Below are positions 1 to 64,000 of a stretch of DNA of 64,000 bases, in pieces. Source of the DNA: Candidatus Obscuribacteraceae bacterium (GTDB lineage Bacteria; Cyanobacteriota; Vampirovibrionia; Obscuribacterales; Obscuribacteraceae); contig JBGAHS010000008.1 in the NCBI GenBank assembly GCA_044226015.1, positions 1-64,000 of the forward strand. Reading direction: 5' to 3'. Each line of letters begins with the position of its first letter. The first letter of the stretch is position 1. Made by a program: the position numbers and the translations under genes. The notes below the pieces were generated by a model. That model was not told the origin of the DNA and ran no database searches. It was given only the letters and a program-made list of their open reading frames with translations.

Positions 1-235
1 TGGTGCTTGCGCTGGAGGCGGTGCTCCCCATCCAGTATCTTGTGCTGGTGCTTGCGCTGGAGGCGGTGCTCCCCATCCAGTATCTTGTGCCGGTGCTTGC
101 GCTTGCGGTGCTCCCCATCCGGTGTCTTGTGCTGGCGCTTGCGCTTGCGGTGCTCCCCATCCGGTGTCTTGTGCTGGTGCTTGCGCTTGCGGTGCTCCCC
201 ATCCACTGTCTTGCGCTGGTGCTTGCGCTTGCGGA
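1..235. repeat. Coding tandem repeat, 42-45 bp units encoding AQDTGWGAP(Q/PP)AQAP on the minus strand
   Basis: About five near-identical copies of cggtgctccccatcc(a/g)..tcttg.gctggtgcttgcgct; unit lengths are multiples of 3. Confidence 0.9.
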
Positions 236-2070
236 GCATCCCAACTATCTTGCCCTGCGGGTTGAGCTGGTGCTCCCCAGCTGTCTTGTCCAGAGGGTTG
301 CGCTGGTGTTCCCCAACCGCTGTCCTTACCCGTTGCTGGTGCTCCCCAACCACTATCTGCGGCGGGCGCTTGTCCGCCCCCAGCAGCTCCCCAACTGTCT
401 TGCCCTGCAGATTGCGAAGGCGTTCCCCAGCCGCTGTCTTTGCCAGTTGCGGGTGCGCCCCAGCCACCATCTTGTGCTGGTGCCTGCCCTGAAGCTCCGG
501 AAGCTCCCCATCCATCATCAGCTTGTGGCGGTGGCGCCGATGGTGCCCCCCATCCGCTGTCTTGTCCACTTGCAGGTGTGCCCCAGCCGCTGTCTGCAGG
601 AGCTGGCGAGGGACTTCCCCAACCACTATCGTTTGCTTGTGAACCAGGTGTCGGACCTGCTGTATTAGGAGCATTCTGTCCTGGAGCACCCCATCCACCG
701 CCGCTCGGCGAAGATGATTGTGCGCCCCATCCACCGCCAGAAGGACTGTTGGCAGCACCCCAACTATCTTGTGCCGCTGGAGCATTTTGAGGTGGAACTT
801 GTTGCTGTGGTGCTCCCCAACGGTCACCAGATACGGTGCCGGCACCCCAACCCGCGTCGGCTGCAGGCGGATTTTGCGCTGCTGCACCCCATCCACCACC
901 AGAAGAACTACTCGATGCGCCCCAACCTGCATCAGCAGGAGCTTGCTGCGCCGGTGCACCCCATCCGCCATCACTGGCTGGCGCCTGCTGCGCGGGTGCT
1001 CCCCAACCACCATCACTGGCTGGAGCTGGTGCTTGCTGCTGTGGAGGCTGTTGCTGACCGCCCCATCCACCAGCACTTGAACTTGAGGAAGCTCCCCAGC
1101 CAGCATCGGCTGCAGGGGCTGCTTGTTGCGGAGGTGCACCCCATCCACCACCCTGCGATGGTCCTGGAGGGGCTCCCCATCCACCTGCGGCTGGTGCATC
1201 TGGATTGGCTTGCATTCCGCCCATTCCACCTTGCATTCCGCCCATTCCTTGTTGTGGCGCGCCCCAGCCCCCGCCCATGGCATTGGTGAAACCACCCGCA
1301 CCCGGTGACGGTGGAGCTGGATCTCCCCAGCCACCAGTCGGAGGTCCACCGGTCATGCCGCCAGACATTCCCATTGCAGGCATATTTTGTCCCGAAATAG
1401 GATTTTGTCCCCAGCTGCCACTGGTAGATGATTCAGTTTTTTCAGCTTCGCGCTGCCGTTTGATTGTTTCAGCCAGATTGAGAGGACCATCTTCTTTGGG
1501 TCCATCTCTGTTCGGCAGATTCACGCCCATCTTCTGCGCAAAAGATCCACCTGAACCTTGAGATACTGACTGCTCTTCCTTTTCTATTCTAGAAAGACTC
1601 TTCAATTTGGTACTGGTCGCAAGCATGTCGGCATCGGCCATTTCAGCCTTCTTGCCACGCGGAGGCGGAGCTTCACTCGAAGATTCAGACCCCCGACTGA
1701 TATGAGGAAAGCGTGACTCTACGCCGCCCTTGCCACCACCTTTGCCACCAGCTGCTGCTGGCTGTTTTGGTGGAGCACTTTTACCGCCACCCATAAGTCC
1801 TTTTATCGCGCTGAAAAATCCGCCGGATTTTTCCGCAGGCATATTCTGAATAATCTTGCCCGCTAGTGCCTCAAGACTTGCGGGAAGGCATTCTTCCGGC
1901 AGAGGTACTTCGAGAGCTGCCTGTGCAATCTGATCTATTTGATGTTGAAACTTTCCACAAGAGTCACAAGAGTCAACGTGCTGAGTTACCATTCGTTGGT
2001 CTGTTGGAGACAACGCAATATCAAAGCGTTGTTGAAGCAAAAATCTAAATCGGCTGCAATTCATTGTCAT
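1..2070 (-). CDS. Zinc-finger (zf-HC2-like) anti-sigma-type protein with a long WG-repeat low-complexity region; 3' end lies outside the window
   Basis: Absent from the ORF track, consistent with no stop inside the window. Manual translation from ATG at 2070 (AGGTGA upstream): MTMNCSRFRFLLQQRFDIALSPTDQRMVTQHVDSCDSCGKF (C...HxxxCxxC), then G/P/A/Q/S-rich sequence with about 33 xWG motifs. Lies directly downstream of an ECF-like sigma gene. Confidence 0.85.
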   Translation of the reverse strand, partial: MTMNCSRFRFLLQQRFDIALSPTDQRMVTQHVDSCDSCGKFQHQIDQIAQAALEVPLPEECLPASLEALAGKIIQNMPAEKSGGFFSAIKGLMGGGKSAPPKQPAAAGGKGGGKGGVESRFPHISRGSESSSEAPPPRGKKAEMADADMLATSTKLKSLSRIEKEEQSVSQGSGGSFAQKMGVNLPNRDGPKEDGPLNLAETIKRQREAEKTESSTSGSWGQNPISGQNMPAMGMSGGMTGGPPTGGWGDPAPPSPGAGGFTNAMGGGWGAPQQGMGGMQGGMGGMQANPDAPAAGGWGAPPGPSQGGGWGAPPQQAAPAADAGWGASSSSSAGGWGGQQQPPQQQAPAPASDGGWGAPAQQAPASDGGWGAPAQQAPADAGWGASSSSSGGGWGAAAQNPPAADAGWGAGTVSGDRWGAPQQQVPPQNAPAAQDSWGAANSPSGGGWGAQSSSPSGGGWGAPGQNAPNTAGPTPGSQANDSGWGSPSPAPADSGWGTPASGQDSGWGAPSAPPPQADDGWGASGASGQAPAQDGGWGAPATGKDSGWGTPSQSAGQDSWGAAGGGQAPAADSGWGAPATGKDSGWGTPAQPSGQDSWGAPAQPAGQDSWDAPQAQAPAQDSGWGAPQAQAPAQDTGWGAPQAQAPAQDTGWGAPQAQAPAQDTGWGAPPPAQAPAQDTGWGAPPPAQAP

Positions 2071-2088
2071 GATGACATCACCTGTAAG

Positions 2089-2670
2089 CTATCCGCGACC
2101 GAGACATTTGACTACTTGCACACGAGCTCGATGCAGCCAAGCCATGACGTTGTCTTCATTTTCATTGAGTACAACGGCAACCTGGGAGAAGCCTAGATTC
2201 AATTGGTGTCGCAGTATGAAAACCTTCTTTTGCTCTTCCGGTAGAGTGCTAATACAACGCTTAACTCTCTGAGTACCCAGAATTACGGTGGTTTCCCATT
2301 CCATGTTGGCCGAGCCATCCATAGTTGGATCCGTTATAGGTCCACTGGGAGCATCCGACTTTTGCGAATGCCAGTCAGCAACAGAGTCTACGATAAAGTT
2401 TGAGACCCATTCCCAAACCCCGTTTTGGCTGATTTGCTGCATCTCTTTTGGTTTGACTTCGCGAAGAGCTGTAATGACATTCTTCATCGCGTCGACAGTG
2501 AGATCTTCAGCGGCATCGGTGTCGAGAGTTCCGATAAAGGCTATGCAATAGAAACGGTCAACGTGCTGATACACAAATTCGTGCATGGCTTCCTTACCGC
2601 CCTTCTTCACCTCAAGTAGGGTGCTGGCGGCTGCGGAATCAGAATATGTACGTGAGGGTAGTCGTGCCAT
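2089..2670 (-). CDS. Divergent ECF (sigma-70 group 4)-like sigma factor
   Basis: Region 2-like DAAEDLT; region 4-like CISTLPEEQKKVFILRH..LGFSQVAVVLNENEDNVMAWLHRAR; 193 aa; adjacent to the zf-HC2 gene. Confidence 0.75.
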   Translation of the reverse strand: MARLPSRTYSDSAAASTLLEVKKGGKEAMHEFVYQHVDRFYCIAFIGTLDTDAAEDLTVDAMKNVITALREVKPKEMQQISQNGVWEWVSNFIVDSVADWHSQKSDAPSGPITDPTMDGSANMEWETTVILGTQRVKRCISTLPEEQKKVFILRHQLNLGFSQVAVVLNENEDNVMAWLHRARVQVVKCLGRG

Positions 2671-2914
2671 GAAATCGTTATTGAATGAACTAATTAACCC
2701 CTATTTGCAAGTAACTGCCCAGACCCAGCGAATTACGTTGCTCAAAACTACAAGTTTACCTAATATCTTCCCAACACGTCAGCTCTCGGACCAGAAACTG
2801 CTCGGGACTGTATCAATTACCTCCAGCTGCTATGCTTAGGTGCCAACTTACGCCAAAACAAACGCGTTTACAAAATCACAAACAGAGACTCCCCGGGAGG
2901 CTCCATAACGAGTT

Positions 2915-3688
2915 ATGCCCAAAAGACCTGACTTTATTCTTCAAATAACCGTTCGAAACATTGAAGATTTCTCACCTGACGCAGTAGTCAAATCACCTCG
3001 AACTTTTCGTCCAGTTGACGTCCAAACCGCCTGCAGAAACCTGGAACTAGCTGTCGCTAAAGGCACTCCAGAACTCGCATTATCGCTTACTCAGTTCATA
3101 CTGATGGACTACTTTGCGATTGCACACAGCACTGGACTCTACAACCGTCAGATAAAACTATGGGAATCAATTCCGCGCATTCAAACTGTGGAGATATATC
3201 AGACAAAGCGCGGAATCTTTGGCAACAATCCAATTCCAGAGTTTGACATCATCTTTCTAGATAATAAAAAACGGCCCGTACTCGCTGCCTATTTTCTGAA
3301 ACCATCTATAACTAGTGAAAAGGTTGACTACTTGAGATCGTTTCGTGAATTCGTGAAACGGGCTTCCTTATATCAGAACATTTGTGGACTTTTTGTTTGC
3401 TTTACTTCTCCATTTTCGGAAAAGGTTGTCGAGCTTGTGATGAAAGAAACAAATGCAAGCAAAGACATCATCGCTCGGTATGAATCCAAGCTGACAAAAC
3501 CGGAAGCCACCATCAATCTCCTTGAAATGGATTCGTCCACATATTTTGATCCGACAACGCAGACCAACCTTCACAAAATCAATTTGTTGCATCCACGTAT
3601 TAGCAAAAAGAAAGCTGGCAACCAGGCGATGCCAGCAGTGAACTTTTCGGATCAAATTGACAACGAATTATCAGAAACTGAAATCTGA
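2915..3688 (+). CDS. Hypothetical protein, possibly a degenerate restriction-endonuclease-like fold
   Basis: 257-aa ORF, GGAGG upstream; EFDIIF...GLFVCFTSPFS pattern only weakly suggestive. Confidence 0.6.
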   Translation: MPKRPDFILQITVRNIEDFSPDAVVKSPRTFRPVDVQTACRNLELAVAKGTPELALSLTQFILMDYFAIAHSTGLYNRQIKLWESIPRIQTVEIYQTKRGIFGNNPIPEFDIIFLDNKKRPVLAAYFLKPSITSEKVDYLRSFREFVKRASLYQNICGLFVCFTSPFSEKVVELVMKETNASKDIIARYESKLTKPEATINLLEMDSSTYFDPTTQTNLHKINLLHPRISKKKAGNQAMPAVNFSDQIDNELSETEI

Positions 3689-3786
3689 ACCAACAGTCAA
3701 TTCGTTCCTTAATATGCATCGACACGAAGCGTCGCAGACGTAAAAAAAGCGCGGCATGCTGCAGCAGATTTCTCAGGCACCATTAC

Positions 3787-5340
3787 TTAGAGAGGAATAT
3801 TTCCGTGCTTACGCGCAGGTCGCTCAACTCGTTTGTTCTGTTGCACCGAAAGAACCTCGATCAATACCCTACGGGTCTCGCTCGGCAGCACAACGTCGTC
3901 AATGTATCCCAGCTCGGAAGCCAGATAAGGGTTCGCAAAGCGTTCACGATAATCATCGACGAATTTCTTTGCTAGTTCTTTTCCGCCTTGAGCAATTTCT
4001 CTCTTGTACAAAATGTTGACAGCACCGTCGGCACCAATAACTGCAATTTCAGCAGTTGGCCAGGCGATGTTAAGGTCTGCACCAACGTTCTTTGAGCCCA
4101 ATACATCAAATGCGCCACCATAAGCTTTGCGCGTTATCACAGTCAGCTTTGGAACTGTGGCTTCGCAGTATGCATACAACAATTTCGCACCATGCCTGAT
4201 GATACCCATGTGCTCCTGGTTCTTTCCAGGCAGATAACCAGGCACATCAACAAAGGTCAGGACAGGAATGTTGAACGCGTCACAGAAGCGAACAAATCGT
4301 GCACCTTTGGTCGAAGCATCAATATCCAAAACTCCTGCAAGCATTCTTGGCTGATTTGCAACGATGCCTACTACATGACCCCCGACGCGAGCGAAGCCTG
4401 TGATGATATTCTTCGCAAATAGCTCACTAACTTCGAAAAAGTCAGCGTTATCGACAATGCGTTTGATTACTTCATGCATGTCGTACGGTTTGGATGGATC
4501 GGTTGGAATGAGAGTATCTAACTCACCCTGATTTGCAGGAGCAGCATCATCACTGCTATCACCAGCTGGTGCTGTCTCCAGGTTGTTAGCTGGCAAGAAG
4601 GAGAGAAGAGTTCGCACCATCCAGAAAGAGTCTTCCTCATCCTCTGCAAGAAACTGCGCCACACCGCTTTTTTCATTGTGAATGGAAGCTCCGCCGAGCT
4701 GCTCAAAACTGACTTCCTCACCAGTCACAGTCTTCACAATTTCTGGTCCGGTAATGAACATATAGCTCTGCTTCTTCACCATAATCGTGAAGTCGGTTAC
4801 GGCAGGACTGTAAACGGCACCACCGGCGCAAGGTCCATAAATCACAGAAATTTGTGGAACGACACCTGAACAAGCGACATTGCGATAAAAAATATCAGCA
4901 TAGCCAGCAAGACTTTGCACGCCTTCTTGAATTCGAGCGCCGCCACTCTCGTTCAATCCGATAACAGGGCAACCAGCTTGCTTAGCCAGATCCATCACTT
5001 TGCATACTTTTCTGGCAAAGACTTTTCCAAGGGCACCACCGAAACAAGTTGGGTCATGGGCGAAAATATAGACTGGTCTTCCGTCAATTTTTGCCTGCCC
5101 TGTAACAACTCCATCACCAGGAATCTTCTTCGATTCCATGCCGAAGTTGCTGCACTCGTGCGTTGCATAGCGGTCAAATTCAATAAACGAACCCGGGTCA
5201 ACCAACTTTTCGATTCTTTCGCGTGCAAGCAAAAGACCTTTTGCATGTCGCTTCTCCACTGCTTCTGGTTTCACAGCAGCAGCATTCTTACGGCGTTCTT
5301 GCAGTTCAGAATTTGGATCGGGTTTGGTTTTAGTTTCCAT
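3787..5340 (-). CDS. pccB: Acyl-CoA (propionyl-/methylmalonyl-CoA) carboxylase carboxyltransferase subunit
   Basis: GDGVVTG, ESGGARIQEG, GPCAGGAVYSPA, DVPGYLPG, RKAYGGA, C-terminal RKHGNIPL. Confidence 0.92.
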   Translation of the reverse strand: METKTKPDPNSELQERRKNAAAVKPEAVEKRHAKGLLLARERIEKLVDPGSFIEFDRYATHECSNFGMESKKIPGDGVVTGQAKIDGRPVYIFAHDPTCFGGALGKVFARKVCKVMDLAKQAGCPVIGLNESGGARIQEGVQSLAGYADIFYRNVACSGVVPQISVIYGPCAGGAVYSPAVTDFTIMVKKQSYMFITGPEIVKTVTGEEVSFEQLGGASIHNEKSGVAQFLAEDEEDSFWMVRTLLSFLPANNLETAPAGDSSDDAAPANQGELDTLIPTDPSKPYDMHEVIKRIVDNADFFEVSELFAKNIITGFARVGGHVVGIVANQPRMLAGVLDIDASTKGARFVRFCDAFNIPVLTFVDVPGYLPGKNQEHMGIIRHGAKLLYAYCEATVPKLTVITRKAYGGAFDVLGSKNVGADLNIAWPTAEIAVIGADGAVNILYKREIAQGGKELAKKFVDDYRERFANPYLASELGYIDDVVLPSETRRVLIEVLSVQQNKRVERPARKHGNIPL

Positions 5341-5378
5341 CGACGTTTCTCATTAACAAGGGACAACACATATGCTGC

Positions 5379-6755
5379 TCATACAATCTTCGAAAGAAAT
5401 GCATAAACAATCGACAAGTAAATAGACATAGTACAAACATCTAAAATACTGGTGATAAGGGGACCGCTTGCGTGGGCAGGCTCTATGCCACAGCGTTCAA
5501 AAACAATTGGTATCAATGTACCAATCAACACACCGATAGACATCGTGAGGAACAAGGAGCAACCAACTACTATTCCCAACATATTTGAGCCCTGCTGCTT
5601 AAATGCCAGACTGAGCAGAAAAGTCAATAAACCACAGGCGGTACCAAGTAGCGCGCCAACTCTGGCTTCATGCCAGACGTTTTTCAAGGCAGACTTCAAG
5701 GAAAACTGCTTCTTCTGAGTTCGCAGCATGATGCAGGTGCTCTGCATCGCAACTGAGCCAGTTAAACTGGTAAGCAAAGGCATAAATGATGCAGCGATTA
5801 CAGTTTGTTTTATCACAGAATCAAAATGTGTAATGACCGCTGCTGAGCCAGACTCAATAACCAGAGTTACAATCAACCACGGTATGCGCGCCCGAAATGC
5901 AGATGAAACGTTTGTGCCTATATTCTCGCTGCCCTCAGCATCGCTAATCTCGATACCGGTTGATTTATAGATGTCTTCATCAGCTTCTTCTTCGATAACA
6001 TCGATAGCGTCGTCGGCAGTGATAATACCTCTAAGGCGCCCTTCATGGTCAACGACTGGAAGAGAAAGCAAGTCATACTTCTGAATCTTTTCAGCTGCTT
6101 CTTCCTGGTCAGTGTCGACAGCAACACTAATCACATTGGTGTCCATCAGACTTTCGACAGTCGCGTCAGACGGCGCCAGAAGCAGCTCTTTTACAGACAA
6201 CCAACCAACAAGGCGCTCTTCTGTATCAACAACGAAGAGGTCATAAATTTCTTCCTCTTCTTTTTTGTACGAATCGCGTAAATGATGCAGAGCTTCATCG
6301 GCGCGCATATTCGTTGAGACTTCAAGATAGTCCGTAGACATGATGCCACCAGCAGAATCATCGTTGAATGAAAGCAATTCGACTAATTCGCCAGCAGCTT
6401 CGTTATCCGCCATTTGACTGATGATCGAACTTGCCTTTGCTTCTGGAAGTTCCGCAAGCAGATCTGCGGCATCGTCAGGAGACATTGCACTGATGATAGG
6501 AACAAGTCCCATATCACCAAGATCTTTCAATAAATTTCGCTGATGTTCAGTATCAAGCTCAGCAAGAACGGCTGATGCATTGTCCAAATCTAGCAAACGA
6601 AAGCACGATAAACGACGCTCGGGGTTGAGTTCTTCAAACCACTCTGCCAGGTCTGCCGGATGCATATCGTTGAGCATCATGCGCAAGCGCTGACGTTCAC
6701 CAGAATCGATCAGGTCGATCATCTGCTCATGATTTACTGCGGTCACATTGGACAT
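5379..6755 (-). CDS. mgtE: Magnesium transporter MgtE
   Basis: MHPADLAE N-domain, SAGGIM plus CBS pair (LPVVD..GRLRGIITADD), membrane part RIPWL...PAHASGPLITSILD. Confidence 0.93.
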   Translation of the reverse strand: MSNVTAVNHEQMIDLIDSGERQRLRMMLNDMHPADLAEWFEELNPERRLSCFRLLDLDNASAVLAELDTEHQRNLLKDLGDMGLVPIISAMSPDDAADLLAELPEAKASSIISQMADNEAAGELVELLSFNDDSAGGIMSTDYLEVSTNMRADEALHHLRDSYKKEEEEIYDLFVVDTEERLVGWLSVKELLLAPSDATVESLMDTNVISVAVDTDQEEAAEKIQKYDLLSLPVVDHEGRLRGIITADDAIDVIEEEADEDIYKSTGIEISDAEGSENIGTNVSSAFRARIPWLIVTLVIESGSAAVITHFDSVIKQTVIAASFMPLLTSLTGSVAMQSTCIMLRTQKKQFSLKSALKNVWHEARVGALLGTACGLLTFLLSLAFKQQGSNMLGIVVGCSLFLTMSIGVLIGTLIPIVFERCGIEPAHASGPLITSILDVCTMSIYLSIVYAFLSKIV

Positions 6756-7023
6756 GGAAATAAGGCTCCGCTCGCCTTCAGTGCCAGGCTTATGATAACC
6801 CAGTTCCTAAGCAATTAGCCTGTTGGCGGGCTCATTTTTCGGGCTAGACAAGACCGATTAGCGCCGCAGACATGAACAGCATGCTTTTGTAAGCAGGCTG
6901 TTTCAATCAAGACCTTGAAGAACAGACGAGCGCGAATTCCTGAGCTGCAAACAATTAGCAGCTCGAAATCGCGCTTACAATTTACTCATGTCGTAACAAT
7001 GAGCTACGCTTTGCCTTAGCGGC

Positions 7024-7986
7024 TTACTCTTCCAAATAGCCAGACAATTTGCTCGACCAGGCAGGTTGCCTGAGCTTTCTAAATGCCTTGTGCTCAATCT
7101 GGCGAACGCGTTCTCTTGTGATGTTGAAAAGCCTTCCCACTTCTTCAAGTGTTCTCTGCCTTCCGTCTTCTAGCCCATAGCGAAGGTGCATGATGTCACG
7201 CTCTCTGGGAGTCAGCTGACTGAGCATGCGATTCAAATCTTGCCGCATGAGCTGCTCTTCCGTATTCGCATCAGGACGCGAAGATTCACTATCTTCAATA
7301 AGGTCACCAAGGTAGGTTTCCTCATCGCGATTCAATGGCATTTCCATCGAAATAGGCTCGCGATCAGCTTGAATAATTTCTTGAACCTTGCTCACTGGCA
7401 AATCCATCGAAGAAGCAAGTTCTTGCTCTGTAGGTTTACGACCGAGTTCCTGAGCCAATTTTGCACTGGTCTTCTTCATCTTGTTGATGGATTCAACCAT
7501 GTGCACGGGCACACGAATAGTTCTAGATTTGTCGGCAAGACCGCGGCTGATAGCCTGGCGAATCCACCATGTTGCATAAGTGCTGAACTTGAAACCCTTA
7601 GTGTGGTCAAACTTTTCAGCAGCACGAATGAGACCGAGGTTGCCTTCTTGAATCAAGTCTTGAAAGGGTAAACCACGATTCACATATTTTTTAGCGATGG
7701 AAATTACCAGACGCAAGTTGGCTTGAATAAGCTTTTTCTTCGCTTCTTCATCGCCACGTGAAATGCGGCGTGCAAGCTCAATTTCCTCGTCAGGCTTAAT
7801 CATTTTGACTCTGCCGATTTCTCGCAGATAGAGTCGAACGGAGTCCTCAGTAAATGAGTCTTCTTTCCCTATAATGGGATCATTCTCTTCTTCGGCAGTG
7901 GCATCATCCTCAGCCTCGAACGGTTCGTTCCATTCTTCAGACGATTCATCTGTGACTCGCGGACCCAATTTTGTCGCCCTCGGCAT
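7024..7986 (-). CDS. RpoD/SigA-family sigma-70 factor
   Basis: [66 protein letters not shown] at 7986 (ORF track starts at TTG 7992). Confidence 0.95.
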
Positions 7987-8238
7987 GGTCAATGTTCCTT
8001 CTTCCTATAGGGGATCTTTACCCAGATCGTGTTGGAGTCTAGCAGTCAAGAGATAAATTAAGTTTTGTAAAATTACATTCAATTACGGATAAGAATTCCA
8101 ATAAACAGCGAACTCAGACAGGATGTCAGTATGCGCTCATCTGTTATATTCAAAGCATCGAATTTCGCCGACCTGAATTGTGACAGTAAGTCAAGCAGGT
8201 CGAATAAAAAGGCCAAGCCTTAAACCAGGAGAGAACAA

Positions 8239-8352
8239 ATGACAGACAAATACAATGCACGCGAAAAAAGAGCACGCCGTAAAGCAAAAGAAAACCGCAA
8301 GAAAGAAAAGGTTCGCGAAGCAATTGCGAAGTCACAAAACGGAAAGGGCTAA
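8239..8352 (+). CDS. Small highly basic protein (37 aa), below the ORF-track cutoff
   Basis: AGGAGAG then ATG 8239; MTDKYNAREKRARRKAKENRKKEKVREAIAKSQNGKG*; 15 K/R; stop lies 3 nt before the trpS ORF. Confidence 0.7.
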   Translation: MTDKYNAREKRARRKAKENRKKEKVREAIAKSQNGKG

Positions 8353-8355
8353 ACC

Positions 8356-9387
8356 TTGACCAATTCACCATCCCGGCCCAAACGCATCATGTCAGGCATG
8401 CGTCCGACCGGGCGTTTGCACATTGGACACTACTTTGGTGCGCTTCTTAACTGGTTGAACTTTCAGTCCAGCTACGACTCGTACTTTTGTATCGTTGACT
8501 GGCATGCGTTAACAACTAAATTTCAAAACGTTCAGGAAATCGAGGGCAACATTCGAGAGATTGCCCTCGATTGGTTGGCTGCAGGTATAGACCCTGAAGT
8601 TTCAACTCTCTACGTTCAGTCCGCAATACCAGAGATTGCTGAGCTGCACTTACTCTTGTCGATGATCACACCACACAACTGGGTTGAGCGCGAGCCCACA
8701 CTCAAAGACATGGTGAAGATGCTTGGTTCCGATGAAAACGAAGCGAAAGACAAAGTAACCTATGGACTGCTCGGATATCCCGTTCTTATGACAGCGGATA
8801 TTCTCGCGTTCAAAGCTCAGTTGGTTCCGGTTGGAAAAGATCAAGAATCGCATCTTGAATTTGCAAGAGATGTAGCTCGCCGATTCAATCATTTATATAA
8901 CGTTGATTTCTTTGAAGAGCCTCAGCCGAAATTCACCAGCACGCCTCTGATAAAAGGGCTAGATGGTCAAAAAATGGGCAAGTCGTACAACAACGACATA
9001 AAGCTTGCTGATACCGAAGAGGACACACTCAAAAAGGTCAAACAAGCGATTACTGATAGAAGCAGAATTGCGAAGTCCGACCCAGGTCATACAGACCAAT
9101 GCGAAGTGCCCTGGCCGCTTTACCAGATTTTTGCGAATGAAGAAATGCGTGCATTGGTCAAAACAGAATGCGAATCTGCGCAGATAGGCTGTGTTGATTG
9201 TAAGAAACGTCTGGCTAATTGCATAAACGAATTCATGCGACCAATACGCGAGAAGAGAATTGGTCTTGAGAAAGATCCAGAATCAGTGCGCAAGATTCTC
9301 GACTATGGAAACAAGAAAGCACGCAAAGTTGCGGCCGAAACGCTTGAAGGCGTTCGCGAATTGATGGGCTTGTCTCGTTGGGTATAG
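8356..9387 (+). CDS. trpS: Tryptophanyl-tRNA synthetase
   Basis: SGMRPTGRLHIGHY (HIGH), YPVLMTADIL, VPVGKDQ, KMGKS (KMSKS variant). Confidence 0.96.
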   Translation: MTNSPSRPKRIMSGMRPTGRLHIGHYFGALLNWLNFQSSYDSYFCIVDWHALTTKFQNVQEIEGNIREIALDWLAAGIDPEVSTLYVQSAIPEIAELHLLLSMITPHNWVEREPTLKDMVKMLGSDENEAKDKVTYGLLGYPVLMTADILAFKAQLVPVGKDQESHLEFARDVARRFNHLYNVDFFEEPQPKFTSTPLIKGLDGQKMGKSYNNDIKLADTEEDTLKKVKQAITDRSRIAKSDPGHTDQCEVPWPLYQIFANEEMRALVKTECESAQIGCVDCKKRLANCINEFMRPIREKRIGLEKDPESVRKILDYGNKKARKVAAETLEGVRELMGLSRWV

Positions 9388-9405
9388 CTCGCTAAGCCCG
9401 GCTGA

Positions 9406-10731
9406 ATGCTGAGACTTCACATGGCAAGAAATTTCTGGCTCGACAAAATTGCTGTTCTAGAACAGATAGTTTTGCTCGTGTTCGCGATTTGCTTGCCTAT
9501 TTCGCACTCTGTCTGCTCTGTTTTGTGGATTGTAGGCTTCGTCTTGATGCTCGTTAGAGCCTTGATAGAACGCGCAGACAAGAATGAAGCAGAGGCACAA
9601 GACTCTTCCAACAGAGTTGATTCAGCAACTGAGTCGACAGCTCGCTCTTGGACGGACAGACTGCCACCACTTGCGATACCAATCTTTTTACTCACTTTAT
9701 CAATCACCCTATCCGGAGCAATGAACGGCGGAGCAGGCGAAGCATTTCGCTCGTTCCGAAAAATTCTGGAAACGCTTCTTCCTTATTTCTGGGCTTACTA
9801 TACGTGCCGCCGCTATCCTGTGGCACGTGCATCTGCAGTCCTGGCTCTTTTATGGGTATCATCGATTGCGGGAATCTACGGAACTGTTCAACAGATTTTT
9901 GATTACCACCCGACGAAATTCAAGTATCTGCAAGGAACAGGATTTCTTGCTCATCCAATGGCTTTTGCAGGACAGATGCAGGTTTTCAGCATGCTTGCCC
10001 TCGGGTTACTATTGAGTTCTGGCTACAAAAAGCTTTCGGACGACTGCCCAGATTCGCTGCGCTGGATTCTGGCAAACTACGAAAGAATGCCGTTGTTTAT
10101 CATTCTTGTCGCTTGCAATTTTGCAGGTTTATTTTTTGCGCTTGAACGAAGCGCCTGGATAGGCGGAGCCGCCGGAGCAATCGCAATAGCGGCAGTATGC
10201 ACATGGAAATGGGCTTTAGCAGCGGTAATTGGACTCTTCGGTGCTGGTGGAGCCGCTTATGTCTTGAGCCCTGCTGTTGCAGGACGAATCTCAGCTTTAT
10301 TTTCCGGAAACGACCCGAGTGTAAAAGCACGCCTTAAAATTTGGTCGGAATGCATCAACCATTATTTTGCAAGCTCACCAGTGTTTGGAATCGGTTGGTT
10401 GAAATTCCCCCATTTTGATATTCCAGAAGTGATTGTTCCTGGAGTTTCAAAAGACTTAAATCATGCACACAGCAACTACGTGCACTTCTTAACGACAACC
10501 GGCCTTGTTGGACTTTTGAGCTACATCATTTTAGTGTTTTGGACGTTCTCCAGGTCATTGCGATCGTTTTACAGAAATCGTTTACTCGGAAAACAATTCA
10601 CTTCAGGACTCGCACTCGGAGTATTTGGAACGGCTGTTGCTTTAGCAGTATCAGGAATTTTCGAATTCAACTTCGGGGCATCAGTCCAGGTTCGGCTTGC
10701 CCAGTGGTTTGTACTCGCCCTTCTGATTTAA
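9406..10731 (+). CDS. O-antigen ligase-family membrane protein
   Basis: Multiple TM segments, ERSAWIG, SVKARLKIW, PVFGIG, HAHSNY..LTTTGLVG. Confidence 0.85.
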   Translation: MLRLHMARNFWLDKIAVLEQIVLLVFAICLPISHSVCSVLWIVGFVLMLVRALIERADKNEAEAQDSSNRVDSATESTARSWTDRLPPLAIPIFLLTLSITLSGAMNGGAGEAFRSFRKILETLLPYFWAYYTCRRYPVARASAVLALLWVSSIAGIYGTVQQIFDYHPTKFKYLQGTGFLAHPMAFAGQMQVFSMLALGLLLSSGYKKLSDDCPDSLRWILANYERMPLFIILVACNFAGLFFALERSAWIGGAAGAIAIAAVCTWKWALAAVIGLFGAGGAAYVLSPAVAGRISALFSGNDPSVKARLKIWSECINHYFASSPVFGIGWLKFPHFDIPEVIVPGVSKDLNHAHSNYVHFLTTTGLVGLLSYIILVFWTFSRSLRSFYRNRLLGKQFTSGLALGVFGTAVALAVSGIFEFNFGASVQVRLAQWFVLALLI

Positions 10732-10857
10732 GTATTGCATCAGACCGAAAGTCGGTCGTCTTGTAACAGCTGCAGAGGATTGCCTGCTATGCGCTAGTCA
10801 ATTCACTTCGCGTTTGCTTGGAAATATCTGAGCCGAAGACAGCGATAGCAGAGCCAC

Positions 10858-11640
10858 TTAACGGTAAGCATCAATCCATGAGATCTCGCATTCGTTTGTT
10901 TCTTTGAGCAACGCTGAGCATGGAATTGATACGAGGATCTTGCGTTTGTCTATTCGTTTAAATTTCAGTGGAGAGAATCCATTTGACACTCGAGTTAATG
11001 AACTCTTGTTTTCACTTGCCGAGTTAACTGATCCATTTGTATGCTCAATAGACCCGCTAGAGACATTATTAGAGAGTCCTGTGGATGTTACAGCAGATGA
11101 GGTCTTCGAATCTGGGGATCTCGAATCTGAAACTTTCGAATCCTGATTCTTCTGATCTGCTGATTTCAAATCTCCAGTTGAAGTAGCTGGAGAATCTTTG
11201 GATTCTGACGAATCTTCAGACTCGACCCAAGAGGAGGAAGTACCAGCTCCACTGCCTTTTATGTAACCAGAAAAGTTCTTAGACTTGCTCTTAATTGAGA
11301 AATTTTCCAGCAAAGGAAACCCACTCATTTCGACTGAGAGGGTCGCAGGCTTGTAGCCATTTGCAAAAATAAGATCTGCCGAATTTATTCCGCGCTTGTG
11401 CGTCACTTCGACTTTGGCTTCGTTTTTGTGGCAATAAATCGTGCGAATCTGATCATCAGATTCACCACTTCGCCTGGCTTTGCAAATCACGTTTTTCGAT
11501 TCCAATCGTGCTAATGCAGCGCTTGCAATCATGCAGGCTATGACCATTATAAGAGATGCGGCAAGTACTTCCTTGCGACAGCCAACGACCCAGCCTAGAA
11601 GGCTGGGTCGCTTGATGATTTGTAGCGGTCGTTTGTCCAC
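10858..11640 (-). CDS. Hypothetical membrane-anchored protein with a Ser-rich linker
   Basis: N-terminal hydrophobic helix, central S/D/K-rich region; directly follows purH. Confidence 0.6.
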   Translation of the reverse strand: MDKRPLQIIKRPSLLGWVVGCRKEVLAASLIMVIACMIASAALARLESKNVICKARRSGESDDQIRTIYCHKNEAKVEVTHKRGINSADLIFANGYKPATLSVEMSGFPLLENFSIKSKSKNFSGYIKGSGAGTSSSWVESEDSSESKDSPATSTGDLKSADQKNQDSKVSDSRSPDSKTSSAVTSTGLSNNVSSGSIEHTNGSVNSASENKSSLTRVSNGFSPLKFKRIDKRKILVSIPCSALLKETNECEISWIDAYR

Positions 11641-11643
11641 TGC

Positions 11644-13212
11644 TTAGTGCCTGAAGCAACGCTGTCCCGTGAAGAGCATGCAGATGCCTGCTTCATTGCA
11701 AGCTTTGATTACATCCTCGTCTTTAATGCTTCCACCTGGTTGAACAATAACTTTGATGCCGGCTTTAGCAGCTTCAATTATATTGTCTGTTGCAGGAAAG
11801 AAAGCATCGCTAACAAGAACAGCCCCTTTAGCCGTTTCACCTGCTTGAGCCAGCGCATGTTTCACTGACTGAACTCGATTCGTCTGTCCAATTCCAAAGC
11901 CTCTGGATAGACCATCACGAGCCACGAAGATAGCGTTGGAAGTTAGATGGCGAACCACACCCCACGCGAACTCAACATCCTTCTTGAGTTTGGGATCCAA
12001 TTCTGCCTCGGTGACAACGCGGAATGTATCAGCATCTACAGGAGCTTCCAGTTCTTTCTCAACCATGACTCCCATATACTTAAGGTCCTTCACAAAGTGA
12101 GCCGAAACGAAGGTCTCGTTCAACAACTCTTCCGAAACTTCAAGCACACGCAAGTTCTTTTTCTTGGCGAACACTGCCATAGCCTTCTTGTCGTAGGCGG
12201 GAGCAAGAACTATTTCCACGAAGTTTTCGGTGATCTTCTGAGCCAGAGCTTCTGTTACTTCGGAAGTGAATCCGTAAATGCCACCGAATGCAGATATCGG
12301 GTCACAGTCATAAGCTTTCTGGAAAGCCTTCATGATGTCGTCATCAAGTGCAACACCGCAAGGATTGTTGTGTTTGATAATGCAAGCACCAGATCCTTTA
12401 ATAGCACGCAGAATGTTCAGCAGCGCGTATACGTCTGTAATGTTGTTTGATGAAAGGTCTTTTCCCTGCAATTGCTTGAATGGTGGCAATTGATGACCGT
12501 ACAAAGCTGCGTTATCCGGTGATGCATACCAGGCGGCAGCGTGATGAGGATTCTCGCCATAACGGAGGTCCTGAATCTTGTCCAGGCGAAGCAGCATTGT
12601 TTGCGGCATGTAACCAGCAAGTCCATCATTCTGAAGGGTACGAGCCATGTAAGAAGAAATGCTTGAATCATACTGGGCAGTTCGCAAAAAGGCGGCTTGA
12701 GCAAGTTCCTTACGCACACCTTCAGTAAACTTTCCAGCACAGCAATCAAGCGACTCAATGACAAAATCGTATTGCGATGGGTCAGAAATAACGGCGACAC
12801 GAGCAAAATTCTTTGCTGCGGCGCGCAATAGTGTGACTCCACCCACGTCGATTTGCTCTACCATTTCAGCTTCTTTGAGGTTTTCTTGCAGCTTCTTCTC
12901 GAAAGGGTAGAGGTTTACGATAACAATGTCGATTTCTTCAATTTCGTGTTCAGCAAGACAATCCCGATCTTCTTTCGAAGGGCGCGAGAGTATTCCAGCA
13001 AGCACTTTCGGATGCAAGGTTTTGACTCGCCCGGCAAGGATTTCGGGGAATTTGGTCAAATCTTCAACCTTGGTTACCTTGAAGCCTTTTTCGCTCAAGA
13101 ACTTGGCTGTGCTGCTTGTAGCGATCAAGCGCACATCGTCAAACCGTTCTAGCCGTCTGATGAAGTTTTCCAAACCGCTTTTGTCCGAGACGCTTACCAG
13201 GACTGATGGCAT
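11644..13212 (-). CDS. purH: Bifunctional AICAR transformylase/IMP cyclohydrolase
   Basis: SVSDK, GRVKTLHP, IDVGG, LRYGENPH, IKHNNPCG, SDAFFP, QPGGS, RCFRH. Confidence 0.96.
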   Translation of the reverse strand: MPSVLVSVSDKSGLENFIRRLERFDDVRLIATSSTAKFLSEKGFKVTKVEDLTKFPEILAGRVKTLHPKVLAGILSRPSKEDRDCLAEHEIEEIDIVIVNLYPFEKKLQENLKEAEMVEQIDVGGVTLLRAAAKNFARVAVISDPSQYDFVIESLDCCAGKFTEGVRKELAQAAFLRTAQYDSSISSYMARTLQNDGLAGYMPQTMLLRLDKIQDLRYGENPHHAAAWYASPDNAALYGHQLPPFKQLQGKDLSSNNITDVYALLNILRAIKGSGACIIKHNNPCGVALDDDIMKAFQKAYDCDPISAFGGIYGFTSEVTEALAQKITENFVEIVLAPAYDKKAMAVFAKKKNLRVLEVSEELLNETFVSAHFVKDLKYMGVMVEKELEAPVDADTFRVVTEAELDPKLKKDVEFAWGVVRHLTSNAIFVARDGLSRGFGIGQTNRVQSVKHALAQAGETAKGAVLVSDAFFPATDNIIEAAKAGIKVIVQPGGSIKDEDVIKACNEAGICMLFTGQRCFRH

Positions 13213-13266
13213 TGTTTCGTTCTCCTTTCTAGTGCTGCAGGTTCTAACTGAGATTTCTTGATTGAA

Positions 13267-14289
13267 CTATGAATGTTTGTCTTTAAGCACAAAACTTTTG
13301 TCTTTGATAATTATTGTGCCAGCGTCCGAATTGACCTCGCCAATCACCGAAGCCTCATGCCCAGCGGCTTTGAAGCATTCTACGATTTTATTTGCCGCGT
13401 CATCTTCCGCAATCAAAGCTAAGCCCATGCCCATGTTATATGTCTTGTACATCTCTTCTTCTTCAACATTTCTTCCAATAAGTGAGAAGATTTCCGGGAC
13501 TTTAAGCTGCTTTTGAATGCTGAAACCTGCGCTGTCATTCAATCTCAACAGGTTTCTCCAGCCACCACCAGTGATATGAGCGATGCCAGTGATTGCATCT
13601 TTGTACTTAGCAAGGGCATCCATTGTCGGTTTGACATAAATCGCTGTCGGTTGCAGCAACATATGCCAGCGATTCTTAGGAAGAACCTTTCTAGCTAGTG
13701 AAAGCCCGTTCGAATGAATACCACTGGATGCGACTCCGATAAGCTTCTGTCCAGGCTTGATTCTTTCACCAGTAATCAGGCTATCTTTGTGTACTGTTCC
13801 CACGGCAAAACCGGCCAGGTCATAGTGCCCTTCCTCGTAAAGCCCGGGCATTTCTGCCGTTTCGCCACCAGCAAGAATCATACAGGCTCGATCACAGCCC
13901 TCAACAATACCGTCAATAATGTGATCGGAAAGCTTGTCATCGAGCTTACCGACAGCATAGTAATCCAGAAAAATGGTGGGCGTAGCCCCTACACAAATGA
14001 GGTCATTTGCCACCATTGCAACGAGGTCTATACCAATCGTGTTGTAGGTATGAAGTTCATTTGCGACTAAAAGTTTAGTGCCAACACCATCTGTGGTGAC
14101 AGCGACTGCTTGCTTGTCGTTAATCTCATAAACAGAGGCATATCCGCCAGCACCCTTCCAGAGCTTATCGTGAGCGGGTCGCCGCGCAACCTTCTTAATT
14201 CGTTCAACAAATGACTCAGCTTTGTCAATCTGTACGCCTGAGCTGGCGTAAGTTTCTTTCTTAGCAGTCAACCCAGTTTCTCCCGTCAT
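13267..14289 (-). CDS. purM: AIR synthetase
   Basis: YASSGV, TDGVGTK, GIDLVAM, GGETAEMP, SSGIHSNG, AHITGGG, YNMGMG. Confidence 0.96.
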   Translation of the reverse strand: MTGETGLTAKKETYASSGVQIDKAESFVERIKKVARRPAHDKLWKGAGGYASVYEINDKQAVAVTTDGVGTKLLVANELHTYNTIGIDLVAMVANDLICVGATPTIFLDYYAVGKLDDKLSDHIIDGIVEGCDRACMILAGGETAEMPGLYEEGHYDLAGFAVGTVHKDSLITGERIKPGQKLIGVASSGIHSNGLSLARKVLPKNRWHMLLQPTAIYVKPTMDALAKYKDAITGIAHITGGGWRNLLRLNDSAGFSIQKQLKVPEIFSLIGRNVEEEEMYKTYNMGMGLALIAEDDAANKIVECFKAAGHEASVIGEVNSDAGTIIIKDKSFVLKDKHS

Positions 14290-14310
14290 TTCCCAACTCC
14301 TTGTGCGGCG

Positions 14311-15099
14311 TTAGCTATTCAATATGTCCGCCGCGTTTTTCAATATGTGCAGACCATGAGGAGTGTCATTCAAACAATCCTGATAAAGTGCCAGGTCTCC
14401 ATAGCTAGGTCCATACTGCAGCTGTTTCCAAGCTGGGTGTTGATTCCATCGCACGAACGCTTCAGGGTGAGGCATGAGTCCGAGGACATTATCACCCTCG
14501 TTTGTAAGCGCTGCAATCTGATCGAAACTGCCATTCACATCCTGGCTATAACGAAGCGGTGCCTGACGTTTTACTTTAGTTTGCAGAAGCTCTTCGGAAT
14601 CGCTCGCCAGTGTCAACTTGCCTTCGCCATGCCTGATTGGAAGATGTACTGAACTGAGTCCGGAAAAGAAACGACTCTTGCCGCTAACTTCTAGACGCAC
14701 CCACTTGTTGATGAATTTGCCACCGGAATTGTGGCAAAGAGAAACGCTTCTCTCCGCACTTAATCGAGAGTCCGGAAGAATCTCAAGCTGAGCAAGTATT
14801 TGAAAGCCATTGCAAATTCCAATTATCAATTTGTCTCTATCGATGAATCGGTGCAAAGCGTCCTGCAATTTGCCACGCAACTTAACAGCCAAAACTTTAC
14901 CGCTGGCGATTTCATCACCAAAAGAAAAGCCTCCTGGGAAAACCAGCATCGAAGCAGAGTCTAGCTGGCTAGGAGAGTCAAGCAGCTCTACGCAATGAAC
15001 TTTTTCGCTTTCAAGTCCTGCAAGTGAAAGAGCATGAGCCGTTTCGTTCTCACAATTAATTCCGTCACCATAGACAACCAGTGCTTTAGCCTTTTTCAT
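14311..15099 (-). CDS. purQ: FGAM synthase glutaminase subunit
   Basis: GINCE, PGGFSFGD, GICNGFQ, HGEG, MPHPE. Confidence 0.95.
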   Translation of the reverse strand: MKKAKALVVYGDGINCENETAHALSLAGLESEKVHCVELLDSPSQLDSASMLVFPGGFSFGDEIASGKVLAVKLRGKLQDALHRFIDRDKLIIGICNGFQILAQLEILPDSRLSAERSVSLCHNSGGKFINKWVRLEVSGKSRFFSGLSSVHLPIRHGEGKLTLASDSEELLQTKVKRQAPLRYSQDVNGSFDQIAALTNEGDNVLGLMPHPEAFVRWNQHPAWKQLQYGPSYGDLALYQDCLNDTPHGLHILKNAADILNS

Positions 15100-18000
15100 T
15101 AGAGGTCCTCCTCAAAAGGAAGAATGGCTTCCCAGGCGGAGGTAAGGTCCTCCACATCAATTGAGAGAAGCTCTTTCTGATCTGAGTTGACGAATCTCAT
15201 CTTAGGTACGCTCGTCACGCGACCGATTTCGATGCAAGAGAATTCAGCCATAAGTTCCTCAAAGGGTTCTCTATCTTTGGGGTCAACTGTAAGCACGATG
15301 CGCGCGGGGCTCTCTCCGAATAGTGCAAAATCAAGGCGGGTAAGCAACTCGCGACGTAATGGATTCTCATCTCGAATACATGCTGCTGCAGCAGACGAAA
15401 CTCGATGACTGAAAATCAACGCACCCAGATTGCTACCGATACAACATTCTGAGAGTGCCACTCCCAAGCCACCTTCGGACAGGTCGTGTGCAGATTTGAC
15501 CAGCCCTTGCTTCATTGCCAGGTGTACCTGCTTATACATTTGAGCTGCGTTTATGCAATCAATATCAGGTGAGACAGCAGAAGACCATTCCAGAACTTCT
15601 GCCAGCAGCGAGGTATTCAAACCCAGCGCAGCGCCGCTGACTACATAAATCAAGTCATCTTCCGACTTGAATTCCATCGTAATTGCTTTTTCAGAGTCTT
15701 CGATTTTACCCATTGCAGAAACCAGTAAAGTTGGTGGAATTGACAGCCTGATTGTTGAATCATCGAAATCATTTTTCATGCTGTCTTTGCCGGAGATCAA
15801 AGGCGTACCGAAGCTCATAACCGCCTCAGCAAGTCCCTGGCAAGTCTTCACAAGCTGAGCCATTTTACGTTTGCCGTCAACGTTCCGTTCGGAAACAACG
15901 GGGTCTGGCCAGCAGAAGTTATCGAGCAATACTATTGAAGCCGGGTCTGCCCCAACACAAACAGCATTCCTGATTGCCTCATCTACAGCGCAAATTGCCA
16001 TGAGATGTGGGTCAACATCACTGAGTTGCGGACAAAGACCGTTGGAGACAGCAAGTCCCTCTTTGCGCCCCAGAATAGGTGTTATAACAGCAGCATCACA
16101 AGCAGCTTTTTGAGTCGAACCCATCAGCGGCTTCACAACACTGGCACCTTGCACTTCGTGATCATATTGGCGAATAACAGCTTCTCGGCTGCAAACATTG
16201 GGATGAGAAAGTAGATCAAAGAGAATTCCTCTCAAATCTTCAATCTCTTCATCAAGCAAATTCTCAACACGTGGCGGAACCCATTCACTTTCTAACTCTA
16301 GTGTCGGTACACCCTTGTGCAGAAACTCGAGTTCTAGATAAGCTACAGTAGTTCCGTCTCTTGTAATTTTGAAATAGCCGTCGTCAGTAAACTTGCCGCA
16401 ATCTGTACAATCGACATTGAACTTGTCAGCGAGGGCTTTCAGCTCGTCAAAGTTTTTGGTCGAAATGGTCATTCGTTCTTGTGACTCGGAAATCACAATT
16501 TCGTAGTCAGAGAGCCCCGGGTACTTCAGTGGAATGTTTTGCAATTCCATTGTGGCACCACCAGTGATGCGAGCCATTTCGCCAACGGAAGACGAAAGTC
16601 CGCCTGCACCATTATCGGTGATTCCGGTAATCAGTCCTGCATCTCTGGCTTCTAATACGAAATCGAGCACACGCTTTTGAGTGAAGGGGTCACCGATTTG
16701 TACAGCAGTGACGGGTGAACCTTCGTGCAACGACTCAGAAGAGAATGTGGCACCATGAATACCATCTTTGCCGACCTTACCGCCGACCATAACAATATGA
16801 TCATCTGTCTTGGTATGTTTATCAATGCCTGACTTTCCAGCTACTTCGATTGGCAGAATTCCACCGGTTCCACAAAAGACCAGCGGCTTTGCTCTATAGC
16901 CGTCATGAAAACAAACAGCACCATTTACTGTCGGAATGCCACTCTTATTGCCACCATCCTGAACACCTTTTCGCACACCTTGAATTATCGTAATGGGTGG
17001 CAAGAGCTTCGGTCTTTTCGGAAGAATGGAGGATGGGTAAGCGAAACAAAAAACATCAGTATTGAAAATTGGTTTAGCACCCAAGCCCGTTCCAAGAACG
17101 TCTCGATTAACACCGAGAATTCCAGTTAGCGCACCGCCGTAAGGCTCAAGGGCTGATGGTGAGTTGTGAGTTTCAACCTTGAAGCAAACAGCCCATTTCT
17201 CATCCCAACGAACAACGCCAGAATTGTCTTCAAAAACCGAGAGCAAATCATCGCGATTTTTCATCAAGGCATAAGTAGGTCCTTGAATGTAGCTCTTATA
17301 AAGGCTCTTAATGTCGACAGTTTGAGCGCCGGACTTAGTCTTGTCTTTGTGCTTAATGTGCGCATTGAAGATTTTGTGTTTACAATGCTCTGACCAGGTT
17401 TGAGCAATTACTTCGAGTTCTACATCGGTAGGAGCAGACGGCAAATTATTCTGCTTACGCAGCTCGCTCACGTCTGCCCTTTCATAGTGAGCTTTGATAG
17501 CCTTCATCTCTTGCAAATTCAAAGCAAGCAAACGACTGCGACTTAATTCCATCAGAGCTTCATCGTCTAGTTCAAGCGATATTTCCTTGGGCTCAGGACG
17601 CTCGGGCAGATGAACTTGTGGGAAATTGAAGTAACGGTTATACAATCCACTTATGTCGTGAACCTTGAACCTATCCGTCAGCGGATGGAAAAACTTGTAC
17701 ATGCCGCGAGTCTCAATCTCTTGCTGGTCGGCTTCACTTTTGAACTCAAAGAGGTAGCCTGTACCAGAAGCGCATTGAACAGCCGCAGAGACTCCTTTGA
17801 GGTGCAAGGCTTCTTCGACAGTCCTGGCAAGATTGTCTGTCACGCCGGGCAAAAATTGGCATTCAGCAAACCAGCGAAAACCGTCCTGACTCCAGCGAGT
17901 TATCCAGTTTTTTCGCTTCCCGCCAAGTGAGAACCATAGCTCTTCCAGAAGCGGGTCGATCAGAACTTCTTCAAGGGCTTTGCCCAGTGCTGACTCCGCA

Positions 18001-18170
18001 AAGTTTTCATGGCTGAGTTCATCATGTCCTTGAATCCAATAAATGGGAAACTGCACCACTGGTGCGTCAATACGAAAACCTGCTTTCGGAATGACTGCAA
18101 GGCAAATCACCTGGCTCTGAGCGCCCTCGCCAGTGTCATTAGAGCTAAGCGCCTTACTTGCCAGATTCAT
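15099..18170 (-). CDS. purL: FGAM synthase subunit PurL with N-terminal extension (probably PurS-like)
   Basis: QTWSEHCKH, ETHNSPS, DNGAGG, SESQERM, QYDHEVQ, DNFCW, SGKDSM, HDLSEGG; about 200 extra N-terminal aa containing LPGVTDN. Confidence 0.93.
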   Translation of the reverse strand: MNLASKALSSNDTGEGAQSQVICLAVIPKAGFRIDAPVVQFPIYWIQGHDELSHENFAESALGKALEEVLIDPLLEELWFSLGGKRKNWITRWSQDGFRWFAECQFLPGVTDNLARTVEEALHLKGVSAAVQCASGTGYLFEFKSEADQQEIETRGMYKFFHPLTDRFKVHDISGLYNRYFNFPQVHLPERPEPKEISLELDDEALMELSRSRLLALNLQEMKAIKAHYERADVSELRKQNNLPSAPTDVELEVIAQTWSEHCKHKIFNAHIKHKDKTKSGAQTVDIKSLYKSYIQGPTYALMKNRDDLLSVFEDNSGVVRWDEKWAVCFKVETHNSPSALEPYGGALTGILGVNRDVLGTGLGAKPIFNTDVFCFAYPSSILPKRPKLLPPITIIQGVRKGVQDGGNKSGIPTVNGAVCFHDGYRAKPLVFCGTGGILPIEVAGKSGIDKHTKTDDHIVMVGGKVGKDGIHGATFSSESLHEGSPVTAVQIGDPFTQKRVLDFVLEARDAGLITGITDNGAGGLSSSVGEMARITGGATMELQNIPLKYPGLSDYEIVISESQERMTISTKNFDELKALADKFNVDCTDCGKFTDDGYFKITRDGTTVAYLELEFLHKGVPTLELESEWVPPRVENLLDEEIEDLRGILFDLLSHPNVCSREAVIRQYDHEVQGASVVKPLMGSTQKAACDAAVITPILGRKEGLAVSNGLCPQLSDVDPHLMAICAVDEAIRNAVCVGADPASIVLLDNFCWPDPVVSERNVDGKRKMAQLVKTCQGLAEAVMSFGTPLISGKDSMKNDFDDSTIRLSIPPTLLVSAMGKIEDSEKAITMEFKSEDDLIYVVSGAALGLNTSLLAEVLEWSSAVSPDIDCINAAQMYKQVHLAMKQGLVKSAHDLSEGGLGVALSECCIGSNLGALIFSHRVSSAAAACIRDENPLRRELLTRLDFALFGESPARIVLTVDPKDREPFEELMAEFSCIEIGRVTSVPKMRFVNSDQKELLSIDVEDLTSAWEAILPFEEDL

Positions 18171-18862
18171 TGAACCTCCATCAGTTTCTTAGAAGCGGTT
18201 TCATTGGTTGATTTGTTAGCAACGCCGCCCGATGTAGCGGCGGAATCTTTGCGTTTGCTACTGAGAATTTTGATGCCATTGCTGGCAATGTCTTGCAAAA
18301 CTTTAGGGAAAAGCTGATGCTCTAAAGCCAAACCGCGAGCCTTGAAGGTCTCGATATCATCATCATCAAGACGCGAAAAAGTCTCTTGAGCCAGAATAGG
18401 ACCGTGATCAACCTTTTCATCAACAAGATGCACGGTGATACCCGCTACTCTGACACCATAATCAAAGGCATCCTCATACCCATGCGCTCCTGGGAACGCC
18501 GGCAATAGTGAGGGATGAATGTTTATTACTTTATAGATGTCTTTCGAGTCATCCTTAAACGCATGCAAAAAGTTCCAAGAAAGAATGCGCATATATCCAG
18601 CCAAAATCACATAGTCGATATGACCACACTCCTGCAAAATTTGCAGCACCTGGCGCTCATGGTGTTCTCGAGGAATTCCTTTGTGAGAAAGCGATGCTGT
18701 TTTGATGCCTCTTTTTTCTGCATTGCGAAGTGCAAGAGCATCAGCATTGTTTGAAAAAACAACCGCGACTTCAGCGTCCAGCTTTCCTTGCTCGATCGCG
18801 TCAAGGATGGCGTTCATGTTTGAGCCGCGGCCTGATACCAGAATGGCTAGTCTTAGGGGCAT
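18167..18862 (-). CDS. purN: Phosphoribosylglycinamide formyltransferase
   Basis: SGRGSNM, LAGYMRIL, INIHPSLLP, GITVHLV..VDHGPI. Confidence 0.96.
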   Translation of the reverse strand: MPLRLAILVSGRGSNMNAILDAIEQGKLDAEVAVVFSNNADALALRNAEKRGIKTASLSHKGIPREHHERQVLQILQECGHIDYVILAGYMRILSWNFLHAFKDDSKDIYKVINIHPSLLPAFPGAHGYEDAFDYGVRVAGITVHLVDEKVDHGPILAQETFSRLDDDDIETFKARGLALEHQLFPKVLQDIASNGIKILSSKRKDSAATSGGVANKSTNETASKKLMEVQ

Positions 18863-20229
18863 CCTGAGAGAGTCCTCCGCCCAATGTCTTTCCTGTAAGC
18901 CATATCTTTGAATGAAACTCCTTTGATGCCCTCATAAGCATGCTCAATGGCTTCATTCAAACTTCTTCCCAGAGCGGTGACACCAAGAACACGCCCACCA
19001 GCACTCAATAAGCGATTGCCATCAAGTTTGGTGCCTGAGTGAAAAATGAGGGTGCCGTTCTTAGACTCGCTAAGGCGAATTTCTTCGCCACGAGACGACC
19101 CTTCGGGATAAGCATCAGCACATGCAATAACGCAACAGGCTGCGCTGTTCGACCAGCTAATGTTTTGCTCGGCCAGAGTGCCATCAGTGCAAGACCAAAG
19201 AATTTGCAGGAGATCGCTTTCCAAAAGAGGCAGTACCACCTGAGTTTCAGGGTCACCGAATCTGGCATTGAATTCAAGCACGTACGGCTTGAGCTTGCCC
19301 GGGCTCCTGTGCTCACCATGCATTCCTTCGCTAACCACCAGAATGCCCACATACAGTACGCCTTTGTATCGCAGGCTACCATTTTCCAGAGCCTTTCTCA
19401 GCGGAGCGAGAATTTCACTTTCAATAGATTCTCTGCAACGCGCATAAAGATCTACCGGTGCAAACACACCCATTCCGCCGGTGTTGGGTCCCTTATCGCC
19501 ATCATAACGGCGCTTGTGGTCTTGTGAGGCTGGCATTGGAACCAATGTCTTTCCATCGCAGAACATCAACAGAGAAACTTCTTCTCCAATTAATCGTTCC
19601 TCAAGTACAACTTTCTTGCCCGACTCTCCGAAACGATTTTCGCGGAATATGATTTGCAAAGCGTCTCTAGTTTCCGTCTCGTTGTCGCAAACAAAAACGC
19701 CTTTGCCGAGTGCCAGTCCATCGACCTTAACTACACGCGCCCAATCATTTCCGCGAATAAAATCTACGGCATCTTCGTGCGAGTCGAGAGTGACGTGACG
19801 TGCAGTAGGAATGCCATGTATGACCATGAATTCTTTTGCGTAGGCTTTACTCGACTCAAGTTGAGCTGAAGCTTGCTTGGGACCAAAAACTCTAAGACCG
19901 GCATCTTCCAGAACATCCACAATGCCGTCAGCCAAAGGATTATCAGGTCCAATAACCACAAGATCAATCTGCCGGTCTTTAGCAAATTGAGCGACGGCAG
20001 GGAAATCAGATGCATTCAAATCACGCACATTCACTTCGCGCGAAGAACCATCTGATGAACTAACAGTAATTGATTCAAAATTCGTAGTTTTCGGAAGCGA
20101 AGCCGTGCCACCATTGCCGGGCAGGCAGAGTAACTCTTGCAAAAGCGGGCTCTGCGTAAGCTTCCAGCAAATGGCATGTTCGCGGCCGCCAGCGCCTATT
20201 ACCATCACATTCACCGGTCTATCGATCAC
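18853..20229 (-). CDS. purD: Phosphoribosylamine-glycine ligase
   Basis: GAGGREHA, PGNGG, KVDGLALGKGV, QDHKR, GPNTGGMG, EFNARFGDPE, GGRVL. Confidence 0.96.
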   Translation of the reverse strand: MIDRPVNVMVIGAGGREHAICWKLTQSPLLQELLCLPGNGGTASLPKTTNFESITVSSSDGSSREVNVRDLNASDFPAVAQFAKDRQIDLVVIGPDNPLADGIVDVLEDAGLRVFGPKQASAQLESSKAYAKEFMVIHGIPTARHVTLDSHEDAVDFIRGNDWARVVKVDGLALGKGVFVCDNETETRDALQIIFRENRFGESGKKVVLEERLIGEEVSLLMFCDGKTLVPMPASQDHKRRYDGDKGPNTGGMGVFAPVDLYARCRESIESEILAPLRKALENGSLRYKGVLYVGILVVSEGMHGEHRSPGKLKPYVLEFNARFGDPETQVVLPLLESDLLQILWSCTDGTLAEQNISWSNSAACCVIACADAYPEGSSRGEEIRLSESKNGTLIFHSGTKLDGNRLLSAGGRVLGVTALGRSLNEAIEHAYEGIKGVSFKDMAYRKDIGRRTLSGCP

Positions 20230-20279
20230 TTCAGCTCTCCCCTCACTTCAAAATCTGACACCATAAGAATTTTTTGCAT

Positions 20280-21512
20280 CTAACTTGGGTCTGGTGGAGA
20301 CTTTACTCTCGGAGCCCCGAGCTTCGCCAGTCCGACAGATTCGACAAAAGCATCAAGGTCAGGATGTTCTTTGAAATTTTCTTCCTGACTCACATGATTG
20401 GTCAGTGTGCCATAAAGTCGATTAATTACTTTCTTGACCTCAGGCTCAAATGGCTCAGGAAGGGCTTTCAGTTCATCAATGCAAATTTGCTTCCAATCTA
20501 GACTTGCGCGTTCTTTGGCTAGCTTTTGAGCTTGTTTCAAGCTCTTCTCCCAATGACTGTCGCGATAGACCTGGCGAATCATTTCCTTAGAAAGATGCGT
20601 TCCTTTATATAGCAAACGCAGCTCGTCAGGTCCGATGCTATCAGCCAAAAGAATTTCGCCATCAGCGACGATAAATTCAAACTTACCGTCCCACAGCTCG
20701 ATGCCACGTTTTCCAAATAAAGCAAAAATAGCAAGAGCTATAAGCTGTGCTTTGTCAATCAACTCGAGCATCTGTGGCGCACTGAGTCCAGACATCAAGA
20801 CGGCCTCTTGCAGGCTCAGAAGTCTGTCCTTCGGCTCAAGCTTAGTGTAAAACTCCAGCACCGGGCGGTCAAAAAACTTACCTTCTGTTGGAACTTGACT
20901 CAACCCCAAAACTGAGGCATAGGAAGGGTCTTTTGCCAGTCTCTCTTTGAGCGAACTGCCCTGCGGCATTCCAAATCGAAACACCACTTCTAGTGGCACA
21001 AGCCTCGATGACAGCGTCTGATCAACTGCCGGATAATGAAAAATGTTTTGCCCCAGAGCAAGCATCACTTGCGGCCGCTGCACTGCGGCTTTCTTAACTC
21101 TCATGTAGACATCTTCACACGATGACGCGGCTCTGTTCAGCGTCAATTTCTCACCGGCATCATTTACGAGTCCAGTGAAGTGAGAGTGTAGCCCTTTTGC
21201 CTTCAGTTCTTGAAAGGTTTTTGTGGCAAACAATCTCTGTACATATTCTTTATTGAGTTGAGTAAAATCACTTTCAGCAAGAGCAGACCATGTCTCTGGT
21301 TTGGCAAGATACTCAAAGAAGAAGGCACCAAAGACTGCTAAAGCCCGACCCTTATTTTCAATTGTTTCAGGCATTTTGCCCCAATCGAAGATTGAGTAAT
21401 CATCAGTGAATCCGAAGAGCAGCGTGTCATCTGTCGAAGATTCCCAGACGCGCTTAACCGAGCCTTCATATGCAAGTTTCAGCTTATTTTGCTCGGCAGT
21501 GCTCACGTTCAT
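20280..21512 (-). CDS. purC: SAICAR synthetase, long variant
   Basis: YEGSVK, FTDDYSIFDWG, PLEVVFR, YTKLE, DGKFEF, LADSIGPDELR; inside the pur operon. Confidence 0.88.
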   Translation of the reverse strand: MNVSTAEQNKLKLAYEGSVKRVWESSTDDTLLFGFTDDYSIFDWGKMPETIENKGRALAVFGAFFFEYLAKPETWSALAESDFTQLNKEYVQRLFATKTFQELKAKGLHSHFTGLVNDAGEKLTLNRAASSCEDVYMRVKKAAVQRPQVMLALGQNIFHYPAVDQTLSSRLVPLEVVFRFGMPQGSSLKERLAKDPSYASVLGLSQVPTEGKFFDRPVLEFYTKLEPKDRLLSLQEAVLMSGLSAPQMLELIDKAQLIALAIFALFGKRGIELWDGKFEFIVADGEILLADSIGPDELRLLYKGTHLSKEMIRQVYRDSHWEKSLKQAQKLAKERASLDWKQICIDELKALPEPFEPEVKKVINRLYGTLTNHVSQEENFKEHPDLDAFVESVGLAKLGAPRVKSPPDPS

Positions 21513-21517
21513 CTCCG

Positions 21518-22957
21518 TTATACAGTTTCGCTAAGAGTTTTGCCTCGATCAATATTTCTCTGCTCTTCAAAAGCTGAGCCGTGAGAAACATCAGTTGGAT
21601 AAGTATTGGTCAAACATCCGGTGCAGAGTCCACGCTGATTAAGTGCGCGTTTCAAGCCATCGAGAGACTGGTAAACAACGCGATCAACACCAAGTTCTTT
21701 CGCTATTTGTTCTTCGTCATGACCATATGCAACGAGTTCAGTGGTGCTCGGGAAATCAATTCCGTAATAACACGGGCTGGCGATAGGAGGACAGGTCGAC
21801 ACAAGTGTCACTTCACTTGCGCCAGCCGCTCGAATCAGCTTTACGATTTGAATTGCAGTGTTGCCTCTGACGATACTATCGTCAACGACCAGACAACGTT
21901 TTCCTGCAATTTCCTGCGCGATAGGGAAAAGCTTGCGCTTGATGGCAGCTTGCCTAGCTGACTGATCATCGAGCAAGAAGGTGCGCTGCACATAGCGATT
22001 CTTAATTAAGAGTTCTCGAAATGGCAAATTCAATGCTTCGGCGATGGCACCGCCGGCGATGCGACTGGTTTCTGGAATTGGAATAACAACATCAGCTTCG
22101 ATGCCGCGATTTCGCACTTCTTCAGCAAGAATCAAACCGAGGTCAAAGCGAGCCTTGTAAACGGAAGTGTTTCCGAACTGTGACTCAACTCGAGCGAAGT
22201 AAACCCACTCGAACATACACGGCGAGTAAGATTTCTGGTACAGCATCTTGCGCTCAACTCGACCGTCGATGGTGATAATTACAGCTTCTCCAGGTGTTAC
22301 TTCTTCGATTTCTGTATAACCAAGATAATCTAGCGCAACGGTTTCACTGGCAAAAGCATATGTCGCATCATCTCTCTTACCGAGAAACAGCGGACGCACA
22401 CCATTAGGATCTCTGAATCCAAAAACTGAACAGTTTTTCAAAAGACCGACAACAGCATAACTTCCAACCAGTTCCGCCATGGCGTAACCAATCGCTGCGA
22501 ATAAGGTTTCATTGTTCTGCGGTGACTCACCTTTCAAGAAAGTGGACATCAACTGAAGAATGACTTCAGAATCAGATTCGGAAGAGAACGTTATGTTCGG
22601 ATAAGTGCGCTGTAAGTCTTCTCTGAGATGGTAGCAATTTACGATATTGCCATTGTGACCAATTGCGATTCCCGAGTGACTGTCAAGGAATGGTTGAAGC
22701 AAATTGGGGTCGCGGCGCCCGATGGTGGCATAGCGGGTGTGACCGATCGCTGCCGGTCCACGTAACGCGCGGAAACTGCGCTCAGAAAATATGTTATCAA
22801 CGAGACCGGTGCCTTTTTGCACACTGAACTCGTTGCGCTTCGTGTCGACGGTGAGAATACCCGCGCCGTCTTGCCCCCTGTGCTGCAGGTTGAGAAGTCC
22901 GACAAATGCCTCATAAGCCGAGTCGTCAGTTCCGACTACTCCAATGAGACCGCACAT
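21518..22957 (-). CDS. purF: Amidophosphoribosyltransferase
   Basis: Start reassigned to MCGLIG (ATG 22957; N-terminal catalytic Cys); LQHRGQ, GHTRYAT, HNGN, VDDSIVRG, PCYYGID. Confidence 0.95.
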   Translation of the reverse strand: MCGLIGVVGTDDSAYEAFVGLLNLQHRGQDGAGILTVDTKRNEFSVQKGTGLVDNIFSERSFRALRGPAAIGHTRYATIGRRDPNLLQPFLDSHSGIAIGHNGNIVNCYHLREDLQRTYPNITFSSESDSEVILQLMSTFLKGESPQNNETLFAAIGYAMAELVGSYAVVGLLKNCSVFGFRDPNGVRPLFLGKRDDATYAFASETVALDYLGYTEIEEVTPGEAVIITIDGRVERKMLYQKSYSPCMFEWVYFARVESQFGNTSVYKARFDLGLILAEEVRNRGIEADVVIPIPETSRIAGGAIAEALNLPFRELLIKNRYVQRTFLLDDQSARQAAIKRKLFPIAQEIAGKRCLVVDDSIVRGNTAIQIVKLIRAAGASEVTLVSTCPPIASPCYYGIDFPSTTELVAYGHDEEQIAKELGVDRVVYQSLDGLKRALNQRGLCTGCLTNTYPTDVSHGSAFEEQRNIDRGKTLSETV

Positions 22958-23153
22958 AAGCAATTTCCCCGAATAAGTGAGAGGGACGGTCCAAATATAG
23001 GTTGAAAGCATACGCTGTTTCGGCGCAGGGAAAAGCGATTTCTCAGATTAATCTCAATAAAATTAACACGGTGATCTGTTTGCGCCCCGCTTTAGCAATT
23101 TAGTACATATCCGATCGACCTTGAAAAGAGCTGGAATCCAAGCGGAGAGTGTT

Positions 23154-23193
23154 CTCAAGCGACAGTCGCAAGGCGCGACATGCCGCACTTGAG
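23154..23193. other. Long hairpin between the glpQ 3' end and purF
   Basis: Minus strand CTCAAG-T-GCGGCA-T-GTCGC-GCCTT-GCGAC-TGTCGC-TTGAG folds into an extended stem; no U-tract. Confidence 0.45.
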
Positions 23194-23301
23194 TCACAAT
23201 CAGCAAAGAGATATTAAGAACAGGTGATTGAGAAAACTGCTCCCCCCCTGGAACGGCAGCAGATTCGACCTGCAGCTTCTCCAAGTCAAACCCGTTGACG
23301 C

Positions 23302-24402
23302 TTACTTACCCTCTCGAATTACTTCCAGGGCAGTATCAGGATTTTCACTAAACACTCCATCTACGCCTAATTCGTAAAACAGCTTATACTCTGCCATCGC
23401 ATTACCATAATTCTGCGCAGCCGCCGCAGGCTTACTTCTCAACTCAAGTGGCAAGAAGGAATTTTCATTTCTGAATGTCCACGGATGAACGACTAGTCCA
23501 GCCTTGTGCGCGTCAGTAACAACAGTGCTTGCGGCAGACAGACTTCCATCTGGCTTTCGTGGCAACAACAAATTTTTGCTAGGACCGATCCCCTGAGCAT
23601 ATTTTGCAATTCTTGCAAGCCCGGAGGGGCTGACCATTTCGGTGGCGGTAAGCGGCTCACGCGCGAGAATCATGTCATAAGGCTTGCCGTTTTCTTCGAT
23701 AAGCTGGACCAACGGCACCTTCGTTTTGTTATGCAAACTCTTCAAAGTGCTAGGTTCAAAACACTGAATAAAGACTGGCGACGATGCATCATTCAGCTTA
23801 TTTTCAGTAAGTACTTGTAAAAGCCGATCTTCCGTCGGCAGATTGATGCTGGCGAAATAGGTCGGGTGTTTCAACTCGGGGTAGATTCCTACAGTCTTGC
23901 CCAGCTCTAATCCACGTGCTTTTGCCAGATCAATGACTTCCTGAAATGTTGGAATCAGATAACGATCATTGTATATAGTATTGTGTTGCCTCAAAGAAGG
24001 CATGCGTTCTCTGGCATGCAGGGTCTGAAGTTCACGGTACGTGAAATCTTCAACAAACCAGCCCTCGACCGACTCTCCGTCAATCTTTTTCTTTGACTTT
24101 CTTGCAGCAAATTCTGGATGATCTGAAACATCAGTGGTTCCACTGATTTCGTTTTCATGCCGAGCAACAAGAACACCATCTTTTGTGGGAACGAGATCAG
24201 GCTCGATATAGTCCGCACCAAGACTGATTGCAAGATCATACGCCGCAAGAGTGTGCTCGGGACGATAGCCACTCGCGCCGCGATGGGCTATAACAATCGG
24301 GCGCTTACGGGAGGCACTTTCTTGCTGCGCCAAAGCTGACTGGACAAAAGCACAAATTGAGATGCAACTTAGCGCTATGCAAACAAATCGATGAACTGAC
24401 AT
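23302..24402 (-). CDS. glpQ: Secreted glycerophosphodiester phosphodiesterase
   Basis: IAHRGASG..PEHT, IEPDLV.TKDG, YPELK, HPWTFR, GVDGVFS; signal peptide after ATG 24402, GGAGAGG upstream. Confidence 0.9.
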   Translation of the reverse strand: MSVHRFVCIALSCISICAFVQSALAQQESASRKRPIVIAHRGASGYRPEHTLAAYDLAISLGADYIEPDLVPTKDGVLVARHENEISGTTDVSDHPEFAARKSKKKIDGESVEGWFVEDFTYRELQTLHARERMPSLRQHNTIYNDRYLIPTFQEVIDLAKARGLELGKTVGIYPELKHPTYFASINLPTEDRLLQVLTENKLNDASSPVFIQCFEPSTLKSLHNKTKVPLVQLIEENGKPYDMILAREPLTATEMVSPSGLARIAKYAQGIGPSKNLLLPRKPDGSLSAASTVVTDAHKAGLVVHPWTFRNENSFLPLELRSKPAAAAQNYGNAMAEYKLFYELGVDGVFSENPDTALEVIREGK

Positions 24403-24554
24403 ATAGCCTCTCCACGACACGCGCATATTAAGGTACTCAATTCCGGCGGAAAGATCCAGCAACTGCAGGATAATTTGAATCTACCGCTCGACTGGATGGA
24501 CAAATAGTTGCTGCTATAATCGCTAGGTTTCTCAGCCGGCCGGTTGAGCTGAAA

Positions 24555-25676
24555 GTGATCGCAATGAAAGATTTCAAAATAAGAGCCTGGCATTTGTTAT
24601 CAAGCGTAGCAATTTTGATAAGCATCTCTGGAATAGAGTGGAGCTGCAAGCCAGTCGATGCTGCCACCGGAAATGGTGCAATCAGCGGTTGGAAGATTCT
24701 CAATCTCGACATAGATCACAGCGTATCAGCCCAAAAAAAACTAGATTCCTATATAGATGACAGAAAAGACCTGTATGCCTCAGAGAAAGCCATCCGTTTA
24801 TGGACAGGCGCCAAAGGTCTAAAAGTTCTTCGTGGTGCTATAGCTGAGTGGCGCGCGAAGTATCCGCAAGATAACTGGCTCACATTCACCGGTTCGGGAG
24901 ATTTTCATCAGACAACAGCTACACTCATCGAATCTTTGCCGAAATCACAACAGCCGGTGACAATTATCCTTTTTGACAATCATCCCGATTGGTTTAAAGC
25001 ACCTGCACACTTTCACTGCGGCGCCTGGGTTGTGCAAGCTCTGAAGCACCCCTTTGTCGAAAAAGTAATTATGGTGGCACAAGACAGCGAAGATATCAGA
25101 GGAGATCAATTTAGATTTGCGCCTTTCAACGAACTTTGCAAAGGGCGCGTAGAAATGCATCCATTACAAAGACAGTCAGTTCTAGTTCCTCTAATATGGC
25201 GCTCTCGTGTCGCCGGAGTCGAGTCATCTAAGAGAACATGGCTGGGCACCAAACTCAATTTTGCAACCGTAAGAGGCGCCGGCGTTCAGCCTTTAGCAGA
25301 GCGATTAGCAAAGGAACTCGCAGGCAAAAATGTCTATGTGACAATGGACAAAGATGTTCTAGATTCCGCAGACGCCATCACAGATTGGGATCAAGGCACT
25401 CTCAAGCTTAGCGAAATGCTAGGAATTGTAAGCAAGGTTGCTGAGAAAGCAAATATTGTAGGAATGGACGTTTGTGGAGAGCGGGCACCAGGAGCGGTGC
25501 GGGGCATCTTAAAGAGTTTTGACTCAGGACGTGAGTTTAAGCGCAAGATAAAGAACTTCCCCGAAGCGACACAAGTTAATGAGCGAACCAACCTCGAAAT
25601 AATAAAACTCGTCCGATCAATTTCCGATGAACACAAACAAGTAAGCGGAACAATAGAACGCCCCTCAAAGAAATAG
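24555..25676 (+). CDS. Arginase/ureohydrolase-superfamily protein with hydrophobic N-terminus
   Basis: GSGDFH, FDNHPD, HCGAWV, YVTMDKD, TDWDQG, GMDVCGE metal-ligand pattern. Confidence 0.8.
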   Translation: MIAMKDFKIRAWHLLSSVAILISISGIEWSCKPVDAATGNGAISGWKILNLDIDHSVSAQKKLDSYIDDRKDLYASEKAIRLWTGAKGLKVLRGAIAEWRAKYPQDNWLTFTGSGDFHQTTATLIESLPKSQQPVTIILFDNHPDWFKAPAHFHCGAWVVQALKHPFVEKVIMVAQDSEDIRGDQFRFAPFNELCKGRVEMHPLQRQSVLVPLIWRSRVAGVESSKRTWLGTKLNFATVRGAGVQPLAERLAKELAGKNVYVTMDKDVLDSADAITDWDQGTLKLSEMLGIVSKVAEKANIVGMDVCGERAPGAVRGILKSFDSGREFKRKIKNFPEATQVNERTNLEIIKLVRSISDEHKQVSGTIERPSKK

Positions 25677-25730
25677 CGGGAGTTCGGGGCTCATTGAAAA
25701 AATAGGATCAAGCCCAGAATCAAGCGCGAT

Positions 25731-27176
25731 CTAACGCCCAGAGGCTTGCATTGCGTTCGCCTGAGTTACACTAACATTGTCTATAATGATGGGTGAGAAG
25801 TCTAGTTTGCCGAAACGAATCTCAATGGCAGTTCCTAGCCCCGATGGTCCTTCCTTGAGGAAGATCTCCGCCTCATGTGCCTCCGCAATTTCTCGCACGA
25901 TAGCAAGACCCAAACCGCTTCCGCTCACGTGGTTTCCGAGCACCCGATAAAATCGTTCAAAAACGAGTTCGCGCTCTGCCGACGGAATTCCAGGTCCGTT
26001 ATCTTCCACTGAAAGACTTGCTCCATCAGAAGAGCTAGCAACCTTTATCGTCACACGTCCGCCCTTCTGAGTATAAAGAACGGCATTTTCCAAAAGGTTG
26101 AAAACCATCTCGTAGAGGCTTGCCCTATCACCATTTACAATGACAGCCGAGATTGCCCCCTCGAAACCGAGGTCGATTTTCTTCGCGATAGCTTGACCAA
26201 TAATTTCGTTGCAAGCATCTTTCGCAACCGCATTGAGGTCAATTGCTTCTCTGGCGATATTTTTGAAAACAGCTGGCTCAACGCGAGCAAGCGCCAGCAA
26301 CTGTTGCGCTAACCTTGTTGCGCGTTTTGCACTGGTGTTGATATGCCGCAGCGATTCCTGAATCTCCTCCTGATCTTTCTGGCGAAGTGCCAACTCTGTT
26401 TGCGTTTTCAAACCGGCAAGCGGAGTTCGCAACTGATGCGCCGCATTGGAAAGGAAACGCTTATGCGCTTCTCTATCTTCTTGCAAACGCTGCAATAGAC
26501 CATTGATGGAAACAACTAGAGGTTTAACCTCTTTAGCGACATTAACAGAAAGCGGTCTCAAATCACCTGGATTGCGGCGCTCAACAGCCTCTCGCAACTT
26601 GCCTAGAGGACGCAAGCCTCGGGTAACTCCAATCCACACAGCCAAGGCTGCTAGCCCAATCAATATGACCTGGGGAATCAAAACACCAAGGAAAATGCTC
26701 TGCGTCAGTTGCATTCTGCCTTTTATGGTCTCAGCGACCTTAATTACAATGTGTTTCCTGTTTTGAAGAGGAACTTCGATAGCACCACAGCGCACGGGAA
26801 ACCCTTCAATGGTGCTGTCATAAAAGACAGGTTCGGCACCCACTTCTTCGTCTTCAGGCAAATTTGGAATGTAAGCATCACCACTGATGATACTACCATC
26901 AGCACCTATAATTTGATAATACGTGTTGTCTTTATCACCGTGCTTTAGAATTGCCCTTGCAGCGGGCGGCATATCAACTGTAAGTTGGGACGATTTGAAG
27001 ACCAATCGATTCGCAACAGAGTGAGCAACATCCAACAAGGCATCATCGTATGCATCAGTGGCAAAATCCACAGCCAGCGCGTAAGTGACTCCGGCTCCGA
27101 TAAAGCACAATGTTGTAATCGGCAAAAGTAGCCAGGTAAGAAGGTGTCTTCGAATAGATGACGTGAATGGCTTCAT
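25731..27176 (-). CDS. Sensor histidine kinase (TctE/QseC-like, two TM)
   Basis: H-box NAAHQLRTPL, N-box NLLENA, EDNGPGI, FERFYR, GSGLGLAIV; overlaps the regulator stop. Confidence 0.92.
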   Translation of the reverse strand: MKPFTSSIRRHLLTWLLLPITTLCFIGAGVTYALAVDFATDAYDDALLDVAHSVANRLVFKSSQLTVDMPPAARAILKHGDKDNTYYQIIGADGSIISGDAYIPNLPEDEEVGAEPVFYDSTIEGFPVRCGAIEVPLQNRKHIVIKVAETIKGRMQLTQSIFLGVLIPQVILIGLAALAVWIGVTRGLRPLGKLREAVERRNPGDLRPLSVNVAKEVKPLVVSINGLLQRLQEDREAHKRFLSNAAHQLRTPLAGLKTQTELALRQKDQEEIQESLRHINTSAKRATRLAQQLLALARVEPAVFKNIAREAIDLNAVAKDACNEIIGQAIAKKIDLGFEGAISAVIVNGDRASLYEMVFNLLENAVLYTQKGGRVTIKVASSSDGASLSVEDNGPGIPSAERELVFERFYRVLGNHVSGSGLGLAIVREIAEAHEAEIFLKEGPSGLGTAIEIRFGKLDFSPIIIDNVSVTQANAMQASGR

Positions 27177-27853
27177 GACTGGTCATCCTGCTCGCTTTCC
27201 AGGACATAACCTAGTCCGCGAATCGTTCGAACGGACAAGCCGTAAGACTCAATTTTTTTGCGCAGACGATGAATGAGAACCTCGACTGCATTCTGGCTGA
27301 CTTCTTCGTCAAATCCGTACATGTGCTCAAGCAACTTCTCTTTTGCAACAATTTTGCCTGGACGCTGCAAGAGCAGCTCAAATACAGCTAGTTCTCTGGC
27401 GGAAAAATCTATTGCTTCACCCGAGATTGTGATCGAACGCGAAACGGTATCCATTCGAACCGGTCCATAAATAATTTCTGGTTCAGCACCAAAATGGCTT
27501 CGGCGAATCAGGGCTCGAACCCGCGCCTCGAGTTCGGGAAGATCAAAAGGCTTGGTCATATAGTCGTCTGCGCCCAGGTCTAAGCCAGATACACGATCTT
27601 CCAGTGCATCTCTAGCCGTAACGATGAGTACAGGGAATCGCTTGCCAGCGCTGCGCATGCGCTTCAGCACTTCGAACCCTTCCATGTGAGGCAAACCTAA
27701 ATCCAGTATCGCCAGATCGAACGGTGCAGTCTTAATAGCTACATCAGCATCAGCACCAGAAGATACGTGATCGACTGTATATCCGCATTGTCTCAGCGCT
27801 TTGCTGATTCCATCGGACAACACCTCATCATCTTCGGCAAGAAGAATACGCAT
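27173..27853 (-). CDS. OmpR-family response regulator (TctD/QseB-like)
   Basis: LLAEDD, LDLGLP, GADDYMTKPF, winged helix VEVLIHRLRKK..TIRGLGY. Confidence 0.94.
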   Translation of the reverse strand: MRILLAEDDEVLSDGISKALRQCGYTVDHVSSGADADVAIKTAPFDLAILDLGLPHMEGFEVLKRMRSAGKRFPVLIVTARDALEDRVSGLDLGADDYMTKPFDLPELEARVRALIRRSHFGAEPEIIYGPVRMDTVSRSITISGEAIDFSARELAVFELLLQRPGKIVAKEKLLEHMYGFDEEVSQNAVEVLIHRLRKKIESYGLSVRTIRGLGYVLESEQDDQS

Positions 27854-27979
27854 TATTTCTCCGCAAGCTCAGACGAACTTAATCTACATCGCAATGCCTT
27901 TGAACACCTAATTTTACCTGATGTCAGCAGCAGAGAGGCGAGAGGAAATTAAGACTCAGAGAATCTTCATACAGTTGAA

Positions 27980-28012
27980 TGTAAGCTTCGTGAAAGCAAG
28001 CTTGGATATTCT
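27980..28012 (+). promoter_or_regulatory. Direct-repeat box TGTAAG-N5-TGAAAG plus -10 TATTCT upstream of the aminotransferase
   Basis: 11-bp-period repeat; -10 starts 16 nt after the start of the second half-site; same geometry at 30817. Confidence 0.6.
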
Positions 28013-28068
28013 GCAAGCTGACTTAGTATCCTTAACTTTCGCTCAAGAAAGCACAAAAGAAGGCATTT

Positions 28069-29541
28069 ATGACCAATACGAACACTACCGTGACGTCCGA
28101 CCAGTTAGAAAAAGAATGCCCCGGACTCCGGTTTGACCCGATGTCTGCCGAGGAATCCGCAAAAGTTAAAAAAGCAGAAGACGAGCTTCTTGAGGTGGAG
28201 TCCAAGGTGTGTTCGTACGGCGACACAGTGCACTATGCAGAGCGCCCAAACTTTTTTGAAACATGTGAAGGCAGTTTCTTATACGACGGTCATAAACAAC
28301 CGTTTCTGGACCTTCAGATGTGGTATTCAGCGGTAAATCTTGGTTATTCAAACAAGAGAATCAATGATGCACTGAAAAATCAAATCGACAAACTACCGCA
28401 ACTCGCATGCCAGTACCTGCACAAAGAAAAGGTGCATCTGGCAGACAAATTGGTTTCTAGTATCAAACGCAGTTTCGGCAAGGAAGGTCGCGTACACTTT
28501 AACGTTGGTGGTGCACAAGCGGTAGAAGATGCCCTCAAGCTTGTTCGCAAGCATACAGGCAAGAGCAAGATGCTTGCATTTGAGGGAGGCTATCACGGAC
28601 GCACCCTCGCGGCTTCATCGATCACATCTTCATACAGATATCGTGAGGCTTATGGAGAGTTCGGCGATCGCGCAGAATTCGTTCCATTCCCATACTGCTT
28701 CCGCTGCCCCTACGGCAAAAAAGTAGACTCCTGCGAAATGTACTGTATGCAGCAAATCGAACGCAAATTCGAGCATGAATACACATCATGGTGGAACCCT
28801 AAAACAAAGAAAGCTGAATTCGGAGCATTCTTCGTTGAGATTATCCAGGGGACAGGCGGTTACATCATTCCACCGAAGGGATACATGGAGCGCCTGGCAA
28901 AACTCTGTCGCGACCACGGAATTCTCTTCATCGATGACGAAATTCAGATGGGCTTCTATCGCACAGGAAAACTCTGGGCGATGGAACATGTCGACAGCTA
29001 TGCAGACGTTATGGTCTTCGGAAAAGCTCTTACAAATGGCTTAAATCCACTCTCTGGTATTTGGGCAAAAGAAGAATTGATCAGCCCCGATAAATTTGGA
29101 CCGGGCTCGACCCATTCTACTTTCTCGTCAAATTCGCTAGGCACCGCTGTCGGACTTGAAGTTATGAAGACATTCGAAGAGGGTGACTATGCCACCAGCG
29201 TTCCAGAAAAAGGAAAGTACTTCCTCAACATTCTGAAAGACCTGGAGAAGAAACATAAAGAAGTAGGCGACGTTGATGGACTCGGTCTGGCACTCCGCAT
29301 GGAAATGTGTGAGGCAGACGGTTACACCGCAAGCCGCAGACTTGCAGACGCTATGTTCCAGAAAGGGCTTGACGGCAATCTTTCATACGCTGGTCAAAAG
29401 ATGGGACTTATTCTAGACATTGGTGGCTACTACAAAAACGTGATCACATTGGCACCATCATTGGAAATCACATACAGAGAAATGGATATGGCTCACGATC
29501 TTCTCGATCAGCTGATCACATCGTGTAAGAAAGACCTATAA
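28069..29541 (+). CDS. Class-III PLP aminotransferase
   Basis: GGAQAVEDALK, FEGGYHGRT, EIIQGTGG, DDEIQMGFYRTG, VFGKAL (PLP Lys), HSTF. Confidence 0.92.
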   Translation: MTNTNTTVTSDQLEKECPGLRFDPMSAEESAKVKKAEDELLEVESKVCSYGDTVHYAERPNFFETCEGSFLYDGHKQPFLDLQMWYSAVNLGYSNKRINDALKNQIDKLPQLACQYLHKEKVHLADKLVSSIKRSFGKEGRVHFNVGGAQAVEDALKLVRKHTGKSKMLAFEGGYHGRTLAASSITSSYRYREAYGEFGDRAEFVPFPYCFRCPYGKKVDSCEMYCMQQIERKFEHEYTSWWNPKTKKAEFGAFFVEIIQGTGGYIIPPKGYMERLAKLCRDHGILFIDDEIQMGFYRTGKLWAMEHVDSYADVMVFGKALTNGLNPLSGIWAKEELISPDKFGPGSTHSTFSSNSLGTAVGLEVMKTFEEGDYATSVPEKGKYFLNILKDLEKKHKEVGDVDGLGLALRMEMCEADGYTASRRLADAMFQKGLDGNLSYAGQKMGLILDIGGYYKNVITLAPSLEITYREMDMAHDLLDQLITSCKKDL

Positions 29542-29604
29542 GTTCGCAAGCTCAAACTGATTTAGCAGCGGCGAGCAGAAAGCTTGCTAAAGGAACTGGA
29601 AGCA

Positions 29605-30345
29605 ATGAAAAATCGAATTCTGGTTTACTGCGATTTTGATGGCACCATCACTACTCGCGATACCGTGGATGTTCTCTTGAGTGAGCTCGCAGACCCAGAG
29701 TGGGAAGCTATCGAAGAACAATGGGTTCGTGGAGAGATAAGCGGAAGAGAGTGTATGGCACGGCAAATTCCGCTCATTCGAGGTGGATGGAAGCGTGTTC
29801 AAGCAATTCTAGATGGTTTGACCATAACACCGGGCGCTGCTGAATTCGTTGAATGGTGCAGAAGTAGCCACATTCCATTTGTTGTTGTCAGCGACGGCAT
29901 GGACAAAGTAATTAACTACATTCTCCAAAAGAATGGTATCAATGCTGATGCCGTGTTTGCCAACCATCTTATTGAATCTGCAAGCGGTGAGTTTAGCTTA
30001 CAAGCATCCGCTCGCCCAAGACTAGCTGGCTGCCAATCTGGCGTATGCAAATGTCAGATTGTTGGACAGCAAGGTTATCAACTCATCAGAGTGGTTATCG
30101 GAGACGGGCGAAGCGACTTCTGCTGGTCAAAAGAAGCTGATCTACTTTATGCCAAACACAAACTAGTAGACCACGCCATCGCAAACGGTATCGGCCACAA
30201 TGTGTTCGATACCTTCCACGACATAAAGGCATCACTCTCAGAAGTTAAAGAGGGAAAGACTGCACAAGTCATTTTCAACAAGCCGCTTCAGACTTTCGTT
30301 GCAGGTCTCCCGAGCACACAGTCTGTTGAGTCATTCAATCAATAG
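29605..30345 (+). CDS. MtnX-like HAD-IB phosphatase
   Basis: CDFDGTIT, VVSDG, CKC, IGDGRSDFC; ATG at 29605. Confidence 0.88.
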   Translation: MKNRILVYCDFDGTITTRDTVDVLLSELADPEWEAIEEQWVRGEISGRECMARQIPLIRGGWKRVQAILDGLTITPGAAEFVEWCRSSHIPFVVVSDGMDKVINYILQKNGINADAVFANHLIESASGEFSLQASARPRLAGCQSGVCKCQIVGQQGYQLIRVVIGDGRSDFCWSKEADLLYAKHKLVDHAIANGIGHNVFDTFHDIKASLSEVKEGKTAQVIFNKPLQTFVAGLPSTQSVESFNQ

Positions 30346-30386
30346 ATAGCACCTTCCAAACTAGTTGGTCGCTAGTCGCGGAGCTG

Positions 30387-30607
30387 GATTGCTAATGGAT
30401 CCCAATTGCTAACGGATCCCAATTGCTAGTGGATCCCGGTTACTAACGGATCCCGATTGCTAGAGGCTCCCGGTTACTAACGGATCCCGATTGCTAACGG
30501 ATCCCGATTGCTAACGGCTCCCGGTTGCTTACGGATCCTGATTGCTAACGGATCCTGATTGCTAACGGATCCTGATTGCTAACGGATCCCGGTTGCTTGC
30601 GGATTCC
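30387..30607. repeat. Intergenic tandem repeat, 13 x 17 bp, consensus GATTGCTAACGGATCCC
   Basis: 13 contiguous 17-nt units with point variants and no spacers; 10 units contain GGATCC. Confidence 0.95.
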
Positions 30608-30816
30608 GAATGATAGCGAACTACGTGCAAGGCGCACTAGTTCGCCTGCGGCAAGTCGTTGGCTTTCAAGCCCATGGCTTCAACGAATAGACATACATAT
30701 TGATAAGACGAATTGATTAGACGAATCGAAGCAAATACCAGCTGACAATCAGACCGATAATCGAAATATCGTTACCAGACATACGATCAAAAAACCAGTG
30801 GTGACCAAAATGTGGC

Positions 30817-30849
30817 CGTAAGGTCCGCGTAAGGAAACCAAAATATCCT
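30817..30849 (+). promoter_or_regulatory. Direct-repeat box CGTAAG-N5-CGTAAG plus -10 TATCCT upstream of the esterase gene
   Basis: Same 11-bp period and same 16-nt offset to the -10 as at 27980. Confidence 0.6.
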
Positions 30850-30907
30850 TGGACTGTGGGAGATACCTCCGCTTGAATTCACCTCAGCACTCAGTCAGGG
30901 GCTTAGT

Positions 30908-32470
30908 ATGGATATCGTTACTGGCAATGGTCCGGTAGAAAGCAAGAAGAAAACCGGTGTGGTCCTAATTCATGGACTGACAGGCACTCCAGTAGAAATG
31001 AAACCGCTGGAGAAGCATCTCAAGAAGCTCGGCGTTGATGTCGAGAATGTGTTGCTCGCTGGACACGGTGGAAGCAACGCGGATGTCATTGCTTCCACAT
31101 GGCAGCAGTGGCTACAGAGCGCAAGAGATGGCGTGAAGGCGATACTTTCTCGTAATGAAAAAGTGATAATCTGCGGTCTATCCATGGGCTCTCTGCTCGC
31201 CAGCATCATTGCAGCTGAAGAGTCGCGTGTCGCCGGGGTGGTAATTTGTTCTCCAACATTGTTTTACGATGGGTCTGTTCTAGATAACAGCCTGATCGAT
31301 TGGGTTTACGCTTCAGACATTCCGAGAAATGTGATGAAGTCGATGGTGCGCATTCTTCCGCTGCTCGGCAAGACTTTCTACTGGGAAGAGTTGCCACCAT
31401 ATGGAATTCGTGATCAGCGCATTCAGAGACAGATCACGAAGTCAATCGAAGCAGCCAAGATTGGCGGAACAAATGAGTTTGGTGTATTTCGTACTTACTA
31501 TGGTCCCCTTGTCGAAATGCTGGACATGGTGGAAGTGGCGCGCAAGAGCTTTTCGAAAATCAAAGTTCCTGTGCTTCAGCTCCATAGCCTCGACGACACC
31601 ATCGCAAGCATTCATAACTCAACCGAAACTTATTTGAGACTTGCCAGCAACAATAAACTTCTCTTTTTGATGACTGGTTGTGATCACGTTATGACACTAG
31701 ATTTGCAGCGACAGTTAGTTCACAAAATGATTGGGCGATTTGTTGAAGCTTATTCAGAAAAGAACAATCAGCAAATACGAAGTGTACTTGCACCAGTTCT
31801 GTCGGAAGCAAAGTTTGCAAAAGGTGGAACCATAAATGCAATGGTGAGCCCTGAAATGCACGGTCTAAGCAAGGAAGAATGGAAGGCTGTATATCCGAGC
31901 CGCCGTTTTGCACACTTAGCATCGGTTTCTGATGTGCACCAGTTACACTCTATCGTGCTTCGTGATGCGGCAACTCCTATCATGAGTCTACCAGTATTCA
32001 TTGGTGAGTATGGTCAATCAATGCCATTAGCTGCAACAAACAGCCTCTGGCGTGTAGTATCAAATTTGATGGCGCCGCAAAATGCAACTGTGTTTGGAAT
32101 AGGAAGCATGGTTGACGAATTACCAGACCTCGGCATAAATGCCACCATCGGCAGTGAAGCAAAATCGAAAGCTTATTCTCACCTGATCAGAATTATTGAG
32201 TCACTGGGCAAATCAGGCAAGGTTGATGCCTTTTCAAGCGTGCTACAAAGCTCAGCTGAGTTGCCTAAACCTGCGATGCTTTTGAGAGCAAACGACAACA
32301 AAGCTCTCCGCATAAATGAGGAAGTTCAATCATTGCTGGAAGGAAAGCAAGTTTTCTCACACCGTAATATCCTGAGAAACTCGCTGACAAAGTTCATTCA
32401 GATCGCTTTACCCGCAAAAAACAGCCAACCAGAACCAATGTTGTACGAAGCTACGGCAACGGCCGGTTAG
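30908..32470 (+). CDS. Alpha/beta-hydrolase (carboxylesterase-like) with an extra C-terminal domain
   Basis: IHGLTG, GHG, GLSMG nucleophile elbow, HSLDD, CDHVM; about 230-aa unassigned C-terminus. Confidence 0.85.
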   Translation: MDIVTGNGPVESKKKTGVVLIHGLTGTPVEMKPLEKHLKKLGVDVENVLLAGHGGSNADVIASTWQQWLQSARDGVKAILSRNEKVIICGLSMGSLLASIIAAEESRVAGVVICSPTLFYDGSVLDNSLIDWVYASDIPRNVMKSMVRILPLLGKTFYWEELPPYGIRDQRIQRQITKSIEAAKIGGTNEFGVFRTYYGPLVEMLDMVEVARKSFSKIKVPVLQLHSLDDTIASIHNSTETYLRLASNNKLLFLMTGCDHVMTLDLQRQLVHKMIGRFVEAYSEKNNQQIRSVLAPVLSEAKFAKGGTINAMVSPEMHGLSKEEWKAVYPSRRFAHLASVSDVHQLHSIVLRDAATPIMSLPVFIGEYGQSMPLAATNSLWRVVSNLMAPQNATVFGIGSMVDELPDLGINATIGSEAKSKAYSHLIRIIESLGKSGKVDAFSSVLQSSAELPKPAMLLRANDNKALRINEEVQSLLEGKQVFSHRNILRNSLTKFIQIALPAKNSQPEPMLYEATATAG

Positions 32471-32517
32471 AATCGCTGCGCATCAAAATCTTCCAGGCGA
32501 GCATAGAGCTCGCAAAG

Positions 32518-32552
32518 AATGGATTTACTCATGCTGTGGGTAAATCCATTTT
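32518..32552 (+). terminator. Probable intrinsic terminator
   Basis: AATGGATTTACTCA-TGCTG-TGGGTAAATCCATT followed by TT, 48 nt after the esterase stop. Confidence 0.7.
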
Positions 32553-32756
32553 AGCTATAGGTACCTCTCGACTATTTTCATAGCCAAGCACAAATCTGCT
32601 AGTCAAGTCACAGAATCGGACTAGCAGTCAGAATCAATCTCATATGCTATAGTCTGTCGCCAAACGCATACAAGAAATTGACTTTGTATTGTCAGTAACG
32701 AAAATGCGAGAAGCAAACTTACATTGGCTTGGCATTCCAAAGAAAAAAGGATCCAA

Positions 32757-34247
32757 ATGACTAACGAGGCATGTGCAAGAGCGAAGGAAGTATTGGAAAG
32801 AAACCGTCAAAGCCTTTTTTCCTTACCAAACGTAATTGGCTCTGGGGTTGGAAAGAAACAAATTGCAGGAATTTTTCAAAACACAATTGGAATTGTAGTT
32901 TTTGTAAGCAAGAAAGTAACTGAACTAGCAGAGAACGAGCGCATTCACGCATTTTTAGAAGAAATTCCAACAGATGTTCGAGTTGCGAACTTCATGCCGT
33001 TCAACGAAATGAACAAAACTCAGATGCAGGACAGAATACCGATGGATTCGCCGACGCCAGCTGGTGCAAGTGACTCCATTGGAGTAGGTCCGCCACCACT
33101 GGTACAAGTTAATCCTCCACTCAGCTCATATGGAAGCATCGGCTTGATTCTTGAAATAGCTGGGGTTGAGGGTGCAACACCACAAGCTACCAGTGCCTGT
33201 GCCCTAACTGCATTTCACGTGTTGTGTGTCGGACCGGCCAATAACGTAGCTGGTGCTGGCCAACATGAACAGGGCACCTATGATGCATACCAGCCAGCCA
33301 GCATAGAGGGCGGTGAATCGGAAGGCCGTGTATATGAATGGTTCAATCCATATTTGTCCCCCAGCGGCATTTATGACTTAAAAATGGATGTAGCAACAGC
33401 AATTCTGCCTGGTTTAGCTAAATCAGAGTACCGAACGAACTACATAACTGGTGTAGGGATTATGACAAATGCAGTTCCACTAGAACTCAACCAAACGGTG
33501 CGATTAAAAGGATACTATGGCAGTGGAAGCGGTGACGTTACGGCAGTTTGTTGCACACTTTTGCTTCCCTTGACTCCTAGTTTAGGATATACAATTGTCC
33601 ACAACCTTTTTGAAATTAGCGCTGAAAATTCTAGCGTAGGACCTGGAGATAGCGGGGGAGCAATTTATACTCCCATGGGAGAGTTCATCGGAATCATCAA
33701 TGGCGGAAGTCCAGACAACAAAAGTATCCTAGGAACAGATTATGGCTCGATAGCAAATGCCATACCATCCGCTTCGACAACATTCAAGAAACTCGCGCAG
33801 CGTTATACCATTCTGATGAAGGCACAAAGTCCTGACGGAGCACCATTAGTTCTCTCGCCAGATCCGACAGATTCCATAGGCGGCATTCTTACAGTCCAGA
33901 AATGGAGCCAGAACGAAGCCCTTCAACAGTGGTTTCTTTCATTTTGTCCAGCTCAAAATGCATTTGTAATCATCAATGCACTCACAGGACAAATGATCCA
34001 AACTGCATCAAACGAGAAAATGAGTGCTGTAACAATGGCCGATTATAAAGGAGACAAGAACATTAGCAACTTGCAGTCCTGGACAATAAATCCCTGGCTC
34101 GGTGGATACTTCGGAGTGCGACCAGCAGCCAGCTCCGATCTCAACCTCAACGCCGAAGGAGACTCGTGGAATTCAGGAACACCAATAATCCTTTACCCCT
34201 GGGAGGGATCACTTCAAAACATGATGTGGATCTTCAACCCGCTCTAA
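32757..34247 (+). CDS. Trypsin-like serine protease with N-terminal pro-domain and C-terminal ricin-B lectin domain
   Basis: TAFHV (His), MDVA (Asp), PGDSGG (Ser); QxW-type repeats LQQW/LQSW/NMMW; N-terminus LPNVIGSGVGKK..IVVFVSKK..IPTDV. Confidence 0.8.
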   Translation: MTNEACARAKEVLERNRQSLFSLPNVIGSGVGKKQIAGIFQNTIGIVVFVSKKVTELAENERIHAFLEEIPTDVRVANFMPFNEMNKTQMQDRIPMDSPTPAGASDSIGVGPPPLVQVNPPLSSYGSIGLILEIAGVEGATPQATSACALTAFHVLCVGPANNVAGAGQHEQGTYDAYQPASIEGGESEGRVYEWFNPYLSPSGIYDLKMDVATAILPGLAKSEYRTNYITGVGIMTNAVPLELNQTVRLKGYYGSGSGDVTAVCCTLLLPLTPSLGYTIVHNLFEISAENSSVGPGDSGGAIYTPMGEFIGIINGGSPDNKSILGTDYGSIANAIPSASTTFKKLAQRYTILMKAQSPDGAPLVLSPDPTDSIGGILTVQKWSQNEALQQWFLSFCPAQNAFVIINALTGQMIQTASNEKMSAVTMADYKGDKNISNLQSWTINPWLGGYFGVRPAASSDLNLNAEGDSWNSGTPIILYPWEGSLQNMMWIFNPL

Positions 34248-34286
34248 AAACTTGGTGGTACAAGACTTTAAGCTAAAGGTAAAAAA

Positions 34287-34748
34287 ATGCAGTTCTACAA
34301 AATAACGATGAACAACCCAGGTTTAGTATTGTCACCAAATCCTGCGGCGCCAAACAATAGTATTCTACAACTGGTCAACGACAGCGGCGACTTTCTGCAA
34401 CATTGGTCACTGCCTTATTGCCCATGGACTACGACGCCCGATTGGGGTTTTGCCATAATGAATAGAGTTACTGGACAAATCATACAGGCACAGTCCGAAG
34501 ACTCTGGTGCCAGCATAGTGATGGCAGACTACAACACAAGCAGTTTATCAAACTTGAACACATGGACGATTGCAAATGCGTCAGACTACCCAGGCTATGT
34601 TGCAATTCGCCCTTCCGGAGACAGCGACCTCAATCTCAACGCACAAGGTGACAGCTGGCCGGTTGGAACGGCAATCATTTTGTATGAATGGGACGGGACC
34701 AAAAATAATATGACATGGAAGTTTAGCTTAGTTCCATCCTACTTCTAA
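34287..34748 (+). CDS. Stand-alone ricin-B (beta-trefoil) lectin-domain protein
   Basis: LQHW/LNTW/NMTW repeats; collinear with the C-terminal domain of the upstream protease. Confidence 0.8.
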   Translation: MQFYKITMNNPGLVLSPNPAAPNNSILQLVNDSGDFLQHWSLPYCPWTTTPDWGFAIMNRVTGQIIQAQSEDSGASIVMADYNTSSLSNLNTWTIANASDYPGYVAIRPSGDSDLNLNAQGDSWPVGTAIILYEWDGTKNNMTWKFSLVPSYF

Positions 34749-34778
34749 TAGAAAATTAGGGGATTACTTACACCGATA

Positions 34779-35129
34779 ATGGCAAAGCACAGAATCTACA
34801 CAACAAGCTTCGCGAGCGTTTACCCACTTTACCTTGCAAAAATAGAGAAGAAGTCACGCACCAAATCTGAACTTGATGAAGTGATACGGTGGCTGACCGG
34901 TTACAGTCAGAATGAGCTTGAACAACAAATAGATGCCAAAACCGACTTTGAGACATTTTTCGCTGATGCACCAGGGCTTAACCCTGCTCGCACACTCATC
35001 AGAGGCAGCATTTGCGGAGTAAAAATAGAAGAGATAGAAGAGTCTACTATGAGAGAGATTCGATACCTGGATAAACTTGTAGACGACTTAGCAAAAGGAA
35101 AGCCGATGCAAAAGGTTCTGCGCAAATAA
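34779..35129 (+). CDS. DUF2200-family protein
   Basis: [52 protein letters not shown]. Confidence 0.85.
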
Positions 35130-35167
35130 GTTCAAGCCTTGTGCTATTGCGTCTTTAAGTGCCGGCA

Positions 35168-37303
35168 TTAAACGCTTGACTCATCGCTTGCAACAAGCGG
35201 CTCAGCAGCAGGAGTTTGTTTCATGCGGCAGACTTGCAGAATCAGCACGAGTGCATAAATTGCCAGTGCGAAGTAAGACAATTTGCTGATGCCGAAGCAC
35301 ATACCGAAATATTCAATTGTGATACCAAGCAAACCACCGACCATATTGAAGGCAAGAGCCTGAGAACTCGACTGCGTTTGCTTGAATAGTGTAGAGAAGA
35401 CTCCGCCAGCAAAAAACAAGGGACTAACAAATGCAAGAGTACCTACGATTGCTCCCACATTTTCGGGCATCTTAAGCAACTCACCAACTTGAGCCAGATT
35501 TGATGCAACTATCGCAAACAAGCTTAGAAAAAGGAAAACGAACACACCCTTTTCAGACGCCTTTGAAGCAAGATAATTTGCAACAAGAATGGCAACCATG
35601 ACGCCCGAAATCACAAAACTATTCACCGTCCAGGTTGAGCCAAACAACAATGACATTGAGGACATTGCCCTGACTTCAAGAAGCATGAATCCCATGCCAA
35701 GGCAGAACATTTGCCAGTTCAACAGATTTTTTCCACCAGTACGCATCAAATTTCTAACGGGCCAGATGCTACAGAGCAGAACAGAAAAGAGAGGAAGAAA
35801 ATATGATGAGGGAATACCGCGCGATGGCAAGAAAAGAAACGGCCAGTCATCAGTAATCTCTGGGATCTCAGGCTTGAGTTCAAGCGCTCGAGGAGGCATA
35901 GGACAGTTCAATTTAGTGTCTGCGTTTATTTGCGGACCGGCCACTATAAATCCTGTAGGCAAAGATGTCACCCAAAAGTATCCGCGAGGCTGCTGACCGG
36001 TGCCCAAAGCTAAATCTTTGCACTGCCTCGACCAGAGCCAATCTGGAATGCAAATAAAACTCACAGCGAGCGCTCCATCAGGTTTAAGTAATTTATACGC
36101 CTGCCGGAATGATTCAACCGTAAAAATATAGTTGTCGGTGCGCAGCGATGAAAGTGAGGAGAATGCCGTGTGACTGTCCAAAACCGCGTATATAATCACG
36201 TCATACTTTTTGTCGGTATTCCGAGAGAGAAAGGTTCGGGCATCCATAACGTAAGTTTGCACTTTGTCAGAATCATATGGCCGCAAGGGATGTAACTGCT
36301 TGCCCAACTGATAAATAGATGGATCAATTTCAACAGCATCGACATGTGCGCACCCACAACGCAAGGCAGCTGCTACGTCGCTTCCAGTGCCTGCACCAAG
36401 AATAAGAGCATTAATATTCTGCTTTGGCAGCAACTCGAACGGCCGAGTAAAGAAGCCTAGCATCATTTTGCGTACAGGTTCGCTTACTTTCTCCAGAGTT
36501 TCCGAACGCGTATCGAGCATACTCTGGAAACTATCATAGTTGATGTAAATGTCGTACCCAATTGGAACGCTTTTCTCAGAAGCAGGAAGGCATGAGCGCA
36601 CAAGGTCAATGCGATAGTAAGGCGACCAAACAGTCTTTATATGGTCTGGCCCAAACAACTGCTTAGCACAATATGGTGCCAGAAAAGTCATGTAAACGAT
36701 GCCCAACGCCATTAAGGCAAATGGCACCACCGAGCGCTGCAACAACAGGAAAAGCACACCACAAACCAGCATCCATAAACCGGGTCCTAACGAGAAATTA
36801 CTCAAAGCAGCAAAGAGTAATATGCCGCACAGAGCACCACCGACATTGTATGAATAAGCTTCCAACGGACGTAGTTTTCCGAAAAGAATACCGGTTCTTT
36901 GACCCAACCCGACAAAGATTGCAGCCGTCAATATAAACACCAATATCAAAATCAGAATGCTAAATGCAAAGTTTGATTCTCGGAGAAAACTGCCAAACAT
37001 CACAACTTTTGAGCTATCAACAAAGTTGAGGTGTGTCAGCCCTAAACCAATCGACACAATCATCAACCCACAAAAATAAAGCATTAAAATAGACGACCAG
37101 CGCAATAGGTCTGCCTTTTTATCGACGGATAGAAAGCCGACTCCCAAGCCCAAGAACGCAGCCATCAAAGGCAAATTCTTGAAGTATGAAAACGCCCTGA
37201 TTTCGGTAGAGAGCCACCGAATCACCATCATCTCGCAAAAGAGAGAAACCAGGCTGACAAGAAACAGTTGGATTATTGCGCTCTTTCGATCATCGCTTGT
37301 CAT
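35168..37303 (-). CDS. Membrane-embedded spermidine-synthase-like SAM-dependent transferase
   Basis: N- and C-terminal TM bundles flank LILGAGTGSD, AVEIDP, MDAR, YDVII, TDDWPF. Confidence 0.8.
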   Translation of the reverse strand: MTSDDRKSAIIQLFLVSLVSLFCEMMVIRWLSTEIRAFSYFKNLPLMAAFLGLGVGFLSVDKKADLLRWSSILMLYFCGLMIVSIGLGLTHLNFVDSSKVVMFGSFLRESNFAFSILILILVFILTAAIFVGLGQRTGILFGKLRPLEAYSYNVGGALCGILLFAALSNFSLGPGLWMLVCGVLFLLLQRSVVPFALMALGIVYMTFLAPYCAKQLFGPDHIKTVWSPYYRIDLVRSCLPASEKSVPIGYDIYINYDSFQSMLDTRSETLEKVSEPVRKMMLGFFTRPFELLPKQNINALILGAGTGSDVAAALRCGCAHVDAVEIDPSIYQLGKQLHPLRPYDSDKVQTYVMDARTFLSRNTDKKYDVIIYAVLDSHTAFSSLSSLRTDNYIFTVESFRQAYKLLKPDGALAVSFICIPDWLWSRQCKDLALGTGQQPRGYFWVTSLPTGFIVAGPQINADTKLNCPMPPRALELKPEIPEITDDWPFLFLPSRGIPSSYFLPLFSVLLCSIWPVRNLMRTGGKNLLNWQMFCLGMGFMLLEVRAMSSMSLLFGSTWTVNSFVISGVMVAILVANYLASKASEKGVFVFLFLSLFAIVASNLAQVGELLKMPENVGAIVGTLAFVSPLFFAGGVFSTLFKQTQSSSQALAFNMVGGLLGITIEYFGMCFGISKLSYFALAIYALVLILQVCRMKQTPAAEPLVASDESSV

Positions 37304-37401
37304 ACGAACCCTTTCGATTCCGCTCTCTATCGCAATCAGCTTACAACATTGGTGTGGTTAGAAGAATACGGCATCTATATAAAGGTAATAGATTGTCCCG
37401 C

Positions 37402-37461
37402 TTGACAGATGCAAGGGATCCGAATAATATATGTAAGCACTTACGTAAGTGCTTACATATT
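37402..37461 (+). promoter_or_regulatory. Consensus sigma-70 promoter overlapped by a 34-bp perfect palindrome (putative MarR operator)
   Basis: TTGACA 37402-37407, 17 nt, TATAAT 37425-37430; AATATGTAAGCACTTAC|GTAAGTGCTTACATATT at 37428-37461. Confidence 0.85.
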
Positions 37462-37491
37462 CAAGCCGTCATCCCCCGGGAGAAGACAATC

Positions 37492-38448
37492 ATGGACTAT
37501 TTAACGGAACTGGGCAGCCTCGCACTTGGCAGCAGACTTAAACGCATTTCCGAACGAATTAGCCATGAAGTCTCCACGATTTACGAAAAAGAAGGAATCT
37601 CTTTCGAGCCGCGCTGGTTTCCCGTTTTTCATTTGCTCGGAAATGGCGGAAAAGCATCCATCGTCGAAATTGCAAAAGAAATCGGAGTGACCCACCCAGC
37701 AGTTAACCAGATCGCAAAGGAAATGTTGCAAGAGGGGCTTCTAAACGAGGTGGTCGACAAATCAGACAAAAGAAAACGACTGCTGAGCCTATCCACAAAA
37801 GGAAAAAACATGCACGCGAATCTGCGTCAAACCTGGCAGTTAATCCGCATTGCAGTAAATGAAGCAATGGAAGAAAGCGAGCAAAATCTACTTGCTGCAA
37901 TCAAGTCGACGGAAGAAACCCTGGACAAAACCAACTTAGCCGCACGCTTTGAAAATACAAAGACATTATTCAAGGCGAGAAAGATCGAGCTAATCGAATT
38001 TGAGTCAAGATACAGAGAACAGTTCCGAACACTCAATGAGGCATGGATTCAAAAGTATTTTGCCCTGGAAGCAGCAGACAAACAAACGCTTGGCCATCCC
38101 GAGGAAATAATCGCGGGCGGTGGCATGATATTTTTTGCAAAACTTGGAGAAAAAGTTATTGGAACTTGCGCTTTGATAAAAACAAACGCTAATACTTATG
38201 AGTTGGCAAAAATGGCAGTATCAGAAGATTTCCGTGGACTTGGCGCAGGTCAAAAGCTTCTTGAAGGCAGCATTGAATGGTCAAGAAAACAAGGTGCAAG
38301 CTCGATCACACTGGAAACGAACAAGAAACTTGAGAGTGCGGTAGTCCTGTACAAAAAATTTGGTTTCAAGCCGATAGATTCGTCCACCGCTGCGAAATCA
38401 AAGTACGTAAGAGTAGACCTTATGATGACACTAGATTTGGTGTGCTAA
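37492..38448 (+). CDS. MarR-family HTH / GNAT acetyltransferase fusion
   Basis: Start reassigned to ATG 37492 (downstream of the promoter, GGAG upstream); LGSRLKR, EIGVTHPAV, DKRKR; ELAKMAV..FRGLGAG, LYKKFGF. Confidence 0.9.
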   Translation: MDYLTELGSLALGSRLKRISERISHEVSTIYEKEGISFEPRWFPVFHLLGNGGKASIVEIAKEIGVTHPAVNQIAKEMLQEGLLNEVVDKSDKRKRLLSLSTKGKNMHANLRQTWQLIRIAVNEAMEESEQNLLAAIKSTEETLDKTNLAARFENTKTLFKARKIELIEFESRYREQFRTLNEAWIQKYFALEAADKQTLGHPEEIIAGGGMIFFAKLGEKVIGTCALIKTNANTYELAKMAVSEDFRGLGAGQKLLEGSIEWSRKQGASSITLETNKKLESAVVLYKKFGFKPIDSSTAAKSKYVRVDLMMTLDLVC

Positions 38449-38509
38449 TAGTTAGCACTATGTAACAAAACAAGCTCAAATCGGCCCGACCGGCGGAAAA
38501 GGAGAATTC

Positions 38510-39397
38510 ATGGAAGCTTACCTTGTAGACGCATTTACAACTCGCAGATTTGAAGGCAATCGCGCAGGCGTGGTTTTCGATGCGGAGAACTTGACGCGCG
38601 AACAAAAACAACTCATCGCTGCAGAAATTGGCGCATCAGAAACAGCTTTCGTTCAGCGAAGCGACCAAGCCGATTACAAAATGGAATTCTTCACTCCAAC
38701 AACAGAAATAAACTTCTGCGGACACGCCAGCGTGGCGGCATTTTACATGCTGGCAGAGTCTGGAAAAGTAAAATTGAACGGACAAGAAATCGAATTAACA
38801 CAACAATCCAAAGCGGGCATCCTGCCATTCAGACTCAACAAAACAGATGGAAGAACTTTTGTCACGATGACCCAAAGAAGACCCGAGTTTGGTGCGCTCG
38901 CTTTGAAAAATGAGGACCTGGCAAAAGCACTAAACCTGAATTCAGAAGACCTTGATGGAAGATTCCAGCCAGCTCTTTCAAACACAGGAAACTGGCACCT
39001 GATGATACCCATCAAAAGCCAAGATGTGTTGAATCGAATTGAATACGACAACGCGATGCTTTCAAAAATTCTGGTAGAATACAATGCTGTCACAGCACAT
39101 GTGTTTTGCTCTGGTTCCGACAAGAATACTTTCCATGCCCGAAACTTCTGCCCAACTATTGGCATACCAGAAGATCCTGCCACAGGCGCAGCAGCAGGAG
39201 CATTCATCTCATACCTTGCAAGAGAGGGTTATTTTGTCGATGGACACCACGAAATAACTATTCTGCAGGGAGAAGCAATGAACCGCCCCAGCCAGATTAC
39301 AGCAAAGGTAAAAACTCAAGAGCGCGATGTTATTGAAGTGCAAGTTTCCGGCACAGCCCAACTATCATTTTGCCTGAACGATAATTTCAGGAATTGA
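38510..39397 (+). CDS. PhzF-family isomerase/epimerase
   Basis: VDAFT..FEGN, SETAFV, FTPTTEINFCGHA, EDPATGAA, QGEAMNRPS. Confidence 0.92.
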   Translation: MEAYLVDAFTTRRFEGNRAGVVFDAENLTREQKQLIAAEIGASETAFVQRSDQADYKMEFFTPTTEINFCGHASVAAFYMLAESGKVKLNGQEIELTQQSKAGILPFRLNKTDGRTFVTMTQRRPEFGALALKNEDLAKALNLNSEDLDGRFQPALSNTGNWHLMIPIKSQDVLNRIEYDNAMLSKILVEYNAVTAHVFCSGSDKNTFHARNFCPTIGIPEDPATGAAAGAFISYLAREGYFVDGHHEITILQGEAMNRPSQITAKVKTQERDVIEVQVSGTAQLSFCLNDNFRN

Positions 39398-39476
39398 GTC
39401 TTCAAGACAACACCAATTTCAACTTGTTGCGCTTTCTGGAACGGACGAATCTCATTCGATCTATAATACTAGCGCT

Positions 39477-41729
39477 ATGCTCATAAATGCTTCAAAACAG
39501 CCGCTCATATCAATCTGTCTTCCAGTTTACAATGGAGAGCAATACCTTGCTGCTGCCATAGAATCAGCATTGAATCAAACACTTCAAGACTTTGAGCTAA
39601 TAATCTCTGACGACTGCTCAACAGACCAGTCAGCAGATCTGATTGAAGAATACGCAGCGAAAGACAAAAGAATCAAGTATTTGCAAAGCAACCAGCGCGC
39701 GGGACTTTTCGCAAATTACAACAAGTGTATGGCTGCAGCTAAAGGAACCTTTATTAAGCCTCATGCTCAAGATGATGTCTTTGAGCCAGAACTTCTAGCA
39801 AGGCTTCATCGCGTTATGGAGTCGCACCCAGATGTGGCGCTAGTAAGTAGTGCCCGACATTTCATAGATAGACATGGATGCAAAATTCATCCTGGTACAT
39901 TCGTTAGAACAGTTGAGGACTTCCTGGGAGAGCAAGATGCTTACAAAGCTGTTGAGGTCTCAAAATGCAGCCTGATTCCGCTTCTTAACTTTATTGGAGA
40001 ACCATGCACAGTCATGTTTCGCTCAGAACATAAGGGTGACGGTTTCGATACTCAGTTTCGACATTTAGGCGACATTGAGTATTGGTTGCGCTTGATGGAA
40101 TATGGAGATTACGCATACGTTAATGAGCCCCTGGTTTCATTCCGCCAACATCGCACAAGCGCAACGGCAACAAACAAAGCCAACTTATGGATAGCCGCTG
40201 ACATTGTGAAAATGTCACGTGCGTGTGAGCACGTGTTGCGCAAGGTTGGAGGGTCACGCACAAGTTTTGTGCGCGACAACTTATTAGCCTTTTCATTGCA
40301 GGTAAACCTGTTGCTAGGTATAGGTGAATTGTCAGAGGAGAGCCTGTTTGGCGATCCTCTCATGAAAGATGAGGATGCGGTCGCGATAAAAGAGGCACTA
40401 TATCACCTTCTTTTCGTCGCAGCGGACCTACATAGGCAACTCTACTCAAGTGCAGAACAAACACAATCAGCTTCCATCGAAATGCAAAAGGTAATAAGAA
40501 ATAGCGAGAACTTACTTCGCAGTTTGTTGCGAAGCCCTTCTTGGGTAATCACTCGTGGCTTACGCGAGATCAATCGAATCGCAGGAGCATCATACAAAGC
40601 TGTTCCACGGAACCTCTCTAAAGACGGCAGTGTAGATGAATTGCAAAATGATTACTTGCGCTACCTAAAGTCCGAGAGAAAAAAGATTCTCCAGAGCCGT
40701 TCATGGAGGTTGACACGCGCATTTCGTCAATTCTTAAAGGGAATGCAAAAGTCCGTTAACGAAGTTTTGCCGGAGAAAGAGGTCAATTGGCAGGCGGCTG
40801 AACATGAGAGTCTGAGCAACGACAGTACTACAGCCCTAACTCCGAGTTCTTCAGCAATGCAGAGTGAATCAAATTCCAGAGCAAGACGCAAAGATGGTTA
40901 TGCTCACGAATTGACTGTTGGGGCAATGTTTCGAGACGAGGCGCCCTATCTCGCTGAATGGATTGAGTTCCACCATATGCTAGGAGTGGAAAAGTTTTTT
41001 CTATTCAACAATGAGAGCCAAGATGACTTTGAAGAAGTACTGGCACCGTACATACGAAAAAACTTGGTCGTACTCTGTCATTGGCCAATGGAATCAAGAA
41101 CACAAGCTGAACTCAATAACACGCAATGTGGTGCTTACCGCAGAATCGTAGATATGAATGCAGGACTAACAAAGTGGCTCGCACTGATCGATATCGACGA
41201 GTTCGTTTTTCCGGTTGTACAGGATTCATTACTTGATGTACTCCACGATTACGAAGACTTCGGTGGCTTATCAGTAAATTGGCAAATGTTTGGAACTGGG
41301 GGCTGCTCTGCCATTCCCAAAGATAAGTTGCTTATAGAATCACTTAACCAGTGCAGCAGAAAAAATCACAGACAAAACCATATGGTCAAGACTATTTCCC
41401 GCCCAGATTTGATAATGCATTTCGACAATGTTCACTTTGCGACATACGTTCCAGGTAAGTTACAAGTCAATGCCGACAAAATTCCGATGAAGGGTTCTTT
41501 TAGTGGATATGTTTCAACAGACAAAATCCGCGTGAATCATTATTGGAGTCGAGACGAAATTACTTTTGCATCCTTGAAGAAACCGAGATTGAAACACTAC
41601 AACTTTGACATTACCGAAGCTGAGCTAAACCAGTGGCTCAGTGAATTTAACGAAACCAAAGATACTGCAATTCATCGCTTCGTGCCAGAATTAAGGCAAC
41701 GAGTGTTCAATTGTCCTTCGACCAGATAG
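39477..41729 (+). CDS. GT2 + GT92 double glycosyltransferase
   Basis: PVYNGE, SDDCSTD, QDD (GT2); MFRDEAPYLAEWIEFH, IDIDEF, NHYW (GT92-like). Confidence 0.85.
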   Translation: MLINASKQPLISICLPVYNGEQYLAAAIESALNQTLQDFELIISDDCSTDQSADLIEEYAAKDKRIKYLQSNQRAGLFANYNKCMAAAKGTFIKPHAQDDVFEPELLARLHRVMESHPDVALVSSARHFIDRHGCKIHPGTFVRTVEDFLGEQDAYKAVEVSKCSLIPLLNFIGEPCTVMFRSEHKGDGFDTQFRHLGDIEYWLRLMEYGDYAYVNEPLVSFRQHRTSATATNKANLWIAADIVKMSRACEHVLRKVGGSRTSFVRDNLLAFSLQVNLLLGIGELSEESLFGDPLMKDEDAVAIKEALYHLLFVAADLHRQLYSSAEQTQSASIEMQKVIRNSENLLRSLLRSPSWVITRGLREINRIAGASYKAVPRNLSKDGSVDELQNDYLRYLKSERKKILQSRSWRLTRAFRQFLKGMQKSVNEVLPEKEVNWQAAEHESLSNDSTTALTPSSSAMQSESNSRARRKDGYAHELTVGAMFRDEAPYLAEWIEFHHMLGVEKFFLFNNESQDDFEEVLAPYIRKNLVVLCHWPMESRTQAELNNTQCGAYRRIVDMNAGLTKWLALIDIDEFVFPVVQDSLLDVLHDYEDFGGLSVNWQMFGTGGCSAIPKDKLLIESLNQCSRKNHRQNHMVKTISRPDLIMHFDNVHFATYVPGKLQVNADKIPMKGSFSGYVSTDKIRVNHYWSRDEITFASLKKPRLKHYNFDITEAELNQWLSEFNETKDTAIHRFVPELRQRVFNCPSTR

Positions 41730-42888
41730 GCAAAAAGACTAGCCCGCAGCAAATGACTAACAACACAGCAATCACACCGTATGCGTTGTGAATTCCCACC
41801 TGACCTGCGAGTATTCCAAGCAAGAGTGGTGCGGAGAGAGTGGCACTTCCAGACGAAAGCGACATGCGGAAAGTGGCTTGACTGGTCTGTCCTGGCGCGC
41901 TTGCAATTGCCAGCGATAAGGTAAGCGGATAAAAATTTGATATGCCCAGACCAGTTATGAATAATCCGAGCAAACTAAAGAACACAATTTTGCTGTTCCA
42001 AAAAAGAAAAAATCCAAATACCCCTAAGATTGATGCCAGACGCAAGAGTGTATGAGGCTTCATCTGGCGAGCCAAACGGCTACCAATGATTCTTCCAAAA
42101 ACCATGGCTACAAGAAAGGATGTGACACAAGCTGCAGCATCTGATTTAGACAGATGAATTACATCCTTGAGAAAGTCAGCAGTCCAATAGAGTATCGACC
42201 ACTCTGACGCAACACTCAAGAAAACGACCGCAAAGCACAGCCAATAAGCTTTGGGCAAGCGAGCATGTTTCTCATTGATTTTATTAGCGAGTGATTCTTC
42301 ATGAGTCTCGTTGGCTAAAAACTTGTGAGAAATGAAGAAGTAAATTACGAAAGCAAAAATTGGTAATATCAGCGCCGTTCGCCATCCGAGCGAGCTTCGG
42401 CTGAACCAACTTATCAAAAGTGGCGCCAGACTACAAAATAAACTAGCCGCAATATTTGCTTCGGTAATTGCAATCGCACGTAAATGCTGAAATCGTTCAG
42501 CCATAATTGTGCACATTGTTTGCGACATGGTGCTTCCGCAAACCCCACATACAAAACAAGCGGCAATAGTCAATGCAGGAATTTGCCCCGCAAGCAAAAT
42601 TGCAATACCGCAGCAGAGTCCCAAACAGGCGCCCCAGGCAGCTTTCACCACACCAAATTTTCGCTTCGTTTTATCACCCGTCAGACCCGCAACGATGACG
42701 CCACATGACCAGAGACTGAAGTGAAAGGCCGAAAGTGTATAGCTTAAATGCAGCTCTTCACGCAAAAATGTCATCGCTGGACCAAGCCCAGCAGAGGCAT
42801 AGCAATAAGTTCCAATCATCAAATAAGACAACCACGCGACACTGTCACGAACAAACTTGTTTGAAGATGGGTCTGCGCTAGTTTGCAT
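41707..42888 (-). CDS. MFS transporter
   Basis: About 12 hydrophobic segments, GRIIGSRLA loop motif, PLLLGILA. Confidence 0.85.
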   Translation of the reverse strand: MQTSADPSSNKFVRDSVAWLSYLMIGTYCYASAGLGPAMTFLREELHLSYTLSAFHFSLWSCGVIVAGLTGDKTKRKFGVVKAAWGACLGLCCGIAILLAGQIPALTIAACFVCGVCGSTMSQTMCTIMAERFQHLRAIAITEANIAASLFCSLAPLLISWFSRSSLGWRTALILPIFAFVIYFFISHKFLANETHEESLANKINEKHARLPKAYWLCFAVVFLSVASEWSILYWTADFLKDVIHLSKSDAAACVTSFLVAMVFGRIIGSRLARQMKPHTLLRLASILGVFGFFLFWNSKIVFFSLLGLFITGLGISNFYPLTLSLAIASAPGQTSQATFRMSLSSGSATLSAPLLLGILAGQVGIHNAYGVIAVLLVICCGLVFLPIWSKDN

Positions 42889-43191
42889 CTCTGAAGTGTA
42901 GCAGCTTGGATGTATTCGGCACTCTATCTATAACTATCGTCAAGATCGCAGAACTCGTACGCTTAAAGTTCAGCTCAATTACTTTCATTTCATCTATCAA
43001 TTGGTGGGACTCCAATTAATTCGCAATCAGCAGGGCAAAACAGCTCAGTACAACGAATTGAGCCACCATCAAAATTTTAGATTGAGAGAATTACGATTGC
43101 GTTTTGCACAATCATGCAGGTTGGTGTCACTTTCAATTCACGCTTGCTTGAGTAAGTTCCACTGAGCAGTGGCGACTGAGAGGATAAGATC

Positions 43192-43839
43192 ATGTCAGAT
43201 AGAAATGCAACACACGCATCATTTGTTGATGCAGCTAATCGAACAGAACAATTAAATAAGAACAGTATCGAATGTCGAGAAAATAGTACCGGTGAAGATA
43301 CCCAAGAGTGTGATAAGCGCTTCACGGTTCAATGGGACAAACAGCTCAACGACAACTACAAAACCCTAACAAAATCACTACCTTCTGATGGCAATACTCT
43401 CCTGCGAGACGCTGAAAGAAAATGGATTGATTTCGACAATGCAGACCTCGCTATGGGCAAGTATATGAGTTCTGACGCAGGAAGAGTTTTCCAGAAAGAG
43501 GATCTGATTGCTGACAGAGCAAAACAGCTCGCAGAGAGGTTTGGTGTAAATCCGATAGGAAGCGAACCTCGCGACTTAGCTCAAGTAGAAGCGAACCTAA
43601 ACACAGTTTATAAACAAGTAAAGGATCTTTTCACGCCAGCTCAGCAAGCTTCACTTACAGCATCAGAACGAAAATGGATAGCGTTCAAAGATGCTGAATA
43701 TAAGATCATAGACTACTTGTTTCCGCCAGCAAAAGACAATGAAAGCAGCCTGCGAAACAACCTGGCAAAAGCGCAAATTCTTGATGATAGGAATAAGGAG
43801 CTTCGCACACTGGCTGCCAATATTGAGAGAAAACAATAA
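43192..43839 (+). CDS. Protein with two LprI/DUF1311-like helical repeats
   Basis: LNDNYK...LRDAERKWIDF and LNTVYK...LTASERKWIAFKDAE. Confidence 0.7.
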   Translation: MSDRNATHASFVDAANRTEQLNKNSIECRENSTGEDTQECDKRFTVQWDKQLNDNYKTLTKSLPSDGNTLLRDAERKWIDFDNADLAMGKYMSSDAGRVFQKEDLIADRAKQLAERFGVNPIGSEPRDLAQVEANLNTVYKQVKDLFTPAQQASLTASERKWIAFKDAEYKIIDYLFPPAKDNESSLRNNLAKAQILDDRNKELRTLAANIERKQ

Positions 43840-43921
43840 CAGTTAAGCACCAGGCAAATTCACGATAATATCAACAGCAGTGAAGCGCTCTACTCCGCTC
43901 GTTTCTGTGAGAACTGTCAGA

Positions 43922-44069
43922 GCACACTAAGGAAAGGAGGAACAGCGGAGATCGTCGCTGTTCCTCGGTGTGATCCAGGTTAAGTGTGCAGGAGAGCTCT
44001 GGTGAGCCAAAAGGGTCTGCGGAATTTTTGGAACAGGCTGGCGCACCCGCAGTTTCGACGCCAGCCTGT
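43922..44069. other. Structured intergenic segment between convergent genes (terminator-like hairpins)
   Basis: 11-bp stem GAGGAACAGCG/CGCTGTTCCTC (43937-43966) nested inside GCACACT/AGTGTGC (43922-43989); second 11-bp stem ACAGGCTGGCG/CGCCAGCCTGT (44033-44069). Confidence 0.55.
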
Positions 44070-44082
44070 AGCTTTCGCTTTC

Positions 44083-47000
44083 CTAGACGCTGCTGTCCCA
44101 GAAGGCAGCTTCTTTTCCAGAAAGCAATGTTTCAAGTTCGCGCCTCACTGAATCGAAGACAAATTTGTTGGTTGTCCAAAACGCGAGGCGTTGATTTGGT
44201 GCAATCGCAGTGTTCTTTACAGAAGCTATCAACTCTATTGCAGTTACTCGCAAGAATTTTTGAAGTTCTGGCAATTCCATGCCTAGTTTCATTGTTGCAA
44301 GTCGCTGAACGAGCTTTACTCTAGCCGTTTCAAGAAGATCTGCGCTTACAGGTTCACCCCTGTGAACTTTTTCGAATGCTTGTTCGAATTCCGAGAGGAA
44401 ATGTTGAAGGTCGCTTTTCACTTGCTGAAATTCAAGGTCAAGCACAGGGTCTCTGCTTCCAAGAATAGACTTAGCAAATGAATTCAGTTTTTCCATAAAA
44501 CCACCCGACGCATCTTGCTTTTTCATTAGAGGAAGAATTGGGGTAGGAGCAAACGAAGCTTCCTCTGACAATTTCATAGCTTTAAGTTCCTCTCTTGCTG
44601 ACTCTGACGCAACCAATTTGGCTTTTTCTTCATGTGCGGAAATTCCCGACGCAGCATCCTTTTGAAGAGGAACTGCATTATCTTTCTTGCTAGCTCCCAG
44701 CTGCCTGAGGCTTAAATCGGCATCGAACATTTCTTTCTTCTGATCGGGACGCCCTGCTGACATCGGACGAGCAGATGGACGAGCAGGATGCACCGGTGGT
44801 ATCGGCTGAGCTGATGGCTGTGCTGCCATAGAGGCTTGCTGTGGTGGCACCATTGGTGCCGAGGACGCTTGCTGGAGGCTAGGGCTTTGAGGAGGCGACG
44901 GTGGAGCAGATGACGCAGCCGGTGTGCCGCCAGGGGCAGGCAGTGAAAGAGATGAATTACATGCAGAGAACTGCTTCCACGAACCTGTGCTGCATGCCTC
45001 CTGTGCTGCTTCAGCACAATCAGTCCAGGCATCAGCGCTATGGCCTTCTGCGGCCGCCCCCCAGGAATCACGAGCTGGAGCAGGGCTGGCGCCCCAAGAG
45101 CCCTGAGCTGAGGCTTGGCTAGCTCCCAAAGAGCCTCCTGCACCGCCAGCTAGATTCGAATATTCATTTGAGGACATTCTTGAAAGCGAGCGCATTTTCA
45201 CAGTGGGGCTAATCGCTTGCCATTCAGCTGGAGTTTCCACAGCCTGAACAATCTTTCTAATTGAGCCAGATTTATTCACAATTTCAGACTCGTCAACTAC
45301 AACATAAGCAGTGAATTTCGAAAGCAACGAATGCTGCACGGACAGCGAGATGATGTCTTGCTTGATCTGGCGAGAATTGTTCAAGCGGAATGTATCTTCC
45401 AGATCCATTATGTGAGCTTTAGCCCAAAGATGCGCAATACAAGCCATATCTACGGGCTGAGCTTTCACCTTCTCTTCAAAATTCTTTCCATTGGCAAGTC
45501 TTCCTTTTATCCGAAGCTTACCGCTTCCGGCTCCATTGAGCTTGAAGAAACAAATGGATGCGCGTCCTGCGAAAATATCGGGGATACGAGCGGGAGAAAG
45601 TGAGGCTCTGTCGACAGAGAGATCCTGGTTCTCTAATTGTAGGTCCGTTACAATCGGAGCACCAATTTCCCTTCCAATCGAAGTCAGAGCCTCCTCCAGT
45701 TGAATCCCGGGTTCAACAAATGTAGCGGTTCCACCTCCGAGAGTTGCAAGTCGCTTCAGCAAACCTGAATTGACTGAGGTATCGATGCCGACTACAAAGA
45801 GCCTGGCATCACCTATCTCGTTCTGGATGCGCCGCAAAATCATGGACTCGTTTCCTACCTCACCATCAGTGAGCACCACTAATGATGGCAGGCGTCCGTC
45901 TCTATCAGTGCGGGACCTCAGGGCAGACAACGCATTCGCAAGCGCATTGTCCATCTCTGTGCCACCTCGCGCATTTACTGTGCGCAGGTACTTTTCGCCA
46001 GCCTCTAGCCCTGCAGTGTCCGCGGTGATAAAGCGGTCACTTCCCCTTGCAGGCATCCACTCGACTGAATTATCGAAGGAAGCGATGGCGAATTTGTCCT
46101 GAGGTCCCAACGTGTTCAATAAAATGCCGCAAGCTCTAATTGCTGAACTCATCTTGATGCCACTCATTGAACCAGAGCGATCAAGTACGAAAATTATGTC
46201 TCGCGGAGCGCCCAAATAGCCAGTCCGACGAGGCGGCAATAAAGAGAGTAAACCATATGTAGTACCATGCTCAGTCTTGTAAGTAAGAAGGGACGATTTC
46301 ACAGTGTCGCTAGTAGCACGCCAACGCAAGACGAAATCACGATTCAATCTTTCATCTACGCGTCCTAGCGACACCGTGATGCCCTCCTGTCCGAGCGAAG
46401 TTTTACTTGCATGTTGAGAGCAGGCAAGGTCGCTAATTTCAACTCCATCTGCAGACAGGAATTCAACTTTCAAACTCAACTTAACATTGGAATCCACTCC
46501 GTTAGCCAGGCGAGGCGGTGAGATGCGCGAAGCATCCGGAACCAGATCAGTATCGGCAGAAATGCCATCGCCAACCTGATTTCTGTTCAGCTCTCGACCA
46601 GGTATATATCTGGGAGCAACAACCAACGGCAACCTCAGTTCGCTTGCGCCATCTTCATAGAATGGCAAACGTTCCGAATAGCTTATCTCAATTGTCACAT
46701 CCTCGCCTGGCGGAATGTTTCCTACTTGAACAGTAAACACATCGTCGCGTTCTTGTTCTAGCAATGCTGCACGCTTTCCAGCGCTGACAGCCTGGTTGTA
46801 ATGCTCTCGAGCTTCAGCCCGCTCACGCACAACACCTTTAATTTTGCGCTGACCAACTTTCATTTCGAAATTCGAAATAGCTGAGCCTGCGGCTAGAGGA
46901 AATATGTAAACAGCTTCAATGTGCTCTGTCAGTGTGTTCTTAAAAACTTGTTTGATTGTAACTTCAGAGACACGATCAACGACCCGCGCAACAATATCGA

Positions 47001-47115
47001 CCGCATCAAGTGGCAATGCAATCTGTTGCGGACCTTCAATTAATAGGCGCCCTAATTCGCGCACAGCACCTTTGACTTCGTCTAACATAGGTAATTGGAT
47101 GCTGGGTGGGGTCAT
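44083..47115 (-). CDS. VIT + von Willebrand A domain protein
   Basis: VIT: QVFKN..EAVYIFPL, LLEQER.DVF..VGNI, PLVVAPRY; MIDAS DRSGS, GGTE, LTDG; LLSKFTAYVVVD. Confidence 0.92.
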   Translation of the reverse strand: MTPPSIQLPMLDEVKGAVRELGRLLIEGPQQIALPLDAVDIVARVVDRVSEVTIKQVFKNTLTEHIEAVYIFPLAAGSAISNFEMKVGQRKIKGVVRERAEAREHYNQAVSAGKRAALLEQERDDVFTVQVGNIPPGEDVTIEISYSERLPFYEDGASELRLPLVVAPRYIPGRELNRNQVGDGISADTDLVPDASRISPPRLANGVDSNVKLSLKVEFLSADGVEISDLACSQHASKTSLGQEGITVSLGRVDERLNRDFVLRWRATSDTVKSSLLTYKTEHGTTYGLLSLLPPRRTGYLGAPRDIIFVLDRSGSMSGIKMSSAIRACGILLNTLGPQDKFAIASFDNSVEWMPARGSDRFITADTAGLEAGEKYLRTVNARGGTEMDNALANALSALRSRTDRDGRLPSLVVLTDGEVGNESMILRRIQNEIGDARLFVVGIDTSVNSGLLKRLATLGGGTATFVEPGIQLEEALTSIGREIGAPIVTDLQLENQDLSVDRASLSPARIPDIFAGRASICFFKLNGAGSGKLRIKGRLANGKNFEEKVKAQPVDMACIAHLWAKAHIMDLEDTFRLNNSRQIKQDIISLSVQHSLLSKFTAYVVVDESEIVNKSGSIRKIVQAVETPAEWQAISPTVKMRSLSRMSSNEYSNLAGGAGGSLGASQASAQGSWGASPAPARDSWGAAAEGHSADAWTDCAEAAQEACSTGSWKQFSACNSSLSLPAPGGTPAASSAPPSPPQSPSLQQASSAPMVPPQQASMAAQPSAQPIPPVHPARPSARPMSAGRPDQKKEMFDADLSLRQLGASKKDNAVPLQKDAASGISAHEEKAKLVASESAREELKAMKLSEEASFAPTPILPLMKKQDASGGFMEKLNSFAKSILGSRDPVLDLEFQQVKSDLQHFLSEFEQAFEKVHRGEPVSADLLETARVKLVQRLATMKLGMELPELQKFLRVTAIELIASVKNTAIAPNQRLAFWTTNKFVFDSVRRELETLLSGKEAAFWDSSV

Positions 47116-47130
47116 TGAATCGTCCTCCGA

Positions 47131-47652
47131 TTATTTTTTGTTGCGCGACCTCATAGCTTCGAGTGCCGCACTGATTTTTTTGCTTGTTTCACTGATGTCG
47201 TCTGATTGCCAGTTATCTTGAATCAGCACCTTCACTCCTGGCTCGATTTCAATTTCGTGCCATGTGACAGTTCGTACTGTTTCAGCTTTCTTATGTGCGT
47301 CTTGCTCTTTCTGTTTCCAAAAATCGGCAAGACTGGCTAGTAGAGCCTCCAGCTCGTCATCATTTCTTCCGTAAAGGCGCGTTTGTATTTCTGACAGAGG
47401 CAAATTGATTGCCTGCAACGCTTTTATTGCAAGAACCTGTAACACCTGCCGCCTGCCATAAATGGCTTGTCGTCCGTTGATACGAGGTCTATCAATTAAT
47501 CCGAGTGTCGTGTAGTAGCGAATTGTCCGAGCATCCGGTACTGGCGAAACACGGTTGTCTTGTTGGGCGCCGAGCAGAGCGTATTTGGTTAACAGTTGTC
47601 CAACTTCGTCGGACAGCTCGTCAAGACTTAGCGCTTGCTCTTCCGTCTTCAT
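47131..47652 (-). CDS. MerR-like HTH protein
   Basis: PDARTIRYYTTLGLIDRP, YGRRQVLQVLAIKALQ..LPLSEI. Confidence 0.85.
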   Translation of the reverse strand: MKTEEQALSLDELSDEVGQLLTKYALLGAQQDNRVSPVPDARTIRYYTTLGLIDRPRINGRQAIYGRRQVLQVLAIKALQAINLPLSEIQTRLYGRNDDELEALLASLADFWKQKEQDAHKKAETVRTVTWHEIEIEPGVKVLIQDNWQSDDISETSKKISAALEAMRSRNKK

Positions 47653-47940
47653 GACAGTATTATTTCAAATTACTGTAATACTGTCAAGATCCCAAGTCGA
47701 ACTGCTTGAAACACTTGCTGCTCAATGAGAAATCGAACTCTGGAATACAAACACGACTGTTTCCAGTATAAATACTGTCAGATTAACTGTCAGCATTTTA
47801 GAAAGCAGCAAGAATACCTCAAAAGCATTGAACAGCAGCTTTCTTAGCGAGCAAGGCAGACCTATCCGCCTATCTCAGCCGATCATTATTATATGCAAGG
47901 CATATTAACACTGTCACAATAGGATTTCCCATTACTGTCA
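47652..47940 (-). promoter_or_regulatory. Leaderless promoter and array of TGACAGT sites
   Basis: Minus strand TTGACA (47687-47682)-N17-AATAAT (47664-47659)-6 nt-ATG; TGACAGT/ACTGTCA at 47652, 47680, 47774, 47786, 47910, 47934. Confidence 0.7.
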
Positions 47941-48170
47941 GAATATCCTGGCAGCTCCAGCTTGCACGACAGCACCGTCTAACTCGCTGGTCCATTATTG
48001 CGGCTCCTGGCAGCTAGAAGCATTTCGGCAAGTGACTCTGAATATTGCAAATTAAAGGAAAAGAATTCAGCAGGAGAGATTTGCAAGGTTTCCAAATAGT
48101 AAGCATTATTCAGGCCAAGTTGCGGTGGTATAGCAGTGCTATGGCGATCACGAACTTTAGGAGTAAAAGA

Positions 48171-48983
48171 ATGCGTCGAGCTTTTTTTGTCTTGCTTATG
48201 GGCGGCAATCTGGTTTGGAATTGTTTCGCTGAAAACGCAGCAAGAGCACAAAGTTCTGCGGATCGGAGTTTTGAATTCCGGCAAAAGCAGGCCGAAGCTC
48301 AACGAAAGTTTGAACAGCATAGAGCCGAAATTGAGCGAAACTTTCAGCAACATCAATTCGGGCATGGACACAGCAATGGCGTCACTACCTACAGTGGCAC
48401 AGCTGCAACAAGTTCCAGAGCAGCTAACTACTCCAACTCTGCATATGGAAGCGGAAGTTCTCAGCACAGCACGAGCCAGGCAAGCCCGAGCAACAATTTT
48501 GACCCAAGAACAGCACCAGCTCCTGGAAAGTGTTTCATGAGCCTGGTGCAAACCGCACGTTCAGCTAACAGAGTAGAGTCGCTATTCGGTTATCTGCCTT
48601 CAACACAAGTAACCCTCTTAAAAGAAAGACAAGCTCAACATGACCCTGCGCTTGCGGCTAAAAGACGGGCAGAGTATCAAGCGGCAGGCACATTAGACCG
48701 AGACACAATAGAGCATTTGACTCAAGACCCCTACTCAGGCGAGTTGAAGTCGCTCAAGAATATAGCTAATAAGGTAATTAAGGTAAGGAGTTCCGAAATA
48801 AAAGGGAACAAAGCGGTCATATCCGTTCTCACTCACTCTGATGCGAAGGCAAGTTTTAACGGCGGAAAGTCCGAAGCATTTCCTTACGGCACTGCACGAG
48901 TCGACATGTTTGGAGAAGGATCATACTGGAAATTCGACCGATACAATGACGACAACCTAAAATTCAAGACTCCTCCTCGCTAA
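48171..48983 (+). CDS. Hypothetical secreted protein
   Basis: AGGAG before ATG 48171; signal-like MRRAFFVLLMGG; Q-rich coil and S-rich linker. Confidence 0.65.
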   Translation: MRRAFFVLLMGGNLVWNCFAENAARAQSSADRSFEFRQKQAEAQRKFEQHRAEIERNFQQHQFGHGHSNGVTTYSGTAATSSRAANYSNSAYGSGSSQHSTSQASPSNNFDPRTAPAPGKCFMSLVQTARSANRVESLFGYLPSTQVTLLKERQAQHDPALAAKRRAEYQAAGTLDRDTIEHLTQDPYSGELKSLKNIANKVIKVRSSEIKGNKAVISVLTHSDAKASFNGGKSEAFPYGTARVDMFGEGSYWKFDRYNDDNLKFKTPPR

Positions 48984-49041
48984 GCAAATGTTTGCCTCAG
49001 AATGGCGCACCTGAGCAACTTTCAAACACATAAAGTCAAAG

Positions 49042-50010
49042 TCACTCTCGCTTCAAAACCGTATAGTCGAAATCGAACTTTATATCGATGTCTTCGTTTA
49101 CGCCCTCCGGCAGTGGAGGCAACGGACTGGAGGCACGAACAGCCGAGATTGCAGCTTGATCAGAGTCATCTGCGCCTGAAGAGCGAACGACTCTAACGTT
49201 TTCGATAGAGCCGTTTTGCTTTATGCGAAATTTGACCGTGCAGGTATGAGTTAGTGTGGTTTTAACAGGATGCCAGTTCTTCTTGATCAACTTCCAGACA
49301 AGTGCAAGATAATCAGAAACCAGTTGCTCGCCCTCAGTAGCAGCACCGCGCCCCGCCCCCTTCGCTAGTCCCGATCCAGCAGCCTCCCCCGAAGGCTCCA
49401 GCCCTGAAGCCCCAGAAACGCCATCAGCCGCTGCGCCACCGCCAGCAGTGGCTTCAACAGTACGGCTAGCTGAATTAGCAGCAAGCAGTTCTGCCGTTCT
49501 TTCAGTCGAAGATGAAGTTGGTTCTGACAGTTTCTCCGTCTCTAACTCAGACTTGAGCGATGATCGCAAAGCATCACGACATGGGACCGCGACACTATTT
49601 GCTTGATAAAGCTTGGTCCTGGTAGAGGTCCGTTTCTCATTTGCTCTTTCGACCTCTCGCGAAAGTGCTTTCACAACTATAGATTTGGCGGGTACTTTAT
49701 CTTTCGCTTTAGCAGAGATGGCAGCGCCTTGAGCTCCGGCGGTTAATAGCAAAACAGCTGGCTCAATAGGTTTTGGAGCTTCTGGCAAAAGAAGGATGGA
49801 AATGATTTGACGAGTCGACACATCATGAGCTCGACTGAGACAAATCACGCAAGCCAACCCTATACAGTGGAATGCAAATGAACTACACAACCAGACCCTC
49901 AATTGTGGAAAAGCGCTCGATAAAGCGAAGGACAATGCCCCAGAGCTTGAATTTGCATCAGGCGTAAGTTCTATTTCTGATAGTTCGCTACTTTGCATTT
50001 CGAAGGTCAA
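49042..50010 (-). CDS. TonB/TolA-family energy transducer
   Basis: TM with SxxxH (SFAFH), A/G-rich linker, C-domain IKKNW, FRIKQNGSI, SSG..DQAAISAV..PLPPLP. Confidence 0.8.
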   Translation of the reverse strand: MTFEMQSSELSEIELTPDANSSSGALSFALSSAFPQLRVWLCSSFAFHCIGLACVICLSRAHDVSTRQIISILLLPEAPKPIEPAVLLLTAGAQGAAISAKAKDKVPAKSIVVKALSREVERANEKRTSTRTKLYQANSVAVPCRDALRSSLKSELETEKLSEPTSSSTERTAELLAANSASRTVEATAGGGAAADGVSGASGLEPSGEAAGSGLAKGAGRGAATEGEQLVSDYLALVWKLIKKNWHPVKTTLTHTCTVKFRIKQNGSIENVRVVRSSGADDSDQAAISAVRASSPLPPLPEGVNEDIDIKFDFDYTVLKRE

Positions 50011-50039
50011 AATTAAGCACGATTATTAACTCAAGCTAA

Positions 50040-50068
50040 TTGAAAATGAAACTGGTTTTCATTATTAT
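50040..50068 (+). promoter_or_regulatory. Promoter with embedded Fur/Zur-like box
   Basis: TTGAAA-N17-TATTAT; imperfect 7-1-7 TGAAACT-G-GTTTTCA at 50047-50061 in the spacer. Confidence 0.6.
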
Positions 50069-50101
50069 GCTCAAAGTTCGCACTTACTAAACAGGTCATC
50101 T

Positions 50102-53100
50102 ATGAAATTCATGGGGATTCGGCTTGAAAGAGCTGGTACGTTTCTATTGACTGCCAACCTCGTTGCGACGACAGCCGCTTATGCACAAGATAGCTCTCAG
50201 AGCACGCCAGAGTTGCGCTCGGCACCAAAGACAGCAGACGAGAAAGCCCAAGAGTCAATCACACAGAAGACAAAGGCAGCTCCGCAAGCTCCCTCCACAC
50301 AAGCATCTCCCAATCCATCGCCAGACGCAGCACAATCTTCACAAGCAAGCCCGTCTCCGACAACAACTCAGTCTCCGGCTTCACCCCAAACTACGAAGCC
50401 GGGACTGGCTGTTGTAAGCGGAAGAATCATTGACGACAAAGACGGCAGAGTGATTGAAAATGCTCAGATCATTCTGACAAGACATGGAAAACAAGCCAAA
50501 GACGAGAAACGCGTCGAGGCAGTTTCCGGCGAAGAGGGAGAATTCACTCTTAGGGATCTTGAGCCTGGCAATTGGACTATGCGGGTTTCGGCTAAAGATA
50601 TGCTGTCACACAGCATGAAACTAGAGCTCAAGCCAGGAGAATCAAAAGCAGTTTCAGTCAAGCTTGAAGACCTGGAAAACGTCGACATTCTTCGAGTCAC
50701 AAAGAAAAGAACTCTAATTCACCCTGAAAAAATTGGAAGCGACACCAACCTAGACCACAAATTCATTTATCAATACAAGACAGGAAACGATTTGCGTGAC
50801 TTGATCACCAGCACACCTGGTGTATTGAATGACAGCTATGGAAACATCATAACACGCGGCGAACACAACTCAATTAACTACGAAATTGATGGAGTTGTTT
50901 TGCCGGAAGCTGCTGGTGTTTTACAACAATCTCAATTCGTAAGTCCGCGCTCCCTGCAAAACATGACGGTTAGCATCGGCGGTTATGAAGCCAGCGATGG
51001 TGGCGGACCACTCGGAGCAGTCGCACATATGAAGTCGTTGCCTATTTTGGCAAAGCCAAACTTCAATGTAGGTCACCAAATTGGTGGTCCTCTTGCAGGA
51101 ACAATTTATTACAACGGCAGCTCTGCACTCAGTCAGAATGAGAGCAGCATCTGGAATAGGGTTAGAATAGAGTCTTCTGGTGCATTCCAAGGAAGCTCTT
51201 ACCGCCTTGCACCACCTGTGAAAAACTACGTAAACAACAACTCATTTGATGTAAATTCTTTCTCGAAGCTTGAGTTCATGGCTACAGAGAAAAGTACTTT
51301 CAGATTGACAGCAGGTTTAAACGCAACAGTTACTCAAGTACCAACATCTACCGGAACTAGAGCAGCAGGATTCCACGCTTCAGAAACAGACGGTCAACAC
51401 TACGTCATAGCAAGCTACCTACGCAAAGGGGATAGGCTTTTTGACGAAATGAATTTGCATCTTTTGAATGGTTTCTACTATTCGAAATTCAAAACCAGCC
51501 TTGCTTTCGATCCCTACCCTAACTTCAACGCAGAACAGCCACTCCAATCAATTGCTACAACCGCCCACAGAACAAACTATGTTTTCTCTGCTCAAGGTAA
51601 TGTCGCAAAAACCTTGAAGAAAGAACATCATCTCAAAGCTGGTTTCCTGACAGAACTCAGACCAGTGCGCACCACCTACAATGCCTACTACTATAATGCC
51701 GATGCATTAGGCAGCATGCAACAGAAAGCTGATGCACAAGGGCAGATCCAACAAAATAATGCAGACATAGCCTCCACACAACAGAGTATTACTGAGACGA
51801 CATCACAAATTCAGAGCACAAACAATGAATTGAATTCAGCGATCGCAGCAGGCAACACGGCGCAAGCAGATGCTCTAAGCGCAACACTAGGCGAATTGCA
51901 AGAAACACTAGACGGCTTGACGGAGACTCTGACAGGACTTAACGACACAGCATCTACACTAAATCCCAATCCTTTTCCGTTCGGCGCTCTAATAAGTCCC
52001 TACAACGGCGAAATAAATGGCACACAATTCCTCGGCAACGTAGGACGCTATCACGGGTTCCGCTGGCTACAGAGTGCTTACGTTCAAGATAAATACACTC
52101 CACAGCAGAAATTCTGGAACAGACTAACACTCGATGGTGGCGTAAGATTTGACTTGCAACGAAGCATTTACGGCAACGCATTACCTCTTGCCACCCAAAT
52201 GGCGATGCAGCCAGGCGTGCAACAATTCAACCTGGCACCATTCCAGTCACAGCACGCTACAGACGCCCAGGCTAGTGGCCGATATGGTGGCACCTTCGTC
52301 GTTGCGAAAAACACTGTGATTCGAGGTTCATACAGTGACATTTTCACACCAACACCGGTCGACTACTTCCTTTTGCCAATCGATGTTACGGCAACCCCAA
52401 TTGGTGGAATCTACCCGGGAACACCACGACCATTGAGAGCAACAAGAGGACGATTGATTGATACCAGTATCGAAACACAGATTGGACCTCGCTTTTCGAC
52501 AAGAACAAACCTGTTCTGGAAGTACTTACAGAATTTCGGTGATTCAGGAGTCGTAGGAAATCTGCCTCTATACAACCGACTCACTAACGCCGCACAAAAT
52601 GCTTACGGTGTTGAAACCAGAATGGACCTTAAATCATCGCGAGATGGATACGGCTTCAACGGTTTCCTATCAAATACAATTCAGGTTGCCTATCTACGAA
52701 AACAAAAAGCAGTTTCTGGCGGATTCTACGATTTTCCAGATCCTTTAGAAGGCTCCCCGAAGTTCCCTGACCATGATCGTCGCATGTCAACTGTAGTGGG
52801 TGTTGGATACAAGAGCAAACAAAACTGGTGGATTCTATGGTCCATGCAAACACTCACGGGATTGCAGGACAGTCGCGATGTCGAGCTTTATGGAGCGCAC
52901 CATGCCCGGACACCTGTGTTCAACAACATGTCTATAAGCTGTGGCTATCAACCACCACAACGAGTGCTTCGCAAACACCCTTATATGCCCGCATCATTTG
53001 ACTGCAGAATTGAAAACGCAATGAATCAGAGAGTTCCGATCAACCTGGGCAGCCCATTTCAAGGCACGAGATTCAGCTTACCGATTCGCGTTCTTGCAGG

Positions 53101-53254
53101 ATTCGCCTGGCAACTGGGACCACAAGAAGCTCGATTGAGTTCAAAGCCAGCGCCTAATTCCATAAGAACACTCGCACCAGGACCTCAGCAACAACAGCCG
53201 ATGCCATCACCGATTTCTATGTCGCGCATGCGCAGCGCGAACCCAATGATTTAA
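50102..53254 (+). CDS. TonB-dependent receptor with N-terminal carboxypeptidase-regulatory-like domain
   Basis: Signal peptide, VSGRIID..G.W.MRVSA domain, plug TPGV..RG..YEIDGV, barrel motifs AYVQDK, LTLDGGVRFD, PDHDRR; divergent TonB gene. Confidence 0.82.
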   Translation: MKFMGIRLERAGTFLLTANLVATTAAYAQDSSQSTPELRSAPKTADEKAQESITQKTKAAPQAPSTQASPNPSPDAAQSSQASPSPTTTQSPASPQTTKPGLAVVSGRIIDDKDGRVIENAQIILTRHGKQAKDEKRVEAVSGEEGEFTLRDLEPGNWTMRVSAKDMLSHSMKLELKPGESKAVSVKLEDLENVDILRVTKKRTLIHPEKIGSDTNLDHKFIYQYKTGNDLRDLITSTPGVLNDSYGNIITRGEHNSINYEIDGVVLPEAAGVLQQSQFVSPRSLQNMTVSIGGYEASDGGGPLGAVAHMKSLPILAKPNFNVGHQIGGPLAGTIYYNGSSALSQNESSIWNRVRIESSGAFQGSSYRLAPPVKNYVNNNSFDVNSFSKLEFMATEKSTFRLTAGLNATVTQVPTSTGTRAAGFHASETDGQHYVIASYLRKGDRLFDEMNLHLLNGFYYSKFKTSLAFDPYPNFNAEQPLQSIATTAHRTNYVFSAQGNVAKTLKKEHHLKAGFLTELRPVRTTYNAYYYNADALGSMQQKADAQGQIQQNNADIASTQQSITETTSQIQSTNNELNSAIAAGNTAQADALSATLGELQETLDGLTETLTGLNDTASTLNPNPFPFGALISPYNGEINGTQFLGNVGRYHGFRWLQSAYVQDKYTPQQKFWNRLTLDGGVRFDLQRSIYGNALPLATQMAMQPGVQQFNLAPFQSQHATDAQASGRYGGTFVVAKNTVIRGSYSDIFTPTPVDYFLLPIDVTATPIGGIYPGTPRPLRATRGRLIDTSIETQIGPRFSTRTNLFWKYLQNFGDSGVVGNLPLYNRLTNAAQNAYGVETRMDLKSSRDGYGFNGFLSNTIQVAYLRKQKAVSGGFYDFPDPLEGSPKFPDHDRRMSTVVGVGYKSKQNWWILWSMQTLTGLQDSRDVELYGAHHARTPVFNNMSISCGYQPPQRVLRKHPYMPASFDCRIENAMNQRVPINLGSPFQGTRFSLPIRVLAGFAWQLGPQEARLSSKPAPNSIRTLAPGPQQQQPMPSPISMSRMRSANPMI

Positions 53255-53278
53255 ATCAATCTGTGCAGTTAGCCTCGT

Positions 53279-53713
53279 ATGACAAAGCCTTCAGATTATA
53301 AAAGCACCCGCTTAAACCGAGGCGCCCAAACGGTACTGTGGGCGCTGCAAGAAATGAAAAAGATTGCCAGTGCACAGGAAATATGTCATTGGATACGATT
53401 GAACAAACCTACACAGGCACCAGGTCTGACAACTGTGTATCGCGGAATTGAAGAATTACTTATGCAACAGCTGGTGCAAGCAGTCGATTTTGGTAGTGGC
53501 GAAAAATTCTACGAAGCAATAGAGCCAGGAAAACATCACCATCACTTAATTTGCACGTCTTGTCAAAGCAGCATTCATTTCGAGCATTGTGTTGTTGACT
53601 CACTTTCCGAGAAACTGCGGAAGCATTATGGATTCACGGTTCGCTCACATGTACTGGAAATCTTCGGACTCTGTGATTCTTGCTCGAGTAAGCAAATTCA
53701 AAATTACGAATGA
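53279..53713 (+). CDS. Fur-family regulator (Zur-like)
   Basis: GLTTVYR, HHHHLICTSC, HVLEIFGLCDSC. Confidence 0.9.
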   Translation: MTKPSDYKSTRLNRGAQTVLWALQEMKKIASAQEICHWIRLNKPTQAPGLTTVYRGIEELLMQQLVQAVDFGSGEKFYEAIEPGKHHHHLICTSCQSSIHFEHCVVDSLSEKLRKHYGFTVRSHVLEIFGLCDSCSSKQIQNYE

Positions 53714-53897
53714 GAGCCAAAGCTAGCGTCGGACCCAGCAAGCCAGTTCAGACACTTTAGCAATTTTGAAGCCTGGTCATTTGCATCGACTAATTACAAT
53801 GCTCTAATGAGCATTGTAATCCAGCATTGGCTTTTTCAATTTACAATGGCTGCGTGCATAAAGGTGAGTGCCGGCATTGCTCGGGGATGTCTATTTC

Positions 53898-54278
53898 GTG
53901 GAACGCAATACTCAACAACGCCGAGCAATTTTGAAGGTCTTCGAAAAAACGACCCGCCCCCTGAGTGTTCAGGAAGTGCTCGACCTGGCTAAAAGAAAGA
54001 GCCCTGGTATTGGTATTGCCACCATTTATCGAAATCTAAAGTCTTTACAAGAGGAAGGACTTCTCCAATTGGTGGAACTTCCGGGAGGCTCTTCAGTCTA
54101 CGAGTTGCCTTCGCTGGACCACCACCACCACTTTTCCTGTACAAAGTGCCTGAAAGTTTTTGATATAGATGCTTGCCAGGTCAACTTTCAAGCGCTCGTA
54201 CCAGCAGGATTTCAACTGCAACAACACGAAATTCTGCTGAGCGGACTTTGTGATAAATGCCTTCAAAAAAGTTCGTGA
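53898..54278 (+). CDS. Second Fur-family regulator
   Basis: RNTQQR, GIATIYRNL, HHHHFSCTKC, HEILLSGLCDKC; GTG at 53898 is the likelier start. Confidence 0.9.
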   Translation: MERNTQQRRAILKVFEKTTRPLSVQEVLDLAKRKSPGIGIATIYRNLKSLQEEGLLQLVELPGGSSVYELPSLDHHHHFSCTKCLKVFDIDACQVNFQALVPAGFQLQQHEILLSGLCDKCLQKSS

Positions 54279-54285
54279 GCAACAT

Positions 54286-54381
54286 TTACATTTGAGCCCC
54301 GAAGATTCTTGTCATAGCCAATATAGTTGTTTTGCCAGCGCCCAGAAATCCAGACAGGACTGTGACAGGTAGCTTGTTCAT
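54286..54381 (-). pseudogene. 5' remnant of a second COG0523 GTPase
   Basis: AGGAG then [31 protein letters not shown]; first 19 aa identical to the upstream gene, codons differ. Confidence 0.8.
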
Positions 54382-54389
54382 TTTTGCTC

Positions 54390-55322
54390 CTAGACAGATA
54401 AAGACTTGATCTCACCCTGTGAATCAATTTCACAGCTGTTCTCTTCCAGGACAAGACCATCATAAGGGTCTGGATATACGCCATCCCAGTCAGAGTTGAG
54501 AAACTCTCCTAGACGCTGAGGATGAAACGGAATTCGCGAGCGATAAACAAAACTACTTATTCCGTATTCTTCGGTTTCTGGAATGTGCTCACCTCTAAGC
54601 TCCCGCATCCAGCCAGGGGCCTCAGCAGCCCTCTTAAAATCAAACATATTGGTGTTCAAAATTTCGTTTAGTGGAACCTGCCCACGCTTACTCAATAGCA
54701 CTTTGGCTTCAGGATTCAAATGCTGAATGATGCCTTGAAGCTCTCTCAATTGCTCGCTATCAACCAGGTCGGTTTTATTCAAAATGATGACGTTAGCAAA
54801 TTCGATTTGATCGACAAGCAAGTCAGATATAGTGCGCTCATCTTCACTGTTAAGCTCTAGATTGCGAGATTTCAAATCTCCCCCATCAACATAATCTTTC
54901 AAGAAATTGAAGGAATCGACGACAGTAACCATAGTGTCAAGGCGCGCAAGCTCTGACAAACTCTTACCGTTTTCATCTTCGAATACAAACGTCTCTGCAA
55001 CAGGCAGCGGTTCGGAAATACCAGTTGATTCAACAAGCAGGTAATCAAATTTGTTTTCTTTGGCCAGGCGTTGAATTTCTACGAGAAGGTCTTCCCGAAG
55101 CGTACAGCAAATACAGCCGTTGGTCATCTCAACCAGCTTCTCTTCGGTGCGACTCAGACTGCTGCCTTGCTTGATGAGATGAGAATCAATGTTGACCTCA
55201 CTCATATCATTGACAATGACTGCAACTCTGAGCTTCTGCCTGTTGTTCAAAACTTGATTCAGAAGCGTTGTTTTTCCAGCACCAAGAAAACCGGATAAAA
55301 CAGTTACCGGAAGTTTATTCAT
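54390..55322 (-). pseudogene. COG0523 (ZigA/YciC/CobW-like) metallochaperone GTPase with apparent in-frame deletion in the C-terminal domain
   Basis: [39 protein letters not shown] intact; the expected R(S/A)KG..W part of CobW_C is missing. Confidence 0.7.
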
Positions 55323-55350
55323 TTAGAAAAGTCCTTATTCAGCCCTCAGT

Positions 55351-55518
55351 CTACGCCTTTGTTTCTCTAAAGGGCGCATGCATATTGCACCCGGGACAGA
55401 ATTTTCTGAGCAATAACCTGTCCGGATTATTCTTTTTGTTTTTGCTTGTGATGTAAAAGTGGTTGCATACATGTTCAGAGCAAGCCAGCTTGATAATCAC
55501 TCTGTTTCCTTTTTTCAT
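55351..55518 (-). CDS. rpmG: 50S ribosomal protein L33
   Basis: [61 protein letters not shown] before ATG 55518. Confidence 0.9.
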
Positions 55519-55577
55519 CAGCTCTCCAAAGCAGAGCTTCTGAGTCGGCCCAGAAGCTCTGCGTATCAACGGATCGT

Positions 55578-55612
55578 AATTGATAATACGTTATCATTAT
55601 CATTAACGTCAA
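55578..55612 (-). promoter_or_regulatory. Promoter with Fur/Zur-like box upstream of rpmG-COG0523
   Basis: Minus strand TTGACG-N18-TATTAT overlapped by AATGATAATGATAACGTATTATCAATT (GATAA repeats, TGATAA-N4-TTATCA). Confidence 0.65.
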
Positions 55613-55857
55613 GGTCTCTAAGATAGTACCCAAAGTACTTTTAATAAACGCCAGGTTTTCAAGTCAGCAAACTTTTACGAAGAGGGCAAGTCAAAGCTCT
55701 CTGTTCTTTTATTGAATATGAGAATAATGAAGGAGAAGGGAGTGTCGTTACTCCTGTCAAAAGCCACTTCATATGATCCGCATGGATAGCTGTGTCCTCG
55801 AATCCCAACCAGGGGGACCTCATTGTGAGACCTTCCTTGCAATGTTATGCTGCGCTT

Positions 55858-56613
55858 ATGAGTGCAAAACGACTGATTCCATTTCTCTTGCTGTCTATGC
55901 TGATGGGAGGCGCCTCTGCAGCAGCTCCTAGCGGAGAGAGAACACCAATTATTCAGTTTGACAAGAAAGAACATAGTTTCGGAGTCGTTGAAGAAGGTGT
56001 CGATATCAGCTGCTGCTTCAAAATTAAGAACGCTGGCAATGGGCTTTTACAGGTGTTTGAGGTGAAGTCTACTTGCGGCTGCACAATTCCAGTCATTTGC
56101 AAGAAGCTCATTCCTGCTGGTGAAAGCGTGGATCTAAAAGTTGTTGTTGATACCTCAATGAAGCAGGGTGATGTTTCAAAAGAAATCACGGTGCGTTCAA
56201 ATGATCCCAAGAATCCAATCAGCAAAATTTACGTAAGAGCTATGGTGACAGATCCGCACGCAGGACTGAATGGAAATCGTTCAGCAAAAATTTTCAGCGG
56301 CAAATGTGCGTCCTGTCATGTCGCTATGGGAGAAGGCAAGCTAGGCGAAGATCTCTATCTTGCAGACTGTGCAATGTGCCACGGCTTCTCCGCGAAGGGT
56401 GCTGTTGGTCCTGGCTTACTTCAAGTCAACTATAAAGACGCTGCTACACACAGATACATTCAAGAAATCATTGAAGCTGGCAGCCTTGTTCACAGATCAA
56501 TGCCTGGTTTTTTGAAAGAAAAGGGAGGTCCACTTTCAAAGGAACAAGTGAATTCGCTTATGACATACCTGCAGTGGCGGGCGGAAACAGAGGCTTCAGC
56601 GGTAAAAAAGTGA
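55858..56613 (+). CDS. Secreted DUF1573-like Ig domain fused to c-type cytochrome (two CxxCH)
   Basis: Signal peptide; HSFG, IKNAG..L, STCGCT, VRSNDP; CASCH and CAMCH; distal SMPGF. Start uncertain (55792-55858). Confidence 0.8.
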   Translation: MSAKRLIPFLLLSMLMGGASAAAPSGERTPIIQFDKKEHSFGVVEEGVDISCCFKIKNAGNGLLQVFEVKSTCGCTIPVICKKLIPAGESVDLKVVVDTSMKQGDVSKEITVRSNDPKNPISKIYVRAMVTDPHAGLNGNRSAKIFSGKCASCHVAMGEGKLGEDLYLADCAMCHGFSAKGAVGPGLLQVNYKDAATHRYIQEIIEAGSLVHRSMPGFLKEKGGPLSKEQVNSLMTYLQWRAETEASAVKK

Positions 56614-56677
56614 TTCCCAAAATCGCCCTCTCTTCAATTTTGAAGCAAGCGGAGACGGTCGATGCAAAACTGCAAAA

Positions 56678-59632
56678 CTAATTATCCGGAGCGCCCTCAC
56701 CTGCGATTCTCATTCCTTCCGCCACTGCCGCTTTGAGGTCAGGTTTAGCAGGAACATTGATTTTGATAGTCGAAACTGCCTTTGCTGAAGGTTTTCCAAA
56801 GTCCTTCTTCAAATCTCGCCATCCCATGGAATGAGCGAGATCCAGAAATTTTTTGGACTCAGCTTCATTTCCACAACTATCATATATTTCTGAAGCTAGC
56901 TCGTAAGAGTCGGCAAGGAATGGGTTCGCGTCAAGTGCGCTCTGGCAATCCGCGGCAGCTTGAACAAAGTCGCTCTGATGCAGACGAATCCGCCCGCGTG
57001 CAAGATAGTTGGGGGCAAACCCCGGAGTCAAGTCAAAAGCTTTCGTGATTAACTTCTCTGCCTCATCTTTGTTTCCCAGCAGCTCTTCCACTAGCGCCAG
57101 TAATGCATGTGATTGAGCTGATGCCGGAACACGCTTAATCGCTTTCTTTAAATCTTCCGCAGCATCATCATACTCACCCAGGGCAATTTCTGTGATCGCT
57201 TTTTGCATGAAGCCAGGACCAAAATCGGGCTCCATCGATGTTGATTTCTCGTAGTCAACGAGGGCATCTTGCCATTTTCCTGCAGCCCGATAAACCTCTG
57301 CGCGAAGCCTTGTCGCTCGCGGAGCGAATGTATCTAATCGCTCACAAAATCTCATTGCTTCGACAGCTTTGGGAACGTCGTTCTTCATTGCAAAAGCCAA
57401 GCCGAGATAAGCCCACAACTGTGAATGCTTCGGGTTGACGACCATTGCCCACTTCAGGTCTTCCATGGCAAGGTCATATTCTCCGGCGTGAATGTAAGCA
57501 AGCGCACGGTCTTGAAGCGAGAAGTAAACTGAATCTCTATCTTTTTGTCCTTCTTGAAAGAGATAACTTGTTCCAACTTCAATTGCTTTGCTCAAGTTAC
57601 CAAACTCATCATAAGTTCGGGTTAGAGTTTCTAGAGCGGTCAAATCTCCTGGAGAAATTTCAAGGCAGCGATTGATGTCTTCAATCGCACCGCGATAATT
57701 TTCCATAGCAGAAAATACCTCCCCATGATTTCGAAACCCTGCTGGGCTCTTAGGATATTGCCTCTGGAAAGTTTCTGCATCGGCAAGAGCCTTATCGTAC
57801 TGGGCAATCATCTTGTACATTCCACAGCGGGCTATTAAGGCTTGTCCACTGTACTTTGGGCTCAACTCGATAGCCTTGCTAAAGTCATTTATTGCCTCTT
57901 CTCGTTTGTCTTCCTTGCTGTAACACTGTCCTCGGTCATAATACCCCTCCCATGAATCAGGAGTTTCATTGATTACTCGCGTATATCTTTCCAGGTCTGA
58001 TTCCGAAACTCTGCGTTTCTCGAGCTCAGCCAGGTGAAAGTCAGGTCTAACCTTAGAAGCATCGTGCACCGCTGGCGGTGGCAAGCAATCAGACTTAACT
58101 CCAAGAGCCAGCAAAGTAGCAGAGTCATTGTTGCCTATCGCCCATGCAAAATAGCAAGCCTTCATGCCGCCATCCCGCGGATAACGGCGAATAATCTCCT
58201 CGAATCCTCGCCGCATTCTTTGCCAATCGAAAGATTCAAGGTTTGAAATATCTGTCATAAACAGAACCGTTTGCGCATAGAAAACATCGGCATCAGCCCC
58301 TGAACGTTTCCTGAGTTCTGCGTTTAGCAAAGCTTCTGAGTCGCCTAACTTTCCATGCCACTTTGGAAGCAAGCGATTTGCTCGAGCCCAAATGACTTCA
58401 TCAAGTTTAGGAAATCGCTTTCTGCATTCATTGTAAACCTGGTCGTACCGCTCGTTGCTCCAGCTTTGACCAAGCCCAACTTTCAATGCCCATCGATACC
58501 AATCAGCAGGACGTTTTTTTACCGACTCAAGTTGAGCCCAGGCGTCCTTCAGCCTCTGTTCAAAAAGTTTCCACCCTTCTCGTGAAACTGTATTGGAGTA
58601 TCCAGTGCCACGGGCTTGCCAGGCATAGTCAATCAAGATTGTTGCCAGAGCAATGCGTGCCGTTGGCGATTGGGGATATTTTTGCACCCAGAGACGAACA
58701 TTACTTATTCGCTTCTCTGTTTCATCCTCACTAAGATTATCTAGTCCGCAAGCATCGTATAAATGGTGTATTCTCAGGTAACCTGACGAATCAACAAGCT
58801 GCTTCAATCTTATTGAATTAGCCAACTTCTCCAGTCCGGCATAGTCGCGTTTCTCTATCAAAGAGCGAGCTGATTCTTCTATTGCTCTATCATCTTTATT
58901 ATCTTCGTTTGCTAGTTCGATGTACTGAGTCTGGTAATGCCCTGATTGCGCAGGATGAATTTTACAAGCGAGAGCAAGCAATGATTTTGCCTCTTCTCTT
59001 TTTCCTTGCTGATATCGTAAGAGCGACTGGGCAACTGTAAAATCTGCGATATGGTAGTCTTCGTCGCCAGCCATTTCACATTCATTAATTGCAAGTTTCA
59101 CATAGTTCTCAGCACTAGCATAATCTTTCTGAGAGCGGTAAATATCTGCGAGCGCTTCATAGCAATTGATTCGAAAATCAGATGGGGCATCTGGGCTTCC
59201 CGGACGAATTTTCAGCGCCTGCAAAACCTCGGTAGGCTCAGCTTTATTCAAAATCCCATAGACTATTTGAAATTTCTTGCACAAACCTATATTTAGGAGA
59301 AAACTTGCATGCCAGCTATTTAGCTTGTGCTCTACAGCGAGATTTACTCCGGTCTTGAAAGTCTGAATAGCATCAGCAAGGTCGCCTTCCAAATATTGAG
59401 CCTTACCTAAAGCATAAATTTGAGCAGCAAGAACCCTGGGGTCGACTGCGGCAGATTTCGCTTCTGCCACAGCTTTTTTGTAGTATTTGATTGCCTCTAC
59501 TGGCGACTCCTCATACATTTGATCAGCAACAACGCCAACTTTCCACCACAATGGTTGCTCAGCGTTTGCCACTTGCTGAGACAAAAGAAGCGAAACAGAT
59601 GTGGACAGAATAATCGCGCGCTTCAACAGCAT
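56678..59632 (-). CDS. Secreted TPR-repeat protein with central DUF4034-like domain
   Basis: Signal peptide; WVQKYPQS..YAWQARGTGY, LLPKWHG; many TPRs (YYDRG, AINDFSKAIELSP). Confidence 0.8.
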   Translation of the reverse strand: MLLKRAIILSTSVSLLLSQQVANAEQPLWWKVGVVADQMYEESPVEAIKYYKKAVAEAKSAAVDPRVLAAQIYALGKAQYLEGDLADAIQTFKTGVNLAVEHKLNSWHASFLLNIGLCKKFQIVYGILNKAEPTEVLQALKIRPGSPDAPSDFRINCYEALADIYRSQKDYASAENYVKLAINECEMAGDEDYHIADFTVAQSLLRYQQGKREEAKSLLALACKIHPAQSGHYQTQYIELANEDNKDDRAIEESARSLIEKRDYAGLEKLANSIRLKQLVDSSGYLRIHHLYDACGLDNLSEDETEKRISNVRLWVQKYPQSPTARIALATILIDYAWQARGTGYSNTVSREGWKLFEQRLKDAWAQLESVKKRPADWYRWALKVGLGQSWSNERYDQVYNECRKRFPKLDEVIWARANRLLPKWHGKLGDSEALLNAELRKRSGADADVFYAQTVLFMTDISNLESFDWQRMRRGFEEIIRRYPRDGGMKACYFAWAIGNNDSATLLALGVKSDCLPPPAVHDASKVRPDFHLAELEKRRVSESDLERYTRVINETPDSWEGYYDRGQCYSKEDKREEAINDFSKAIELSPKYSGQALIARCGMYKMIAQYDKALADAETFQRQYPKSPAGFRNHGEVFSAMENYRGAIEDINRCLEISPGDLTALETLTRTYDEFGNLSKAIEVGTSYLFQEGQKDRDSVYFSLQDRALAYIHAGEYDLAMEDLKWAMVVNPKHSQLWAYLGLAFAMKNDVPKAVEAMRFCERLDTFAPRATRLRAEVYRAAGKWQDALVDYEKSTSMEPDFGPGFMQKAITEIALGEYDDAAEDLKKAIKRVPASAQSHALLALVEELLGNKDEAEKLITKAFDLTPGFAPNYLARGRIRLHQSDFVQAAADCQSALDANPFLADSYELASEIYDSCGNEAESKKFLDLAHSMGWRDLKKDFGKPSAKAVSTIKINVPAKPDLKAAVAEGMRIAGEGAPDN

Positions 59633-59756
59633 ATTAGCCCCTTTTGTTCATTCTTCCAAAACTGGCAGTTTAGCAAGTAATCAGAAAAAAGAAGTCGGGA
59701 ATGGAAAAAGATGATTCAATTATCTGAGCACGACGTACATAGAAGTAACCAAGGTA

Positions 59757-60251
59757 TTGAGCGTGGGCAAAAAGAAGAAGGATTTCAAGCCTGTACCGGT
59801 AGGTGCAGATGCAACTCCAACGATCAACGAATTCAAGCGTTCGCGCTGGAAGCACTTCACCCGCTGGCTTGTTTTCGGTTTTGCTGTGTTCCTCTATATT
59901 TCACTCATGTACATGACTTTCAGCGCCCATGTCCTGCATGGGCAGGGCTTCTCCCTTAAAGAAGTTGTCGTCTACATTATGTGTTCGATTCTGATGGTCC
60001 CCATTCTGCCGTCCGTAGTCCTGGAAGTGGACTCCGTCAAAACGGACGAAGACACAATCACATTCAACAATTTGCTGTTCCGCAAAAAAGAGAAATGGGA
60101 AAACCTGATCAGTTTCTCCAATCCTATATATCTGAAGTTCGCAATTGTGAAATCCAAGAGCTTTTTCTACCTGCTTAATCGACGCGACCTACCGAATTTT
60201 GAAATGCTTGTTGAAAGAATTCGGATGAAGACAGATAAGCTCATCGAATAG
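59757..60251 (+). CDS. Hypothetical two-TM membrane protein
   Basis: Two hydrophobic helices followed by a short beta-rich domain; co-oriented with the next gene. Confidence 0.65.
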   Translation: MSVGKKKKDFKPVPVGADATPTINEFKRSRWKHFTRWLVFGFAVFLYISLMYMTFSAHVLHGQGFSLKEVVVYIMCSILMVPILPSVVLEVDSVKTDEDTITFNNLLFRKKEKWENLISFSNPIYLKFAIVKSKSFFYLLNRRDLPNFEMLVERIRMKTDKLIE

Positions 60252-60293
60252 CCGATATACTTTGACACGGCAACGGCAAACAGGACTGGAACC

Positions 60294-60722
60294 ATGTCAA
60301 AAGGAAAAATTAGAGTTCTCATCGGAAAACCCGGCTTAGACGGACACGACAGAGGCGCGAAGATAATCGCCCGTGCACTTAGGGATGCCGGCATGGAAGT
60401 CGTCTACACTGGTTTGCACCGTTCGCCCGAAGAAATCGTCGAAACAGCCATTCAGGAAGACGTTGATGCCATAGGCCTGAGCATTCTTTCCGGTGCTCAT
60501 ATGACACTTTTCCCCCGAATCGTGAACCTGCTCAAGGAACAAGGCGCAGAGGATATTCTGCTGTTTGGCGGCGGCATCATTCCAGACGAAGATAGGGAAG
60601 AATTGCTTAAACAAGGCGTAGCGGAAATTTTCGTCCCTGGCGGCGCGACCCAGAGAACAATTGAGTTTCTGAAGGAAAAGTTCGCCGCCAAGCAGGCGAA
60701 GGAAGAAGTCAGCGCGAGCTAA
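60294..60722 (+). CDS. Methylmalonyl-CoA mutase-type cobalamin-binding small subunit
   Basis: [10 protein letters not shown] (DxHxxG), [15 protein letters not shown]. Confidence 0.92.
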
Positions 60723-60917
60723 AACCTCGTATGGCAAGCCTTTAGAGATTGTTAAGCGGTCTAAAAAGGGGAGGCTTTTCCAATTGATATATTGGAAGAG
60801 TCGCCAGATAATGGGTATAAAGGTGTAGAGCACTTTGGATAAAATCTTGGCAGCTTATATTAAATTTGCCTAGCAACCCCTTGAAATGCGTGTTATACTC
60901 CTTGAACTAGCTGAGAA

Positions 60918-61145
60918 GTGGAGACCACATCCGTGAGCCAACAATCCAAGAAAAAGGTTCATAAATTTGAAGACAAAGCGCTAGAAGCGCTCGGTTTTCT
61001 AGCTAAAGCTTGGACTGCTGAAATTAAGGAATGGCTGACATGTTCGCCAGCTGAAGCTCGTTCGCTCAGCGAAGAGTCTGGAGCATCGACTTTGGCGCGC
61101 ATTGCCTTGCTTGATGAAGCTGCTGCTATTTACGACACTGTCTAA
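60918..61145 (+). CDS. Small hypothetical protein
   Basis: 75-aa ORF preceded by extended -10 TGTTATACT (60891-60899) and followed by a terminator. Confidence 0.55.
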   Translation: METTSVSQQSKKKVHKFEDKALEALGFLAKAWTAEIKEWLTCSPAEARSLSEESGASTLARIALLDEAAAIYDTV

Positions 61146-61168
61146 GAAAGTAGACATTCATTTTATTG

Positions 61169-61198
61169 AAGGACTCTGAATTTATCAGGGTCTTTTTT
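61169..61198 (+). terminator. Intrinsic terminator
   Basis: AAGGACTCTGA-ATTTA-TCAGGGTCTTT plus T-tract. Confidence 0.75.
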
Positions 61199-61254
61199 GT
61201 TTACTGCTAAAATGGCAATGGCAGTGAGCCGTACCTTGTTTACTAGTTTCCCGC

Positions 61255-61869
61255 ATGTCATCAAAGCAACCAGCCTACAGGAAAGGCGACGTAGTCTTAG
61301 TCGCATTCCCCTACACGACTGATGACGGACAGACTCAAACCAAACGACGCCCAGCCGTAATTATCTCGAACGACTATAACAACGTCAGGTTAGATGACGT
61401 GTTATTGGTGCCTCTTACTAGCAACGTCACCCGCGCGCAACGCGAGCCAACACAGGTAGTCGTTGAAATGGCCACTCCCGAAGGAAAAGCAGGAGGCATC
61501 AGATTGGACAGCGTAATCGACTGTACAGTTATTGCCACCATCCCAAAAACACTGCTGGTCAATAAAATCGGCGCATTTCCAAATGAAGTAATGGAGCGCG
61601 TGGATATGTGCTTGATGATCGCGCTTTCGATTGGTCGACCAGTGCAGGAAGATCGCCCCGACCGCCCTGAAGATGGCTTTACTGACAAAGAAGAGCTTGA
61701 CCCAGCGGCACCAATTCCAGCAGAAGAGACAAGTGAATCGGCGGCGGCGGCAAAGTCCACCGAAACGGTCGTGGACAAATTCGCAAAGTTCGATAAAGTC
61801 AAATCAGATAAGCCGAACGATGAAAAGGATGGCGATAGCCCTCCCAAACGCATCTTTCGAAGAACCTGA
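61255..61869 (+). CDS. PemK/MazF-family endoribonuclease with acidic C-terminal extension
   Basis: KGDVVLVAFP, KRRPAVIIS, VPLTS, DSVI, KIG; about 78-aa extra tail. Confidence 0.88.
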   Translation: MSSKQPAYRKGDVVLVAFPYTTDDGQTQTKRRPAVIISNDYNNVRLDDVLLVPLTSNVTRAQREPTQVVVEMATPEGKAGGIRLDSVIDCTVIATIPKTLLVNKIGAFPNEVMERVDMCLMIALSIGRPVQEDRPDRPEDGFTDKEELDPAAPIPAEETSESAAAAKSTETVVDKFAKFDKVKSDKPNDEKDGDSPPKRIFRRT

Positions 61870-61881
61870 AGAGCAGCATCG

Positions 61882-62442
61882 CTAGTCATCTACCGGTATG
61901 AACGGGGTGCTTGCGACCATTCTGTCCACAACCTTCGTCAGGTCCTCCGCGCTTACGCGAGGTTCAGACTTGAACACACTAAGCAAGCCAGGTTCAGGCA
62001 TCAATGAATCGTATTGCTGAATTAGATGATGAGACAGTGTGGCATCAATCTGTTGAGCGACATCAGGGTTGCACACGCCTTCCCGCTTAAATAGTGGGTT
62101 CGGTGCTGCAAGCCCATTGCGGCTCAGTTCGCCCTTAACATCGGCACCGTAGGCAATTGAGAGATTCGGCAATAAATGCTGATCGCGCAATTCCAAATTG
62201 TCCTGCAGAGAATGCCACCAGCTAGCCGTTTCTGTAGAAGTATGTTTGCAAGCAAAATTCTTGTACTCGTCTTGAAGTTGCTGGTAAGCCTTATCAATTC
62301 CGCCAGTATGTCCGTAATCAGAATAGGTCAGGTCTGAGATTCGGTAGCCCGCATTGAATGCTTCTTGCTGGAATGGATGTTTTGCTTCGTCAGCGTTTTT
62401 TGCTCCGTCAGCCTTTGCAGCGCCGTGTTCTAAATGTCCCAT
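61882..62442 (-). CDS. Hypothetical protein
   Basis: 186-aa ORF with GGAGG upstream; no family recognised. Confidence 0.6.
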   Translation of the reverse strand: MGHLEHGAAKADGAKNADEAKHPFQQEAFNAGYRISDLTYSDYGHTGGIDKAYQQLQDEYKNFACKHTSTETASWWHSLQDNLELRDQHLLPNLSIAYGADVKGELSRNGLAAPNPLFKREGVCNPDVAQQIDATLSHHLIQQYDSLMPEPGLLSVFKSEPRVSAEDLTKVVDRMVASTPFIPVDD

Positions 62443-62547
62443 TAACCTGCCTCCATTACTGTATGAAGCAAGATTACAGATCAGGGTGTGAGAAGATTGT
62501 GAGTCTAGACCTGCACAAAAGTACAGTAATGGATTAAGGGCGAAACA

Positions 62548-63000
62548 CTACGAAAAATACGACATGTCCCTTGCGGAGGCAAAAAACCAGTTGATTGTTC
62601 TGGGGGCTGCAAATCCCAGTACAAGAAATGCGATTGCCCAAAAAATGAGCTTCAAGTCGAGCAACGAATGAGTCCCTAGTATTTTGTGTGCTTTCGAAAC
62701 GTGAACTATTGCTTTAGTAAATAGGGAAACACTGATTACCAAAAACAGTATTTCGCATCCATTAGCTATCAACGTCATAACTCTATCTTGTTCCTCAAAT
62801 CGCCTGGCTCTTGCCTCTGCATAGATCTTCATTTGCTGCTCTGTAGCATTAGACGAATTGCTTTTATCTGTGCGCGCTTTTTCACCGAGTTCTTGAGCAG
62901 TAACCGATGCCGGTAGAGCCAGACCCGACACACCAGATACGGTGCCTGCCACTGGAAGATTCTTAGTTTTCCCTGCGATTGATCTCACAAATTTCTTCAC
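62548..63000 (-). CDS. Hypothetical membrane protein
   Basis: Two C-terminal TM helices; GGGAG upstream of GTG start. Confidence 0.6.
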   Translation of the reverse strand: MKKFVRSIAGKTKNLPVAGTVSGVSGLALPASVTAQELGEKARTDKSNSSNATEQQMKIYAEARARRFEEQDRVMTLIANGCEILFLVISVSLFTKAIVHVSKAHKILGTHSLLDLKLIFWAIAFLVLGFAAPRTINWFFASARDMSYFS

Positions 63001-63013
63001 TCTCTGATCTCCC

Positions 63014-63991
63014 TCAAGTGCTTAGAGCTGTTCTTGTTTTGGGATCTCTTATCCGCCAGATCAGCGCATCCGCCAAGAAGTGATGCAGCGATGCAAAACA
63101 AAGCGCAGCAACTGCAGCTTTTGTGACGGGTATTCCAAAATGAGCAAGCCCTGTGGGTAAGGCCAGATATATGAGTAGTCCCAAAACTATCGTCTGTCCC
63201 CAGAATGAAGCGCTCCTAAAAATCGAATCCACGAGCCGCCCAGCCTTCACCGATTGTCGATCTGTATTCTTCAGATGAACCGAACCGGAAACGATAAGGT
63301 ACTGACTGGCATGGAAAAATGAAGAAGAAAACACGACAGCTAGCCCAAGCACAGGTCCCAACGTCAAAAGCACGAGCGTGCTAAACGCCAACGCCAACAC
63401 TGCAATTGGAACTCGTCGTTTATCATTTCGCAGCAAGCGATAAGAGATTAGCGCAAATGCGAAAATGGTGGCAGCCCATGCACACGCAGCCATAATCTGC
63501 CCTGCTGACTCAGGGAACAATAGCAAGGATGGTACTTTTACTCCCATCAGTTCTGTAACCGCCTTATCAGAAAAATTGCGCAGCAAACTCGTTATTGCCA
63601 TTAGAGTAAAGGCAACTTTAATTGCGACAGTTTCGCTACGGTTTGGAAGGATTTTCGCCCGCGAAAAATACATCAAGCAAATTCCATAAGACTGAGCAGT
63701 TATGTGCTGCGGCACCAGGGAGAGATAGACCTTGAGGCATATAAGGAATACCAGCGGATACAAAAGGCTGAGAACAAAGAAAAAGCCAAGAACAAGTGGC
63801 GACCACAACCACAATATTCTGTGCTTGTCGCGAAGTTCCTTCTCATTACAAATGCGCAAAACTGTTGCGGCATTATGAGGGTCGAGAAAAAAAATGGCAC
63901 CAATCTGGGTGAGAATCATGAACAAAGGAGCTGTTTTGCTGGAGAACAACACAGGGTTGGCCATTGCGAATGCAACGAGAATCCACAACAT
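63014..63991 (-). CDS. Polytopic membrane protein with His motifs; may start beyond the window edge
   Basis: Many TM segments; PHNAAT, QHITAQSYG, HASQY, HHFLADALIW; frame is open to position 64000. Confidence 0.7.
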   Translation of the reverse strand: MLWILVAFAMANPVLFSSKTAPLFMILTQIGAIFFLDPHNAATVLRICNEKELRDKHRILWLWSPLVLGFFFVLSLLYPLVFLICLKVYLSLVPQHITAQSYGICLMYFSRAKILPNRSETVAIKVAFTLMAITSLLRNFSDKAVTELMGVKVPSLLLFPESAGQIMAACAWAATIFAFALISYRLLRNDKRRVPIAVLALAFSTLVLLTLGPVLGLAVVFSSSFFHASQYLIVSGSVHLKNTDRQSVKAGRLVDSIFRSASFWGQTIVLGLLIYLALPTGLAHFGIPVTKAAVAALCFASLHHFLADALIWRIRDPKTRTALST

Positions 63992-64000
63992 GCCACCACA

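Follow-up and report, generated by a model that had tools for sequence, protein, structure and literature searches.

A giant protein with an anti-sigma-like head, a tryptophan-rich disordered region and a Roadblock tail: a possible scaffold of an MglA/Roadblock polarity module in Obscuribacterales

At the start of the window, by which we mean the whole 64,000-nt stretch of DNA analysed here, a gene encoding a sigma-like protein is followed by a giant gene whose product begins with a ZAS-type anti-sigma domain and ends in a Roadblock domain. We propose, with a probability of roughly 40%, that the giant protein associates with the membrane and serves as scaffold for an MglA/Roadblock polarity module, likely carrying the sigma-fold protein as a non-transcribing cap; the proposal is built from sequence comparison and predicted structure. 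The initial annotation had suggested that a tryptophan condensate may control sigma release; four features that it did not mention, namely a Roadblock tail, acidic helices, an amphipathic helix and a sigma that has lost promoter-reading residues, shift our interpretation from that idea to the scaffold. The features concerned are as follows, those on contig C7 of the same genome being given mostly in residues of the joined protein.

2753..2763, minus strand: motif ending in TAAACT, conserved in 17 of 23 upstream regions and lying 82 nt ahead of the start of the sigma gene
2089..2670, minus strand: ECF-fold sigma-like protein, 193 aa; its core-binding, -10 and -35 residues are degenerate, and 18 nt separate its gene from the giant gene downstream
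1..2070, continuing past <1, minus strand: giant ORF, first 690 codons, of a ZAS / disordered / Roadblock protein of about 1,485 aa in full
1828..2070, minus strand: ZAS-type anti-sigma domain, aa 1-81, with ligands C5, H31, C35 and C38 at 1957-2058
1789..1821, minus strand: putative amphipathic helix, aa 84-94, directly after the ZAS domain
1591..1617, minus strand: conserved short island, aa 152-160, its strict pattern in 9 of 22 representatives
1456..1482, minus strand: conserved short island of pattern L[T/N]LAE[S/T]I[K/R]R, in 17 of 22 representatives; it spans aa 197-205 and is probably a helix
1..1422, minus strand: region rich in G, A, P, Q and S, its 32 Trp evenly spaced and 31 of them in WG; 16 further Trp lie on C7
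1..95, minus strand: 45-nt tandem repeats at the contig end; these 95 nt overlap the start of C7 exactly and in frame
C7 (genome G000, locus L001), to nt 2483, plus strand: remainder of the giant gene
C7, to about aa 890: acidic Trp repeats
C7, about aa 930-1290: Pro-rich region
C7, about aa 1096 and about aa 1264: two acidic helices
C7, from about aa 1311: conserved extension
C7, about aa 1372-1485: Roadblock domain

The giant gene is absent from the ORF track, and the initial annotation was right to restore it, since the frame from 2070 to <1 stays open for 690 codons and its C/HxxxCxxC head is intact. The 18-nt gap it gave between the sigma gene (2670-2089) and the giant gene is also correct; its description of the sigma gene as divergent holds for the sequence, which is atypical, and not for the orientation, both genes lying on the minus strand. 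The C-terminus that lay beyond the window edge was located on C7 through the 95-nt overlap, and joining the two parts gives a protein in which the ZAS head is followed by the amphipathic helix, the Trp-rich and then the Pro-rich disordered region, the pair of acidic helices and lastly the Roadblock domain. The 45-nt repeat units may have been collapsed in number. A contig from another study's run matches positions 205-2900 with one substitution and zero indels, and hence the reading frame runs from the zinc head into the WG region free of any stop or frameshift, the event against which the initial annotation had cautioned. A second strain differs within the ORF by in-frame indels only, and between nt 1925 and 2432 of C7 all nine of its nine changes fall at third codon positions. 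Frameshift or mis-assembly as the origin of the long ORF was rejected on the strength of the overlap, the intact homologous loci, the independent contig and the second strain. Parts of both genes are covered by contigs from RNA libraries, a coverage that need not reflect expression, and one RNA contig touches both contig ends, through repeat units only and so without forming a formal bridge.

The arrangement is conserved across the order, whose members are uncultured. Of 65 loci that could be judged, 63 have a single ORF running from ZAS head to Roadblock tail behind the sigma gene. Most of these loci carry the label Obscuribacterales, protein lengths run from 744 to 1,845 aa and, in all 63 complete loci, the sigma gene lies 5-83 nt upstream; the pair is present in 25 of 27 genomes of the order. 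When 26 loci were chosen by the sigma gene instead, their synteny being judged by a peptidase neighbour only, three partner ORFs ended early (602, 164 and 300 aa), the 602- and 164-aa ones having a Roadblock match further downstream, and one sigma paralogue in G002 had no such partner. Outside the order, a search of 200 other genomes of the phylum for a sigma orthologue gave one weak match (E 6.5e-16).

The sigma-like protein retains the ECF fold, with sigma2 and sigma4 and no sigma3 (TIGR02937, 43.6 against a cut-off of 42.9). The top fold matches of its predicted model (pLDDT 82) are all ECF factors, SigW being the closest (E 8.5e-6, against 0.056-0.077 for PhyR). Pfam Sigma70_r2 does not match it and is listed for none of 120 homologues, while a search of the ESM Atlas returned generic sigma-70 clusters only. 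The core-binding motif of region 2.2 (DAEDLxQE) is degenerate, its Gln occurring in 0 of 120 homologues and the following acid in 10, and each of the two positions before this pair being acidic in under half. Among the residues assigned in sigmaE to -10 melting (N80) and to the pocket (W73) (PMC6648896), the equivalent of N80 survives in one of 120, being mostly Asp or Glu, and that of W73 in all 120. Of those in the -35 recognition helix (R171, S172, F175 and R176; PMC1540707), R171 is represented by Arg or Lys in 3 homologues and position 172 by Ser or Thr in 21, never both together, whereas the equivalents of F175 (F, H or Y) and R176 are kept in 119 and 120; the equivalent of R173 is found in none. 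Seven other ECF-type proteins of the same genome served as comparison, and five of them retain the equivalents of N80, R171 and R173 along with the Gln of AEDLxQ. The retained W73, F175 and R176 equivalents, together with a C-terminus that is nearly invariant across the homologues, would nevertheless fit a working sigma of changed specificity.

With regard to the upstream region, the TAAACT motif looks like a housekeeping -10 element, and a -35-like hexamer lies 18 nt upstream of it in this genus only, there being no order-wide -35. The pattern was chosen by eye from the same sequences, so that its shuffle figure is a rough check only. Searching the genome for a regulon with the upstream motifs gave background counts, with two non-coding copies of the TAAACT-type motif.

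The initial annotation's pairing of a ZAS-like domain with an ECF-like gene is supported. ZAS domains are defined by HxxxCxxC with a fourth, N-terminal Cys or His (PMC4598750), and here the set is supplied by C5, H31, C35 and C38. The HMM search it had called for gave a divided answer: as a single sequence the head falls below threshold for both Pfam zf-HC2 (E 0.012, 16.1 bits against 22.2) and NCBIfam antisigmaE (E 5e-4, under the cut-off), while a profile of 23 heads matches RsiW, a class I anti-sigma, at E 8.8e-7 over 75 positions. The giant protein lacks a transmembrane anchor (highest Kyte-Doolittle window 1.31). The helix that follows the ZAS domain has a hydrophobic moment of 0.57 (median 0.60 across 23 sequences) and is likely membrane-targeting, although it exceeds local shuffles at p<0.05 in only 12 of the 23.

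Where the initial annotation counted about 33 regularly spaced (G/S)WG motifs, the regularity stands and the number is revised: the window holds 32 Trp, as 31 WG and one WD, of which 30 are in (G/S)WG, all within residues 220-681; with C7 the protein has about 48. Gaps between them are of 10-29 aa (median 14), with a coefficient of variation of 0.32 against 0.92 after shuffling, and none of 10,000 shuffles was equally even; Trp makes up 6.7% of residues 216-690 compared with 0.96% in long ORFs of the genome. Across homologues, whose Trp number ranges from 5 to 67, spacing is kept while the spacer sequence drifts, as the initial annotation had thought worth checking. Tandem expansions are present in some lineages, and tandem duplication was rejected as the sole cause of the pattern given that every Trp context is distinct in 13 of 22 representatives.

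The Roadblock domain is recognised by Pfam PF03259 (E 3.7e-9, 36.6 against 23 bits), and its predicted core (pLDDT about 90) has fold matches that include chain C of 6IZW (E 4.7e-6). By sequence this core is closer to archaeal and dynein Roadblocks than to MglB, which is missing from the match lists. The acidic helix is present in 63 of 63 proteins, in one to three copies by strict pattern, and its motif occurs in 34 of 151 genomes of the class, all within the order; elsewhere in this genome it recurs in two membrane proteins, one with a pair of Roadblock domains and the other a TPR protein. Against 177,635 PDB sequences the helix profile gave three matches at E<=10 (E 0.08-0.65), the best being an unrelated ribosomal protein (E 0.082) and the other two residues 146-160 of Myxococcus MglB (library-wide E 0.48-0.65, over 14 residues). 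This match to MglB had been predicted before the search. Residues 147-157 of MglB form its MglA-binding helix in 6IZW (PMC6785124), which docks on alpha5 of MglA.

Besides that of the giant protein, the genome carries three further Roadblock domains, and it has two genes for MglA, one of which matches M. xanthus MglA at E 8e-80; they were detected through the Arf family, a search with ATP_bind_1 (PF03029) giving no match in the genome. Both lie on other contigs and neither adjoins a Roadblock gene, unlike mglA in an operon with mglB, and in the neighbourhoods compared the giant gene never stands beside mglA or pilus genes; five PilT genes score above cut-off in the genome. Among the 151 genomes of the class, MglA and Roadblock matches share one set of 37, a coincidence that represents very few independent events, and MglA occurs without the sigma pair in G022 (98% complete) and in two genomes of another family. 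The basic residues K181 and K185 of the MglA pocket are retained; they do not discriminate, Thermus MglA also carrying K and R at these positions, and were dropped as support for helix docking.

In the scaffold that we propose, the amphipathic helix would do the work of a transmembrane helix and tether the head to the inner membrane, and the Roadblock tail would dimerise with itself or with one of the three other Roadblock domains. The repeated acidic helices could then dock on MglA in the manner of the C-terminal helix of MglB, so that one chain might hold several GTPases, while the spaced Trp, each a weak sticker, would cluster the scaffold through multivalent contacts, made Trp to Trp or in the clefts of Roadblock dimers. 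There is a precedent for the latter in RomR, where a Trp within a helix is required for binding the Roadblock protein MglC (PMC12719032). Finally, the ZAS head would bind a sigma-fold protein that no longer reads promoters and may serve as a protein-interaction cap or switch. In a bolder form, which is speculative and as a whole unlikely, the sigma/anti-sigma pair would have been removed from transcription to become the head of a giant membrane-bound polarity scaffold, with the Trp forming a polar condensate, the MglB-like helices holding several MglA, the Roadblock tail linked to the membrane-anchored double-Roadblock protein, and the pseudo-sigma acting as a structural or switching subunit; the whole would amount to a modular MglA network built on a scaffold.

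The same scaffold might instead hold a sigma that still transcribes, an atypical ECF kept at the membrane or pole and freed when the MglA/Roadblock state changes, so that polarity or pilus state would feed into expression. We regard this as somewhat unlikely, though it ranks ahead of the other alternatives. The kept fold and size, the near-invariant positions described above and the strict sigma/anti-sigma gene order all speak for it, and ECFs without the DAED motif can be activated by phosphorylation (PMC8999054); yet nearly all homologues lack the core-binding Gln, the residue for melting and two of the contacts to -35 bases, and the upstream motif, at background counts in the genome, does not suggest a regulon. 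In line with the original suggestion, Trp stickers alone might form a condensate that holds or releases sigma, the Roadblock tail then being for dimerisation only and MglA uninvolved; this now appears improbable. The predominance of Trp (780 in 22 representatives) over Phe (408) and Tyr (65), the avoidance of gaps of 6 aa or less (0-9% observed against 17-39% shuffled), the scaling of Trp count with length (Spearman 0.77) and the distinct contexts, which mere tandem copying would not give, are all in its favour; the range in Trp number is, however, broad for a controlling element, and the acidic helices, universal here and common to other Roadblock and TPR proteins, are left unexplained.

More remote is a PhyR-like decoy, in which the sigma-fold protein would pull anti-sigmas off true ECF factors encoded elsewhere in the genome and the giant protein would be its holder. 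Lost promoter-reading residues, the seven other ECF-type proteins and the established sigma mimicry of PhyR (PMC4598750) would suit such a role, but this is a stand-alone protein of 193 aa with no receiver domain match, its model is nearer SigW than PhyR, and the locus has no third, canonical sigma gene. Marginally less plausible is an ordinary soluble anti-sigma of the RsrA/ChrR type, sensing redox state or zinc, whose linker has expanded without function. The complete C/H/C/C set in 43 of 63 proteins, the wide length range and the tandem expansions accord with this, whereas the set is lost in 18 (two being unparsed) with the rest of the architecture kept, the linker contains ordered conserved islands, its Trp spacing is far from random, and the second strain shows the in-frame indels and third-position changes noted above. 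GW182-type WG/GW Argonaute hooks and epsin-type Trp motif arrays likewise carry many short Trp motifs along a disordered chain, and WG dipeptides in a disordered G/S/P-rich region recall them. As a mechanism the Argonaute analogy was rejected, with almost no probability left to it: Piwi was not found in this genome (92% complete) and occurs in 2 of 21 others of the order, one above cut-off. Most carriers have no detected Argonaute, and the likeness implies no homology.

The closest known systems compare as follows. As in Bacillus subtilis SigW/RsiW (PDB 5WUQ, 5WUR), an ECF-fold gene precedes that of a protein with an N-terminal C/HxxxCxxC anti-sigma domain, and RsiW and SigW are respectively the best sequence match of the head and the best fold match of the sigma. 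Unlike RsiW, the giant protein has neither a transmembrane helix nor an extracellular sensor, and what follows its head is a disordered chain of about 1,200 residues and a Roadblock tail; its sigma lacks promoter-reading residues, and its zinc ligands are dispensable in some lineages. It shares with M. xanthus MglB (PDB 6IZW, 6H5B, 6HJM) the Roadblock fold, an acidic amphipathic helix matching residues 146-160 and a close MglA in the genome; here, however, the helix is repeated and stands before the domain rather than after it, the gene is apart from mglA, and the core has no sequence match to MglB. RomR of M. xanthus is similar in plan, combining a folded head with a long disordered linker and with short helices used for docking; it docks in a Trp-dependent manner on the Roadblock dimer of MglC (PMC12719032), and its acidic helix can replace that of MglB (PMC6785124). 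It differs in having a receiver domain as head and in lacking a Roadblock domain, and no sequence homology was seen. PhyR/NepR of Alphaproteobacteria (PMC4598750) offers a sigma-fold protein that acts by protein binding and not by transcription, as may be the case here; the present protein differs in lacking a receiver domain, in having a ZAS-type partner and in the absence of a canonical sigma from its locus. The Streptomyces conservons (CvnA-D) also tie a Roadblock protein and an MglA-family GTPase to gene regulation; they comprise four separate genes, with a kinase-like ATPase and a DUF742 protein, and the available text of PMC8510531 describes no anti-sigma fusion or disordered scaffold.

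While ECF/anti-sigma and MglA/Roadblock switches are each well studied, our literature search found no published description of their union in one polypeptide, in agreement with the initial annotation, which did not recognise the architecture among described ECF systems. All the parts can be expressed and tested without culture of the host, and the Trp region offers a bacterial example of stickers whose spacing is conserved while the sequence drifts. If the sigma transcribes, the protein would couple cell polarity directly to gene expression; if not, the sigma fold would have been reused outside transcription in a manner distinct from PhyR. In either case the protein would present MglB-type helices as a naturally multivalent array, of use in the debate over the role of that helix as an exchange factor (PMC6785124) or as a blocker of MglA-GDP release (bioRxiv 2024.10.31.621274).

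On the minus strand of the window, 690 codons lie open from position 2070 to beyond base 1 (2070 to <1), 18 nt from the sigma-like gene (193 aa, 2670-2089) that sits upstream on the same strand. The initial annotation had described a long frame beginning with a cysteine and HxxxCxxC and continuing into spaced WG motifs, and this observation is confirmed with small corrections: the zinc-ligand set is C5, H31, C35 and C38, N-terminal to the tryptophan region, and the regular array stands, while the count of about 33 WG motifs becomes 32 tryptophans within residues 220-681, 31 of them as WG. No stop or frameshift separates the zinc finger from the WG region, and a contig from another study's run matches window 205-2900 with one substitution and no indels.

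The source genome comprises 8.2 Mb in 13 contigs, and base 1 of the window is also base 1 of one of these, C12. A six-frame scan placed a second occurrence of the repeat at the start of contig C7; the two contig ends share an exact 95-nt overlap, beginning within a repeat variant present once among the units listed, through which the reading frame is carried, and leftward extension thereby reached the C-terminus. C7 adds 795 residues and 16 tryptophans, giving a protein of about 1,485 aa with 48 tryptophans, a length that is approximate in that the number of 45-nt units may have been collapsed. The C-terminal domain is of the Roadblock/LC7 family (E 3.7e-9); its model has a confident core and returns Roadblock folds in structure comparison. 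The gene 3' of the C7 part, a putative peptidase by its motifs, also lies 3' of the orthologue in all five same-genus loci of sufficient length. Within this part of the ORF the indels of a second strain are all in-frame, and 9/9 changes between C7 nt 1925 and 2432 fall at third positions.

The fusion and its gene pairing recur across the order. Of the other genomes searched, 25 of 27 within the order have a strong sigma orthologue, against 0 of 13 from the rest of the class. Scanning species genomes with a C-terminal profile confirmed 90 stretches, and the best 80 of these, mostly labelled Obscuribacterales or Melainabacteria, were kept; 63 carry the ZAS head and Roadblock tail in one ORF (744-1,845 aa) with the sigma gene 5-83 nt upstream, 15 leave their contig and 2 are split. 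Of the 63 proteins, 43 have the full set of zinc ligands; in 18 the ligands are lost, and 2 are unparsed. Linker islands follow a fixed order, their strict patterns matching 9 to 22 of 22 representatives. Directly after the ZAS head comes an amphipathic helix (23/23 sequences, 12 of which exceed local shuffles at p<0.05), which may resemble the membrane anchor of MinD; a search of the giant protein for transmembrane segments found none. In one genus (G021, at the L047 region, G041, G051 and G099) a second, shorter Roadblock ORF (frames of 255-283 aa) is found no more than about 1 kb from where the giant gene ends. A 257-aa gene at window 2915-3688 (+), pointing away from sigma, keeps its position in most loci compared and has no Pfam or NCBIfam match.

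Tryptophan spacing in the window part is more even than composition predicts (CV 0.32 against 0.92 when shuffled; 0 of 10,000 shuffles equally even). Among the 2,285 genome ORFs of at least 400 aa, 101 contain a low-complexity 200-aa window, and 75 of these have at most one tryptophan; at least 15 occur in four, two being the halves of the giant protein. Across 22 representatives with C-terminal identity below 85%, the disordered region holds 5-67 tryptophans (median 39.5; totals Trp 780, Phe 408, Tyr 65), followed by glycine in 61% of cases and by proline at the third position in 52%. Short gaps, of six residues or fewer, account for 0-9% of gaps where shuffles give 17-39%, and in 13 of the 22 every tryptophan context is different; homologues therefore keep tryptophan spacing while spacers drift, which the initial annotation had proposed to check. 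Elsewhere in the genome, a GAF/disordered/HD-domain protein (L187:3938-6718, C1) repeats Trp motifs in its linker. A candidate second scaffold is a 578-aa protein without Pfam matches (L186:4634-6367, C13), which has a conserved N-terminal coiled coil (21/31 genomes), an acidic disordered middle of 0-17 tryptophans and, at the C-terminus, a conserved helix.

The sigma partner has an ECF fold, of which Pfam scores region 4 only. The 120 best of 173 homologues (sampled pairs share 44-95% identity) were mapped residue by residue onto E. coli sigmaE. Equivalents of W73 (120), F175 (119) and R176 (120) are kept; those of N80 (1), R76 (4), R171 (3) and R173 (0) are nearly lost, and the glutamine of the core-binding motif is found in none. 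In the reports consulted, contacts to the -35 element are assigned to R171, S172, F175 and R176 (PMC1540707), a role in melting to N80, F64 and W73 (PMC6648896) and core binding to the DAED motif (PMC8999054). The genome encodes seven other ECF-type proteins: five keep the canonical residues, one keeps them in region 4 only and one is degenerate. At C10:498787-499479 (L176) lies an ECF-fold protein whose recognition helix is degenerate. In the same 120 homologues the recognition helix carries a conserved hydrophobic M-A-W (107, 97 and 87), which, as sequence, would suit a protein interface. We lean towards a sigma-fold protein that would no longer transcribe, and the alternative is that the scaffold is the same and sigma still does. 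Of 23 regions upstream of sigma, 17 share a conserved TAAACT-type motif, and a genome search for it found no regulon-like repetition.

Several further features concern sigma genes. A second upstream motif, GTGGTACATC followed by TATGTT-like bases, occurs in 12 of the 23 regions (loci L073-L142), and the source genus has another motif in its place. A sigma-like paralogue in another genome (L054:9419-10231, G002) has no giant partner downstream; its N-terminal extension looks, by eye, like sigma region 3. A group 1/2-type sigma gene lies three genes upstream (window 7024-7992), and the genome has about 12 such primary-like genes.

The proposed link to polarity comes from the tail and from a short acidic island, G-L-F-x-[LVI]-D-D-x-x-[MI]-D-x-[IL]-F, present in 1-3 copies in 63/63 proteins. 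Its likeness to the C-terminal helix of M. xanthus MglB had been proposed before a 35-row profile was run against 177,635 PDB sequences; three matches were returned at E<=10, the top one a ribosomal protein (E 0.082) and the other two MglB residues 146-160 (E 0.48 and 0.65). In PDB 6IZW, MglB residues 147-157 are described as a helix on MglA alpha5, beta2 and the beta2-beta3 loop (PMC6785124), a helix whose role is disputed (bioRxiv 2024.10.31.621274), and an MglB homodimer is reported to bind MglA-GTP 2:1 (PMC9481161). The genome has two MglA genes, one of them matching M. xanthus MglA at E 8e-80 and neither adjoined by a Roadblock gene, and four Roadblock domains: that of the giant protein, one stand-alone and two in a single protein.

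MglA genes, other Roadblock proteins and a membrane TPR protein of the source genome
L143:1411-1989, contig C1: MglA gene 1, without adjacent mglB
L144:1324-1902, contig C6: MglA gene 2, without adjacent mglB
L058:1417-1809, contig C11: stand-alone Roadblock protein, 130 aa; most genomes of the order have small ORFs like it
L061:5025-7742, contig C11: double-Roadblock protein, 905 aa; hydrophobic N-terminus, Pro/Glu-rich linkers
L185:4512-8126, contig C9: membrane TPR protein, 1,205 aa; one acidic helix motif

The 905-aa protein shares the giant protein's pre-Roadblock extension, has three acidic helices and has orthologues across the order; it is a candidate membrane partner. The 1,205-aa protein, with an N-terminal hydrophobic segment, a coiled-coil-like region and a C-terminal TPR array, might, at a guess, resemble TPR effectors of MglA. 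In most genomes of the order the best match to the L143 MglA shares 86-99% identity with it. The L144 gene has a histidine-kinase-like gene on one side and a response regulator on the other, and five PilT genes score over the cut-off.

MglA and Roadblock matches occur in an identical 37 of 151 class genomes, and the acidic helix in 34, all within the order, kin in both counts not being independent; three genomes that carry MglA lack the sigma pair. The MglA pocket lysines are kept here, but likewise in Thermus, and a sequence search with the Roadblock core did not return MglB. By analogy, the acidic helix could instead bind Roadblock dimers rather than MglA, for which there is a precedent in the RomR C-terminal helix, reported to bind MglC through a tryptophan (PMC12719032). 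We prefer an MglA/Roadblock polarity scaffold in which the amphipathic helix would attach the protein to the membrane, the sigma-fold protein would cap the ZAS head, tryptophan stickers would cluster the scaffold, acidic helices would bind MglA and the Roadblock tail would dimerise. What the sequences show is the architecture, the gene pairing, the tryptophan spacing, the sigma residue losses and the co-occurrence; the binding steps, the location in the cell and the non-transcribing role are inferred. We put the polarity link, whether or not sigma still transcribes, at a probability of about 0.7. The interpretation in the initial annotation is partly supported, in the ZAS-like head paired with an ECF-like gene and in the conserved tryptophan spacing, and is redirected from control of sigma release by multivalent tryptophan binding or phase separation to this scaffold.

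In the parts consulted of the literature on anti-sigma/Roadblock/ECF proteins, Obscuribacterales MglA, Melainabacteria ECF sigmas and Vampirovibrionia pili or polarity, we found no description of the fusion. The main text of the ECF re-classification preprint lacks the terms 'LC7', 'GTPase' and 'Melainabacteria', and its supplementary group descriptions could bear on group assignment. Some of these proteins are labelled in public databases only as Roadblock/LC7 proteins. Conservons, as described in PMC8510531, tie Roadblock proteins and MglA-family GTPases to gene regulation, but without such a fusion.
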